Assembly (NCBI RefSeq): GCF_009914755.1
Contig: NC_060942.1
Origin: the human T2T-CHM13v2.0 reference genome, Homo sapiens
Length of the DNA stretch: 64,000 bases
Reading direction: 5' to 3' (one strand)
Part shown: piece by piece, positions 1 through 64,000 of the stretch
How the letters are laid out: each line of letters begins with the position of its first letter
Position numbering within the stretch: position 1 is the first letter of the stretch
Position numbers and translations under genes: made by a program
Notes under the pieces: model-generated
The model's database searches: none
What the model was told of the DNA's origin: nothing
What the model saw: the letters and a program-made list of their open reading frames with translations, nothing else

Positions 1-3000
1 GCTTCACGTCACCCTCATTGCCTTAGATATCTCCTGAGCTGTTGATGCTACTAGATCCAACTCTCTAGAACAAGTCAAAATGCGGAGGCTTTCCAAGAGG
101 CTTGGGAATGTAAATGCTTTTATTTTCTCCCTCTCTTAGATTGGTAAATATTCCATCAGCTTGATAGCAAAAGTGTTGTCCCAAATAAAGACAGAGGCTA
201 TTCCCTAACTGCAGCTATTATAGCTGAAATCTTCTCAGTCACAATGGTGGCTGACTTAGTCAAATTAGGTGTTTGTCATTCTTTGCCTGGCTAGCAGGAA
301 ATTAAGTTTCAGTGAAGCATTTGGGTCACACCCTTAGTATCTAAGAATGATCTCCTCATAAGTTTACAGTATTCAGTTGCTCTGGGGCATTACCTTTTGA
401 TTACTTTTTTCATAGAGTGAACATGTTTAAGTCAGCTTTAATATTTTACACAGCTGTTCCAGTTTCAAGATCAGCATCGTTTTGAGTCACGTGGCAACCC
501 TGGCAAAGTCTCCCGTAATGTCAGAGGAGAATCTGGAAAAAATTGTCTGAATGTTTTCTCAAAAGTAATCAGTTTTATTTCTTCAAGTGGGCATTGTTTT
601 CACTGTAAAATAGTATCCAGCCCTGACAGGCGTTAAGTGGTGGTGGCTGCCTAATCTTAAATGGAAGCAACAAAATGAATCTGCCTCCAAAAGAATGCCT
701 TTCTACCAACGTGTTTTTCTCATTCACTTTTTTCTTTCCTTTCACTGATGACTTTCCAGCTGTTCATCGGGTCAGGCATAGTTCTTGCCTGTTTTTCTTT
801 GTAGGCTGTTGACTCTCTGAGACTCACATTTTGGTGGCATACTCTTTTTTTTTTCCTTTGGTATGTTCTCTGACATTTCAACATGCTAAGAAAAGCATTC
901 TACAATTTCCACCTGGGGCAAACTTGGAACATTTCATTCTAAAGTTCTGCTATTTCTAGTTAGTCAAATGATTTTAGAAGAATTTGAATAAGAGTAAAAA
1001 TCACAGATTGATTGCAGAACCAGCACATCACTTGATTGCTTCTCTCCATTTATATTTTCCAGCTCACACCTGAATTCCATATGGTTTTCACGGCCATTTA
1101 ATAAAATTTGAAAAATTGCTTTCTCTCTCCTCCCCTCTCCCCCAAAGAGAAAACTACCCAAAGAGAAAAATCAGTAGCCCTATGTACCATTCATCCATTC
1201 ATTTCATCTTTTGTTGATTTTATAGGAAAGAAGCTATATGAGTGCTTAGCTTTAACTTTATAATTAAAATTCAGAATATGGTACAATTATCTCTGTGTTG
1301 TGTTAATGCACATGTCTGTGGTTTTTCAGGTAATCGATCATTTAAATTTGACAACCGTGATCAATTCCAAAAATATTTGTACTCTCCATTTCCCTACTTA
1401 TTTCCCATATTCCTCTGTCCCTGAAAAACAGTCTGTTGTTATAAAGGAGAACCCATATGAGCATTTGGAACCCTCCTACCCTGAGGGTGATTGGGAAGTC
1501 TGTACTTTCATTTTTATTTTACTTTTTTGTACTTTGCACTTTACAGTGTGATTCAAAGTTGCCGAGTCAAATGTAATCTTTGTGCTTACAAGTAAATTCA
1601 ACAGCTTGCTACTGTTTGTCACAATTTTCATTTGGGCCCTTAGAATCTTGCTTTCTTTTTGTAAAAGCCACATTTTGCATTCATAAACCATTGCATGTTG
1701 CTCATTTAACCCTGTTCCCACGCTCCACTCCAAATGCATTACTGAGTGACCCCGCATGTCAGCACTATAGCATTGTACAGTAAATAGAGTGTTTTGCTTC
1801 ATAAATCAAGCATAGAACTTATAGCCAACTTCAGCATAAAAAAGTCACTGAAATAATATGGCCCAGCTGCAGGAGAGAGACATTGTATTCATAAAGCTAG
1901 CCTTAAATTACTGACATTTAAATCCAGATTTGACAAAGCTAAGACTATTTTGGAGGATTCTGAGTAATCCTCATGAAATTCCAAATTTTTCTTTTGTTGT
2001 TTTGAAGGATATTCGTTTTTGAAAGGAGAGGTTAGATTCCATCCTCCCCACAATTATCTTTGATGGTATCAGCAAGGCACACTTGGGTGGCCAGTTCACA
2101 TAATTATCCAAGTCACTTTGCAAATTGTTTATTTTTTCTTTGGGAACCTGCTCTCTGGGGCATAGCTCTCTGATACTATTGTGTCAATCAGCAGTGAAAT
2201 GCAAAGGTGATTTGGAAAAATCAGGTTTGGGTTTCTCCCCCATCTAAATCAAATTGAACACTAACATCTCATTGAGGATGTCCAAAGATAGAAACTAATT
2301 TTATTTCAAGAAGCAATTTTTATTTCTCTGTTGGAAAAAAAAAGAAAGTCGAAAAGCCCGGCAATCAGCCAGACTTCCAGCTTTCACTGTTCTCTGTTCA
2401 TTTTCCTTTATAGGTAGCAGTTTTAGCATTCAAAATTTAAAAATACACCAGAAGAACACGTATTTACTGTGCTCTCTCTGAAAGCATGCTTTGAAAATCA
2501 CCTATAACGGTAACACCCTGTCATTGGAGAATTGTCAACATACTGGCTAGTTTAGGCCATAATCTCTCTATCCAATGCAATTTGCTGAAGTAAATTAAAA
2601 TTATTCTCTTCCCATTAAATTTCACTCTCCCTACCTCACCAAAAAATCTGTTTTTTAAAGCACAAAACTAAATGCTTATAACAAATGTAATTAAAATAAT
2701 GTAAGAATTAATGAGATACATGAAAAAGTAATGTCTGTATCTTATTTTTCATGCAAGCAGATTGATATGCATTACCCACTTTGTTAAAAACATTTATCTA
2801 GTAACTATAACATGAGTTCGACTTGATTTTTTTTTAATTTAATGTCCTTACTAACAGGTAATTTCTTTGTTCACCCAGGATAGACGAATGCAACTGAATT
2901 ATGTTCTTGAATAAATTGCCTTCTGGATTTCAACTACTTCTTTTGGAAAGTAGCAATATCTTCAAATTAACCTCAGTTAACACGAATGGACTAAAAAAAT

Positions 3001-4704
3001 TGTTCAAGAATTTATGTAGTTCAAAAATTGTCAGATTTGTGGAAATGAATAATGTGTTTGGATTTTTGGAAGACCTTTACAAATTTTGAACCTCCTGCAG
3101 TTCCATTTGGTGTAAAGAATTATACTGTAAACAAGGGGCTCCATCTGTACTTTTGAAATAACTATTCAGTTTTCCATTTCAGTGCTCAGACAAATTGACA
3201 CGACAAACTGAAAAGCAGAAGTTAGTGTTCAAAGAAGTTCAAGAGTAAACATTTAGTCAACTCGTCTGCTCAGATTGAGAGAGATTCAGTGCACAGGAAT
3301 CCACAATTCTGAATGTAGGTTCTAGAATGGCAGTGAAGACTGTCAGGGAGTGGACTTTCCAGTTGCCCCAGGTCACATCTAAAATATGAATCTACCTGCA
3401 GGGCCCTCACATTTCTAGGTATTTCATATACATTTGGCTACACTTAGGAATGAGAAGAAATATTTGTATTAAAACTTTATTTACTAACTTTAGGTTTTTT
3501 TCTGCCCCTTTCACTGCTGACTTCAGGCTACTATTTGGTCTCCATATTTGGCTAAGGGGATAAGAAATCACATTTCTAGGAAGGAGACCAAGGTGGTAAC
3601 AGCTGTCGGGAACTTTTTTCATAGAACCCAGCAAGGGAAGTTACAGAATGCTGTTTGAGTCATTATTTCAATTCAGCTCAATAGGAAATTACAGATCACC
3701 AATGCATAAGGTTTTATGCTAGGTGCTCTGTGATCTGCTTATAGCAGGAGCTTTCATATTTAAACCAAAATTTAGGTAAATATAAATGGAGAGGGAGGAG
3801 AGCAATAAGTCCAGACTCCCACAGAACATTTGGTGCATGTCATTCTCCTGATCTCAACATTTTTTCCCCCAGTGCTTTCTATTCAGGCCTGTTGCTCCAG
3901 GATTTGGGGTCCAGTCCCAGTTTCTCTTATGATGCCCAAGAGTCATGCATGCCCCAGTCAGACATGCATTCTCATTGAGTCTGCATGAAGCCTTGCACAT
4001 CCTATGTGAGACCACTCTCATGCCTCTTGCTTTTCAGTAATGCACTTTCTTCTCATTTCCCATTCTTTACATGCTCTCTCCTTTTGGGCCTAATATAAAG
4101 CTTCCATTCTTGGTGCAATCATGCCTGCAGTACTGCATGGTGTGGCTGTACTCTCTTTCCATATCTTACAGCACCTATGGTCTCTACCATTAATTTGGAA
4201 TACACCACGCTTACCCTGGCATTGTGATCTATCTTGTAATATGTCTATTTTTCTCTCCAATGAGATCATGTGTTGTCTGAGAAATCAAAATGTCTTTTTG
4301 TTCCCTTTGGCCTGAGTACATAGTAGGCTCTCAAGGACATTTGGCTGATTTAACGATGAAGCATTGTGTGGGAGTCTGTGAAATTGGATAAGTTAACATG
4401 GTACATTCCCATGGCAGTTAATCTGTGCAGATTTGTGTTGGATTAAATTCATCAAACTTAGATAAGACTCTTTCTGCTACTGACTGGTGCAGTATTATTT
4501 CCTCCAGATGAAAAGACAACTAAATTTAAACCTCTCTAAAGTGTGGAATGCAATTGAAAGCAACTTAAATTCTGAAAATGTTTTATTTATTACAGGAATA
4601 CTATTAAATTTCTGAGGTTGTCCCTCTCAGTGGAACATTTAATAATTTCTTTAACAGTTTGATGATCTCCACTCAATGTCCTAAAAGAGATATCAAGGAA
4701 ACTC

Positions 4705-4870
4705 CGGATGAGGATAAGGGATGGGAAATAGCATTGAACCCATGTTTTTTGGCATTTCATTCTCCCTGACAACCCTGCAAGGTGGATGGAATTATCTTCA
4801 TTGTATGCATGAAAAATCAAAAATTCAGTTGTCAAATTAATTGTCCAAGGTACACAGAGACAATTCAAGC
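4705..4870 (-). mobile_element. MIR SINE fragment (degenerate)
   Basis: MIR-core-like 'ttctccctgacaaccctgcaaggtggat...attgtccaaggtacacag'; boundaries approximate. Confidence 0.5.
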
Positions 4871-5596
4871 CTCTCTGTTTTTTATGTCTGTTGTCCTATG
4901 CTATCACTATTGCAATAAGAAAGCCTGCACTGTTCTGATAACTGGGTCAATGTCTCGTCAAAACTCCTCATTTCGTTCCAACAGGAACATTGCCAGCACT
5001 TTCCCCCATGTGTGGTGCTGTGGCATTTCTACAGATTTGGGAAGTGGGAGTGATTCTGCTGCAAGGCAAATGTGGTTTGGCTCATCATAAGCCCTTTATG
5101 TAGAAGGCTTCAGAGTTTTCCTCAGTTATGTTTTTCCCCTTGACTAAAGCTTGCAGCTCTATGCTGTAATCTGATAGGTTCCTTGGTTCTATGTGAGGGG
5201 CCATTAAGTCTGAGGGCATGGAACATCAAGACAAGTATCCTAGAGAGGGTCAGGATGATCACTAATGAAGAGCTTGCATGTGAAGCTTCAGCAGGCAAAG
5301 TTGGACCAGAGAGACATTTGGTCTGTATTTTGCACTGGACTCATCAGTGCTCATCCATCACACCTCTTATGGGTAGCAGTGCTCTTATAGTTTGGCTGTG
5401 GTCATCTTATGGTTTTTGCTTGTTTTGATCATGTTTTGCTCTCATAGGTCTCCCTAGAGTGGACTTGATTCTCCACTTCCCTTTCCTTTCTCCTTTCTCT
5501 GATCCATACAAAGCTACCTTTGTTTGTGTTCTAAGTGGCTCTTTATTTTTTCATTTACCAGCTCTGTTGATGCCCTGTCAACTCTGCTAGACTTGC

Positions 5597-6131
5597 TGTG
5601 GTAATCTCACAAGATGGCTGCCACAATTCTTCCTCTCCTTCTGTGCATGTGACACTTCTCTCCTTACAAATAAGGCCTAGATCCCTTCCCCTGAAATCTG
5701 GCCTGGCCTTGTGACTTGCTTTAGTCAACAGAATGTGAAAGAAGTGATACTGGACTAGTTCAGATCCCAGCTGTCAAGAGGTCTGGAGGCTTCCACTTTC
5801 TTTCTTGGAAGCCAGCTGTATGTAAAAACTCGAACTACCTCGAGACCACTGTGTTGTAAAAAAGGCCTGGCTAGCCACTAGGAGAGACCTTGTGGGAAGA
5901 GAAAGAGAAATAGAAACTCAGCCAGCCCCCTTTGTTTCAGCCATCACAGCTGAGGCACCAGACAGCTGAGTGAAGGAGCCATCTTGGATCTCCCAGCAAC
6001 GATCACGGAGAGCAAAGCAACCACTCAGCTAGGCCTAGAATAGATTACAAAATTGGAGAAATAATTTTTTCGTTGTTTTAAGCCACTGAGTTTTGGAGTG
6101 TTTTGTTATGCAGCAGTAAATAATTGAAACA
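5597..6131 (+). mobile_element. MaLR solo LTR, MLT1G/MLT1H-like
   Basis: TG...CA ends; MLT1 motifs 'ccttgtgacttgctttagtcaacagaatg', 'cagctgaggcaccagaca', 3' end 'gttttaagccactgagttttggagtgttttgttatgcagcagtaaataattgaaaca'. Confidence 0.75.
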
Positions 6132-6168
6132 GTTGTTTAAAGCATGCATCCATAATCCACTGTGATAT

Positions 6169-6358
6169 TCTAGAGCTGTGTGCTACAATATGGTATTAGC
6201 CAAATGTGGTTGCTTAAATTTAAATTAATTAAAATTAAACAAATGTAAAAATGCAGTGTCTCAGTATCTCTAGCCACATATAAGGTGCTCAGTAGCCCTT
6301 GTTTTGGAAAGCATATATGAAACCTTTCCATCATGAAAGAAACTTCTGTTGGATCATA
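6169..6358. mobile_element. MER3 hAT-Charlie DNA transposon remnant
   Basis: 'aaatttaaattaattaaaattaaa...ctcagt..ctagccacat..aaggtgctcagtagcc...tttccatcat..agaaacttctgttgga' resembles MER3. Confidence 0.7.
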
Positions 6359-8709
6359 GTCATTTTACATTTTCTGGAACTATATGTTACTTATTTATCA
6401 AGAAATATCAATCCTAGGAAATTAGTTCAGTGGAGCGCAAGGCTTTTGTAAGGAGTAGAGACAGCTCCTCTGGCACAGGTGCACAGGTGCCAGGCTAGGT
6501 GTCAAATATCAGGCCAAGATGGTCTACCCTTAGCCTGTAGGCAGTGGGAGCCACTGAAGGTTTTTAAAAGAGGGAAATGACCTCAGCTTCTAAATATGTT
6601 CTTTGGGAAGGTGAATCTCATGCAACATAAATTTACCTGGGTTCTACACCAAAAGGACCTCTGTTAATCCTGTTAGTCATTTGTTTATCCAAACATCACT
6701 TATTGTCAACTGTTGTCTATTTCTTCAATTATAATTTTAACTCACCCTCCTGGGGGTAGGGTAGGAATGGAATCAAGCCTATTTTCTGTCAATGGAGTAA
6801 TTTGGCAACTCATTATATTTTGACTTAATAGAATTGGCATAAAACACAACAAAAACCATAGTGCTGTTTAAGATATTACAGTTTTCCGCAACATCACTGA
6901 TAAAGGTACATTATTTACATCTTCTCTAACTATGCCAATAAAAAGTTTTTTGCTATGGGTTCTCTCATTATTGTTTTTAACATGAAGTAAAATAAATGTT
7001 CCTTATCTGTGTTGAAACTAAATCACAAACAACCTGGTCTAATATCAACCAAAGAACATAAAATAATTATATTGAATATATATATTATTATAACTGAAAG
7101 AAAAGCTATATTTGATTAGTTCAGTTTTGTAGTAATTCTCTTTTTGTAGAATGTTACATAAATCCGCTTATCTCAATTAAAACCAAATAGATCTCTAATA
7201 GCATAAACAGTAGGCCTCCTTCAACATATCTCTTTACTATTTTAAAAATAATAGTGCAACAGGGAGCTAGAAAGCTTTTGGCTTCTTCACTTTGAAGCTG
7301 CAGATGTAGATCTTGGTATTGGTTCATTCACTGGTGAGTGAGATGACCATGGACAGGTTCCATCACCTATTAGATATGTCTATAGGAGGACCCCAAGGTC
7401 CCTTCAGCACTGCATTCATCGATTCTACACTTTCTTATAAGCTCTTCTAGCTTGAGCTACTGAAAAAAAAAAGATTGTTTTGACTCAAGATGTTACCAAA
7501 GTACAAAAAGCACGACAACTCTGCTCTTCCTCCCACTGGGACCTGATTCTTTGCTCCTCAAATTAAAAAAAAAGAAAATTCAGGACTGAGTATGAAGACC
7601 TACTTGTTGCTAAAGTTTACCCCACCATGGTTAGTTTTGGAATGGTTAAAAGGAAAGAAAAAATAGAACATTTCTGTCTCAAAAAATATTTTTCTGTCTC
7701 TGACTCCCTGCCGTGCTCTCATTTTAATGTGTTGGAGGCTAGGTCATTTTCGTTTTTTCCCCCAGATCTTCATGATTGCAGCTACCATATTTATGTAGAG
7801 TATCCGCATAGAATTCTCTCCCACACAACTAAGAAGAATTTTTTTTCTCAAAGCCATTTGTTGAAGTAACCATATGGATACTTCTCCCTCCTGTTATTCT
7901 GGTCTTGGGACTTTTTCTTATTTGCATTCATCCTTGCTGCCTTCATTCCGTCCATCCACCCATTCATTAGTCCATAAGACACACATGAATTATAGACCTA
8001 TTCTCATGACACTTCTGTAGGGCTATAAGAAATAAAAGATCACCCAGAAGTATCCTCTCCTGAATAGGGCAGTAAGGTAGCTGGGAAGCTTTCCAAGTCT
8101 TAACTTTGGAGGTGTAGATGGAGATCCCGGTGTTGGCTTGTCCAGCATAAGTTTTGTGTCTTTGGACAGGTTACATCTCCTGTAAGATATGTGAAGGCTG
8201 TTGGCAGAAGAGTGGAGATTATCTTGCCCTAGAAGGAGAGGAGCCCAAGAACAGCCCACAAGAGGCTCTCCCTCAGCTCAATGCACTGATTTTGTGTGAA
8301 TGTGGGAGTGACAAGGGGCAAATTAGTTCCCTGCCTGAACCCTCTTTACCCATTGTACCTTGTCCTTATTTCCATAGGCACCAGAATTCTTTTTGTATTT
8401 CTGCCACCTTCCCTTTATCTTGCTTCATCTGTGGCTACTAGAAAAACAGGCATCCTTCATTGCTGTCAGACGTATATCATCTATATGTATATCTATCAGC
8501 TATATGCATAATGCATCATGTAAAAAATAACTATGTTGAAAGTAGGACGCAATAGATCTACAGAACTGAGTAAATCTCATACATTAGAATATTTTCTTTG
8601 CAGTGACTTATAAATCACAATGATCTCAAACATTCAGTGGAAATATCAACAAGTCTGATAGAGCTATTTGAACATGGAAGTCAAATTAAATATTCTACTT
8701 GCTAATTGG

Positions 8710-8938
8710 TAATATTTGCTGGTCACTTGCTACATGCCAGGTATAATGCTAACAGTATGATAGGCATTATCTTATTTAATCCTCTTGACAAGCCTAAGAG
8801 GTAGGTGTCTTTATCATCCACATGTTTCAAACAGAGAAATTGCTATTCAGTAACATAACCAAGTTCTTATAGCTAAAAGGAGGCTAAGCCAAGAGTGAAA
8901 CCCAGTCAGGGTGGGTCCAGAGTTTCTCTCTTAGCCAT
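8710..8938 (-). mobile_element. MIR SINE
   Basis: 'tgccagg...cattatcttatttaatcctc..acaagcctaagaggtagg...gaaacccagtcag' near full-length MIR pattern. Confidence 0.7.
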
Positions 8939-9806
8939 CTTGTTTCTTTGATCCATTAAAAGCAAGCATGCAAGCAAACAAACAAAAAGGTTCTCGGTCA
9001 TCTCCTGCTCTCCACCCCTAAGAGGCAACATTAAGACTCAGGTTTATTGAGAACCTTGCATATGCCCAAAAGATCCATCATGATTGTCAGCACAGAATGC
9101 TTTGATTCTGACTAGATGCTCATAGAACAAGTCCTTGGAGGGCCATATGAGACCTTGATTCTGGTGTAAGCTCAACCACTGACCAGCTTCGTGACCATCT
9201 CTGACCAAATGAGCCAAATGACTGCTTTTGTTTCCTCTCTTTATCTGTTCATAGGACTTTTTTCCTTCACATTTTTCAGCTCACTGTTTTGAAAAGCTGT
9301 GACTTGATATATGCAGCCTCCTCTTTCTCATAGATTCTCTCTGTCTAGCCAGACTCTAAGCTCCTGCAGGCAGGAACCGTCTCTTGTGAGATCTGCACCA
9401 GCACCTAGTGTTGGAGAGCTGGAGTGAACTAAACTGTTTCGAGATAGTTAATATCTTTTATTTTCTCCATCAATACCTGTCATGAGCATACCTCCCTCTC
9501 AGATGAAGAAAGAATTTTGGTGATAAACAATAATTAGTAGATCCCCATCAAGAGTTAGCAGAGGAAATCCAAAAAGTAAACAAACAAAACAGCAAAAGTA
9601 ATTAAGAGTTGTCAGGCAAGTATCAGGAAGAGGTTGCAGGCCCAGCTGGATGGACACAGCTGGTCAGAGGGTGGAAGGAGCTCACAGCTTGGGGAGATGG
9701 AGTGTATGAGTGGGGAAGGAGAAGTGTGACCCTAGAAATGGACACATGAGGACAGACCTTCATGCTTTCATTTGAAAACATTTATTTATCACACCTTATA
9801 TGTCAC

Positions 9807-10189
9807 TAATATGGTTTGGCTATATCCCCGCCCCGCCACCAAAATCTCATCTTGAATTCCCATGTGTGTGGGAGGGACCTGGTGGGAGGTAACTGAATCA
9901 TGGGGGCAGGTCTTTCCCTTGCTGTTCTCGTGATAGTGAATAAGTCTCGCAACATCTGACGGTTTTAAAAACAGGAGTTCTGCTGCACAAGTTCTCTCTC
10001 TCTGCCTGCTGCCATCCATGTAAGATGTGACTTGCTCCTCCTTGCCTTCCACCATGATTGTGAGGCCTCCTCAGCCATGTGGAACTGTAAGTCTATTAAA
10101 CCTGTTTCTTTTGTAAATTGCTCAGTCCCATGGTAATTCTTTTGTAAATTGCCCAGTCTTTATCAGCAGCATGAAAACGGATTAATACA
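9807..10189 (+). mobile_element. THE1 MaLR solo LTR (THE1A/C-like) inserted in an L2 fragment
   Basis: Starts t(a)atatggtttggct, ends 'tttatcagcagcatgaaaacggattaataca'; 5-bp TSD gtcac (9802-9806) / gtcat (10190-10194). Confidence 0.92.
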
Positions 10190-12282
10190 GTCATGTACTG
10201 AGCTACAAGGATAAATAAGACACAACCTGGTTTTCTGAGGGCTTACAACTGGTAGGGAAGAGAGAGATCTAAGTAAATAAAATCTATCAATCAGTAAGAT
10301 CAATAAAATAAAGAGGGTACAGATTAACCTGGAGACACAAATGAGTGATCTGCTTCATGGTAGAGGTCAGGCCTGAAAAACCTTATGCAAGGAGAGGCCT
10401 GAGGTTTTCACCTGGATAAGAACAGGAGGGCATTCCAGTACCACATGAACCTAGGAAGCTGGCTGGCACAGATACTTGGCTGCAGGGACTTGCAGAGTTG
10501 GTTTCGGCTAGAGTACCATATGCCGTTGGTAGAGATCACAAAGATTGGGATGGGGGTATTTATGGGTTCCATATGTCAGTCCATAGGTCAAGAAGAGCAG
10601 ACAGAAAAGAAGGAATTTGGCAAAATTATACAGATACTTTCTCATTGTGTCAAAACTTGTTGCTTCTTTTTTCCCTTAATTTCAGTAACAACAAACATTT
10701 ATGGGGCATTTCCTGTATGTTGCACACTGTGCTTAGCTCTGCACGTGCAGTAAGGGTTGTTTTGCAACCTACTCTATAGTTGGAAGCTGGGGAGGATTCA
10801 AGGAAGGTGACACTACCTTGTAAACCAAAGGACCTGAAAATCTGTATGCAAAGACAAGAGCACATGCAAGAAATAACTAGACAATGCCATAAGAAACTAT
10901 AGGGTTAACTGCTGCTGTATCCTGAAAGTAGCAAGGTGAGTAGGGGTACTTTGCCTCTGCAAAGGGACATCTTTGCAACTTAACATAGTTTTCATCTCTA
11001 AACACTGGGCTGCTTTAGGGGGCCTGAAGCAACATGGAGATTTGCTTGATGAACATACTGCAGACACAGGAGCTAAATGGTATTTATTAGGTTTGCTCGT
11101 CCCTCCTATATAAGCAAGTAATCACATGCTGATGCCAGAGGGTTCAAGGATGAATGAAGTCTAGAAACTGACAGGACATAAATAGTTAACAGTAAAACCT
11201 TGGGCCCTCTCTGAACCTTTCAAGGCAGCCAGTAAATTGAAAGCAGCAGCGAGAAAACAGAGCCACTTCTGCACACCCATGGAAACAGTCAAGCTGCCAC
11301 AATTTGCACAAGGTGCAAGTAACAGATCAGCCTTCCAGAGGACCCGGTACACGCTGCACATTGCGGCGGTCTCACCTCGGTCACAGAGCCTCTGCCTCAC
11401 AGCTGGGCTGAAGGAATTAGCTTGCATACCAGAATATTAATGTCAGCATCTTTTATCACATGGGTTGGAGATTTGCAACCATTTGAAAAAACCACCAACT
11501 CTGCTTGTGATTATCTGTGATTTAGAGAAAGGGGCAAAGTTATCATTTAAAAAAAAGTCTGTCATCAAATCTGTTGATGGCAGCCTCTGTATAAGAAAAT
11601 GTCACTAAAAGCACTTGGAATGCTTTCTTACTTATAAGCTATCATAACAATGTAAAATTAAAACCAAAAAATAAAAACCACCCAAAATTCTAGAAGGTGC
11701 TTTAAAAAGAGAATGAAAGGGATGCTTCACCACTTCTACCCCCCGCCCCCCACAAATCCAACTGGCTATGAATTGGATATCAGTGTAGGCAGAGACACAT
11801 CATAAAATATTTTTGGATTGTGTGGTGCTATTTGGTATATATTGCCTATCTTGTTAGGATTGGGTAACAGTCCAAACAGGAAGACTCAGGGAAAGGTGGG
11901 GAGTAATGGTATAGGATTAAACTGGGGGTAAGTTAGGACTCAGGACTCACTTCCCGCCTTGCTTCCTGCCATGGTCAGGACTCAGGGCAGCAGAAACCAA
12001 CAAAGTCCAACAGAGAGAAGCCAACTTAGAAACTGGACAAGGTATTCTTCAGGCATGAAATATCTCCTACTTTTGGGACACAGATAATTAAGAACCCAGC
12101 CTCAGGTCTTTCAAGTTCTTACTTTTCTGTCACCAAATCCCAAAGTCAAAGCAATTTCTCCCTATACTTCACAGATGCTGTCCAAGGTTGCATCAAAGTC
12201 AACAAGAAACGTGTTCTCTGTCTTCTGACAGTGACCATTGTGAGATAGCAGGATGTTCTCATCATACACTCAGTGATGGTAA

Positions 12283-12706
<424 letters not shown>

Positions 12707-13099
12707 TTAACCTAGATAAATCATTTCCTTAAATACTTCTTAAAGTGAGATGTTTAGTGCCTATCATGGTATATGTCTTAATTGAATCCCTCTCCAACTG
12801 CCTTTGTCCTCTTTAGGGATCTCTGCTCTCTCTTATTTGTTACTCATGTTTTTTTAATGTACTAATAACTGAAGCTATGTTCTGCCTTACCTCACCTGAC
12901 ACTGGAGAATGCCTGCATCAGCACATACTCACCTTTTTCCCATCTACAAAAGACAGCAGCTCTGTACACTGCAATTCCCTGTGATGTGCTCAAATTATAG
13001 GCTGTGTCACTAAGAGGCAAGTCAACCCTAGTCTCATAATGACACACCATTGTGTGTTGGCATTGTGGTTTAGAACTCTTCCCTGCCTGATCTTCCACC

Positions 13100-13420
13100 A
13101 TGTCAGTCAATATTCATTAGCCAAATGTAAACTGAGTGTCTATTGTACACTCGATGGCAGGCAACAGATGATATTCATCTCCATGCTGGTAACACGGTAA
13201 CATGGAGTCAAATAATATCTAGTGCCCACCATCAGAGAGTGTTAGGTAAAGACAGACACAGAAACAGTTGATCTTAGTGTCATGGTAGTGACATGCACAA
13301 ATGTTATACAGTGTATGCTGTAATGCCTGGTTGAAAAGCTTCGCTGTAGAGATTAATGGGACTCTGCTGATCTGGCTGTTGAAATGTTCCTGGATCCTTT
13401 TGCTCTTCCTCATCCTTCCC
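13100..13420 (-). mobile_element. L2 LINE 3' fragment
   Basis: L2 3'-end-like 'attcattagccaaatgtaaactgagtgtctattgtac...'; highly degenerate, boundaries approximate. Confidence 0.4.
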
Positions 13421-13984
13421 TTTCACCTTGTATAGCTCAGTCCCAAAATTTACTGAGTCAAATGGTTTTCTGTCTTTAAACTCCAAATTCCACCCATCAC
13501 TCTGGACAGTTGACTCATCTTATACTTTGCTAAACAATTCCAAGACTCCCTACCAAGATCCCATGCCTTTCCTTCTCTCTACACCCAATAATCTCTTGGA
13601 CTTCAGCTATCTTCATATCCTTCAGGCCTCCACGGTAGGACATCTGCTCTTTCCAAGGCTAATTCCTACTGATTTCATTGAGTTCTGCCTCCTTCTCTAA
13701 AAGCTCACTGTTCAACTAACTCCCATCTCTCCAGTGTTGTCAATCAGTCTCTCTCTGTCACTTTTTTTTTAAACATGTATGTCTCCCTTAACCTAAAAAT
13801 ATCCTCTCATGTGCGGAGGGTTTTTTAAAACAATGATTTAGATTTTTTCTTCCCATCTTACTATGGCAGGTGCATATTATGCCTCTTAAAGGCTCCCAAT
13901 GTTGTGCCCATACATGCATATTTTTTAAAGAAAAGATGAATAAATGAATTCCATAAGCTACCTGTAGTTACATAATAATGGTCT

Positions 13985-14220
13985 AGTGGTGATATAGTAA
14001 ATAGTGTATAAATTTGGGGCTCAGTATTGTATTCTACATATCATATAAATGACCTTAGAAAAGTTACTTGAATTTTCTCTGCCACAATTTCCTCATCTGT
14101 GCAATAGGGATAATGACATTTATCTCACAGATATGTCCATGAAGATCAACTGAGATGACAGATCTAAATTACTTGACATAGTCTTTTTGTCACAGAGTGA
14201 ATTCCCATAAATGCTAGTTC
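13985..14220 (+). mobile_element. MIR SINE
   Basis: 'gaccttagaaaagttacttgaattttctctgccacaatttcctcatctgtgcaatagggataatgac' MIR core. Confidence 0.7.
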
Positions 14221-16107
14221 ATGCTACTTGGATTTCAGGAAATAATAGTTCACATAGACTAAATAAAGGCCAAAGTTATAGTGGTTATAAAGCAGTTACA
14301 GAGACTACTCTGGCTAAAGTATCATATTTGTTTAAGATATTAGAGCAATACTGGTCAACACATAAGTGACCAATTTACATACAGATATATCATTTTAGCA
14401 TATATTCAATGAAGTAACATTTTATAATACATTCTTTTGTCTGGGGATTCTTTTGTAGAAAGAGGCAGAGTGAATGATTGAAGCACATTGTTGTTTAATT
14501 GAAAATACTACTTTCACCTTATGCAAAACAGAGGCACATTAAATCACTACCTTCAAAAAATGTAAATTCCAGGTCAGTAGAGTCATTTGGGGACAATTGA
14601 TGCTTTATAGGTCTGGATAAAGAGGAGATGTCTACTCCTATTTCCAGGAAAAATAACATTTCTAAAAGACTGCCATAAGCTCTCATCTGCAAAATTTCAT
14701 CGATTTGGGACTTTGTCCTTAGGGTAAAAGTAGACTCTTGTTCTCTCTGTTAAGGTGATAACCAAAAAACAGTAGGCCCATATGAAAAGGAGGCATATTT
14801 AACATCTTAACAAAGTACATGGTTTTTAAGCAAGGGGCATTGTATATATTTTCATAAAACAACATATTTGCAATGGTAGCATAGGCAGGCATTCTTCAGG
14901 CCGAATCTCTATTTCCTTCTCTTACAGCCTTGATTCCCTCCAGGCAGCACATGGTTAAATACATTCCAGTTACTACAGGATTTTGAAACTTAAGAACAGG
15001 AAAGCAAAACGAGTAAGAAAGCAAATAAAGAAATACTCTATAAGTCAACCTTTCTTCTTCTATCTCTATACATCATTTCTCCCATACAACCATCTAAATT
15101 ATTTTAGATTCAGTCAAGGTTAGACAACAAAGTTTAATGAGTCCTCTTGTGAATTGAAAAGTGCCTACCACTTAAATGTATTGAATCTCAGGGCTTCTGT
15201 CATTCCCTGATCTGGTCCATAATTGGCCAAAAAGAAATTATTGACACTAGTACTGAGGTCGTTTCTATAAAAATATGAAATCTTATGCATGTAATTTATG
15301 TTTGCACAAATCTACTTTTTTAAAAAAGTATCTTATTTATTTATTTTATGAAGAAATACCCACCACCAGAGAGGCAAATGACCTCTTTGTCGTCAAGTCT
15401 CACTATTCTCTGTAAAGTCTGTAATGCTTTCCTTGTATAGAATAAAGATCATAGACTTCAGGGAAACATGCTACGTCAATGAAGGCCTTTATTGTATTGT
15501 TTCTTTCCTTCTCTTTTGTTCCTTTCCATTTTTTAATATAAATTAACCCTCTCTTCCTTTATCTTGCATGTTTGGATTCTTAACTAGATCATTAACTTTT
15601 CAGAAGACAGAAGACAGCAGCCAATATCTACCTCTAACTGACATTCATTTACAGCAAAGACATACTCTGCAAAGAGCAAGACTCCAACACATTGATTCTG
15701 TCTCTTGTCTTTTCCATCTATATTGGAAACACCTACGTTTCACTTCTTATTTCTGGAGCCACATTGACTGTGGTCCTGTTGTGGATCTCTATGGATATAG
15801 GGGGAAGATATTTCTGAAAGTGATGGAGGGAGATGTCTCTGCCTATTCTTCCCATTAGCCTCCAGCATCACCTACCCCATATGATACAATGTGACATCCA
15901 AATGTCCTTGAGGGAACATCAAAATCTATAAAGGCTAGATGTGTGATAGAACATGAAACACAATGGTGTACAAAATGAGCTATACAAATTGTGAATTCAA
16001 CATCACAATCTTTTGTTCCATTAAAAAATGCTAATTTTTCTTCAAGATAGGGATTACAAATAAAGGTTTATACCATCTTGTGGCAAGTCTACTGCTACTA
16101 CATAGAC

Positions 16108-16632
16108 CAGCGGTCTCCAACATTTTTGGCACCAGTGACTGGTTTTGTGGAAGACAATTTTTCCACAGACCAGGGTGGGGGATGGTTTTGAGATGATTCA
16201 AGCACATTACATGTATTGTACACTTTATTTCTATTATTAGTACATTGTAATAAATAATGAAATAATTACACAACTCACCATAATGTAGAATCAGTGGGAG
16301 CCCTGAGCTTGTTTTCCTGCAACTAGACGGTTCCATCTGGGGGTGATGGGAGACAGTGACAGATCATCAGGCATTAGATTCTCATAAGGAGCATGCAGCC
16401 TAGATCCTTCCCATGTGCAGTTCAAAACAGGGTTTGTGCTCCTATGAGAATCTAATGCTGCCACTGATCTGACGGAGGCAGAGCTCAGGCTGTAATGCCA
16501 GTGATGGGGAGCAGCTGTAAATACAGGTGAAGCTTTGCTCGCTTGCCCACTACTCACCTCCTGCTGTGTAGCCCAGTTCCTAACAGGCCACAGACCAGCA
16601 CTGGTCCATGATCCAGGGGTTGGGGACCCCTG
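16108..16632 (+). mobile_element. MER1A hAT-Charlie non-autonomous DNA transposon, full length
   Basis: TIRs cagcggtctccaac / gttggggacccctg; perfect 8-bp TSD acatagac (16100-16107 and 16633-16640); 525 bp. Confidence 0.95.
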
Positions 16633-17399
16633 ACATAGACTGTTTCTTTGCCTCCTCCCAGCCATTTCAGCCATGCTATGTCCCTGTGTAAGATAAATGA
16701 TTTTAGATAGTAACAAGATTATTTTTTAATTTTCCAGAAAAAAGCATCATCCTCATTTCCCATTTCTTTGTTAATCAGGCAGTGAATAACCTGTGGAAAG
16801 ATTATGCCAATAAGTGACTCTACTAGATCAAGAATTAAATTTTTTTTCCCTTAATAAGCAATTGGGTCTTAGTAAATTCACAAACTGGAATCAAATATCA
16901 TGGCAACTTGCTAGCATACTTTACGGTTTATTCATTATTTAATACATCTCATCGAATTTTGGAGCTGGGAGAGAGTTTGAGAAGTCTAGTGAAGTCTTCT
17001 GGCCTCAGGGAAGACACTCAGAAATAATTTCAAACATAGGAAGACAAATAATTGCTGATGTGACTCTGCATGGGCTAAAATGGCAAGCACATGGCACTCC
17101 AGCCCAGTCAACCTCATAGATACCTGTTCTTTCCTCCCCATCACTATGTACATTTCAACCTATTTTAGAAGGAAATTTATTTCATTTCCTTCTAAAGGAA
17201 TGTATTTCTTTTTACAAAGCTTTTCTTTGATGTTTCAACATATTGTTTTCTTCCAGATTAAAAAAAAGTTTCATCTTCGTAAATTGTAGGGCCTTTTTAC
17301 TTGCCTTTCTGTTGTTACCCTTCTCTTAACTATAAATGCTTTGTTTATTTGCATTTGTCTTCATAGTTTGTTTGCTTGGCCTGGTCCTTCTACGAGTTA

Positions 17400-18200
17400 T
17401 TTAAAAATATATTGATTTTGAAATATTACTTCTACTCCTTAAAAAAAAAGTAATGCAATCACATTCAGGAAGGCATAAAAAATGGAGAAGAAAAATAAAA
17501 TTAGCAAGGGTCTCACCATGGTAGGAAAATCCCTGCTATTGTTCCGATATACTCCTTTCCTGTCTTTTTACCAATACAAAATTTTGTATTGCTTATAGTC
17601 AGAATTTTTCTGCTCTTTACAGTCTGTATTATAGCAAAAGCATTTTTAAGTTTTTGTTAGTCTTCATAATCATCAAATTTTAAATCATCTCGTTGAACAG
17701 CTTTAACATTCTTCTATTTTATGACATTTAAGCGCTGTTTCTATATTTTGTGATTCTACATAATGCTGTAATGAACAATCCTATACATTTACTTAAGATT
17801 ATTTCCTTAGAATCAGTTTCTCAAGATATTTGCATATCTTGATAATTTGCAAATATCAAGATATTTGCATATAAAATGCATAAATATTTGAGGATTTTAA
17901 TATGCATTGCCAAATTTCTTTGTAAAAGATTTGTATCCATTCAGATACAATTCAGAGTGAAACAACAATATTTGGAACTATACATTTCTTCTGACCCTCA
18001 CCATCAAAGTCTATTATACGCTTTTAAAAATTGAAATTTAACAGACCAAAACAATGCATCATTTTTAAAAGTTTAGATTTCTTTTGTTTGTAGTAAGAAT
18101 AAATATTTTTCGTTATAACTCTTTTCCTTTGTGAATTATCTTTTCTCTGTATTTGTCTATCTATTGACTAGTCATTTTAGGCATTTAAAAATATCTGCTT
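17400..18200 (-). mobile_element. Ancient L1M 3'-end fragment
   Basis: L1ME/MC-like 'taatgctgtaatgaacaatc', 'tgcattgccaaattt', 'atttttcgtta..cttttcctttgtgaattatc'; boundaries approximate. Confidence 0.5.
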
Positions 18201-19134
18201 TCAGTTTTTTAAGAAACCTGAAATGCAGGTACCAGGTCTTATAACTTGAATGCATCTGGTTTTTTCCCCCTATTTTTCAACTTCCACCATGTCCCCTAAT
18301 TTTAGTTTACTGTAATTCGAAATATTCATTCTGATTTTCAAGACAGCACAGTTTTTCTCTTTTTAAGGAGCTTTACTTCTTTCATGATTTCACTTTGCTG
18401 ATTTAGTCTCATGTAGTAATTTTGGGTTTTGGCATTATTCTTCAGAAACTTGGCCTGTTGTAGTTCTCATCCACAGTATAGTGCTTGCTCGAGTCTAGGA
18501 TCACCTCCTAATTAGTTTAACCATGGATTGCCAATCTAGAGTGGCCTGCCAGTCTGATTTCTGTCCCCACTCGTTAATGGAAAGCCCTTTAAGACTGTAT
18601 AGAATTTAAAAACCTTGTAATTTAGCAGATTTCCTCTTCGTCCCATGACACATCCTCCAGAGTGTTGGGATGATAAAATAATAGGAAGAGCACAAGGCTG
18701 GTGAACGTGATTTTGTTTTCTTGGCCACAGACTTTTCATTCCCAAGGTATAACACTCATGTCTGTTAGCTAAGCTCTGGAAAGAAATAATCAGAAACAGG
18801 TGATGGCCTCGAAAACATCATGGAATCAGTTCCTGAGCAATTGACTGCTCTCCAAAATGATGCCCGGGGCATGTTTAAGGGAAATTCAAAAGAGTATAAA
18901 TGTGGCAAGCAGTTCCAAGTCATGTCTGGGGCAAAAGAGGTATCACAGTGCGATATAGAATATTGATTAGGGTGAGCAACAGAACAGGATCTGTGATTTC
19001 AAGACTTGCAGGTCATATTGGTATGACAGCCTCCTAACTTCTTAAGCTAGGGTTGTATTATTCTCTACCCTTTGGTCAGTCTCCTAAGAGATGGTCACTG
19101 TTTTCTTTTATCCACTTTAAACATGTAAGACGCA

Positions 19135-19330
19135 ACAGGGTTGAGGAGAGAGTGTGGGCTTTGTGACCAAACAGACCTGTATATTCATGAGCAAATGACT
19201 TAATGTGTTTAAGACTCAACATCTTCAACTGTAAAATGGAAACATTAGAAATATACTTGTCCAGGTTATTGTGAACATTAGAAGTAGTGTGTAAAATGTC
19301 TGGCTCAGATCTTAGCAAATGGTGGGTTTC
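19135..19330 (+). mobile_element. MIR SINE
   Basis: 'ctcaacatcttcaactgtaaaatggaa...ggttattgtgaacattaga' MIR core. Confidence 0.65.
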
Positions 19331-21489
19331 CATAAATGATATTCTGGCTGCTGTTGCTGTTTTTATTAGTGTATAGGGTTAATCTTGAGCTGTGACCTTG
19401 TTATACATCAGAAATTACCCTTTGGAGAGCTGAGCTGAGATCCAAGTGTGTAGAAACTGCTAATTCATACTGCAGTGCTTTTGGCTGGGAGTGGGAAAAA
19501 ATATTAATCATTCCCACATCAGTGCTGCTTTCTTCAGGGAAAAAATACTTTTGGGTTTTTTTGTATTTTCACTGTATTATATTTTTGCAGGATGTGTAAC
19601 GTTGATTATAGTAGAAAGGGGAAAGAGAAATTTGCAATATTGCTATTTAGCTATTTGCGGGAGTTAAGAAGGCACAGTGACGGTTTCATTAACCTTTGTA
19701 CTCCCTGGAAATCATGATAGTGCTATCCGTAATCCAAAAAGTGATACACAGTATCATTTAGCTAAAGGAAATATTCATTTACCATCTATAAACTAGATCT
19801 ACCCTAAGGATCAAAGTCTTATTTATTAAATTAGAAAACAGACTTGAAAAAGTACTTAAATTCATGATCAAATTCCCCTCCCCACTACTTGGCTAACTTA
19901 AAATAAATAGAATGCACTAGGAAAGTAATAAGAAAGAAAAGTCATGGATCAATGATTTCAGCCTGATAGTGTAGGCCCCCATATAAAGGGAATGTTCAAA
20001 CATCCCTTGCCATCACCTCTAAAGATATAAAGCACTGCAAGAAATTCCAGTCGACAATGACTGAAAATAGATTGGCAACCATAAATTAAAATTAAGGAGT
20101 TTAAATATGATTTAAAATCATTTAATCTTGATGATTTATGCTGGTTCTCAGAGGCAATTGTTGACTAACACTTATGTTTATTGCTCTTTTGACTTTTTTA
20201 AATTACGGTAAACCCAAAATTCAATTATACTCTCTAGTATATATTTCGAGCAATAGTATTGTAAATAAAAAGATAGCCAATTAATAATGTGCCTAGTCTA
20301 GCAAAGCTAAATCAAGTATAATACAAAACATGGTGTAACTTGATAGAAATTTGAAAGCTGCAGAAAAGATCCCATCTGCTTATGCTGGAAAATCTGAAGG
20401 TTGGAAATGATGATCACTTTTTCTTTTTAAAAAATTGAAGAGCTCTTTAATAAATGACTTCTAACAGGTTATATAAGTTATAACTTTCTAAGTTTAGAGG
20501 TGATTAAAAATATATATATTTGAAAACTGCAACTTTCTAATCAATAATCAAGTTGTGATTTTTAAGCAAAACTCTATTGTTTTGTGGGCTTATCTCCTTT
20601 AACATCTCCCACTGGCATATGCTTTGAGAATGATATAGGCCGATCCAGCTGTGTTTTGGGTTCCTTAAACATCTCACACTATTCCTCAAATGTTTGGGGT
20701 TTGAGAAAACCCCAAATGCATTTGGCCAAGCACATTTTCTCTTGATTTTTAAACACATGTGGGTTTTATGAGAAATTTAATCCATGTGTTTTTGATTCCT
20801 TTACACTTAACTCATCAAAATGTTGTTGTGTAAGGTCTCTTTGATGTCCAAGAAGCTTTTGGAGTTTCTGCTTTTTTTTTTTTTTTTTAATGGGATACTT
20901 TAATCCTTTTTTCTTAGAAACAGGAAGTTGCACGATGCCAAGAAAAAATAAATGCCTACAAAATACGGTGGTGTTTGAGCATTTTAAAACCCTAGGGTTC
21001 AATTTGGTTCAGAATTTGACTGACATAAGTCTCCTGGTCATTAATTTCTTGTTAAATTTGTTGCTTCTTGGAGGTTTTTGAAACAATAAAAAGTTATGTT
21101 TTGCTTCAGGAGAAAAGATAAAGGTGGTAAAAAATCACAGAGGGTTTTTAAATGGATGGTGACATACTATAAATGAAGTTAGCATTTTAACCTCTCTGTG
21201 TCTACTAAAAGAGGCTCTGTAAATTGAGGATTAAGTATGTCTTGCTCTATATGCCACATCCGGGCCTGGAGAAAGGGTTACAGTGAAAGGAAAAACTCAC
21301 TCAAAATGTCAAAATAGGGTTGAGCTTAGCTTTCCCAAATGTTGGGAAACAAGTGCATGAGCTTTAATAGCATTTGTAATTCAATGTGTCACAAAGAAAT
21401 TAGAAAAATGTCACATATACATATATAAATGGGGGGTTATAAAATGAGAAGTGTGTGGACAAAGGAAGGCGTCATGGTGGATTTCTGTG

Positions 21490-21770
21490 AAATAATAATA
21501 ATTGTACTTGCCTTCTAGAATGGCCATGAAGTTTAAATTAGTTAATGCCTATAGCATACTTAAGACAGTGCCTGGCACATTGTAGGTGCTCAGTAGGTAC
21601 GGCTAATTTTATTGTTCAGAGTCAGACTAAATCTAGGTTTGATTCCAGCTCCAGGAGTTATTGTAACCTTGAACAAGTCCCTTCTTTCCTCAACCTCAGT
21701 GTCCTCCTCTTTCAGAAGTCCTCTAAGAATTACTGTGAGGTTTATGCGAACATGATATAGCACCTAGGGG
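21490..21770 (+). mobile_element. Adjacent MIR fragments
   Basis: 'cacttaagacagtgcctggcacattgtaggtgctcagta' (MIR 3' end) and 'tgtaaccttgaacaagtccc...aacctcagtgtcctcctct'. Confidence 0.65.
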
Positions 21771-23044
21771 TCTTTTATGCATGAATACATGAAATATCAC
21801 CTGTTTTCTTATGAGGAAGGAATAAGCCCAAAGTCACAGAATTGTGAATCATTGACCAAGGGTTTGAACTCAGTTCTTCTGTTACATAGTCCATGTTCAT
21901 GCTATTGCTTTTTAAGAAAACAGGTAACACCTCATAAAAATAGAAAGAAAGATCAAGAAATAGAAAGCTGATGGTTTTGCAAGAACTGTCAGGGGCCAAT
22001 ACCTTAATATAAGACCTGCCATTACTTCTTTCTTTGAGGGTCATCCATTTGAAATGTGACAGTCTTTCCAGAATCATGAAGTTAGACCATGTTGAAGCAA
22101 AGAAAAGAGTTGTGTTTATGAAAGACAATTTTTCTGGTGACATGGTCTCCATTTTGCCAGTTCTGAGCCTAGACAAGCTGGAACAGAAAGCCTAGGAGTC
22201 TTTTTCTGGGTTCTCTTAGTTTGCTCCCTCTTTTGTAAAGCTCATATTTGAGATTAGATGTTAGAATTTAATGCTAGGGGCAAGGAGGACAGATAGACAC
22301 TATTATTATAGAGACCTTGTTATCTCTCCAATAATATTGTGAAATTGAGGAAATACGTCTCATTAAAATCATTAGCTTCAGCCCATTCTATTAACAACAT
22401 CAGAATTCGTCTACCAATTAAAATGACAAAAATTTTATCTTACAACGTCTGGAAGTTATCACAAATCATCAGTGCCTCCAGTTCACTGATCCAGGAGACT
22501 GGAATAGCAGTGGAGGTCAACAAATACCTAAATAATTTGTGTATTTTACTAGTTACCTGCCTATGAGGTAGATAAGAATTAGCTAAGATTACCTGCCTAT
22601 CAGATAACTAAGAAATACACAACTCGTTTAGCTATAATCAATTTGTTAAGTAAACAGAGCGGGAAATACTGGCATTTCACATCTCTATGGCCAATTTAAG
22701 ATCAACCAGATATGAAATTAATAATGTAAATTGATGAGAATTTTTTCTCAAACTACAAAATTATTACTTTGTATTGTACTTTCAAAAACATCTTTTGGGC
22801 AAAGTGAGTGGGCCTGTATTATGTTTTATTGGGAAGAAATCTATGCTTATGTTGCGTTTTTGCTTATACTTTGCACAAATCCGTAGACAAAACGATAGTA
22901 TTATTTTCATTGTAGGTTCCATGAATGATAATGTGGAAGAATAACGTACTATAAATTAATGATAAACAATATGATAGATCGTAGATTTTCAACCAAATTC
23001 TCACACTGTTAGCCGTATTTGCTATTTATATATTTATTTAAATA

Positions 23045-23250
23045 ATAGCAACTTTTATTGAACAATTGACATTTAACAGGTACTGTTCTTGGTATATTAC
23101 AGAAATTAATTCATTAAATCTGCACATGTGGATATTATTATTATTTTCATTTTACAGATGAACATTAACAAAATAGAGTTGCAGGTTAAATTACTTGCCC
23201 AAGATTACTCAGCTGGTAAGTGGCAGTGCCTGGAATACAAAGCTTTTACC
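23045..23250 (-). mobile_element. MIR SINE
   Basis: 'cattttacagatgaa...gttaaattacttgcccaagattactcagctggtaagtggcag'. Confidence 0.7.
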
Positions 23251-23924
23251 TAACATATGGATTATTTGAAAGGGTCACCCATTCTATGACTCTTGGGGTT
23301 ATAAGCATAGCTTTCCTCCTTCGCATAGGTTGGCCCTCCATGGATATATGGTATAGAGTCCTTGGGGTAGTGTCTGTGTTTATTTAATCTTTGTGTCACC
23401 AAAGGACTAAGCAAGTTTCTTGTCCACAGCTGTTAGTAAGTACCAAATCTCACTTTCTTTTTTTTCAAATGAAAATGTGTCTCTACATTCAGTAAATCTG
23501 ACCATAAAGAGTGTTTTGCAGAAACATGATGTCCACAGATTTTAATAAGTCATTGAGAGGGTCAAAAGAGCAGACCATTGTCAGCCATCTGGGAGAGGGA
23601 GCAAAGAATTCTTCTAAGGTTTGTGCCCAGGGAAAGCCTGGACAGCATGCCTTGGAAATGAATGAATAAACTGAGCCCAGAGCCTTGAATTACGTGGTAC
23701 TGCAACTTTTCATGATGCTTCTCATCATACTTCTAACCAAACAAACCAAAGATGCAAGTCCTCTCCAGAAAGCCTTACTACAGTATTGAAAACTCAACTC
23801 CAGACTCAGTTAAAAAAAAGGCAAGAGAAAAAAAACTAAGGCAACAGGAAGACTAGGTAATTGTCATGCTTCATGGTATAGAAAGCCTTAGAACTTATTT
23901 AGTGGTTAATTTCTTTCACTACAC

Positions 23925-24690
23925 TTTTTATTTTGAATAATTTTAGATTTATAGGAAAGTTGCTAAGATAGTATAGACAGCTGCTGTATACCCTTCACCT
24001 AGTGTTCCCTAATGCTTAAAATCTTATGTAACCATGATTGGTAAAGTTGTCAAAAGCTAAGACATTGACATTGGTACAATACTTCTGTGGTTTGGATCTT
24101 TGTCTCCTCCAAACCTCATGTTGAAATTTGATCTGCAGTGTTGGAGGTGGAGCCTATAAGGGAAGTGTTTGGGTTATGCAGATGAATCCTTCATAAATAG
24201 ATTAATGCCCTACCTACGTGGAGGTGGGGGTGAGTGAGTTTTCACTCTATTAGTTTCCAAGGGAGCTGATTGTTAAAAAGAGCCTGGCACCTTCCACTCC
24301 TCATTCTTTCCTCCCTCTCACCCTGTGATCTCTGCACACTCTGGCTCTCCTTCACTTTCTGCCAGGGGTGGAAGTAGCTTGAGGCCTTCACCAGATAACC
24401 AATCTTGAACATTTCTAGACATCAAAATCATGACCCAAATAAATCTTCTTTTCTTTATAAATTACTCAGTCTCAAGTATTCCTTTATAGCAACACCAAAT
24501 GGATTAAGACAAATACTATGTACTTAACTACAGACTTTATTTGGTTTTCACCCGTTTTCCCACTCATATCCTTTTTTGGTTCCTGGTCTAATACAGGAGA
24601 CCACACAGCACTTACCTATCTCATCTTCTAGTCTTCTCTAACCTGTGACATTTTGTGCATCTTTTCTTTTTCATCAGTTGCGTCAACTTT
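23925..24690 (-). mobile_element. Old L1MC-type 3' end, split by an MST LTR
   Basis: 'tattttgaataattttagatttataggaaagttgc...cattggtacaatac' continues after the LTR as 'tatgtacttaactacagactttatttgg'. Confidence 0.6.
24083..24511 (+). mobile_element. MaLR solo LTR, MSTB1-like
   Basis: 'tgtggtttggat...aaacctcatgttgaaatttgat...ttctttataaattactcagtctcaagtattcctttatagcaacaccaaatggattaagaca'; perfect 5-bp TSD aatac (24078-24082, 24512-24516). Confidence 0.9.
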
Positions 24691-24754
24691 TAAATAAACG
24701 GGAGTTCTTAGATTAAACTGTTTTATGTGTATGTGTATGTGTGTGCATATACAC

Positions 24755-25040
24755 AGAATGGTCAGGGATAGTTCTCTGGAGGTGACACTGAAGCAGAGAC
24801 CTAAGTTTAAATGAGAAGAACCAAAGGATGAAAAGATCTAGGAAAGAATTCCAAGTACAGTGGGCAGCAAATACAAAGGCCCTAAGGCTGGAAGGCAGGA
24901 AGAAGTGTGATGTGTTCAAGAGTCATGGAAATCCAGGATGGCTGGAGTGGAGTGGCAAGAGGGTAAATGATGGGGAAGAGATTGAAGAGGTTCAACAGGT
25001 AGCTAGGGCCATATCTTGTATGGCTTGGAGACCATGGTGC
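24755..25040 (-). mobile_element. L2 LINE fragment
   Basis: 'ctctggaggtgacactgaagcagagacct...agcaaatacaaaggccctaaggctgg...ggctggagtggagtg' typical L2a/b antisense. Confidence 0.7.
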
Positions 25041-25059
25041 AAATGTAATATTGGTAAAA

Positions 25060-25888
25060 TGATAGAGGCAGGAGGCAGAAAAATTCTAGGTAGACAGGGA
25101 CGGGTCCGTGGCAAAACCCCGTCTTCAAGCCCCAAAACCTGAAACCTGTGGCTCAAAGTGAGAAGTTCTATCTCTGTTCCCTCATTCAAATGTTGCCTTT
25201 TCCTGAACTACCCAGGGCCCGCCTACCCCATCCTGTGCCTATAAAGACCCCAAACTCAGCTGGCAGAGAGGAGAAGCAGCCAGACATTGGGAAGAAGCAG
25301 TTGAACATTAAAGAGAGGAAGCTTGAGTTCGGAAGAGAGAGGCAGATAGGCAGCTTGACTTCAGGGGAGAGCGACCTTCCCTTCCCATCCTCTTTCCAGC
25401 TCCCTTCACCACTGATAGCCATTTTTATCACTGGACAATATTCTTCACATTCACCATCCTTCCATTTGTCCATATGACCTCATTCCTCTTGGGCACTGGA
25501 CAAGAATTCAGGACACACTGGGTGCAGGTCACCAAAAAGGCTGTCACCCTGCCTTTGCCCTTGCTGGCAGAAGGCAGCCACCCCATGTGACAAGGCAGGG
25601 GGCCCACTGAGTTGATAACACACTGCTCTCTGCAAACAGCAGAGATAAGAGAGCACTGTAACATGCCCTCTGGGCCTTGGGGTCAGAGGCATCCCTGCCT
25701 GGACACTGCTGTGGGGCCTGCGTAGTGTTTACACCTACAGGTGCCAAAGTTCCTGCACTCTCTCACTCCAGTTCCTGCACTCATTTGCTCACATGCTCCC
25801 TCCCATGAGGGGTAGACAGAGGCAGGCTGAGTAAATGAGGCACCCCTGTTGCTAGTCCCACAAAGGGTCAAGAAAATATCTTGCATCA
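25060..25888 (+). mobile_element. ERV1 solo LTR, LTR27/LTR1-related
   Basis: Starts tgatagaggcaggaggcag, ends cttgcatca; internal 'cctgtgcctataaagaccc' TATA and 'aaaggctgtcaccctg...cccactgag' motifs; TSD not evident. Confidence 0.8.
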
Positions 25889-26889
25889 ATATCTTTTCCA
25901 GAAGATTCCCTTTGTGCCTTTTACAATAGAAAAAAATAATTCTCCAAAAATTAACTGTAGGTGGAATTAAACCGTGACTACACATATTTAGATATTTCTC
26001 TGACCACCAGTACCAATCCATGCTCATTCTTGAGAAGTTAAACAGATACCTGGCTGCCTTCTGAGACTGTCCAGCAATACTTGCTTTTCCATGTGAGGAC
26101 CCATCTGAACAAGCTAAAAGGAGTAGCCAATATTGTATAGCTCTCTAGGTACTTGATGATCTATTAGCTGTTACATCTTTCATTCCCCCTAGAAACCATT
26201 TCTCCACCTTAATCTACCTCCACCTCCATTGCTCCACCAATCAAATTTATGCAAGTTACCAAATATGATAACATTAAAGTGAATCATATAATTATTTTCA
26301 TGATCTGAAGAAAAGATTGTATCCTTGTAAGAGAAGGGTAAGAAAGTATATAGTCTCAGAATGATTATTTTCTCTCCAAATTCCTTCCTTAAAGTGGCTT
26401 GTGCAATCTCTTGATTTTCTTCTGTTGAGCTATACAGTTCATCATCTGAACACCACTCTGTCATTGGACCCTTGTCTTATATATGATAGACAACAAAAGA
26501 GTGGTTTGTGAGCCATCGGTGTTGTTGCTTCTGCAAAAGCTGTTGTATAAATAAAATTGGAAAATTTCAAAAGCAATAAGTAAAACTTCAGCCACCTCTC
26601 TCAATAGAGCTCTTCAAATCTTCTGTCATCCACAAAAATAAAGGGTATAAATTGGAATTGATTTTTTATGAAGCCTTCATAAAAATAAATATAAACATTT
26701 AGAAACATCTGTTGGATGGCTCAAGAATTGTATTTTTATTATTTTTGAAAGAGTTCACCTTTAAAGATCTGGGACCAATTAAATCTGACAATGTATAAAA
26801 TCAATCAGACATATAGATACACAAAATGGGAAAGGATCATCACAAATGTGCTTTTCTTGTTGATCTTAGGCAACTTCAGCTTTTCACTG

Positions 26890-27160
26890 CATAGCACAGT
26901 AGGTACTACCATGGGCTTTAGAGATATACAGTCCTGGTTTTACCTCCTGGATCTGCCACTTATTCGCTCTGTGACCTTGGATAAGTTACTGAAACGTTTC
27001 TAATCTTCAGTTTATAGATTTTTAAAATGGAAATAATAATATTTCTACCATCTAGAATGATTGTGAAGATTAAATGAGATAATTTACATCAAGGGTTTAA
27101 CATATTTTAAATGAGTTTAACTCATTTTAAATGGTCAATAAAAGTTAACTATTAACATTA
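26890..27160 (+). mobile_element. MIR SINE
   Basis: 'tctgccacttattcgctctgtgaccttggataagttact...ttgtgaagattaaatgagataat'. Confidence 0.75.
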
Positions 27161-28959
27161 TTATTATTAATAAAATCAAATATTTATGGTCCTTATTATG
27201 TTAAATGCAATATTGCAAGAACTGTAAAGTATTCAGCATAGTTTCCTTCTAGAGAACTGAGACCTTGTCACAAGCAAGGTTTACTATAAGTAGAAGATCT
27301 AATAACAAAAATAAAAGGAATTTAGAAAGGAAATTGATGATTAATTGTCAAGGAGCTATAGGGTCAAAAAGGAGACCTCTAAAAGTAAAGATATTCGGGA
27401 TTCAGAAAGGTTGGGGGGAAAGGAGAGGTATTCTATTATTGTGCTTAAAGACTACACAGTTGCAAATTACATATTAAAGATTGTATTAATAGAAAACAGT
27501 TATTGTTAAATGAATAGTTATAGTGAATAAAAGTAAGATTTTGATAAGAGATAAATATGGAAATGATTAACAGCAGTTAACTAGATTAATTAATGTCAAT
27601 TAAATATACTGAATTCACTGAAGCCTTTACATAAATCAGAACTCTTTTTTTTTCATGAGAAATTCTTGTAATGGGTTGGAGTGTTTTTGTTAGACTTGAT
27701 TGCTCCTTTCACTCAGCAACTCTGATCTTGTTGAGCAGTTGTGATAAGGCCAGCTGCATCTGAAATGAGCATGTATCAGTATTGTAACACCTTTAGGTCT
27801 ATCACCCCTACAAAACCCTTGTCACTTTAGTTTAATTGCAAATTCCCTGGAGAGCCTCCTCTAATGACCCATTTACATTAAAGCTTTTAAATTAGATTTC
27901 AATCTTAATTTCACTTGAAATGTTACCCTGGAGTAATCATTCCATTATAAATCATTTTATTTGATTTTATGGAATCCCTCAATTACAAGAGAAGTATTGA
28001 AATAAAGTGCAGCTATATTGAGACAAGCAGAGAGACAAAAGCAGAGTCTGTTTGACTTTGGGAAAATGTTATCAGTCAGGGCAAATCTTAGTCATTTATA
28101 AGTCACACAATGTCTTACAGTACTGAACTGTGGGATATTTTGTACCAGAGATAATTGGAGTAGTCTGACAGTTTGAATGGATATTAAGGCTTTAAACTTG
28201 TGCAGGAAGCATAGAAGAATGCCAAGATCATTCCAGATCAAGGCAGGATGCTTATGTCCTTTCTGGACAAATTGCTGACCCCAAGAGGCCATCTTTAAGA
28301 CAGAGTGGCATTTCAGAAATTACCTTCCTCTTTAAGTCTGTATTCAATTTATATATATATGTGCTATTGAGTTTCCTTTGATTGACAGCTCCTGTAGTAC
28401 ATATTATTTAGGCTTCACTCTCCGCATGGCAACTTTCCTATACACTTAACATGAGAACTTTCTCACAAGGTCTTTTTTACCTACTTTAGAATGGGTCAAG
28501 ATGCTTTTTGTTATTTAAAACTATGCCACAATACATTCTTCAGTTAACAGATATAAAAAGGAAAAGAAGGAAAGACAGACAGGACTTTTAATATGGATAA
28601 GTAGTAAACAAGTGTTAGAATTGGAAGGGACTGCAAACACAAAAGTCCAACCACCAAATTTTAGAAGAGGTTGCTGAAACTTAGAGTTAAGTTACTTATT
28701 CCCTTTGGCTTCAGTAACAATTCTAATTACTAGCAGAACAAGAAGCATTAACTAGGAACTTCAATGTATTTTTGCTCTATAATGTCAGTATTTCACTCTA
28801 ACAATACAGACTTCTTTTAAAAATTTCAAAAGAGTTTCCTTAAATTCTCCGAAAAGAAATGAAATGACTGTAAACACCAGCTAACTATAAGTAAGGCGTT
28901 GTCATAGGATGCAGATTGTGTCATTTATAATTTTTTTTTCAAGATTTTCCTGTGTGGCC

Positions 28960-29995
28960 TGACACCAGGTTAATTTTTAAGTAAATGTGCTGCATGTACT
29001 TATAAGAATGTATATTGTCTATTTGTTGCATTCTGGGTTCTATTTGTTTATTCATTCATATATTCAGGAAACATTTAATATCTACTGTGTTCCAAGCACT
29101 CAACTAGGCAGTGGGGTGGGGACTATAACAGTGAACCAGAAAACAAAAAGTCCATGACTTCTGTCAGCTTGTTAATATCAGACTTTCTGTGGTCTTACTA
29201 ATTTTTGTTCTTTTTGAGAACTGATTTTCTGAGAGACATGTGTTAATATATCCTGCTATGATTAGGGATATGTCATTGCTTAGAATTCTGTCAGTTTTTG
29301 CTTTAATTCCTTCAGCTAAGTTTTTAAGTGAAGACAAACATGATTGATATAGCTCATCAGTGAACTGCACATTTTATGTTTAGGAATGTCCCTGTCTTGA
29401 TGATTTTTGCCATAATTTTATTTTATCTGATATTAATGTGTAGAGAACAGCTTTCCTTTGAGTTGTGTGAAATATCTTTTAACAATCCTCTGTGTTAAAT
29501 TTTTGTGTTATTTTCTTTCTTTTAAACAACATACAGGCATTTTTCGTTGTTTTTCTATTTTATTTCAAGCTCCTAAGCACAGCATTTTGTCAGCTCCATT
29601 TTTGTTTCTGGTAATCTTTCTACTTTATGCACCCATTTTCCTCTTCTAGTCTGTGTTGAGGATTCCTTAGGTCTGGTGCACAAATATTGTCCTGAGATTT
29701 TTCTTTGGATGCCATATTTACTCCTAAATTTATTGTTTTATTTTGAGAATCTACATCTTCCAGTAGCTTCTTAAAAGAAACCATATAGGTAGTAAGTACA
29801 TGATATTTTATATATTTGGAAATTTTCTTTTTTGGCTTCATTCATGTTTGATTGATAGTTTGGTTGGGTATAGAAATTATTTTCCCTTTGAGTTTTTAAT
29901 TGCTCCCTTGTCTTCTAGCTCCCAGTGTTGTTCCTGAAAATCTAATGCCATCTGACTCCTACTTCTTTGTACTCAACTATGTTTTTATCTTTTTA
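28960..29995 (-). mobile_element. Ancient L1M fragments with an L2-like piece (about 29045-29165)
   Basis: L1 antisense-like 'aagaatgtatattgtctatttgttg', 'ttttatctgatattaat', 'ttgattgatagtttggttgggtataga'; degenerate. Confidence 0.5.
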
Positions 29996-31199
29996 GAAGG
30001 TATTAGTAGGGCAAACTTTCAAATGGAATAATTGGCTGGCTAGGGTGGGAGGGGGTTTTGTTGAACATACACATTTTCAACCAGTTCCCCTATTTTTAGC
30101 CCTTGCTTTATTCTCCTTCTACCATGTTACACTACATCATGTATTTTTATTTCTTGATGACTTTTAGGTTTCTGCCTCACCAATAAGCATGCTTTGCATT
30201 ATATCATTATCCTAAATTTGTGTGGTAATGTTCTCCTCTGCACTGAGTCAATTATCATTATCATACCTCTCTTCTAACATTTGTTGATAACTTCTTGTTC
30301 TCTGTTGTGCCTTCTCCTACTCAATTTGTCTTTAAGGGTTTATATAATTTTATTTCTTTATTTTGATGGAATCTTAGGAAAGGTTGATGCTAAATCCACA
30401 TGTTCATTATGCTATATTTAAATATTTAATCAGAAGTCCATTGGATATGTTCTAAGAATTTACTTTTATTACTGCTAAAATCTTGGCCAGAATATTTCTG
30501 TGAGTTGGGGAGGTTGGTTTGCGTGTGCATGTGTGTGGAGCAGAGGGGTTGGAATGTGTTTTTCCACATCGATCCAGTTTGGTGTATTTATTCTTTTATT
30601 TTTATTTCTTATCAAATCCTTCACAGAGGAAGAAACTGAGACTCAGGGATAATAAATCACTAACTGAAGACAACAAAATCATGTCAAGTTGCAGAGTCCA
30701 TATCTGGCTCCAAAGCAAATGCGCAATACAAATTATATTTATGGGTAATGATTAATTACTTAAAATGACAACAAGTGTGTCTGTTAATAACGAATAGTTT
30801 CACCCACCAAAGGTCTGACTTGTGAAGTGTTATTGTTTATAATTTACTTACACTCAACTTTCCACCATCTATTGTTTGGATTCCCATCCTTTGTACTAAG
30901 ATTTTTATAACAATAGATTTTGCCTTTTTGATTATGGACACAAGCATACATTATAGAGGGTAATTTATGATGAAGAGACAGTTAAATATGATCTAACTAG
31001 TTTACCGTGGCATGGTTCCACAATCATTCTACATAATTAACAATTAGAGACATCTGATGAAGTAATGTAGCAGTATAATAGAGAAGCATAGGTCAAACTC
31101 ACTCAGAGAGCCACTTCCAGCCCATACTGCATCATGGAGACAACTAACAGCTTTCAGGTACTCATATTTTGCATATAATCTTAATTAATTCCTTCTGTG

Positions 31200-31266
31200 T
31201 CCTTTCCATTTTTTTTTTCCTTTTTTCTTTCTTCTTTCCTTTTTTCCTTTCTTTCTTCCCTTTCTT
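31200..31266. repeat. Low-complexity pyrimidine (T/C) tract
   Basis: About 65 bp of almost pure C/T. Confidence 0.8.
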
Positions 31267-31828
31267 GGGAACTATTCCTTCAAAATTGTGTTCAGGGTAG
31301 GCAGGTAGCATCAAATAATTCAGAAGCTTTTGGGTCATTATAAGAACTTTACTATAAGCACTGTACCCAGAGAGTGAATACACGTTTGCCGAGTGAATAA
31401 ATAAATTGATAGGTCATTGTATATTTATTGGCGCCTTCCATGATACATACAATGTGTTTGTTAGCTGCTGGGAAAATGTGAACAATCCACACAGTGGTTT
31501 GTTTTATTTCATCCCAGCCCATATTTTTTAAAACAAGTTACAATTCTTAACAAAGGTTATTTAGTGACTCAGGCTCTCAATACATATATTAACTAGAAAC
31601 AAATGAATGTAAATATTATATTTTGACTTGGTCAAACAAAGTATTAGGTACTATAAATACATGACCTGAAGTGTTATGGCTATAGAGAATTCTGGGTCCT
31701 GCAGGAATGAAAAATGGACAAGGGTTAAACAATGAAATACTTACAGGGAGAAAATATATATAAGGTGCATGGCATGTGCCTAGGATGTGAGATCCTGCTC
31801 AATGTTACCCTACAGGGATAGTTAAGTT

Positions 31829-32502
31829 CAGGGTTGCCAGATCTGATATTCCAAAATAAACTAGAAATTCAGGGGTTTTGGTAAATTTCCTCAGTTTTTA
31901 AAGGTTGAAAACATAGCTGAACTGCTTAGTTGCAAATAACAGAGGCCTCTCTAGCAGGTATAAGAAGCAAAGGAATTTATTAAACAGTATAGATGGACAC
32001 AGGCTCCAGGAAACCAGAAAATCCATCCTAGGATTATGCTGCCAACAACTACACCTACAACGTACTGCAGGGCTAGTCTAGTGAAGACGCTGCCGTTGCT
32101 ACCTACGGGCATAGACACTGAGTCTCAACACCATTGATGCTGACTACCTTGCTGGAACTCTGCCACTGGCGTTGTTACCTGAATCAGACAGGTTTCCCTG
32201 CAGTGCCTATTTCTGAACTGAAGCCTCACTCTAGTGTATTTGATTGGGATAGTCCATATTCTTGCTTCACAGCAGCCTGGCAGGAAGTGTATCTGACTTC
32301 TATGTCAGAGAGATAAGTACTTATAAGGAGGAAAAACAAACAAACAAATAAGAAGTGTATTCAAAGGAAATGGGTGGCTAAAAGGTATGACACATTTCCT
32401 CGAAAACCACCAATTCAAATTTAAAAAGATAAACACCATGCTTGCCATCAAAACCAAACTTTGTGTGAATTTGCCTGTCAATCATTTGTTTGTGGTCTCT
32501 TG
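31829..32502. mobile_element. MER103C-like hAT remnant interrupted by an old LTR-like insert (about 31910-32410)
   Basis: 'cagggttgccagatctg...ctagaaatt..gg.tttt' start and 'attcaaattt...gtttgtggtctcttg' end; middle resembles antisense MLT/LTR33 ('ttagttgcaaataacaga...aaaggaatttatt'). Confidence 0.4.
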
Positions 32503-33914
32503 TCTAGTGTAGGAGTTTTCATTCTATATATAAAAGTAAAGTAATACTATTAATACATGAAAAAATAATTGAGACAGCTAGCATGTCCTTCAGAACAATG
32601 GCAGAGAGTAGACTTCCACAGCTCTAAGCTCATTATCTCAGTAGCTAGAGTCATTTTTAATCTACTCAGATCTGCCAGCAATATCATGTATAATATCATG
32701 GCTTGTCTCATATGTGCTTTATATAGTCTTATAACAAAACTATGCTGAAAGATAAATGAAATAATAACTTTCTGCCTAACTCAAATTTCTAAAATGTGGT
32801 GCTTACAGCTTAGAAAAGTTTTACTTGAGCAGAAAGAAAAGATGGAATTAATAAACTCAGAGAATAGATCCAAAGCATCCCTCATATATTCAATGACACC
32901 CTATTCTTTTCCTCCATCTCCCCTAGACTTTTCAGCAGTTGAGTTTTGAGCTCCACCCTTGCTTCATAGGAATCCTGAATGCATGTCTAGAAAAAAAGTC
33001 CTTTTTAAGAGCTCCTCTTTTGAACTATTGCCCAATAAATATGTCATTTTCTACATTATAAAATTAGTACATAGAAATTAATGTGTAGCCATCTTTTACT
33101 TATTTACTATAAATTATGTTACTGAAACATCATTGAGACCATGATTAAATTATCATGGCATGGTAAGTTGGCCTTTCCCATCTTGTGGTTGAACTACTCC
33201 TATGTCTACCCTGGAGGAAATTTAGGGTTTTCTATCTCCCAGAATTGAATGTTTCCTCTGTGTTTCAGACACTATCCTCATGCTTAGGGAGTAAATGAGT
33301 TTTGAAAAGAGAGCATCATATCATCATTGTGGTGTGGTTTCCTGGCCTCAAGACAAGAAAGCGATTACAACCTCTGAATAGTTCTAATGGTGGATTGTTC
33401 TTGAGGGCAAGTCTGAATACAGCTTGCTTTTTCTCTAGCCCTCAGTCTTTTACTCTATCCAAAATTCAAATAGAGAAAAGAGATGATTTGTTGTGAATTA
33501 TTTTAGCAGTAGCAGTTAGCATCAGCTTTGGGAAAAACATTTCTTCAGATTTTGTGACATACATATCTCCTGTTGGTCTGATTTTTTTTTTCACTCATTA
33601 ATAAATTCTTGGTTAAAAGTTCTGAAGTTTGACCCGCAATCTTGGTATCGTCGTCTTGATGAGTGGCTAGGACCATCAGGCTACACCCATCCTCTTCCCC
33701 AAATAGGAGAGCTGATTATGTACAACATAGGCTATCTGCAAATAATTATAACTACTACTCAAGATTTCCAAGAGTGTGTGCATTATGGAATTATCAGTTG
33801 GGTTGGCCAATTTTCACGAGGTGCATAGAACTAACATTACAAAGCCTCCCAATGTCATGCCATAATAGAAGCCAGATCTCTTGTGTCAAGAATACCTGAC
33901 TAGAAAAAAGCACT

Positions 33915-34369
33915 GTTAACAGATAATTAACTGCCCCCCAAAACCCATCTCTTCTTCCTTTCAGAAGTAGAATTCCTTCAGTGCCTAGCTGGAGGAGTCA
34001 TTTTTCAGCCTCTTTGCAGCTAGGTGTGTTCATGTGTCTAAAATAATTAGATGTGAGTGCAAGAGATTTGTATAACTTCTAGATAAAATCCATAAAAGGA
34101 ATCTGCTTACTCTCTCCTTCCTCTTGCCACGAGCTGGAAGTGGTACTAATGAGCTGGCTTTAATCATCAAATGTGGAGATCGTCTGGATGGTATGGTGAC
34201 AAGACAGAAGGAGTCTAGGTGCCTAGATGGCTTCATGGAGCAGAGTTGTCATACATGTCCTAGACCACATGTCTCTTCACTGCCCTGAGGGAGGGAAATG
34301 AATGTCTTATGTTATTTACACTTGGAACATTTTCTACCAAGGAGTTTGGTTTGTAGGTTAATCAATACA
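33915..34369 (+). mobile_element. MaLR solo LTR, MLT1J-like
   Basis: 'cattttcagcctctttgcagctaggtgtg..catgtg', 'aagacagaaggagtctaggtgcc', ends 'aataca'. Confidence 0.65.
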
Positions 34370-34899
34370 GCATGGAATGTAAAAACAATTCTTTGTTTAC
34401 TTTCCACTATTTTTTCAATTACTGGAAGACTGGATACTATGATAGAAAGATCATGACATATTAATGTTAAACAGATCTGATTTGACTCTAAGTCTTGCAA
34501 CTTTTGGAGCTGTATGATCTTGAACACATTATTTAGTGTCCTTAAACCTCAGTTTCCTTATCTTTGAAGAGAGTATATTAATAGCTGTTTCATAGGGCTC
34601 TGGTGAGTTCAGCAATTTCTGCCACATAGTGGGTATACAATATATTCCAACTATTATGCTTGTATTATCTATTGGAATTAACCCTAAAACGTGACAATTG
34701 TATAGTGGTTGTACTTTATTAAAATAGTCTTTTCATTGAGAGACATACATTGGAACATTTACCGATGAAATTAAAAATAAACAACTATGGATTCACCATA
34801 ATTGGTTTCTCAGCCTCCATTCTCTATCTTATCCAGTCTTACCTTCCTCCAGCCTCTAGATTTAGCTTCCTACATGTTGGTTTTAAGTTTTTAAAAATT

Positions 34900-37800
34900 G
34901 ATTTGCTTGTTTTATTATTATTATGTTTTGGGACCTCTTTATAGACTCTGGATAAATGTCCATTATCAGATATGAGATTTGCAAATATTTTCTCTTAGTA
35001 TGTGGCTTATATTTTCATTCTCTTAACAGTATCATTTGAGGAGTAGGCATTTTTAATTTTGATGAAGTCCAGTTGATTATCTTTTGCTTTTACATATTGT
35101 GTTTTTAGTGGGTGTCCAAGTAATCTATGCTTAACCTAAGGTTACAAAGATTTCATCTATATTTTCTTCTAGCAGTTTTATATTTTTAAGTTTTATATTT
35201 CTGTGATCCATTTAAGAGTTCATTTTTACATATGATACATATACATATTCAATTTTTACAGCACCATTTGTTGAAATACCATTCTTTCTCCACTGAAATG
35301 TCTTTGCACCTTTGTGAAAAATTAATTGACAGCAGATTTGTGGATCTATTTCTGTGCTCTCTGTTCTGTTCCATTGATCCACTTATGTATATTTATGGCA
35401 ATTCCACTCTGTCTTGAGAACAGTAGCTTTATAATAAGACTTGAAATGAAGTAGTGTAAGTCCTCCAACTTTATTCTTCTTTTTAAAAGTTGTTTTGGCT
35501 ATTCTAAGGCTTTTGCATTTCCATATGGATTATAGAATCAGCTTTTCAATTTCTGTAAAAAGTCTGCTGTAATTATGATTTGAATTACATTGAATCTATT
35601 GATCAAACTGGGGAGAATTGAAATCTTAATATTTAGTCTGCATTTACAGGGCAATGGTACATCACTCTATTTATTTAGGTTATCTTTTTTTCTCCCAAAA
35701 TGTTTTTGCAGTTTTGGTGTACAATTCTTACACATCACTTATCAGATATACCCCTAAGTATTTCAGGTTTTTGATGCTATTGTAAATGCTATTTTAAAAA
35801 TTTTATTTTCTGATTTGTAGTATATAGAAACCCAATTTAATTTTGCATTTGTATCTTGTAGTCTATAACCTTGCTAAATTCATATATTAGTTCTAGTAGC
35901 TTTCTTATAGATTCTACAGTGTTTTCTATAGAAATGATCACATAATCTATGAATAAAGACAGTTGTCTCCTGGCAATCTGGATTCCTTTTATTTCTTTTT
36001 ATTGCATGAATGCACTGAGTAGGCCTCTAGCATAATATTAAATAGAAGTGATGAGAGAGGACATCTTTGTCATGCTCCTGATCTTTGGGGAAGTATTCAG
36101 TTGTTCAACATCAACTATGTTGTTAGCCATATGGTTTTCACAGATACTCTGTTAGATTGAGAAAGTTCACTACTGTATTAGGACATTTTTGTGTCACGTA
36201 TATAAAAACATACCTGAGAATGGGTAATTTATAAACAAAAGAGGCTTAATTGGCTCATGGTTCTGCAGGCTGTACAGGAAGCATGATGCTGGCATCTGCT
36301 TGGTCTCTGGTGAGTCCATAACAATGCCTTTAAATAAATTTTTTTATTTCATTAAAATTATTGAACTTCTTAGCATAAACTTAATCATAATATTCCTTTA
36401 TTATTTTTTAAATATCTGTCAAACCTGTAGTGGTGTCACCTCATTCCAGATATTTGCAATTTGTATCTTTTACACTTTTTTCCTCATCAATCTGGGTACA
36501 GGTTTCTCAATTACATTGACCTCAAAGAACAGATGCTGATTTTATTGATATACTCTGTTTCCTATTTCACTGATTTCTGTTCTGATCTTTATTGTTTCCT
36601 CTTCTTTTTCTTGTCTTGTTTTGGGTCTTACTTGGTCTTTTTCCCCCCAGTCTATTAATGGTCTTAATAAAAAGTAAGGTCTTTGATTTGACATGCTCCT
36701 TCTTCTTTAATATAGGTGTTATATTGCTGTACATTTTCCTCTAACTACTGCTTTAGTGGCATCCTACAAATACTGATATGTTTTGTTTCCATTTTTATTC
36801 AGTTGAAAATACTTTTGAATTTCTCTTTTGATTTACTCTTCATTGATGAGTTTTTAAAAATGTTTTACTTAGTTTTTATATTTTGGGGGATTTTACAGAT
36901 ACCTTTCTGTTGTTAATTTCTGAATTAGGTCCATTTTGGTCAGAAAACGTACATTGTATTACTTACAGTTTTAAAATTTACTAAGCCTTTATAAATGGCT
37001 CAAAGTGTGGTTTATTTTGGTAAATGTTCTATCTGCATTTGAAAAGTGTCTTTGCTGTTGTTGAATGGTACATTTTATATATGTCTATTAAATCAAATTA
37101 GTTAATAGTATTGTTCAAGTCTCCTATATTCTTAGTGATATTCTGTCTATATTTTCTTTCAATTAATGGGAGAGGGGTGTTCAAAACTCCAAATGTAATT
37201 GTGGATTTGTCAAAATCTCATTGAAGTTCTGTCTGTTTTTGCTTCATGTGTTTTGAATCTCTATTAGCGGGACATAAACATTTAGGACTGTATGTCTTCT
37301 TGATGACTTTACTGCTATTTCCTTATGAAATGACCATCTTTGTCTCTTTTAGTAATATTTCCTCTGAAATCTATTTAGCCAGATAATAATATAGGCACTC
37401 CATATTTCTTTACTTTTGATTAGTGTTAGCATAGTCTATATATTTTAATCCTTCTACTTTTAACCTAGTTAAGTCTTTATATTTAAAGCTTAGCTCCTTT
37501 AGGCAACATATGGTTGGGTCTTGCTTTTTATATCCAATGAGAAAAATATCTGCTTTTTGGTTGGTGGGGTTATACTACTTACATATAAAGGAGTTTTTCT
37601 ATTGTTGGGTTTAAAATTATCATCTTGCTACTTGTTTTCTATTTGTTTCAACTGACATTTGTTCTCTTTTTCTCTATTTTTCTGCTTGCTTGTGAATTGA
37701 GTATTTTGTGATTATTTTGTATCATTTATTAGTTTATTAGCTATAATTTGATAGGGATGTGCATGTGTGTCTATGTGTGTATTTAGTGGCTATGTTAGAA

Positions 37801-38470
37801 TTTTTAGGGCTCTTATGTCTTCTATAGATCTAGTATCATTATTCTTCTGCCTGAAGTAATTCTTTTAACTATTTCACAGTTCTGGTCTTATAGTGATTAA
37901 TTATTTTAGCTTTTGCATATTAGAATTGTTTTTTAACTACATTTTAAAGTTATTTCTTTGCAGGGCATAAAATTCCACATTGAGAGCTTTTTTCTCTCAG
38001 TACTTCAAAGATGTTGCTCTACTATCTTCCGGCTTTGCAATTATTTTCTAATAAGAAACCTGAAGCTGTTCTTATCTTTGTTTTTCTATACATAATGTGT
38101 GTCTTTTTTCTGGATGCTTTTAAGATATTTTAATCCCTGATTTTAAACAATTAGATTATGTGGTACTCAGGTGTAACTTCTCTTCAGGTTCTTGCACTTG
38201 CGTTAGGTGAATTTCTTGGATCAGGGGGTCTATAGTTTTCATCAAATTTGGGAAACTATTAGCCACACTTGTTAAAATATTTTTTCTGTTCCCTTCTCAC
38301 TCATTGACCTTTTGGGGACTCCAAGTACATGTATATTATAATACTTAAGTTTGTCCCACAGGTCTCTGATGCTCTGTTCATTTTTTTCAGTCTTTTGTTC
38401 TTTATTTTATTTAATTTCCATGGCTGTGTCTTTGAGTTCCACCTCAAGGTCAGTGTGTTTTTATTCTGTT
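34900..38470 (-). mobile_element. Old L1 (L1M) ORF2-to-5' region, fragmented
   Basis: Antisense L1 ORF2 hallmarks: 'tcagatatgagatttgcaaatattttctc', 'cagcaccatttgttgaa', 'ttgaatctattgatcaaactggggagaattga', 'aatagaagtgatgagagaggacatc'; no long ORF. Confidence 0.85.
36174..36315 (-). mobile_element. Truncated MST (MSTA/B) LTR end inside L1
   Basis: 'tgtattagg...acctgagaatgggtaatttataaacaaaagagg.ttaattggctcatggttctgcaggctgtacaggaagcatgatgctggcatctgct'. Confidence 0.85.
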
Positions 38471-38869
38471 GTGTGGAAAGCAGTTGATCTATTTGTATGA
38501 AAAAGAAAATATTGTCTCCAGCTGATGCACATCTCCATCAGAGTGTTGCATGTAAGCAAAACACAGCACAAGCTGGATCTTATCCTCCCTCGCTCCTTCA
38601 TCTACAAATCTATATAAGGTCAGACCCTATTTTGCAGTACAGAAACCACACAAGTTTATGTTGTGGCCCTGTATATCCTATAGTCCATGAATAAAACACT
38701 AGACCTAAGCAGTTGTGTGGGGAAGCCTTAGAATTTTTAGGGAAAAGACATTGGATTTTAAAGCATTAAACTGTTCCAAAGCCTGGAAAAAGAATGAAAA
38801 CTTCAAATTGCTGTTATGAAATACACATATATTGATATCAAAGGCCCAAAATAAACCCATATATGCACA

Positions 38870-40860
38870 TACACTGAAACTACCAATGATCTCACAAACA
38901 AATATTAATGCAAAATCCAAAATAAAAGACTAGCAATAGTACCTAGCAGGATACTAACAAAAAATATGCTCTGGGCAAATGAGGCTTATCTCAAGCATGC
39001 AAGGCTGGTTCAATATTACCAAATCTATTAATATAATTATAATAGATTAGAAGAGGAGAACTCTATGATCCTCCAAAAAAGATGCTGAAATGTATTTGAT
39101 AAAATTCAACATTTATTCCTGACTAAAATAAACAAATGAACAAATTCAATAAAGTGAGAATAGATATCGCAGTAGCATGATAATCACACCCTCATGTATC
39201 TTAACCCTCAAACCAACATAATTTTTTTTTTTTTTTTTTGAGACAGAGTCTCGCTCTGTCGCCCAGGCTGGAATGCAGTGGCACCATCTCGGCTCACTGT
39301 AAGCTCTGTCTCCTCAGTTTACACCATTCTCCTGCCTCAGCCTCCTGAGTAGCTGGGACTACAGGCGCCCACCACCATGCTTAGCTAATTTTTTATATTT
39401 TTTATTAGAGACAGGGTTTCCCCATGTTAGCCAGGATGGTCTTGATCTCCTGACCTCGTGATCTGCCTGCCTCGGCCTCCCAAAGTGCTGGGATTACAGG
39501 CTTGAGCCACCATGCCCGGCCCCAACATCATTTTTTAATGATAAATCATTCCAGTGAAAGTCAGGGACAAGATAAAAATTCCCACTATAATCAATTATAG
39601 AACAATAAATTTGAGGTATAATAATTGGAATGAAGAAGATAAAGTCATTATATTTAGGATATATTGTTACATCCCTGGAAAACAATCACATGGAAAAATA
39701 TTACCAGGAAAAGAAATCAGTAAGTTGATAAAACAAGAAAAAAATAGACTTTGTATACCTATAAGTAATGAACAGGAAATATTATGAAAGAAGAGTTGAT
39801 TTCTAAAAGCTGGTTGATAAAAATTATTTATAAAATAAGTTTATTGCTAAGAATTGTAGGTTGCATTTCCAGTAGCAACAGAAATAATACAAATTTTTAA
39901 AATCAACTTAAAAAGAAATGAGCAAAAGATAACAAAGAGCTTCAGAGAGCTATGAAGAAACAAAAGAACGAGAAAAAGAAAAGCATGTTTTCTTGTAAGA
40001 AGACAATATTAAAATATGCTAATTTTCATAAATTAATCTGTGTATTTACCTCATTCTCAATAAGTTTATAAGCAAGAATTTGAAAGCATATTTAGTTTGA
40101 GAACTAAATATCACAAACTAAAGTTTATATAAGAAAAATGCATTGGCAAGAATAATCAGCAAAATTTTGAGGGAAAAAAAGAGTAATTAAGGAAGACTAC
40201 ATTTACCAATCATCAAATCATATTATAAAATTAAAGTGATTAAAATAGAATAGTAGTGACACTTGATACCAGTAAGCCTCCCTTATGGAGAAAAATAAAA
40301 CGATATAAACTGCTAATGGGAGTATAGAAGCCTGTATCTTTCATGAGTGGAAATACAGCAAAATTGATCAAAATTGTCAAAGCATATAGCTTTTGTCCCA
40401 GCAAGTCTACTACCATATAGTTATTCTACAAATATATTTCCACAGGTTTAAATAATTTATAATCAATATATTTCACAGTATTTTTGAAAATAGCAATGGA
40501 CTAGAAGCAATGAGAATTTCAGTGATGGTGAACTGGTTAAGTAGTTTATTGTAAATTCATGCAATGGAATCCTAAGTGCCCATTAAAAGCAATGATGCTA
40601 TTCCATATGTAATCCTATAGCTAATACACATTGTTAAGTGAAAAAAAAATAGACATAAAACATTATATATAGCATGCTATCATTTTTGAAAAACAATGTA
40701 ACTAGCATTGTTGTATATTGATATGTGAAGATTATCCCTAATACAGAAGAAAACAAGGAATAATTATTAACCTCTGGTGCAGGGAACTGGGTGGTCCAAG
40801 GACTTCAGCTGGAGATTAATTTATCACAGAATGTTTGTCTGCTTCTCTTGAATTTTGTAT
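38870..40860 (+). mobile_element. Ancient L1M ORF2/3' UTR fragments (sense)
   Basis: 'atgcaaggctggttcaatatt', 'gatgctgaaa..tatttgataaaattcaaca', 'atagcttttgtcccagcaa', 'catgcaatggaatcct'; split by an Alu. Confidence 0.7.
39222..39521 (-). mobile_element. Alu SINE, AluY-like
   Basis: Y-type 'aagctc', 'ccattctcc', 'gttagccaggatggtc..gatctcctgacctcgtgat'; TSD ccaacat(a/c)atttttt (39213.. / 39522..). Confidence 0.93.
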
Positions 40861-40870
40861 CATATACATG

Positions 40871-41422
40871 TGTCAGAGGTCTTTGAACCAGAGCAACTCC
40901 ATCTTGAATAGGAGCTAGGTAAAATGCGACTGAGACCTACTGGGCTGTATTCCCAGATGGTTAAGGCATTCTAAGTCACAGGATGAGATAGGAAGTCGGC
41001 ACAAAATACAGGCCATAAAGACCTTGCTGATAAAACAGATTGCAGTAAAGAAGCTAGCTAAAATCCACCAAAACCAAGAGAGCGACAAGAGTGACCTCTC
41101 TTGTCCTCACAGCTACACTCCCACCAGCACCATGACAGTTTACAAATGCCATGACAATGTCAGGAAGTTACCCTATATGGCCTGAAAAGGGGAGGCATGA
41201 ATAATCCACCCCTTGTTTAGCATATCATCAAGAAATAAAAATAAAAATGGGTAACCCACAGCCCTCGGGGCTGCTCTGCTTATGGAGTAGCCATTCTTTA
41301 TTCCTTTACTTTCTTAATAAACTTGCTTTCACTTTACTCTATGGACTCACCCTGAATTCTTTCTTGTGGGAGATCCAAGAACCCTCTCTTGGGGTCTGGA
41401 TCGGGGCCTCTTTCCTGTAACA
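40871..41422 (+). mobile_element. MER41A ERV1 solo LTR
   Basis: 'tgtcagagg..tttgaaccagagcaactccatcttgaatagg...aagaaccctctcttggggtctggatcgg...ttcctgtaaca'; 552 bp; 4-bp TSD catg/tgtg. Confidence 0.93.
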
Positions 41423-42789
41423 TGTGCATTACCTAAGTTAAAAGAAATCATTATTTGATTAATAGACTAAAGAATAATGCACACAGTAGGCTAATTTATA
41501 TTGTCCCTCATTTATTGTGTATTCTAGAATATTAGAAAGCAATGTTTATAAACAGCCTTGATATTTTCTTGATTTATTTTTAGTATAAATGATCTTGTCA
41601 TGCTCTATTCTGGACACATGAGTTAACCTTCATTCTCCAAGGAGAATTTGAACTCTTGTTCCTTCCCATGACTCCACTAACCTTACTGAAGCTGCTTAAC
41701 AGTGAGTTATGGAAATCAGCACTTTGGCTAGTTTTCCTTAGGACAGATAGATCTCACCTGGATCCTTATATGTAAATCAACGATCATTTAACAAAATATT
41801 TTTTAATCTTAAACCTGTACACTGTAATGTAAGGCAAATTTAAATCTCAGAGTATTTTTATAGTCATTCAATACTGATTTACGGTGTGTGCCTGTGGGAT
41901 ACCAGACTGTCCCCATTTGGAGTTGAGACCAGTGCGGCTTTTAGAGTAGGGTCTCTCCTGAGTTGGAACACAAAACCAAGAGGAGCCCAGTTCTCAGTGG
42001 AAGTCAGGGAACCGCCTCCTGCAGAATTAGAGGGAGGTCGATTTCCACAGCGGCAAAGTATAAAGAAAATTTTTTTGCTCCCCTGAGAGAAGCCCCCAAA
42101 AGGAAGTAATTCATGAAAAAGGTAATTACCAAGTAAATAGTAAACGTGCTACTTGGCCTGTAAGAAGAATTAAATATATTTACACTTCAAAAAGAAGCAA
42201 TTAGTGGTAGTTGATTCACTAAGGAAAGTGCCAGACCAGGACAGAGGAAAGAGTGTAAATAGATGAAGACAGAGAGATTTATTATTAAATTAAAGTTCCT
42301 TAATTACTGCAAATGTTAAATATGCAGTTTTCTGACATTTAAATGATGCTTTTCACCAAAATGAAAATGAATTGTCCACCTTGGATTCCTACTTCTTAGG
42401 CAGCATGTAAATGTCAGTCCTAAATTAAAGTTAACTAGTTTCTGCTATACATTAAAAAAATAAATTAGAATCAATAAACCATTTTCTTAAAAAATTGAAG
42501 TCTTTAAAATGTTCTAGTCCAAACATTCAGTCAGTTCCCTAAAAGGAAGAAACTGTCAAAGTTTCCCTTAGGTTTAAGTGTAAGGGGAGACCTCTGTCTC
42601 CAAGGCATCATCTGCAAAGCCAAGAACAAACAGGGTGGCAAACCAGGAAGAGAACTCCAGACTCCCAGCTGTGGCCGGTGCCTTTTAAACCTACTCTCTC
42701 TTTCCTGGCCTTTCAATGTCCCCAAGTGATTGAAGATTTGTTCTGGTATTAGAAGCACATTTCTTTTTAGGATATAATAGAGCTACCTC

Positions 42790-42985
42790 TTATGAATGAA
42801 CTACTGTGTGCTAAGAGCTTAATATATATGTCCTATTTCAGCCTCATAAGAGCCCTCCGAAGTAAGTTTTATGATCATTATTTGATACAACGCAGACAAA
42901 ATGGCTGACTTTCAGAGGTCAAGAGCCTTAGAGAGAGCTGGGATTCCAACTTGGAACTCTCCGCCACAACATCATACTGCCACCA
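42790..42985 (-). mobile_element. MIR SINE
   Basis: 'aatgaactactgtgtgctaag...tttcagcctcataagagccct...gagctgggattccaact'. Confidence 0.55.
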
Positions 42986-43165
42986 TTACAATACAATGAA
43001 AAGAGAACAAAAATAATAAACTTAAAATTTTTTTTAACAATCTGCCCTGAATCATAACTTTAGAGAACACTACAGTCATGTTAAAATATTTCTGGCTGTA
43101 TAGTCTCCTAACATATCCCAGAGATGCTGGAAGGTAGTCACTATGTGCCTTAGTTCCGGCTCAAG

Positions 43166-43620
43166 TAAAGGAGGAGAACACCCCTCATATTGTCTTATGC
43201 CCAATTTCTGCCTCCAAAGAAATTAGAAGTAGAAACTAAAAGGCAGGAATGGAATCCACAGGCAGATAGCCCAGCACCACGCCCTGAGCCTGGTAGTTAA
43301 AAACCCCTGACCTAACTGCTTGTGTTATCTATAGATTTCAGACATTGTATGGAAAAGCATCGTGAAAATCCCTGTCCTCTTCTGTTCCGTTCTGATTACC
43401 AGTGCATGCAGCCCCCAGTCATGTACCCCCTGCTTGCTCAATCAATCATGACCCTCTCACATGGACCCCCTTAAGAGTTGTAAGCCCTTAAAATGGACAG
43501 GAATCACTTACTCGGGAGATCGGTGAGATGAGAGTATGCCGATTCTCCCAGCTGAATAAAGCCCTTTCCTTCTACAACTCTGTGTCTGACGGGTTCTTGT
43601 CTGTGGCTTGTCCTCCTACA
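43166..43620 (+). promoter_or_regulatory. 5' LTR (LTR2 family), 455 bp
   Basis: Begins taaaggaggagaacacccctcatattgtcttatgcccaatttc; TATA-like ccTTAAAA 43488-43493; AATAAA 43555-43560; ends cctaca. Confidence 0.95.
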
Positions 43621-43625
43621 TTTCT

Positions 43626-43643
43626 TGGTTCCCTGACTGGGAA
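43626..43643 (+). other. Primer binding site, tRNA-Glu
   Basis: tggttccctgactgggaa = 17/18 match to the complement of the tRNA-Glu(CTC) 3' end (TGGTTCCCTGACCGGGAA), 5 nt after the LTR. Confidence 0.93.
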
Positions 43644-43883
43644 GAGAGGTGATTAGCAGAAGCCTGATGCAGCTCCTTAGGCGGCTTAGGCCTGCCTTAT
43701 GGAGCATCCCTGCAGGAGACTCCGACCAGCCTGAGCAATGAGAATCCAAAGAGCACTCCCAGTTAGGCAATTGCCCCGGTGGAATGCCTCGCCAGAGCAG
43801 CGTGTGGCAGGCCCCCATGGAGGATCAATGCAATGGCTGAACACTGGGAAGGAACTGGCACTTGGAGTCCAGACATCTGAAAC

Positions 43884-43892
43884 TTGGTAAGA
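43884..43892 (+). promoter_or_regulatory. Proviral major splice donor
   Basis: TTG|GTAAGA in the leader, about 265 nt after the 5' LTR, the expected position of the gammaretroviral SD. Confidence 0.7.
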
Positions 43893-43965
43893 CTGGTCTT
43901 TGGAACTTGTCCACTCTGTTTGAGTGGAAGCGTGGCTTGATCACCCATGAAGTGCCTGTACCGGC

Positions 43966-44074
43966 ACTTTGGTTTTTGTTTTTGACTTGACTTGGATTGC
44001 TTGAAACTTTGGTTTTGGTTTTGACCCAGCTTGGATTTCTTGATACTCTGATTTTGGTTTTGATTCTGGTTTGG
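43966..44074 (+). repeat. ~39-bp imperfect tandem repeat (x2.7) in the proviral leader
   Basis: actttggtttttgtttttgacttgacttggattgcttgaa / actttggttttggttttgacccagcttggatttcttgat / actctgattttggttttgattctggtttgg. Confidence 0.8.
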
Positions 44075-44168
44075 TGTAAACTGTAAAAGTGTGTATGTGC
44101 TCTCTTTACTCGTTCTTTGTTTTGTGGTGTGCTTGTGGTGTGAGCATGGTGTTTTGTCTCGAGGAAAC

Positions 44169-45766
44169 ATGGGTTAGGCACAAAGTAAGCCCACCCCACT
44201 AGGAACTATGTGGAAAAATTTCAAAAAGGGATTTAAAGAAGACTATGGAGTTACTATGACACCAGGAAAACTTAGAACTTTGTGTGAGATAGACTGGCCA
44301 GCATTAGAGGTGGGTTGGTCATCAGAAGGAAGCCTGGACAGGTCCCTTGTCTCGAAGGTATGGCACAGGGTAACCTGTAAGCCAGGGCACCCAGATCAGT
44401 TCTTGTATATAGATTCTTGGTTACAGCTAGTTTTACATCCCCCACAGTGGTTAAGAGGACAGGCAGCAGCAGTAGTAGAAGCAAAGGGACAGTTAGTTAA
44501 GGAACGTTCTCGCTCCACCCGCCGAGGGAAGTCAGTGCCAAAAGTCCTGTCCGACCCAACACCAGAAGAATCATGGCAGGAATTGGTACCAGCAGTACTC
44601 CCTCCTTATCAAAAGGAAGGGCTCCCCACTCTCGAGGCCACAGCACCTCCACCTCCACCAGATATCCACACTCCTAGACCACCCAGAGTAGACAAAAGAG
44701 GAAGTGAAGCCACGGGAGAAACTCCTCCCTTGGCAGCTCACTTATGGCCCAAGACTGGAATCCAAATGCCCCTGAGAGAACAGGGATATACTGGGGTAGA
44801 TGAGGAAGGACACATGGTGGAAAGGCGTGACTTTGTGTATCAACCTTTCACCTCTGCTGACCTCCTCAATTGGAAAAATAATACTCCATCTTACACTGAA
44901 AAGCCTCAAGCTTTAATTGACTTGCTCCAAACTATTATACAGACTCATAATCCTACTTGGGCTGATTGCCACCAGCTGCTGATGTATCTCTTTAATACAG
45001 ATGAAAGGTGAAGGGTGCTCCAGGCAGCAACTAAGTGGCTAGAGGAGCACATCCCAGCCGATTACCAAAACCCCCAAGAATATATAAGAATTCAGCTGCC
45101 AGGAACAGATCCCCAGTGGGACTTGAACAAGGGACCAGACATGGAGAGGCTAAGATGGTACCGTGAGGCATTGATAGAAGGTCTAAAGAAAGGGTCATAA
45201 AGGCTACAAAGGTAAATAAGGTCTCTGAGGTCATCCAAGGAAAAGAGGAGAGTCCAGCGCAATTCTATGAAAGGCTGTGTGAGGCTTACCATATGTACAC
45301 TCCTTTTGATCCAGATAGCCCTGAAAATCAGTGCATGATTAACATGGCCTTAGTTAGTCAAAGCGCGGAAGATATCAGGAGAAAATTGCAGAAACAGGCT
45401 GGGTTTGCAGGTATGAATACCTCACAGTTACTGGAAATAGCCAATCAAGTGTTTGTGAATAGAGATGCAACAAGCCACAGAGAAAGCTGTAAGGAAGGTG
45501 AACGCCAGGCCAGGTGAAACACTGACTTACTGGCCACGGCCATTGGGGGAGTTCCCCCGAAAGGACAGGGAAAGAGTGGTTCTGGGAAGAATACGCAGTC
45601 TAATCACCCAAGCTTACAACGTAACCAATGCACCTATTGTAAGGAAACAGGACATTGGAAAGATAAGAGTCCCCAACTGAAGGAAAAGCAAGGTGATTCG
45701 GAGGAAAAGACCTCAGATAAAGATGAGGGAGCTTTGTTCAATCTGGTTGAAGGGCTATTAGACTGA
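44169..45766 (+). pseudogene. gag: gag (MA-CA-NC), disrupted
   Basis: MG*AQSKPTPLGTM start; PPPY-like late motif LPPYQ; MHR VIQGKEESPAQFYERL; zinc knuckle CTYCKETGHWKDKS (last Cys lost); stops 44175, 45009, 45515; -1 frameshift near 45196; terminal TGA 45764-45766. Confidence 0.93.
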
Positions 45767-48210
45767 AGGGGACTGGGCTGAAGCGCCCCCAAGGAGCCCA
45801 CAATCGGGATTACAATTGGGGGCAAGGACATCAAGCTTTTGGTCGATACTGGTGCTGAACATTCAGTAGTGACCACCCCGGTTGCCCCCTTATCCAAGAA
45901 AACCATTGATATAATTGGAGCAACAACAGTTTCCACTAAGCAGGCTTTCTGTCTACCGTGGACCTGCTCGGTAGGGGGACATGAAATAGTTCACCGGTTC
46001 TTGTACATGCCTGACTGTCCCTTGCATTTGCTGGGAAGAGACTTGCTTAGCAAGCTGAGAACCACCATCTGCTTTACAAAACAGGGCTCTTTACAGCAAA
46101 AGTTACCAGGAACAGGAGTTATCATGGCCCTTATGGTCCCCCGGGAAGAAGAACGGAGACTTTTTCTAACCGAGCCAGGCCAAGAGATAAAATCAGCTCT
46201 AGCTAAGTGATGGCCCTGAGTATGGGAGGAGGATAATCCTCTGGGACTGGCAGTCAACCAAGCCCCCGTACTCAGAAGTTAAGCCGGGGGCCCAGCCAAT
46301 TAGACAAAAGCAGTATCCAGTTCCCAGAGAAGCTCTCGAAGGAATTCAGGTTCATCTCAAGGCGCTTGAAGCCTTTGGAATTATAGTTCCTTGCCAGTCT
46401 CCACTGAACACCCCCATCCTGCCTGTCCCTAAGCCAGGGACCAAGGACTACCGGCCAGTAGCCAGTAGAGGACTTGCGCTTGGCCAACCAAGCTACAGTG
46501 ACTCTACACCCAAAAGTTCCTAACCCTTACACATTGTTAGGGCTGCTGCTGGCTGAGGACAGCTGGTTTACCTGCCTGGACTTTAAAGATGCCTTCTTTA
46601 GCATCAGACTAGCTCCTGAGACCCAGAAGCTGTTTGCCTTTCAGTGGGAAGATCCGGAGTCAGGTGTCACTACTCAGCACATTTGGACCCGGCTTCCCCA
46701 AGGGTTCAAGAACTCCCCTACTATCTTCAGGGAGGCCCTGGCTCGAGACCTGCAAAAGTTTCCTGCTAAAGACCTAGGCTGCGTCTTGCTCCTGTATGTG
46801 GATGACCTTCTGCTGGGACACTCCACGGCAGTCAGGTATGCCAAAGGGACGGATGCCCTGCTTCGGCACCTGGAAGACTGTGGGTATAAGGTGTCCAAGT
46901 AGAAATCTCAGATCTGCAGACAGCAGGTACGCTACCTGGGATTCACTATTCTGAAAGGGAAGTGCAGCCTGGGGTCAGAAAGAAAGCAAGTCATCTGCAG
47001 CCTACTGGAACCTAAAACCAGAAGGCAAGTAAGGGAATTCCTAGGAGCTATGGGGTTTTGCAGATTATGGATTCCAAACTTTGCAGTACTAGCCAAACCT
47101 TTGTACAGGGTTACAAAGGGGGGCGACTGGGAGCCTTTTGAATGGGGGCCTCTACAACAGCAAGCCTTTTGTGAATTAAAGGAAAAACTTATGTCGGCTC
47201 CAGCCCTAGGACTACCAGATTTGACAAAGCCCTTTACACTCTATGTGTCAGAAAGAGAAAAAATGGCAGTTGGAGTTTTAACCCAGACTGTGGGGTCCTG
47301 GCCAAGGCCCGTGGCCTATCTCTCAAAACAAGATGGGGTTTCGAAAGGCTGGTGACCATGTCTAAGGGCCCTAGCAGCAATGGCCCTGTTAGCACAAGAA
47401 GCAGATAAACTAACCCTTGGGCAAAACCTGAATATAAAGACCCTCCATGGTGTGGTAACTTCGATGAATACCGAAGACCATCACTGGCTAACAAATGCTA
47501 GATTAACCAAGTACCAAAGCTTGCTATGTGAAAATCCCCGCATAACCATTGAAGTCTGTAACACCCTAAATCCCGCCACCCTGCTGCCAGTATCAGAGAG
47601 CCCGGTCGAGCATAACTGTGTAGAGGTGTTGGACTCAGTTTATTCTAGCAGACCTGACCTTTGGGACCAGCCATGGGCAACAGTAGACTGGGAGTTATAC
47701 GTGGATGGGAGCAGTTTCATCAACCCACAAGGAGAAAGATGTGCAGGATATGTGGTGGTAACTTTGAATGCTGTCACTGAAGCCAAAGCATTGCCACAGG
47801 GCACTTCAGCCCAGAAGACTGAGCTCATTGCTTTAACTCACGCTCTAGAACTCAGTGAAGCACAACGCAAGGCAGGGCCCCACTGTTCCGCCAGGCCTAC
47901 AAGCTTATGAAGATGATCCTTTTGAGGATCTTCAGGTGGATTTCACAGAAATGCCAAAATGTGGAGGTGATCGCGTGTGGATCAAGGACTGGAACATAGC
48001 CCCTTTGCGGCCACAGTGGAAAGGACCTCAGACCGTCACCCTGACCACCCCCAAGCTGTAAAGATAGAAGGAATCCCAGCCTGGATCCACCACAGCCGTG
48101 TGAAACCTGCAACTGCTGAAACCTGGGAGGCAAAACCGAGCCTGGACAATCCCTGCAAAGTGACTCTGAGGAGGATGACAAGCCCTGCTCCAGTCACACC
48201 CGGAAGCTGA
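45767..48210 (+). pseudogene. pol: pro-pol (protease, RT, partial RNase H, partial integrase), disrupted and doubly deleted
   Basis: In frame with gag; LVDTGA protease; LDFKDAFF, LPQGFKNSP, YVDD (46795-46806); RNase H YVDGSS and AQKTELIAL; IN LQVDFTEMP and WKGP/WIHHSRVK; several stops; frameshifts near 46274, at a 7-bp duplication 46454-46467, at 47860 and near 48053. Confidence 0.93.
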
Positions 48211-48232
48211 CTGGTCTACGCACGGCCGAAGC

Positions 48233-50262
48233 ATGAGGAGAATCATCGTGGGGCTCATTTTCCTTATAATTTGGACTTGTATAGTAAAAACTTCCGCTGA
48301 TTTTCCCCGCATGGAGGACTGCTCTCAGTGTATACATCAGGTTACTGAAGTAGGGCAACAAGTTAAAACAATCTTGCTGTTCTATAGTTACTCTGAATGC
48401 CTAGGAACTTAAAAAGGAACAGTATGTATCCCAGGAAATGACCGGCCAGATGTGTGTTATGACCCCTCTGAGCCTGCCATGTCCACAGTTTTTAAAATAA
48501 GATTAAGGACTGCAGACTGTTGGGGACTCGTAGATGATACAAGTAAAGTATTAGCCAGAAAAGAAGAAAAAGGGGTGCCCAAACTCATAATCTTGAAATT
48601 TGATGCTTGTGCTGTCATTAATAGCAATAAGTTAGGAAGCGGATGTGGCTCCTTTGATTGGAAGAAAGGCTATAGGACCGAAAATAGGTACATTTGTCAT
48701 GAATTAGGACTGTGTGGAAATAAACGTGGATACCGGTCTTGTGTCATTTGGGCCACTTGGATAAAAAATGAAAAGGATCCAGTCCACCTTCAGAAAGGAA
48801 AAAGTGGCCCTTCCTGTGCTAAGGGACAATGTAGCCCCTTAGAGCTAGTAATAACCAATCCCCTTGATCCTCGCTGGAAAAAAGGGGAGCATGTGACCTT
48901 AGGAATTGATGGGGCTGGACTGGATCCTCGAGTAAATATCTTAGTTCGAGGAGAAGTTTACAAATGCTCTCCTGAGCCAGTGTTTCAAACTTTCTATGAT
49001 GAACTACATGTGCCAGTACCAGAAATTCCAGGAAAAACAAGAAATTAGTTTTTGCAATTAGCCGAGCATGTAGCCCAGTCTCTCAGTGTCACTTCATGTT
49101 ATGTATGTGGAGGAACTGTAAAGGGAGATCAATGGCCATGGGAAGCCCGAGAATTAGTACCTACAGACTCAGTTCCTGGTGAATTCCTGGCTCAAAAGAA
49201 TCAACCTGGTAATTTCTGGGTCCTAAAAGCCTTAATTATTGGACAATATTGCATAGCTAGAGAAGGAAAAGAATTCATTCACCGTGCTGAACGACTTAGT
49301 TGTCTGGGACAGAAACTGTATAATGGTACCAAAAAAACAGTCACTTGGTGGAGTTGAAATCACACAGAAAGGAATCCATATAGTACATTCCCAAAGTTGC
49401 AAACCGTGTGGACCCACCCAGAGTCCCACCGGGACTGGACAGCCCCCACTGGATTATACTGGATATGTGGGCATAGAGCTTATGCCAAATTAACCGACCA
49501 GTGGGCAGGTAGTTGTGTTATTAGCACTATTAAACCATCTTTCTTTCTACTGCCCATAAAAACAGGCGAACTCCTGGGCTTCCCTGTCTATGCTTCCCAT
49601 GAAAAGAGAAGCATAGCTATAGGAAATTGGAAAGATGATGAATGGCCCCCTGAGATAATCCTACAATACTATGGGCCGGCTACTTGGGCACAAGATGGTT
49701 TGTGGGGATACCAGGCCCCCATTTACATGCTCAACCAAATCATACAGTTACAAGCTGTCTTAGAAATAATCACTAATAAAACTGGCAGAGCCTTGACTAT
49801 TCTGGCCCAGCAAGAAACTTAGATGAGAAATGCTATCAAAATAGATTGGCTCTTGACTACTTGCTAGCAGCTGAAGGAGGGGTCTGTGGGAAATTTAACC
49901 TTACTAATTGCTCTCTACACATAGATGATTAAGGGCAAGTAGTTGAAGGCATAGTTAGAGATACGACAAAACTGGCACATGTACCCGTGCAAGTGTGGCA
50001 TGGATTTGATCCTAGGGCCATGTTTAGAAAATGGTTCCCAGCGCTAGAAGGACTTAAAACTCTTATAATAGGAGTTATAATAGTAATAGAAACCTGCTTA
50101 CTGCTCCCTTGTTTGCTACCTGTACTTCTTCAAATGATAAAAAGCTTCATCGCTACCTTAGTTCACCAAAACGCTTTAGCACAAGTGTACTATATGAATC
50201 ACTATCGATCTGTCTTGCAAGAAGACATGGGCAATGAGGATGAAAGTGAGAACTCCCACTAA
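48233..50262 (+). pseudogene. env: env (SU-TM), disrupted
   Basis: Signal peptide MRRIIVGLIFLIIWTCIV; CYVC motif; furin site decayed to HEKR; [20 protein letters not shown]; TM anchor LIIGVIIVIETCLLLPCLLPVLL; stops 48410, 49046, 49355, 49820, ~49930; frameshift near 49836. Confidence 0.93.
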
Positions 50263-50276
50263 TGAGTGAGGTTCTC

Positions 50277-50288
50277 AAAGGAGAGGAA
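50277..50288 (+). other. Polypurine tract
   Basis: aaaggagaggaa immediately 5' of the 3' LTR. Confidence 0.85.
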
Positions 50289-50751
50289 TAAGGGAGGAGA
50301 CCACCCTTCATATTGTCTTATGCCCAATTTCTGCCTCCAAAAAAAGAAGAAGCAAAAACTAAAAGGCAGAAATGGAATCCACAGACAGATAGCCCAGCAC
50401 TGCACCCTGAGCCTGGTAGTTAAAAATCAACCCCTGACCTAACTGCTGTGTTATCTATAGATTTCAGACATTGTATGGAAAAGCATCATGAAAATCCCTG
50501 TCCTGTTCTCTTCCTTTCTGATTACTGGTGCATGCGGCCCCCAGTCACGTACCCCCTGCTTGCTCAATCAATCACAACCCTCTCACGTGGACCCCCTTAG
50601 AGTTGTAAGCCCTTAAAATGGACAGGAATCTCTCACTCGGGGAGCTCGGTTTTTGGAGACGCGAGTCCACTGATTCTCCCAGCTGAATAAAGCCCTTTCC
50701 TTCTACAACTCGGTGCCTGAGGGGTTCTTGTCTGTGGCTCATCCTGCTACA
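50289..50751 (+). promoter_or_regulatory. 3' LTR (LTR2 family), 463 bp, with poly(A) signal
   Basis: taagggaggagaccaccc...cctgctaca; AATAAA 50686-50691; about 91% identical to the 5' LTR by manual alignment. Confidence 0.95.
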
Positions 50752-52192
50752 CAAATACCATAAACAAAGTGGCTTATAAATAATAAAAATGTATTTCTCA
50801 CAGCTTTGGAGGCTGGAAGTCAGATATCAGGGTGGCAACATGGTCGGCTTCCATGGAGGAGCTTCTTTTGGGTTGCAGATGGCTCACTTATTGCTGTTCC
50901 CTCACAGTGCAAAGCTACAGAACTCTCTGGGGTCCCTATTACAAGGGCACGAGTTCCATTCATGAGGGCTGTACATTCTTGACCTAATTACCTCCCGAAG
51001 GCCCCAATTTCTAATACCATCACATGAGGGGCTAGGATTTCAACATGCGAATTTTGGGGGACACGAACATTCAGTTCATAGCACTATCCATAAAAAATTT
51101 CTTTTCTACTTAAATTTGACAAGGTTGGTTTCTGTTTTTTACTGCTGAGCACCCTGAAAGCATGGATCAGGTTCTCCACTTCCAGCTTAAATTGTTCCAT
51201 GTCTTCACTGAATTCTTCAAGTACTTACAGCAATTCCACATACGTCCATTGAGTGCCAGGCATTGTGCTATGCACTATAAGGATCATCAACTCACTAACA
51301 GGAGTCTTTCCAACTGTTCTTCTCCTGAACTGTATATTAATGAAGAAGCACGTATACAGTGATAATATCTTTTGAAAACCCTGACTAATCCTTGCTCACC
51401 AGCATTCTTTTATTTCAAGACTTTATGGAGTCTTTTTATGTTAATATGCACTAGGAAGCTTAAAAAGAAAGATAATATGTAGGGATTTCAAAATGTATGT
51501 GACATGGAACTTCTTTTATGAGAATCTTTGTGTGAATAATATCTAATTAAAGATATTAGGAAATTCTGGAATAAAAATAAAAACTATAAATGAAAAAGAA
51601 GAAAGAATTTAAGAAAGTGTGATAGAGGCAACGGGAATTTAAACAGAAGTGGGGAAAGGGCAAAAGAGAGAAGGCCAGTGGGGAATGAGCTGAACTCTGA
51701 GAAGGCAGATTAGTAAAGTCAAAAGTTAAAAAAAAAATTTGTTTCAAATCATTATCACATGCAATAGGCAACAAAAATTCCCCAAATGAAATCTTACAAA
51801 GTATTCTTGGATCATAGCATATTGAAATCTCAATATGCCTCATTTTTAATATAATATTTAATAAAATAGAAGAAGTAGCTTAAAGTCACAGAATGGAGTC
51901 TCATATGCAAATCCACTTACCTCTGGAGTTTACAACCAAGAAAGTCTACAAAGTGCTGGTCATCATCAGAAACAAACTTACAAATCTTATCTTTGACATA
52001 GTGCATCTATAATTGCGATATCATAGGCTATTCTGACCTGTCTCCCTCAAGGAAGCAAGAAGAAGCTAGAGAGATTGAGAGAAGGTAATTAGAATTGTCA
52101 ACAGCATATAGCAACTTTATATGAGACTTGAATAAAAAATATTTAGAGGAGAAAGAAAGTTTACATATTCATATTTATAAAACTCTTGCTAT

Positions 52193-52954
52193 TGTAAGGG
52201 TGATGAGAATTTTCCCTTCCCCTTTAAAGGTTCAAATCTGCTGAAACGAACTCACAAGAGGCAGATTTAACAGGAGAAAAGGCATACAAATTTATTAACA
52301 TGACGTGTATATGAGCCATGCAAAAAATGACACTCAACGAAGGGCCAGATGGCTGAAGCTTAGATAGCACCCTCTTCAGAGGCAAGAAGGAAATAGGGGA
52401 ATATAGGCAATTTTGAGAGGTAGCACATGATTTTCAGGGGAATTGAGTGAGCACAGAGGACAGTCAATGAGCTGGGACAAAGTTCCTCTGAATTCTGGGG
52501 AGATGGCAATAGATAGTGGGAAGTTGAGGGACAAAACTTCACTGTGAACGAAGATTGTCTTATACAGATAAGTCTCCCAGGCAACCTCTTGAAGTTATCC
52601 TCAGAAGAATAAGTGAAAAGAATAGGTGTCTGGGTGTGATGACAACGTATGGTATCTTTTCTTCTCCAGTGGTTAACCTTTCTGGTTACGGAATGAAATT
52701 TCTAGAGAGGGGATTTTAGGACAATTGCATTTCTTTTGGAAGAAGTTTTCCTCCGTTAGATAAGGGAACTTCCAGAGAGAGCCGTTCCTGTGCTTGTTGT
52801 GGTGTAGGGGTTGGGGTTGTTGGAAGAGAAGGGAGACGGTTAGAAAGTCTCTAGTTTTGAGGCCACTTCTAAGGCCTTCCAATTTCACTTAAATCAAAAG
52901 TGCTCAGCATTCCAAATAACCATACTTTGGGGTATCATTCCGGGAACCCCAACA
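52193..52954 (-). mobile_element. MER39-like ERV1 solo LTR
   Basis: Minus strand begins tgttggggttccc..aatgataccccaaagtatgg..tttggaatgctgagcacttttga...ggaaggccttagaag; ends cccttaca; TSD ctat/ctgt. Confidence 0.8.
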
Positions 52955-53384
52955 CTGTATTCAAGGACCTGTGTTAAAATAAAATCCCGAAAATATGGAG
53001 AGTAGAACATCAGTTTTCACATTGAATCTTGGAATAGGAAACTAATTTTTTCCTCCTGTGTTTTTTTCTTGAAGCTTCAAAAAATTGTTTTAGGGAAAAT
53101 GAAAAGAAATTCTTATTTATACAAATCAATCTATGTAAAAAACTCATCTTTCTTAAGGATTTGTCAAAGTGTGTTTTATGGTGTTAATAATTCTTGAATA
53201 AAAAAAAGGATTCCATGATTCACTCATTTGGGATTATTTTTCAGTGACTTTGATATGCTACTGAGCTTCATGACTCTCTACAAGAGGATGATTCTAAATA
53301 TTCCCAATGAATTATAAATTTTAGCTATTTAGATTCTGTTATGTATCACTGAAATCTAAGAGAAAAAATACATTTTTGAAACGT

Positions 53385-53570
53385 TTAACAGCTTATTGAG
53401 TGTCTTTCCACACACTCTCTCATTTAGTATCCTGACAACAAGCATATCAGGTAGATGTTATTAAACTATGGTCCAGAAATAGCTAGTTATTTTCTCAAGG
53501 TTGCATAGTTTGTAAGTGGAGAGGCCAGAACCTAATCCTAGGACTTTTGACTGCATATTTTGTATTCTTT
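53385..53570 (-). mobile_element. MIR SINE
   Basis: 'ctctcatttagtatcctgacaacaa...caaggttgcatagtttgtaagtggagaggccag..aatccta'. Confidence 0.6.
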
Positions 53571-55696
53571 TCATTCCAATCACTCTTTATAAGGTTAAAC
53601 AAGAGAACTCAGAGCCCTTAGGCTGGTTCAGAACCTGCCCTGAAATTTTCCATTGCTGCTCTTTATTGCAATCCCTTGATACCTGTCTAAGAGAGACCCA
53701 AATCATCCTGTGGTCGGTGTAGATACCCCTTTAGATCTGGTCTTAGGAATCACATAATACAGATTTTCATTCTCGGCTATACCTCAATTTGAACAGTTAT
53801 ACCAGAATTTGAACAATAAATGATGATTATTGAAGTGCTTAGTACATCGATGCATGCATGGGAGGAAACACAACTCTGCCTCTTTTTGTTGGGCTTAACA
53901 AAATTCAGAAATGACTTCCACAAAGCAAATTTCTCTCTTTTAACTTTCAAACCTGTGTGCACTTTAAAGGAAATTTAATCCACATGTTTCTAAGTCATTT
54001 GCACTTAATTTATCAAATGCTGTTTGGTAAAAGCTATTTGGTTTCCCAGAAGGCTTAGGGTACTTTTGTTTATAGGATTTAAAAGCCCTCCTTTCCTTAG
54101 AAGTCTCATTTTGTAAGGTTCTCCACTGTACGTAAGCCACAAATGACCCAAACTCAGGATCCCTAATCCTGGATTTCCTAGGAAACATCTTTCGATGATT
54201 CTTTAAAGTCACTCTGCTTGGCTTCCATACTAATGTCACAGAGGTGGAACTGTATCCTTCCACTTAGATTTGTCATTTTTGCTGTGGATGCAGACAATCA
54301 CAGGTAAAGCTAGGCCTTCTCGCCTTTGCAGGATTAACTGAAAAACATCTTATCCTTGAAATCAAGTCTCCATTTCTTCAACATTCTTCCTAATTTTCTT
54401 TCCAAAGTTTTCTGGAAAATCTAGTCATGCCAGCAGCCAATATGACTGGCTATTGATGTATCATTCTTGCTTTTGACCCTAGAACAAAATAGCATAAAAA
54501 GAAGAAAGAAAAAGAAAACCAGTGGTTTTGCTGCTTAAGAGAAAAATAACAACAGAATTTCTTGTTAGAAAATTGAGAGTTTAATGCCTTTCATAATTTA
54601 GCATGTTCAAAAAGCCTAGGGCAAAATGCCTCAGGATGTAGCAGTATTAATAATTATGTGCAAATTTATAAATTTAAGTTAAATTGCTGGTATAATATGC
54701 TAATAATTAAGAAAGAGTCTTTCTATAGCATTTTTGTAAGGTCCTTTGCCAAAATTATTTAGACAATTCTTTAAGATTATAATAATTAGCATTAATTGAT
54801 CAATGCTAGCATTAATTAATATTATCATTAATAAAAACTAATATTTATTAGCTATTTGCCAATGTATCAGAAACTTCAGTATCTTATTATGGTCTCACAG
54901 TTATTCTATGAGATAGATGGTATTACGAAGACCATGCATTTATGTGGCCAGAAATTCCACTGGGAATGCCTGGTGTGGATCTTTTGCAGACAGATAGCTT
55001 ACTATCTTCATTAAGAACAAAAGGCTTTTGGTAAAAGAATAAGCTTCAAGCTTAGATGTTATTCATCCAAGGCATTAAAATTGTTAGAATGGTTCAACTA
55101 GAGGAATTGTTGATGGATTTCTCAAGGTATTTGCTGAAGATTAGAAAAATCTACAGCAGGGAAACAGGCTAGAAATAGAACTTTCCTTCTAAGAAAAAAT
55201 GGTGAAATAGCTTCAATAAACAATGGTTCTCAAGTTAGCTTTAAGCACACCTTGATCATTAATTAATCCATTTTCTGTGGTGAACTCAGACCCCTTCCAA
55301 TTCTCTCTCCTTTCCCCCAAACCCTACATTCTAGTTGCTGAGGAAAAGAGATCCTCCTTGCTCAGCCAATGTGCCAACTTGTTTTGAATGAAGTATGCAA
55401 GCCAAGGGGAGGAGTAGATTTGCAGGGATAATAGAATACAAAATTTTAGATAGTATAGGGAAAGTAAGGTGGTAAAAGATGAGAAATAGGGCAAGAACAC
55501 CAACTTTGGTGGGATGGACAGAAACATCTAATCAGGAATAAGAATTTTATTTCCTGAGGAGTGTTAAGTAAAACATTGTCCAATATCTTGTGGAGTTGGG
55601 GCTTTAGAGTGCCCTCACGCCTTAAATTCTGCTTTAAGCCAGGTGCAGGATAAGAACAGAGGTTGGTCAAATTGTGCCATATATACAGAAATTATT

Positions 55697-56090
55697 AATT
55701 CATTCAACACATTTATCAAGTACCTTTCTGTACCGTGGTCTGTGCTAGATACTAGGGATACTATGTGAATAAAAACATTTCTCCTGTTCCCAAGAAATTC
55801 AGTCTTGTGAGGGACATGGGCACATAAATAGGCAAATCTGATATAGCATGAGAAGGGTTAAGAGGTAAATAAACATAGGTTGCTTGAGAAAAGGAGAGGA
55901 AAATGCTATTCCCATAAGAACATGTGTAGATGGAAGAAATGTGAGCTTCAGTGGCAGAAAGGTGAGAAAGATTTTGCACCCCTACATGGGAAAGCTCTCT
56001 AAAGACCAAGAGGTTCGTGATGGGTTTGGAGGCCTGGGGTGACTGAACTTTTAAAATTGAAGAATTAGAAAAACAATTAGGAATATATAT
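55697..56090 (-). mobile_element. L2 LINE 3' fragment
   Basis: 'attcattcaacacatttatcaagtacc...tgtgctagatactagggatac..gtgaataaaaca' L2 3' end antisense. Confidence 0.75.
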
Positions 56091-59000
56091 GAGAGTTGCC
56101 ACCAGCCCAAGAAGAGGACATAGCTGACATGTGCACAAAATTGCACTCTTTTCTAACACTTTTTAGCAGCCATTAGCAAGCATAGAATAGGTTTGTACAA
56201 CGATGCCCCCCTCCCCACCACTGTTGGTTAAAGAGTGCATTTACTAGGGAGGAATTTTCCCTGTCCCAAGAGGGTATGTGGCTAGATTAGGCCACAGGAT
56301 AAGGCTTGGAAGGACTGGTTTGTTTTCCTTGTATTTTCTCACAGTGGTGACAGAACTAAAATTGGCCCCATTAAAGAAGAGACCTGAAAGCCCGCTTGTC
56401 TCCTCCTTGGCCTAGAACCGAAAACAATAAAATCGCATAATTCAACACTGACCAGGAACAAAAATACCTACTCTTAGGGTTAGTGAGGACTTTCATCACT
56501 CCTTGACTTTGTGTGTTGCTGATGAATGAGGCCACCACAGATACCTGGCATGAAGAGTCGGGCAGATTCATATTTTTGAGCTAAAAGCATAACTGTGGCA
56601 GCATTTTTTCTTTCTTTGAAAATGTTCAAAGCACCTTTTTGTTGTTGTTGTTGTTAGATGCATTGCATAAGGCCACAAGGCAGCACAACTCCATGAAAAC
56701 GAGTCTGAGAAGAGGCCATTTATGCTCTGCAGGCACACAAATCAGCCTGTCATCAACACAACATTGCCCCTGACTCCCCAAGCCTGAGAGACAAAACGTT
56801 CTGTAATTGGAGATTGCTTTGAATTCGTTTTAATTTGATTAGTAATATCCCGGAAGGCTACCTTAGCATACAGAGATTATGGACAATTAATGCTGTGATC
56901 AATTAGATCTAAATTGTTAGTCCATTAAGAGGAACTAACAAGAACTCTGATTTTCAAAGACTTTTCTCCTAATCCTCTTGCCCTAGCACTCCTTATAATG
57001 ACAGATAAAAGCTCTTCTATTACTCCCATATTATGCCACAAATTTAGACAAATCCATTTGTTTTTGTTATTTAGGAACATGCAACCAGATATCCCAGGTC
57101 CAAAGAACATCGAAAAAATCTTTGCAAATGCCACACACTTTCTTTTTATCACCATCATAAAATCAATAAAAATAACCATCAGAATGGCTTTAGCAATCCA
57201 GAATATGCAGACCATGTGTGCAGTACAATGACCTATTGTCTCTGGATAAATTAGGTACAAATATCCTCAGATTAGTTTGTAAAAGCTTCAGAGCACTGTC
57301 TTCAAAAGGTGCTTGAACTTTAAAGATATGAAGTGAGAAAAAGCAATGTAGAAAAATCCTGACTTCAAAACCAGACTTTGGTCCTTTCTCTTTTTTTCTT
57401 TTTTAGTAATAAACTCAGAAGAGTTTTCTGTTAGAGGAATTTTCAGGAACACATTTTAGTTGGCCTCTGTTTATGTCTTTCGTCTTTATCCAGGGCAAAA
57501 ATATCTCTCTTATATTTTCCAGCGAAATTCTCCCAACCCTCCAGACTTGGGTCACATGCTACTTTCTTCGAGAAGTTTTCCATGATCAACCCAGAAAACG
57601 GATGTCTAAACTCCATAGGCATTCATTCACTGGGCCCCTTGAAGTTATGTCGTGATATTTTTCTTTGTCTTAGTTCCCCTTCTCTTCTAGAGGGTAGGAA
57701 ACACATTGTATACTATTTTCTACATTCTGCAGTATCTGGCATAGTATACTGAGCCCAGAAGGCACAAATAAACATTTGCCAAATTTATCAATGACTTACA
57801 AAATTCTTATTAGAAGTTTATTTTTATGGCCTTTAGAAGATCACATTATTTTCATCAATAAGATCAAATTGGAGTCTTAGTAAGATTTAAACTTGTGACC
57901 AGTGATACATCAACAAAGAAATGTGGTTGCTCACTTAAGAAGGTTACTGCAGGAAAGATTTTATACCCCATACTTAAAACGATGCTCTTTAAAGCTTTAC
58001 TCAAGAATAGATGTTTAACACACTCTTGGTAGGAGTTGATATTTAGGAGAATTAACCTAAAACCTTTTGATAATTTTTGAAATCTTATTTTCAGAGAGCA
58101 AAGCCTATGAATGTTAACATTTTAAGTATATTTTATGTATAATAGAAAATAAAAATTCCAGGTAAGAGTTTATATTTGATTATGTGTCCTACAACTGAAC
58201 AACAGTTATTTTGTTAAAAGCAAATGCACATAAATAAGTGCATTTGCAAACCTAACAGCAATGAGATTGAAGGTGATGGAAGAGGTTGTCTGGCTGTGGC
58301 TGTGATAACATCCAAAATTCCTTCTATCCAGGTTTAACATTATATCCCCATTTAACAGCAAATGGTCAATAGATGCTAACAATGATGATTTGAAATGAGG
58401 GAAGGGGGCCGCTGACAAGACAGATGTGAATAACAGCTTCAGACCAGGATCCCTGAGATTAGGATTTTCATTCTAACATCATCCCATTGGAATTTTTGTT
58501 TATAATATTTGCAAAAAAGTAATATTTCATTTTTTTGTTTGACATGTTTACATAAATCTAAGGGTCAGTTGTCATTGCAATACACAACAGGAGGCATACA
58601 AGAGGTGTCTTTGGTAAGCTCATGCAAGGAAGTTCCAAGGAAGGGGCAGAGGTTCAGAGGGAAAGATGTTCCAGAAGAGATAGGAAAAATAGAATTCTGT
58701 AGGGGCTGGAGGCCTGCATTCCATCCCTGCCTTTCCCATATCACGGAGTTTATATCACTTCATTTAAGACCTTGCAAATCTTTTAGCAGAAAGAGAAAAC
58801 TTTTTTTTAAATGATGCCAAGAACATACAAAATGTGATTCTGCTCCTAAGCAAACCATAGACTTTGCATATCCTAAAAATAAGATTTCATAAATTATGAA
58901 ATGAAGTTTTATGTAATTTTCTCTATTTTTATGTTGTCTTCTAAATATTACTCCTACCTAAGTGCGTATTGTTAAACCTTTATTCTTGATCACAACTTTA

Positions 59001-60199
59001 GAGAGTGTCATTGTCATTCTTTACTTTAGATGGGATAGTTCTCTAATTCCCAATCCTTTTAGAGAAACTAGGGGTAAAAAACTGCGCCAAAGTGCATGGC
59101 TAGTTACTACTTAGGCAATTATGTTGTTGCCTGACACTGGATTAAAAAGTCCTATAAAGATTCTTTCTGTCTGCAAATATTTCTGTATTGGTCAACCCAG
59201 GCAGAGGAGAAGCTGTTCCTCCAAGCCACCTTGATTTACACATTTTACATATGGCAGTATATTTGGATGTAATTCTCACAAGCAAGGGCATATAGTGCTA
59301 TCACCACCATTTTAAAGATGAGAATGTAGAAGTTCAAGGAGCTGGAGCAGATCCCTTAGCTGGTTAATGCTAGGCTTGGGAAGGAACTCTAGTAAAGAGG
59401 ACTTTAACTCCACACAGGGCACAAGAAGTTAATATTGTAGCTCCCTGATGGCACTGAATTTCATTAATTTGGTGTTAATATTTCCAGTGTGAAACATTCT
59501 AATGAAGTGTTTACTCAAGGACAGGAGGAGTAGGGTGGAGCCTCAACGTTCTATCCCTAACACCAGAAGAGTCAGAATTTCTTCTATTTAATTACTTGTG
59601 GGGCATCCTGCACTGTTGGGAATACAGATGTTATCTATGTAAGAAAAAACCAATTTGAGGAAATAAAAATGTTTCATTCTGGAAGTAATTATTTGCATTG
59701 CAGAAGGATTCTTAACGGATTTACATTGTTTCCTTTAAATAGTGAGTTACTTAAATGCATTTATAATATGATTAATCTACAAAAAGATCCGATTGACATA
59801 ATTTTCAAATGGATCCATTTATTGATTGCTTTCAGAACATATATATTTCTGAAGACCAAGCAAACTGACCAAAGAATGATAGGAAGAAATTAGAGAATTT
59901 GAAACTCCTCTTTTGAAGGTAGTTTTCTCTTTTTTCTCAGGGCGGGGAAGTCCCTGAGCAGCCAAAGCACAGAGACCAGCCTTTGCTGGAACAAGACTCA
60001 TAATGAAATATCCAAATCTCTCATCTTTAAAAGATCTACTTTATGTTATGTATTGGCAAAATTTTCCTCTCTAATATCTCCATCCTATCTCTTGTTCTGC
60101 ACTAGGGAGCCAAAAAGACCATGTGGCCCTCTTCCCCAAATTATTCAAATACGCACATGAAGACAACTTAGACTCTTAAAAAATCATATCCATTTTGAC

Positions 60200-60795
<596 letters not shown>

Positions 60796-62454
60796 TGATA
60801 TTCAGTCCACGTCTGCCAGTACCATTTTCAATGAGTGACTGTTATAAGACATTTCATTTTAAGGAATTTTCTTTTACATTTGGTCTTAATTCAGAAGAAA
60901 ACAGAGGTCACAATAAATCAGCTCTGTGAATGTTTACGTGTATGTTGCAAAAGAGACATACGTGTTTCCCATATATGAGTCCTTAATTCATTGAGGGGAA
61001 TAAAAGCTTGGGGGCATTTGCTGAGGGAGAGACCTTGGACTAAAGCACACACCAGTGGATCGTTTCCGAGTTGTTAAATGACGTGGAAATTCTGGTGAGG
61101 AGAGACTTCTGTTTACGATGAAGTTGGTCTGTGTAAAATGTGATTTCAAGATGGCTTTTTGGTGAAAACTTGCTGTTTCAAGCACCGGCTATTCACACTT
61201 TAAAATGTACCCTGTGCTAGGCATACATAGGCATATTCAATCACAAACAAGAACTTGAAAATTATGGCTTTTTAAAAATTACAGTGTCTCAGTAATCAAT
61301 GTGAAGCACAGGAAATTAAAAACATGAAACATATCTAGGTGCTAAAGCTGTATCCAAAATTCTTAGCAAGCAGGGTGACCTGGGATTCCTTGGCAAATGA
61401 CTTTAAAAAAAATTCTCATCAGACATTTTTAGTTCAATTCAATAAAAAGAGGGTGTGTGTATGGGAGTGGTGGGGGTGGTATGAATCACTCATTTGGTCA
61501 GTCATCATTCGTTTAAATCATAGGGAGTCAATAGTCACGGTCAGTTGTAGAACTATCTACTGCAAAGCAGAGACATAACACTAACCAAGCCCCATGAGTC
61601 ACCTGCAGGAGTGAGCTCCCTGTGAAAAAATGGGATTCCATGGCTCACTTTCCTTGCTTCCTTTATTACCACTGCCCTGTACCCTCGCCTGCCCTTACTA
61701 TTCAAGGTGGGCTCCTAAGTTTTGGGCCAAGGATAACATAAATGTGGCTCTTACATGGGCCATGGCAGACCTTGGGAGTCAGTCTTGACTGGTACTTGTT
61801 TCCATGGAGCCTGGATACAAGATCATGCCCACTCTTAACATGGGGTGCTAGGCAGCCAACATACAGAATCGATCCAGGAATTTGCCATTCTCATTCAGTC
61901 CCATTCAGATAACCCATCTCCTTTTAGTGTTCTTCCTTCCCCACCTTTACACTCTTTCAGGCAGACACTTCAAGATATCTTTATTTATCCTAGACCAGTG
62001 CATTCTGGTCAACTTCTATCCAAGGGCCTGAAGACTTGGTAAAACTAGGGTAATAGATGAAATATAAAGAAACAATGGGCAACCAGAGAACAAAGACAAC
62101 ACAAAGGAGTCTTAAACAATCCTCAATATCTTCTGTTATATCATTTCATATCTCAATAGCATGAGTTTTTATTGTCAGTGAGTTTGTTCAAGAAAACAAA
62201 TAGTTGGAATAGGAAGCCCTGTTCCCATTCAGGATATGACTTTTTTGCACTTTGATAGAGTGAAAACCACTAAAGCATGGGTCATCTGTGCAGAACTGTC
62301 ACCCTTCAGGTGCCGACATGATCAGTAACAGCAACATGATCAATAACAGTGAACCTTACTCAGAAGATGATGTCTTAGTTTAAAAAGTTAATCTTTTTTG
62401 TTTTTCTTTTTAATTTTGATGAAGAATATTACCTTTAAAGTTCAGTCACTCTGT

Positions 62455-62545
62455 GCAATTCTTTCTTTCTTCTTTTTACTTTCCTTCACACCTTCCTGCC
62501 ATCCCTCCCTCCCTCTCTCCCTCCTTTCCTTCCTTTTCCTATTTA
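62455..62545. repeat. Low-complexity pyrimidine (CT/CCTT) tract
   Basis: ctttctttcttc...ccctccctccctctctccctcctttccttcc. Confidence 0.75.
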
Positions 62546-62814
62546 CTTGAGAATTTTCTCCCACTCATGAACATTTGGGAGAAGTTAAGCCAATTCAGGG
62601 ATGACATTTCATGAAAATTACACCTAGTAAGACAAAACATGTTCCGTCTCTTTTTTGGATGCCTGCATTGAAACTAAGCAAATAAACACAGGTGGGAGGT
62701 GTCACTCATGCAACAGAACCAACTATACTCCAACATGTACCTCAATATAGCATAGCTATTATTTTCTAGACTGGAAAAGGCCCTGGGCATTTATCTTCAC
62801 TGTCACCATTATCA

Positions 62815-63040
62815 TTATAATGGTAGCTAAGGTGCTGAGGGCTGACCTGATACCAGGCACATTGTATGCATTACATTACTGAATCTCCAACAACCCTAAA
62901 AAGCATAAACTTTTCTAATGTCCATTTAGGTGATGGGGACACTAAGGGTTAGTACAGTTAAGAATCTCATTTAAATGTCACAGTGGTGAAGTGGTGAAGA
63001 GGAATTTTAAACCCAGGTCTTCTGGCTTCAGCTCCCTGTT
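62815..63040 (-). mobile_element. MIR SINE
   Basis: 'taccaggcac...gaatctccacaaccct...ggtgatggggacactaagggttag...ttaaacccaggtcttctggcttcag'. Confidence 0.7.
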
Positions 63041-64000
63041 TTAGGGCCTCCACAGAAACAGTAGTAGAAATAATTTCTCCTCCACCTCTGTTAAATAAGC
63101 CTTTGTCTACAAGTTCATTATTCCTACCTGTAAGAAATGAGGTACATAATGACATAAATGAATTAGTTCAAGTTCATGTGGCTCCAAATTGGAGGTGCAA
63201 ACCATTATTGACAAACCACCAGCTAACCACCATCATTCTACATTTCCTGAGGAGTACAAAGGAAGTTACAACCTATCTTAAATCTCTGATGTGCAGGATG
63301 ATAATTTTCCAGTAAACTAAATCCTGTTCCTATCGGATGATTTGAACATTTCTAACGATTATTACCAATGCCTCCAAACAACATGGACTGCAGCAGCCAA
63401 TCAAAAGGCTCAGCTGGGTATTGCTTGACTTTTATTTCCAAAAGGTAACTTAGCAGAAACAGAGTAACTGTTCATTATTTTCTGTCATTTTTATATCATT
63501 TTTTTGCCATCCATATTGTGCAGTAATTGCAGGAAATTAAATTTGAATCTTGTGACACAAGCATGTTGTGAATATCATAAAAAACACACATGTTCATAAA
63601 TGGTAAAAAAAGAAAGGTGATAAAAATTACATTTAGGAAACTTTTACAATCTTTCTGAACAATGGAAAAGAACATGTTTTAGGGTTCTTTGTTTAGGTTG
63701 AATTCTGAGCTGATGCACTTTTAGAAGGCAAAGTTTTGTGTTTGGTGGGCATGTTTGTATTTTTGCTGTTTTCATTGTTTTCCCTGAGGCCTTTTAAATG
63801 GTACACTATGAGCAAGGAGGCAACTGAAATCCCACACAAAGAAGTGGCTTGAGCAAAATTCCCACACATGTCCAGTAACTGCAGAGCCTGTACATGAAGC
63901 CATTTTTCATTTACTACATGGGGGTGAGAAAAGACAGAAAATCTTTGTATGTGCTTTGGATTCTGCTTGGCTATGACTCCTTTGTGGCACCTGCTGCTGC

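What the first reader, a model, noticed from the sequence alone, without database searches (positions are those of the whole stretch)
47851..47976. Provirus apparently derived from a doubly spliced genomic RNA and mobilised in trans
Seen: RNase H stops at ...ALELSE-G (ctcagtGAAG|, 47860) and jumps to HNARQG of integrase, just past the HHCC finger. 106 nt later IN stops at FTEMPKCG-G (tgtGGAG|, 47966) and jumps to the C-terminal GDRVWIKDW...WKGP. RNase H YTDS, the IN zinc finger and the D..E core are missing. The element is 7.6 kb versus about 8.8 kb for full-length HERV-E. Both left ends finish in exon-like AG. Inference from the conserved protein and remembered family sequence: the lost segments begin GT AAG (EG-K) and GT AAC (GG-N), and end CAG (Q before HN; P-G before DRV), so both are GT-AG introns. 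Both LTRs are complete U3-R-U5 with PBS, PPT, a 4-bp TSD and no poly(A), so this is not an L1-processed copy. A spliced RNA that kept the leader/Psi, gag, pro, RT and env, but could not encode integrase, must have been reverse transcribed and integrated by a helper. Precedents exist for spliced HERV-H proviruses and MLV SD' RNA. I do not recall this being described for HERV-E pol. If other loci share the junctions, it is a non-autonomous spliced sublineage.
Basis: partly seen in the sequence, partly recalled or inferred. Interest (0 to 1): 0.8.

Follow-up and report, generated by a model that had tools for sequence, protein, structure and literature searches.

The report
HERV-E provirus copied from spliced RNA
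An ancient human endogenous retrovirus copy on chromosome 18 lacks two pieces of its polymerase gene that look exactly like removed introns, so it was most likely copied from a spliced viral RNA using enzymes supplied by another virus genome, a known kind of event not previously noted for this family.

Summary
The window holds a 7,586-bp HERV-E provirus (43166-50751) with two LTRs, a tRNA-Glu primer site and a polypurine tract. Against genomic HERV-E copies that keep this region, it lacks about 572 bp after 47860 and about 576 bp after 47966. Both joins are exact, with no filler.

In those copies, both missing pieces start with GT and end with AG. The first donor (AAG|GTAAGA) ranks 2nd of 396 GT sites in a reference copy. 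The second acceptor is the env splice acceptor SA2, documented experimentally in ERVE-4 transcripts. Only 0.77% of simulated deletions can be written GT..AG, and 0 of 3 other deletions in held copies are.

Junction 1 recurs in an independent chr3 provirus. Junction 2 recurs in a chr12 provirus from a different HERV-E lineage, so it arose at least twice.

Best reading (about 0.8): Psi-retaining, alternatively spliced HERV-E RNA was packaged, reverse transcribed and integrated with enzymes supplied in trans. This resembles MLV SD' RNA/SDARE and the spliced HERV-H and HML-2 loci.

Three points stay open:
- whether one RNA was spliced twice or the splices came in successive cycles
- RNA evidence for three of the four splice sites
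- primate orthologues

It is a new member of a known kind, of moderate interest.

The parts
43162..43165 (+). 5' copy of the target-site duplication (CAAG)
   Evidence: Matches 3 of 4 bases with CAAA at 50752-50755.
43166..43620 (+). 5' LTR (455 bp, complete, ends ...CTACA)
   Evidence: Self-BLAST aligns 43166-43620 with 50289-50751 at 89.0% over 465 columns. Repeats found. Ends read.
43626..43643 (+). Primer binding site complementary to the 3' end of tRNA-Glu (17 of 18)
   Evidence: The complementary 15-nt motif lies at the 3' end of tRNA-Glu(TTC) genes in 3 of 3 loci scanned.
43884..43892 (+). Leader splice donor SD1 (TTG|GTAAGA, exon end 43886), left unspliced in this copy
   Evidence: Homologous to ERVE-4 SD1 (ATG|GTAAGA), located with the published SD1/SA2 probe.
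44178..47691 (+). gag, protease and reverse transcriptase reading frames, broken by stops and frameshifts
   Evidence: ORF list. Contiguous homology to chr3, chr12 and ERVE-4 proviruses.
47692..47860 (+). N-terminal third of RNase H, ending at junction 1
   Evidence: Pfam RNase_H profile positions 5-56 of 141, E 3.7e-08.
47860..47861 (+). Junction 1. About 572 bp absent (RNase H C-terminal part with YTDS, and the IN zinc finger). In unspliced copies the missing piece reads AAG|GTAAGA...AACAG|CAC
   Evidence: Same junction in the chr3:79.83M provirus.
47861..47966 (+). Retained 106-nt piece of integrase (start of the catalytic core, first D), behaving as a small internal exon
   Evidence: exon length 106 in ERVE-4 and L003.
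47966..47967 (+). Junction 2. About 576 bp absent (rest of the IN core with the second D and the E). In unspliced copies the missing piece reads GAG|GTAACA...TTTCTCTCCAG|GTGATC. The acceptor is env SA2
   Evidence: SA2 identity. Same junction in the chr12:17.18M provirus.
47967..48061 (+). Integrase C-terminal domain remnant
   Evidence: Pfam MLVIN_C positions 6-35 of 56, E 8.4e-07, just under the curated cut-off (29.0 versus 29.2 bits).
48233..50262 (+). env, ATG 267 nt downstream of SA2, broken by several stops
50277..50288 (+). Polypurine tract
50289..50751 (+). 3' LTR (463 bp), followed by no poly(A)
50752..50755 (+). 3' copy of the target-site duplication (CAAA)

Best explanation
The two gaps in pol are introns that the host spliceosome removed from HERV-E RNA before reverse transcription.

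The RNA did not use the leader donor SD1, so it kept the leader and gag region, where gammaretroviral packaging signals lie (inferred from MLV). Instead it used cryptic sites inside pol:
- A strong donor in RNase H (AAG|GTAAGA) was spliced to a weak acceptor just past the integrase zinc finger.
- 106 nt later, a moderate donor (GAG|GTAACA) was spliced to the normal env acceptor SA2.

The spliced RNA was packaged, reverse transcribed and integrated like a genome. That gave a provirus with two full LTRs, PBS, PPT and a short target duplication.

This genome cannot encode a complete RNase H or integrase. Those enzymes must therefore have come from the virion that carried it, made from unspliced sibling RNA or from another HERV-E provirus (trans-complementation).

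Shown here: the GT..AG ends, the exact joins, recurrence of each junction at an independent locus, and the identity of the second acceptor with SA2.

Inferred: packaging, the source of the enzymes, and whether both introns left one RNA or were removed in successive replication cycles, possibly with recombination between co-packaged RNAs.
For: 1. Ends of the missing pieces. In 6 of 6 aligned copies the first piece begins GTAAGA and ends AG. The second begins GTAA in 5 of 7 rows that keep it and ends CCAG in 3 of 5 rows readable at the acceptor; the rest carry single point changes. The same holds in ERVE-4.

2. Site strength.
- The junction-1 donor matches 8 of 9 positions of the recalled 5' splice-site consensus. 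It ranks 2nd of 396 GT sites in the ERVE-4 internal region and 1st of 145 in L003.
- The junction-2 acceptor ranks 3rd of 693 AG sites by pyrimidine score.

3. The junction-2 acceptor is SA2. The published CT-RCC-env SD1/SA2 probe (PMC13754704 Table 1) splits into a left half ending at SD1 and a right half starting exactly at the homologous CAG|GTGATCG in the ERVE-4 locus. The reported SA4, '18 nt longer', fits the AG 18 nt upstream.

4. Chance. Simulated deletions of 200-1500 bp can be written GT..AG in 1,548 of 200,000 cases, or 0.77%. None of 3 other deletions of 30 nt or more in held HERV-E loci is GT..AG.

5. Recurrence.
- Junction 1 spans in 2 of 9 scored candidates (chr18, chr3). It gives 2 exact hits with a 24-nt pattern.
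- Junction 2 spans in 2 of 33 scored candidates (chr18, chr12) and in 2 of 7 with the chr12 query.
- Flanking DNA of the three proviruses is unrelated.
- chr12 groups outside the main clade with 100/100 or 100/99 support in two pol regions (there beside ERVE-4) and outside a 100/100 main clade in the env region. The window's immediate junction flanks are of main-clade type at 97-100%. Junction 2 therefore arose at least twice.

6. Retroviral, not L1, integration: full U3-R-U5 at both ends, PBS-Glu, PPT, no poly(A).

7. Precedent. MLV SD' RNA uses a cryptic donor in gag and the canonical env acceptor, keeps Psi, and is packaged, reverse transcribed and integrated as SDARE (PMC2925334, passages).
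Against: - No RNA evidence was available for three of the four sites (junction-1 donor, junction-1 acceptor, junction-2 donor).
- The junction-1 acceptor (183rd of 693) and junction-2 donor (84th of 396, 6 of 9 consensus positions) are mediocre sites.
- The scoring is a crude consensus count with a recalled consensus, not MaxEnt or SpliceAI.
- Both joins carry short microhomology (AG, AGGT), which template switching or end joining could also use.
- No other locus carries both junctions.
- The window+chr3 pairing (85/86 in 47003-47860) was not recovered in 46460-47002 or 47967-48883, where the window pairs weakly with chr21. A shared junction-1 ancestor is therefore unproven.
- Genome searches score only the best candidates (40 of 261), so the counts are lower bounds.
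- Primate orthologues could not be examined.
- The target-site duplication matches only 3 of 4.
Confidence: 0.8

Rival explanations
1. The deletions were made by reverse transcriptase jumping between short homologies (copy-choice template switching) during an earlier replication cycle. Splicing was not involved, and the GT..AG ends are coincidence.
For: Both joins have microhomology, 2 nt (AG) and 4 nt (AGGT). Retroviral RT is known to make such deletions (established knowledge). This origin is pre-integration, so it also explains sharing between loci.
Against: - Only 0.77% of simulated deletions can be written GT..AG, and here both can.
- One end is the top-ranked donor-like site and another is the documented env acceptor SA2.
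- The exact junction 2 recurs in a different HERV-E lineage.
- Two of the three other deletions seen in held copies (chr3 59 nt, chr4 34 nt) lie between short repeats, and none of the three is GT..AG.
Confidence: 0.1
2. The pieces were lost from chromosomal DNA after integration, by end joining or replication slippage. The sharing with the chr3 and chr12 copies would then come from coincidence or ectopic gene conversion.
For: Old proviruses do accumulate internal deletions. The held copies show a 3.35-kb, a 59-nt and a 34-nt deletion. No orthologue was available to exclude this for chr18.
Against: - The same exact breakpoints occur at independent loci with unrelated flanks.
- There is no locally raised identity around junction 1 between chr18 and chr3 (88% over 66 nt) of the kind recent gene conversion would leave.
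- chr12 and chr18 differ by about 15-25% around junction 2.
- The GT..AG ends and SA2 identity would be a further coincidence.
Confidence: 0.03
3. This is a variant of the best explanation, not exclusive of it. A provirus already lacking intron 1 (a junction-1 lineage that also gave the chr3 copy) was transcribed, and its RNA was then spliced at intron 2 and mobilised again by a helper. On this reading a truly non-autonomous spliced sublineage existed.
For: Junction 1 is shared by two loci of the same main clade. They pair with 85/86 support in one 858-nt region. chr3 has junction 1 only, which would be the expected intermediate.
Against: The pairing is not recovered in two other regions, and the main clade is star-like. 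Independent splicing of the same strong donor in two RNAs, or recombination between co-packaged spliced and unspliced RNAs, explains the pattern equally well.
Confidence: 0.35

Closest known systems
MLV SD' RNA and its provirus SDARE (splice donor-associated retroelement)
   Same: A gammaretroviral RNA spliced from a cryptic donor inside a coding gene to the canonical env acceptor. It leaves the leader and Psi intact and is packaged, reverse transcribed and integrated as a defective provirus that depends on the full-length virus (PMC2925334, passages). Junction 2 here likewise joins a cryptic donor to the canonical env acceptor SA2.
   Different: - The MLV donor lies in gag (capsid) and removes about 4 kb; here the donor lies in integrase and removes about 0.58 kb.
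- A second, separate intron (junction 1) with its own cryptic acceptor is present here.
- SDARE was shown experimentally in an infectious virus, whereas this case is inferred from germline fossils of about 25-35 million years' age.
- That age is an inference from 89% LTR identity, scaled on 92.2% for about 25 My in PMC4379568.
HERV-K(HML-2) locus ERVK-17 (10q24.2) and the 2q32.1 locus formed from spliced HML-2 RNA
   Same: These are human proviral loci interpreted as reverse-transcribed spliced ERV transcripts. ERVK-17 is described as formed 'in a retroviral fashion' (PMC3590776, abstract and passages).
   Different: They belong to a betaretrovirus-like family and use the canonical rec/np9 or env splice sites. 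The 2q32.1 locus was made by L1. No recurrence of a junction across lineages was reported in the passages I read.
Spliced HERV-H elements (Goodchild, Freeman and Mager 1995)
   Same: Genomic ERV copies lacking intron-like segments, taken as evidence of amplification via retrotransposition of spliced RNA.
   Different: This is a different family (HERV-H). I saw only the reference entry in PMC3590776; its content is recalled, not read.
L1 SpIREs (spliced integrated retrotransposed elements)
   Same: Retroelement copies carrying intra-element GT-AG deletions because a spliced RNA was retrotransposed (PMC5860796, title and start of abstract only).
   Different: L1 is a non-LTR element using target-primed reverse transcription, with no LTRs, PBS or packaging into virions.
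HERV-W processed pseudogenes made by L1
   Same: ERV RNA copied back into the genome by enzymes supplied in trans (PMC5537654, listing only).
   Different: Those copies start at R, end in poly(A) and lack full LTRs. This element has two complete LTRs and no poly(A).

Membership tests
HERV-E (class I, gammaretrovirus-like ERV with tRNA-Glu primer site) | Primer binding site complementary to the 3' end of tRNA-Glu | tested here: met
   43626-43643 matches 17 of 18. The complementary 15-nt motif ends tRNA-Glu(TTC) genes in 3 of 3 loci scanned. PMC4379568 states that HERV-E uses tRNA-Glu.
HERV-E (class I, gammaretrovirus-like ERV with tRNA-Glu primer site) | Nucleotide homology along the whole internal region to a recognised HERV-E locus | tested here: met
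   77-81% identity to the ERVE-4/CT-RCC locus on chr6 over 44133-50667, apart from the two gaps. That locus was identified by the published primers. Identity to more than 20 other genomic copies is 86-95%.
HERV-E (class I, gammaretrovirus-like ERV with tRNA-Glu primer site) | Gammaretroviral pol domains | tested here: met
   RNase_H (partial) and the MLV integrase C-terminal domain.
HERV-E (class I, gammaretrovirus-like ERV with tRNA-Glu primer site) | LTR subgroup (LTR2, LTR2B or LTR2C) | not testable with these tools
   No Dfam or Repbase library is on hand. The window groups with the main star-like clade, apart from ERVE-4 and chr12.
Provirus derived from spliced retroviral RNA (SDARE-like) | The missing segment is bounded by GT...AG in unspliced relatives and the join is exact | tested here: met
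   Both segments. No filler bases. Chance expectation is 0.77% per deletion.
Provirus derived from spliced retroviral RNA (SDARE-like) | The splice sites are used in viral RNA | tested here: inconclusive
   The junction-2 acceptor equals SA2 of CT-RCC-env transcripts. No RNA data were available for the junction-1 donor, junction-1 acceptor or junction-2 donor.
Provirus derived from spliced retroviral RNA (SDARE-like) | Retroviral-type integration: two complete LTRs, PBS, PPT, short target duplication, no poly(A) | tested here: met
   The target duplication matches 3 of 4.
Provirus derived from spliced retroviral RNA (SDARE-like) | The packaging region is retained (leader downstream of SD1 unspliced) | tested here: met
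   SD1 at 43886|43887 is followed by contiguous leader and gag. Whether this region acts as Psi in HERV-E is an inference from MLV and was not tested.
Provirus derived from spliced retroviral RNA (SDARE-like) | The same junction occurs at independent integration sites | tested here: met
   Junction 1 at chr3:79.83M and junction 2 at chr12:17.18M, with unrelated flanks.
L1-mediated processed ERV pseudogene | Starts at R, ends in poly(A), lacks 5' U3 and 3' U5, long target duplication | tested here: not met
   Both LTRs are full length and align end to end. There is no poly(A) after 50751.

The most novel reading that the evidence does not exclude
HERV-E pol contains a functional cryptic 106-nt exon. 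Its use repeatedly produced packaging-competent genomes lacking RNase H and integrase, in at least two HERV-E lineages. At least one such genome (junction 1) then spread as a helper-dependent sublineage, which would be a primate germline counterpart of MLV SDARE. The same sites are intact in the expressed ERVE-4 locus, so they may still generate undescribed pol-env isoforms in kidney cancer.
Probability: 0.3. Interest if true: 0.55.

Novelty: new member of a known kind. Interest (0 to 1): 0.45.

Why it matters
- It gives sequence-level evidence that defective HERV-E copies arose by a specific RNA-processing route rather than random decay, and that HERV-E amplification included trans-complementation.
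- It maps three candidate splice sites in HERV-E pol. Together with the known env acceptor they define a small internal exon.
- These sites are intact in ERVE-4, a locus studied as a source of tumour antigens in clear-cell kidney cancer. The junctions are therefore a concrete, testable prediction for long-read RNA data.
- For annotation, recurrent GT-AG gaps in ERVs should be read as splice scars.
- The phenomenon itself is already known for MLV, HERV-H and HML-2. The gain is a new family and a clean example of recurrence, not a new principle.

Tried and rejected
- **Junction patterns.** 24-nt patterns with up to 3 mismatches gave 27 hits for junction 1 and 18 for junction 2. Apart from chr18 and chr3, the 17 hits that received loci (L035-L042, L044-L052) have no HERV-E similarity. 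The other 25 hits (17 for junction 1, 8 for junction 2) were not examined and are about what chance predicts by my rough estimate.
- **Other junctions at SA2.** Five loci showed only the SA2-side flank (L060-L064), and I checked them for another junction at SA2, such as an env-mRNA-derived copy. Three run straight through intron 2, and two lose homology inside it (truncated, or interrupted by an insertion). None has a splice-like join.
- **chr21:31.03M.** Its 3.35-kb leader-to-RT deletion looked like a possible SD1 splice. It starts about 70 nt upstream of SD1 and is not GT..AG.
- **chr18 and chr3 as sisters.** Support was moderate in one region and absent in two others.
- **G-to-A hypermutation in the window copy.** Pairwise counts against 6 copies were roughly balanced (G>A 17-26 versus A>G 13-23), so there is no signal.
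- **Larger survey.** The survey therefore rests on 3-kb pieces and four 10-kb loci.
- **Literature.** Searches for a described spliced HERV-E provirus found none. One search was swamped by an unrelated term.
- **Not searched.** A junction-1 donor joined directly to SA2, or SD1 joined to SA2, because that needs a typed joined sequence.
Full report
**What is there.**
Window 43166-50751 is a 7,586-bp provirus. Its parts are:
- 5' LTR 43166-43620 and 3' LTR 50289-50751, which align end to end at 89.0% identity over 465 columns
- a primer binding site at 43626-43643
- a polypurine tract at 50277-50288
- flanking tetranucleotides CAAG and CAAA (3 of 4 match)
- no poly(A) after the 3' LTR

The primer site is complementary to the 3' end of tRNA-Glu at 17 of 18 positions. 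The complementary 15-nt motif sits at the 3' end of tRNA-Glu(TTC) genes in 3 of 3 loci scanned.

The internal region is 77-81% identical to the ERVE-4/CT-RCC HERV-E locus on chr6 and 86-95% identical to many other genomic copies. It is therefore a HERV-E provirus of the main, star-like burst.

**The observation.**

Pfam shows the window's RNase H stops at profile position 56 of 141. The zinc-finger and rve core models are not hit, and only part of the MLV-type integrase C-terminal domain follows. A copy that keeps the region (L004) hits all of these.

BLAST and MAFFT against copies fetched from the same assembly show two clean gaps:
- Gap 1 is 572 bp in L004, 575 in L003 and 571 in ERVE-4.
- Gap 2 is 576 bp in L004, 578 in L003 and 598 in ERVE-4.
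- A 106-nt piece is retained between them.

Adding the gaps back gives about 8.73 kb, close to the 8,806 bp reported for clone 4-1 (PMC4379568, passage).

**Are they introns?**
In copies that keep the segments, piece 1 reads AAG|GTAAGA ... AACAG|CAC and piece 2 reads GAG|GTAACA ... TTTCTCTCCAG|GTGATC (ERVE-4). The joins in the window are exact.

I counted matches to the general 5' splice-site consensus, which is recalled and did not come from a tool. Results are:

| Site | Score | Rank in ERVE-4 internal region | Rank in L003 |
|---|---|---|---|
| Junction-1 donor | 8 of 9 | 2nd of 396 GT sites | 1st of 145 |
| Junction-2 acceptor | pyrimidine score 16 | 3rd of 693 AG sites | 3rd of 264 |
| Junction-1 acceptor | pyrimidine score 11 | 183rd of 693 | 79th of 264 |
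| Junction-2 donor | 6 of 9 | 84th of 396 | 34th of 145 |

The last two are mediocre, as cryptic sites often are.

In a simulation of 200,000 random deletions of 200-1500 bp in ERVE-4, 1,548 (0.77%) could be written GT..AG after sliding across microhomology. Two independent hits would be about 6 in 100,000.

As an empirical control, I checked the three other deletions of 30 nt or more in the held HERV-E loci. These are a 3.35-kb leader-to-RT deletion at chr21:31.03M, a 59-nt deletion in the chr3 copy and a 34-nt deletion at chr4:35.07M. None is GT..AG.

**The second acceptor is the env acceptor.**
PMC13754704 lists a probe for the CT-RCC-env SD1/SA2 junction (Table 1). In the ERVE-4 locus, its left half ends exactly at the leader donor (ATG|GTAAGA). 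Its right half begins exactly at CCCAG|GTGATCG, which is homologous to 47967 in the window.

The paper's statement that isoform pol-env-B is 18 nt longer (section 14) fits the AG 18 nt upstream. The env ATG lies 267 nt downstream, at 48233. Junction 2 thus joins a cryptic donor in integrase to the virus's normal env acceptor.

The leader donor SD1 (43886|43887) is intact and unspliced in the window. The RNA therefore kept the leader and gag region.

**Other loci.**
Junction 1:
- A 70-nt probe centred on junction 1 gave 9 candidates, all scored. Two span the junction (chr18 itself, and chr3:79.83M at 88%), and 7 stop at the donor.
- A 24-nt pattern gave exact hits only at these two loci. The 8 other hits that received loci are unrelated DNA.

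Junction 2:
- The 70-nt probe gave 33 candidates, all scored. Two span the junction (chr18, and chr12:17.18M at 84%), 17 match only the donor side and 14 only the acceptor side.
- The chr12 join is the same to the base.
- Using the chr12 junction as the query found only chr12 and chr18 spanning, of 7 candidates.

In one search, 40 of 261 candidates were scored.
- 23 loci matched the donor-side flank and ended at the donor.
- In 12 of these the acceptor-side flank lay 1,238-1,263 bp away, so both pieces are present.
- In one it lay 8.1 kb away.

The chr3 provirus (8,121 bp, LTRs 91.2% identical) has junction 1 only. The chr12 provirus (about 7,974 bp, LTRs 93.3% over 345 bp) has junction 2 only. 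The flanks of the three proviruses are unrelated. All counts are lower bounds, because the genome tool scores only the best candidates.

**Phylogeny.**
- chr12 lies outside the main clade that holds the window. In the two pol regions it groups with ERVE-4 at 100/100 and 100/99. In the env region the main clade itself has 100/100.
- The window's sequence on either side of junction 2 is of main-clade type, at 97-100% to main-clade copies against 84-86% to chr12.
- Junction 2 therefore arose at least twice, which argues for a site-specific process.
- For junction 1, the window and chr3 pair with 85/86 support in 47003-47860 (17 rows). They do not pair in 46460-47002 (12 rows, unresolved star). 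In 47967-48883 (15 rows) the window pairs weakly with chr21.
- Whether junction 1 arose once and was inherited, or twice, is open.

**Mechanism.**
Best reading: alternatively spliced, leader-retaining HERV-E RNA was packaged, reverse transcribed and integrated. Without the RNase H C-terminal part, the integrase zinc finger and most of the integrase core, this genome could not supply its own enzymes. They came from the virion, made from unspliced sibling RNA or from another provirus.

The 106-nt piece between an acceptor and a donor has the size of an ordinary internal exon. That fits recognition of the two cryptic sites as a pair (inference).

Three histories remain possible:
- one RNA spliced twice
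- a junction-1 provirus re-expressed and then spliced at intron 2
- recombination between co-packaged spliced and unspliced RNAs

**Known relatives.**
- MLV SD' RNA/SDARE is the closest analogue. It uses a cryptic donor in gag and the canonical env acceptor, keeps Psi, and is packaged, reverse transcribed and integrated as a defective retroelement (PMC2925334, passages).
- Loci formed from spliced HML-2 RNA, one of them 'in a retroviral fashion', are described in PMC3590776 (passages). That paper cites Goodchild et al. 1995 on spliced HERV-H; I saw the reference entry only.
- L1 SpIREs are the non-LTR counterpart (PMC5860796, listing and start of abstract).
- My searches found no description of spliced HERV-E proviruses. 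The HERV-E review classifies copies only as solitary LTRs, truncated or full length (PMC4379568, passages).
- PMC3492278 (passages) adds nothing on this.
- The library does not hold most subscription journals, so absence there is weak evidence.

**Verdict.**
It is a new member of a known kind and of moderate interest.

The main gaps are:
- RNA evidence for three of the four splice sites
- primate orthologues
- proper splice-site scoring
- an exhaustive copy survey

Noticed in passing
L006/L025 (G000:C21:31025063-31028901), junction near L006 position 969: The chr21:31.03M HERV-E copy has a 3.35-kb deletion from the leader (about 70 nt upstream of SD1) into RT. The ends are not GT..AG and carry only 1-2 nt of overlap. 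It looks like an ordinary deletion and was used here as a control.
   Followed up: yes
L030 about 2005-2045 (G000:C3:79827300-79837299): The chr3 provirus carries a short tandem duplication covering part of the primer binding site. The motif TCTTGGTTCCCTGACCTG appears twice in succession.
   Followed up: no
window 43884-43896, and the junction-1 donor in unspliced copies (e.g. L032 about 5993-6005): The leader donor SD1 and the cryptic RNase H donor share the same 10-nt core, GGTAAGACTG. This may explain why the cryptic site is so donor-like.
   Followed up: partly
L013 (G000:C24:62396499-62399533) and L014 (G000:C23:154199513-154202547): The chrX:154.2M and chrY:62.4M HERV-E copies are identical over the 861 nt compared. 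This is consistent with a pseudoautosomal or X-Y shared region.
   Followed up: no
L055 (G000:C11:71671995-71675035) and L056 (G000:C11:3520296-3523336): Two chr11 copies in opposite orientation are nearly identical to each other (tip branches 0.0055 and 0.015). They sit on a long branch (0.15) away from the main clade, so they are probably a segmental duplication of a divergent HERV-E-like provirus.
   Followed up: no
window 47861-47966: The retained 106-nt piece is less similar to other main-clade copies (83-89%) than the 261 nt to its left (91-95%). Pairwise substitution counts show no G-to-A bias. The cause is unknown and the sample is small.
   Followed up: partly
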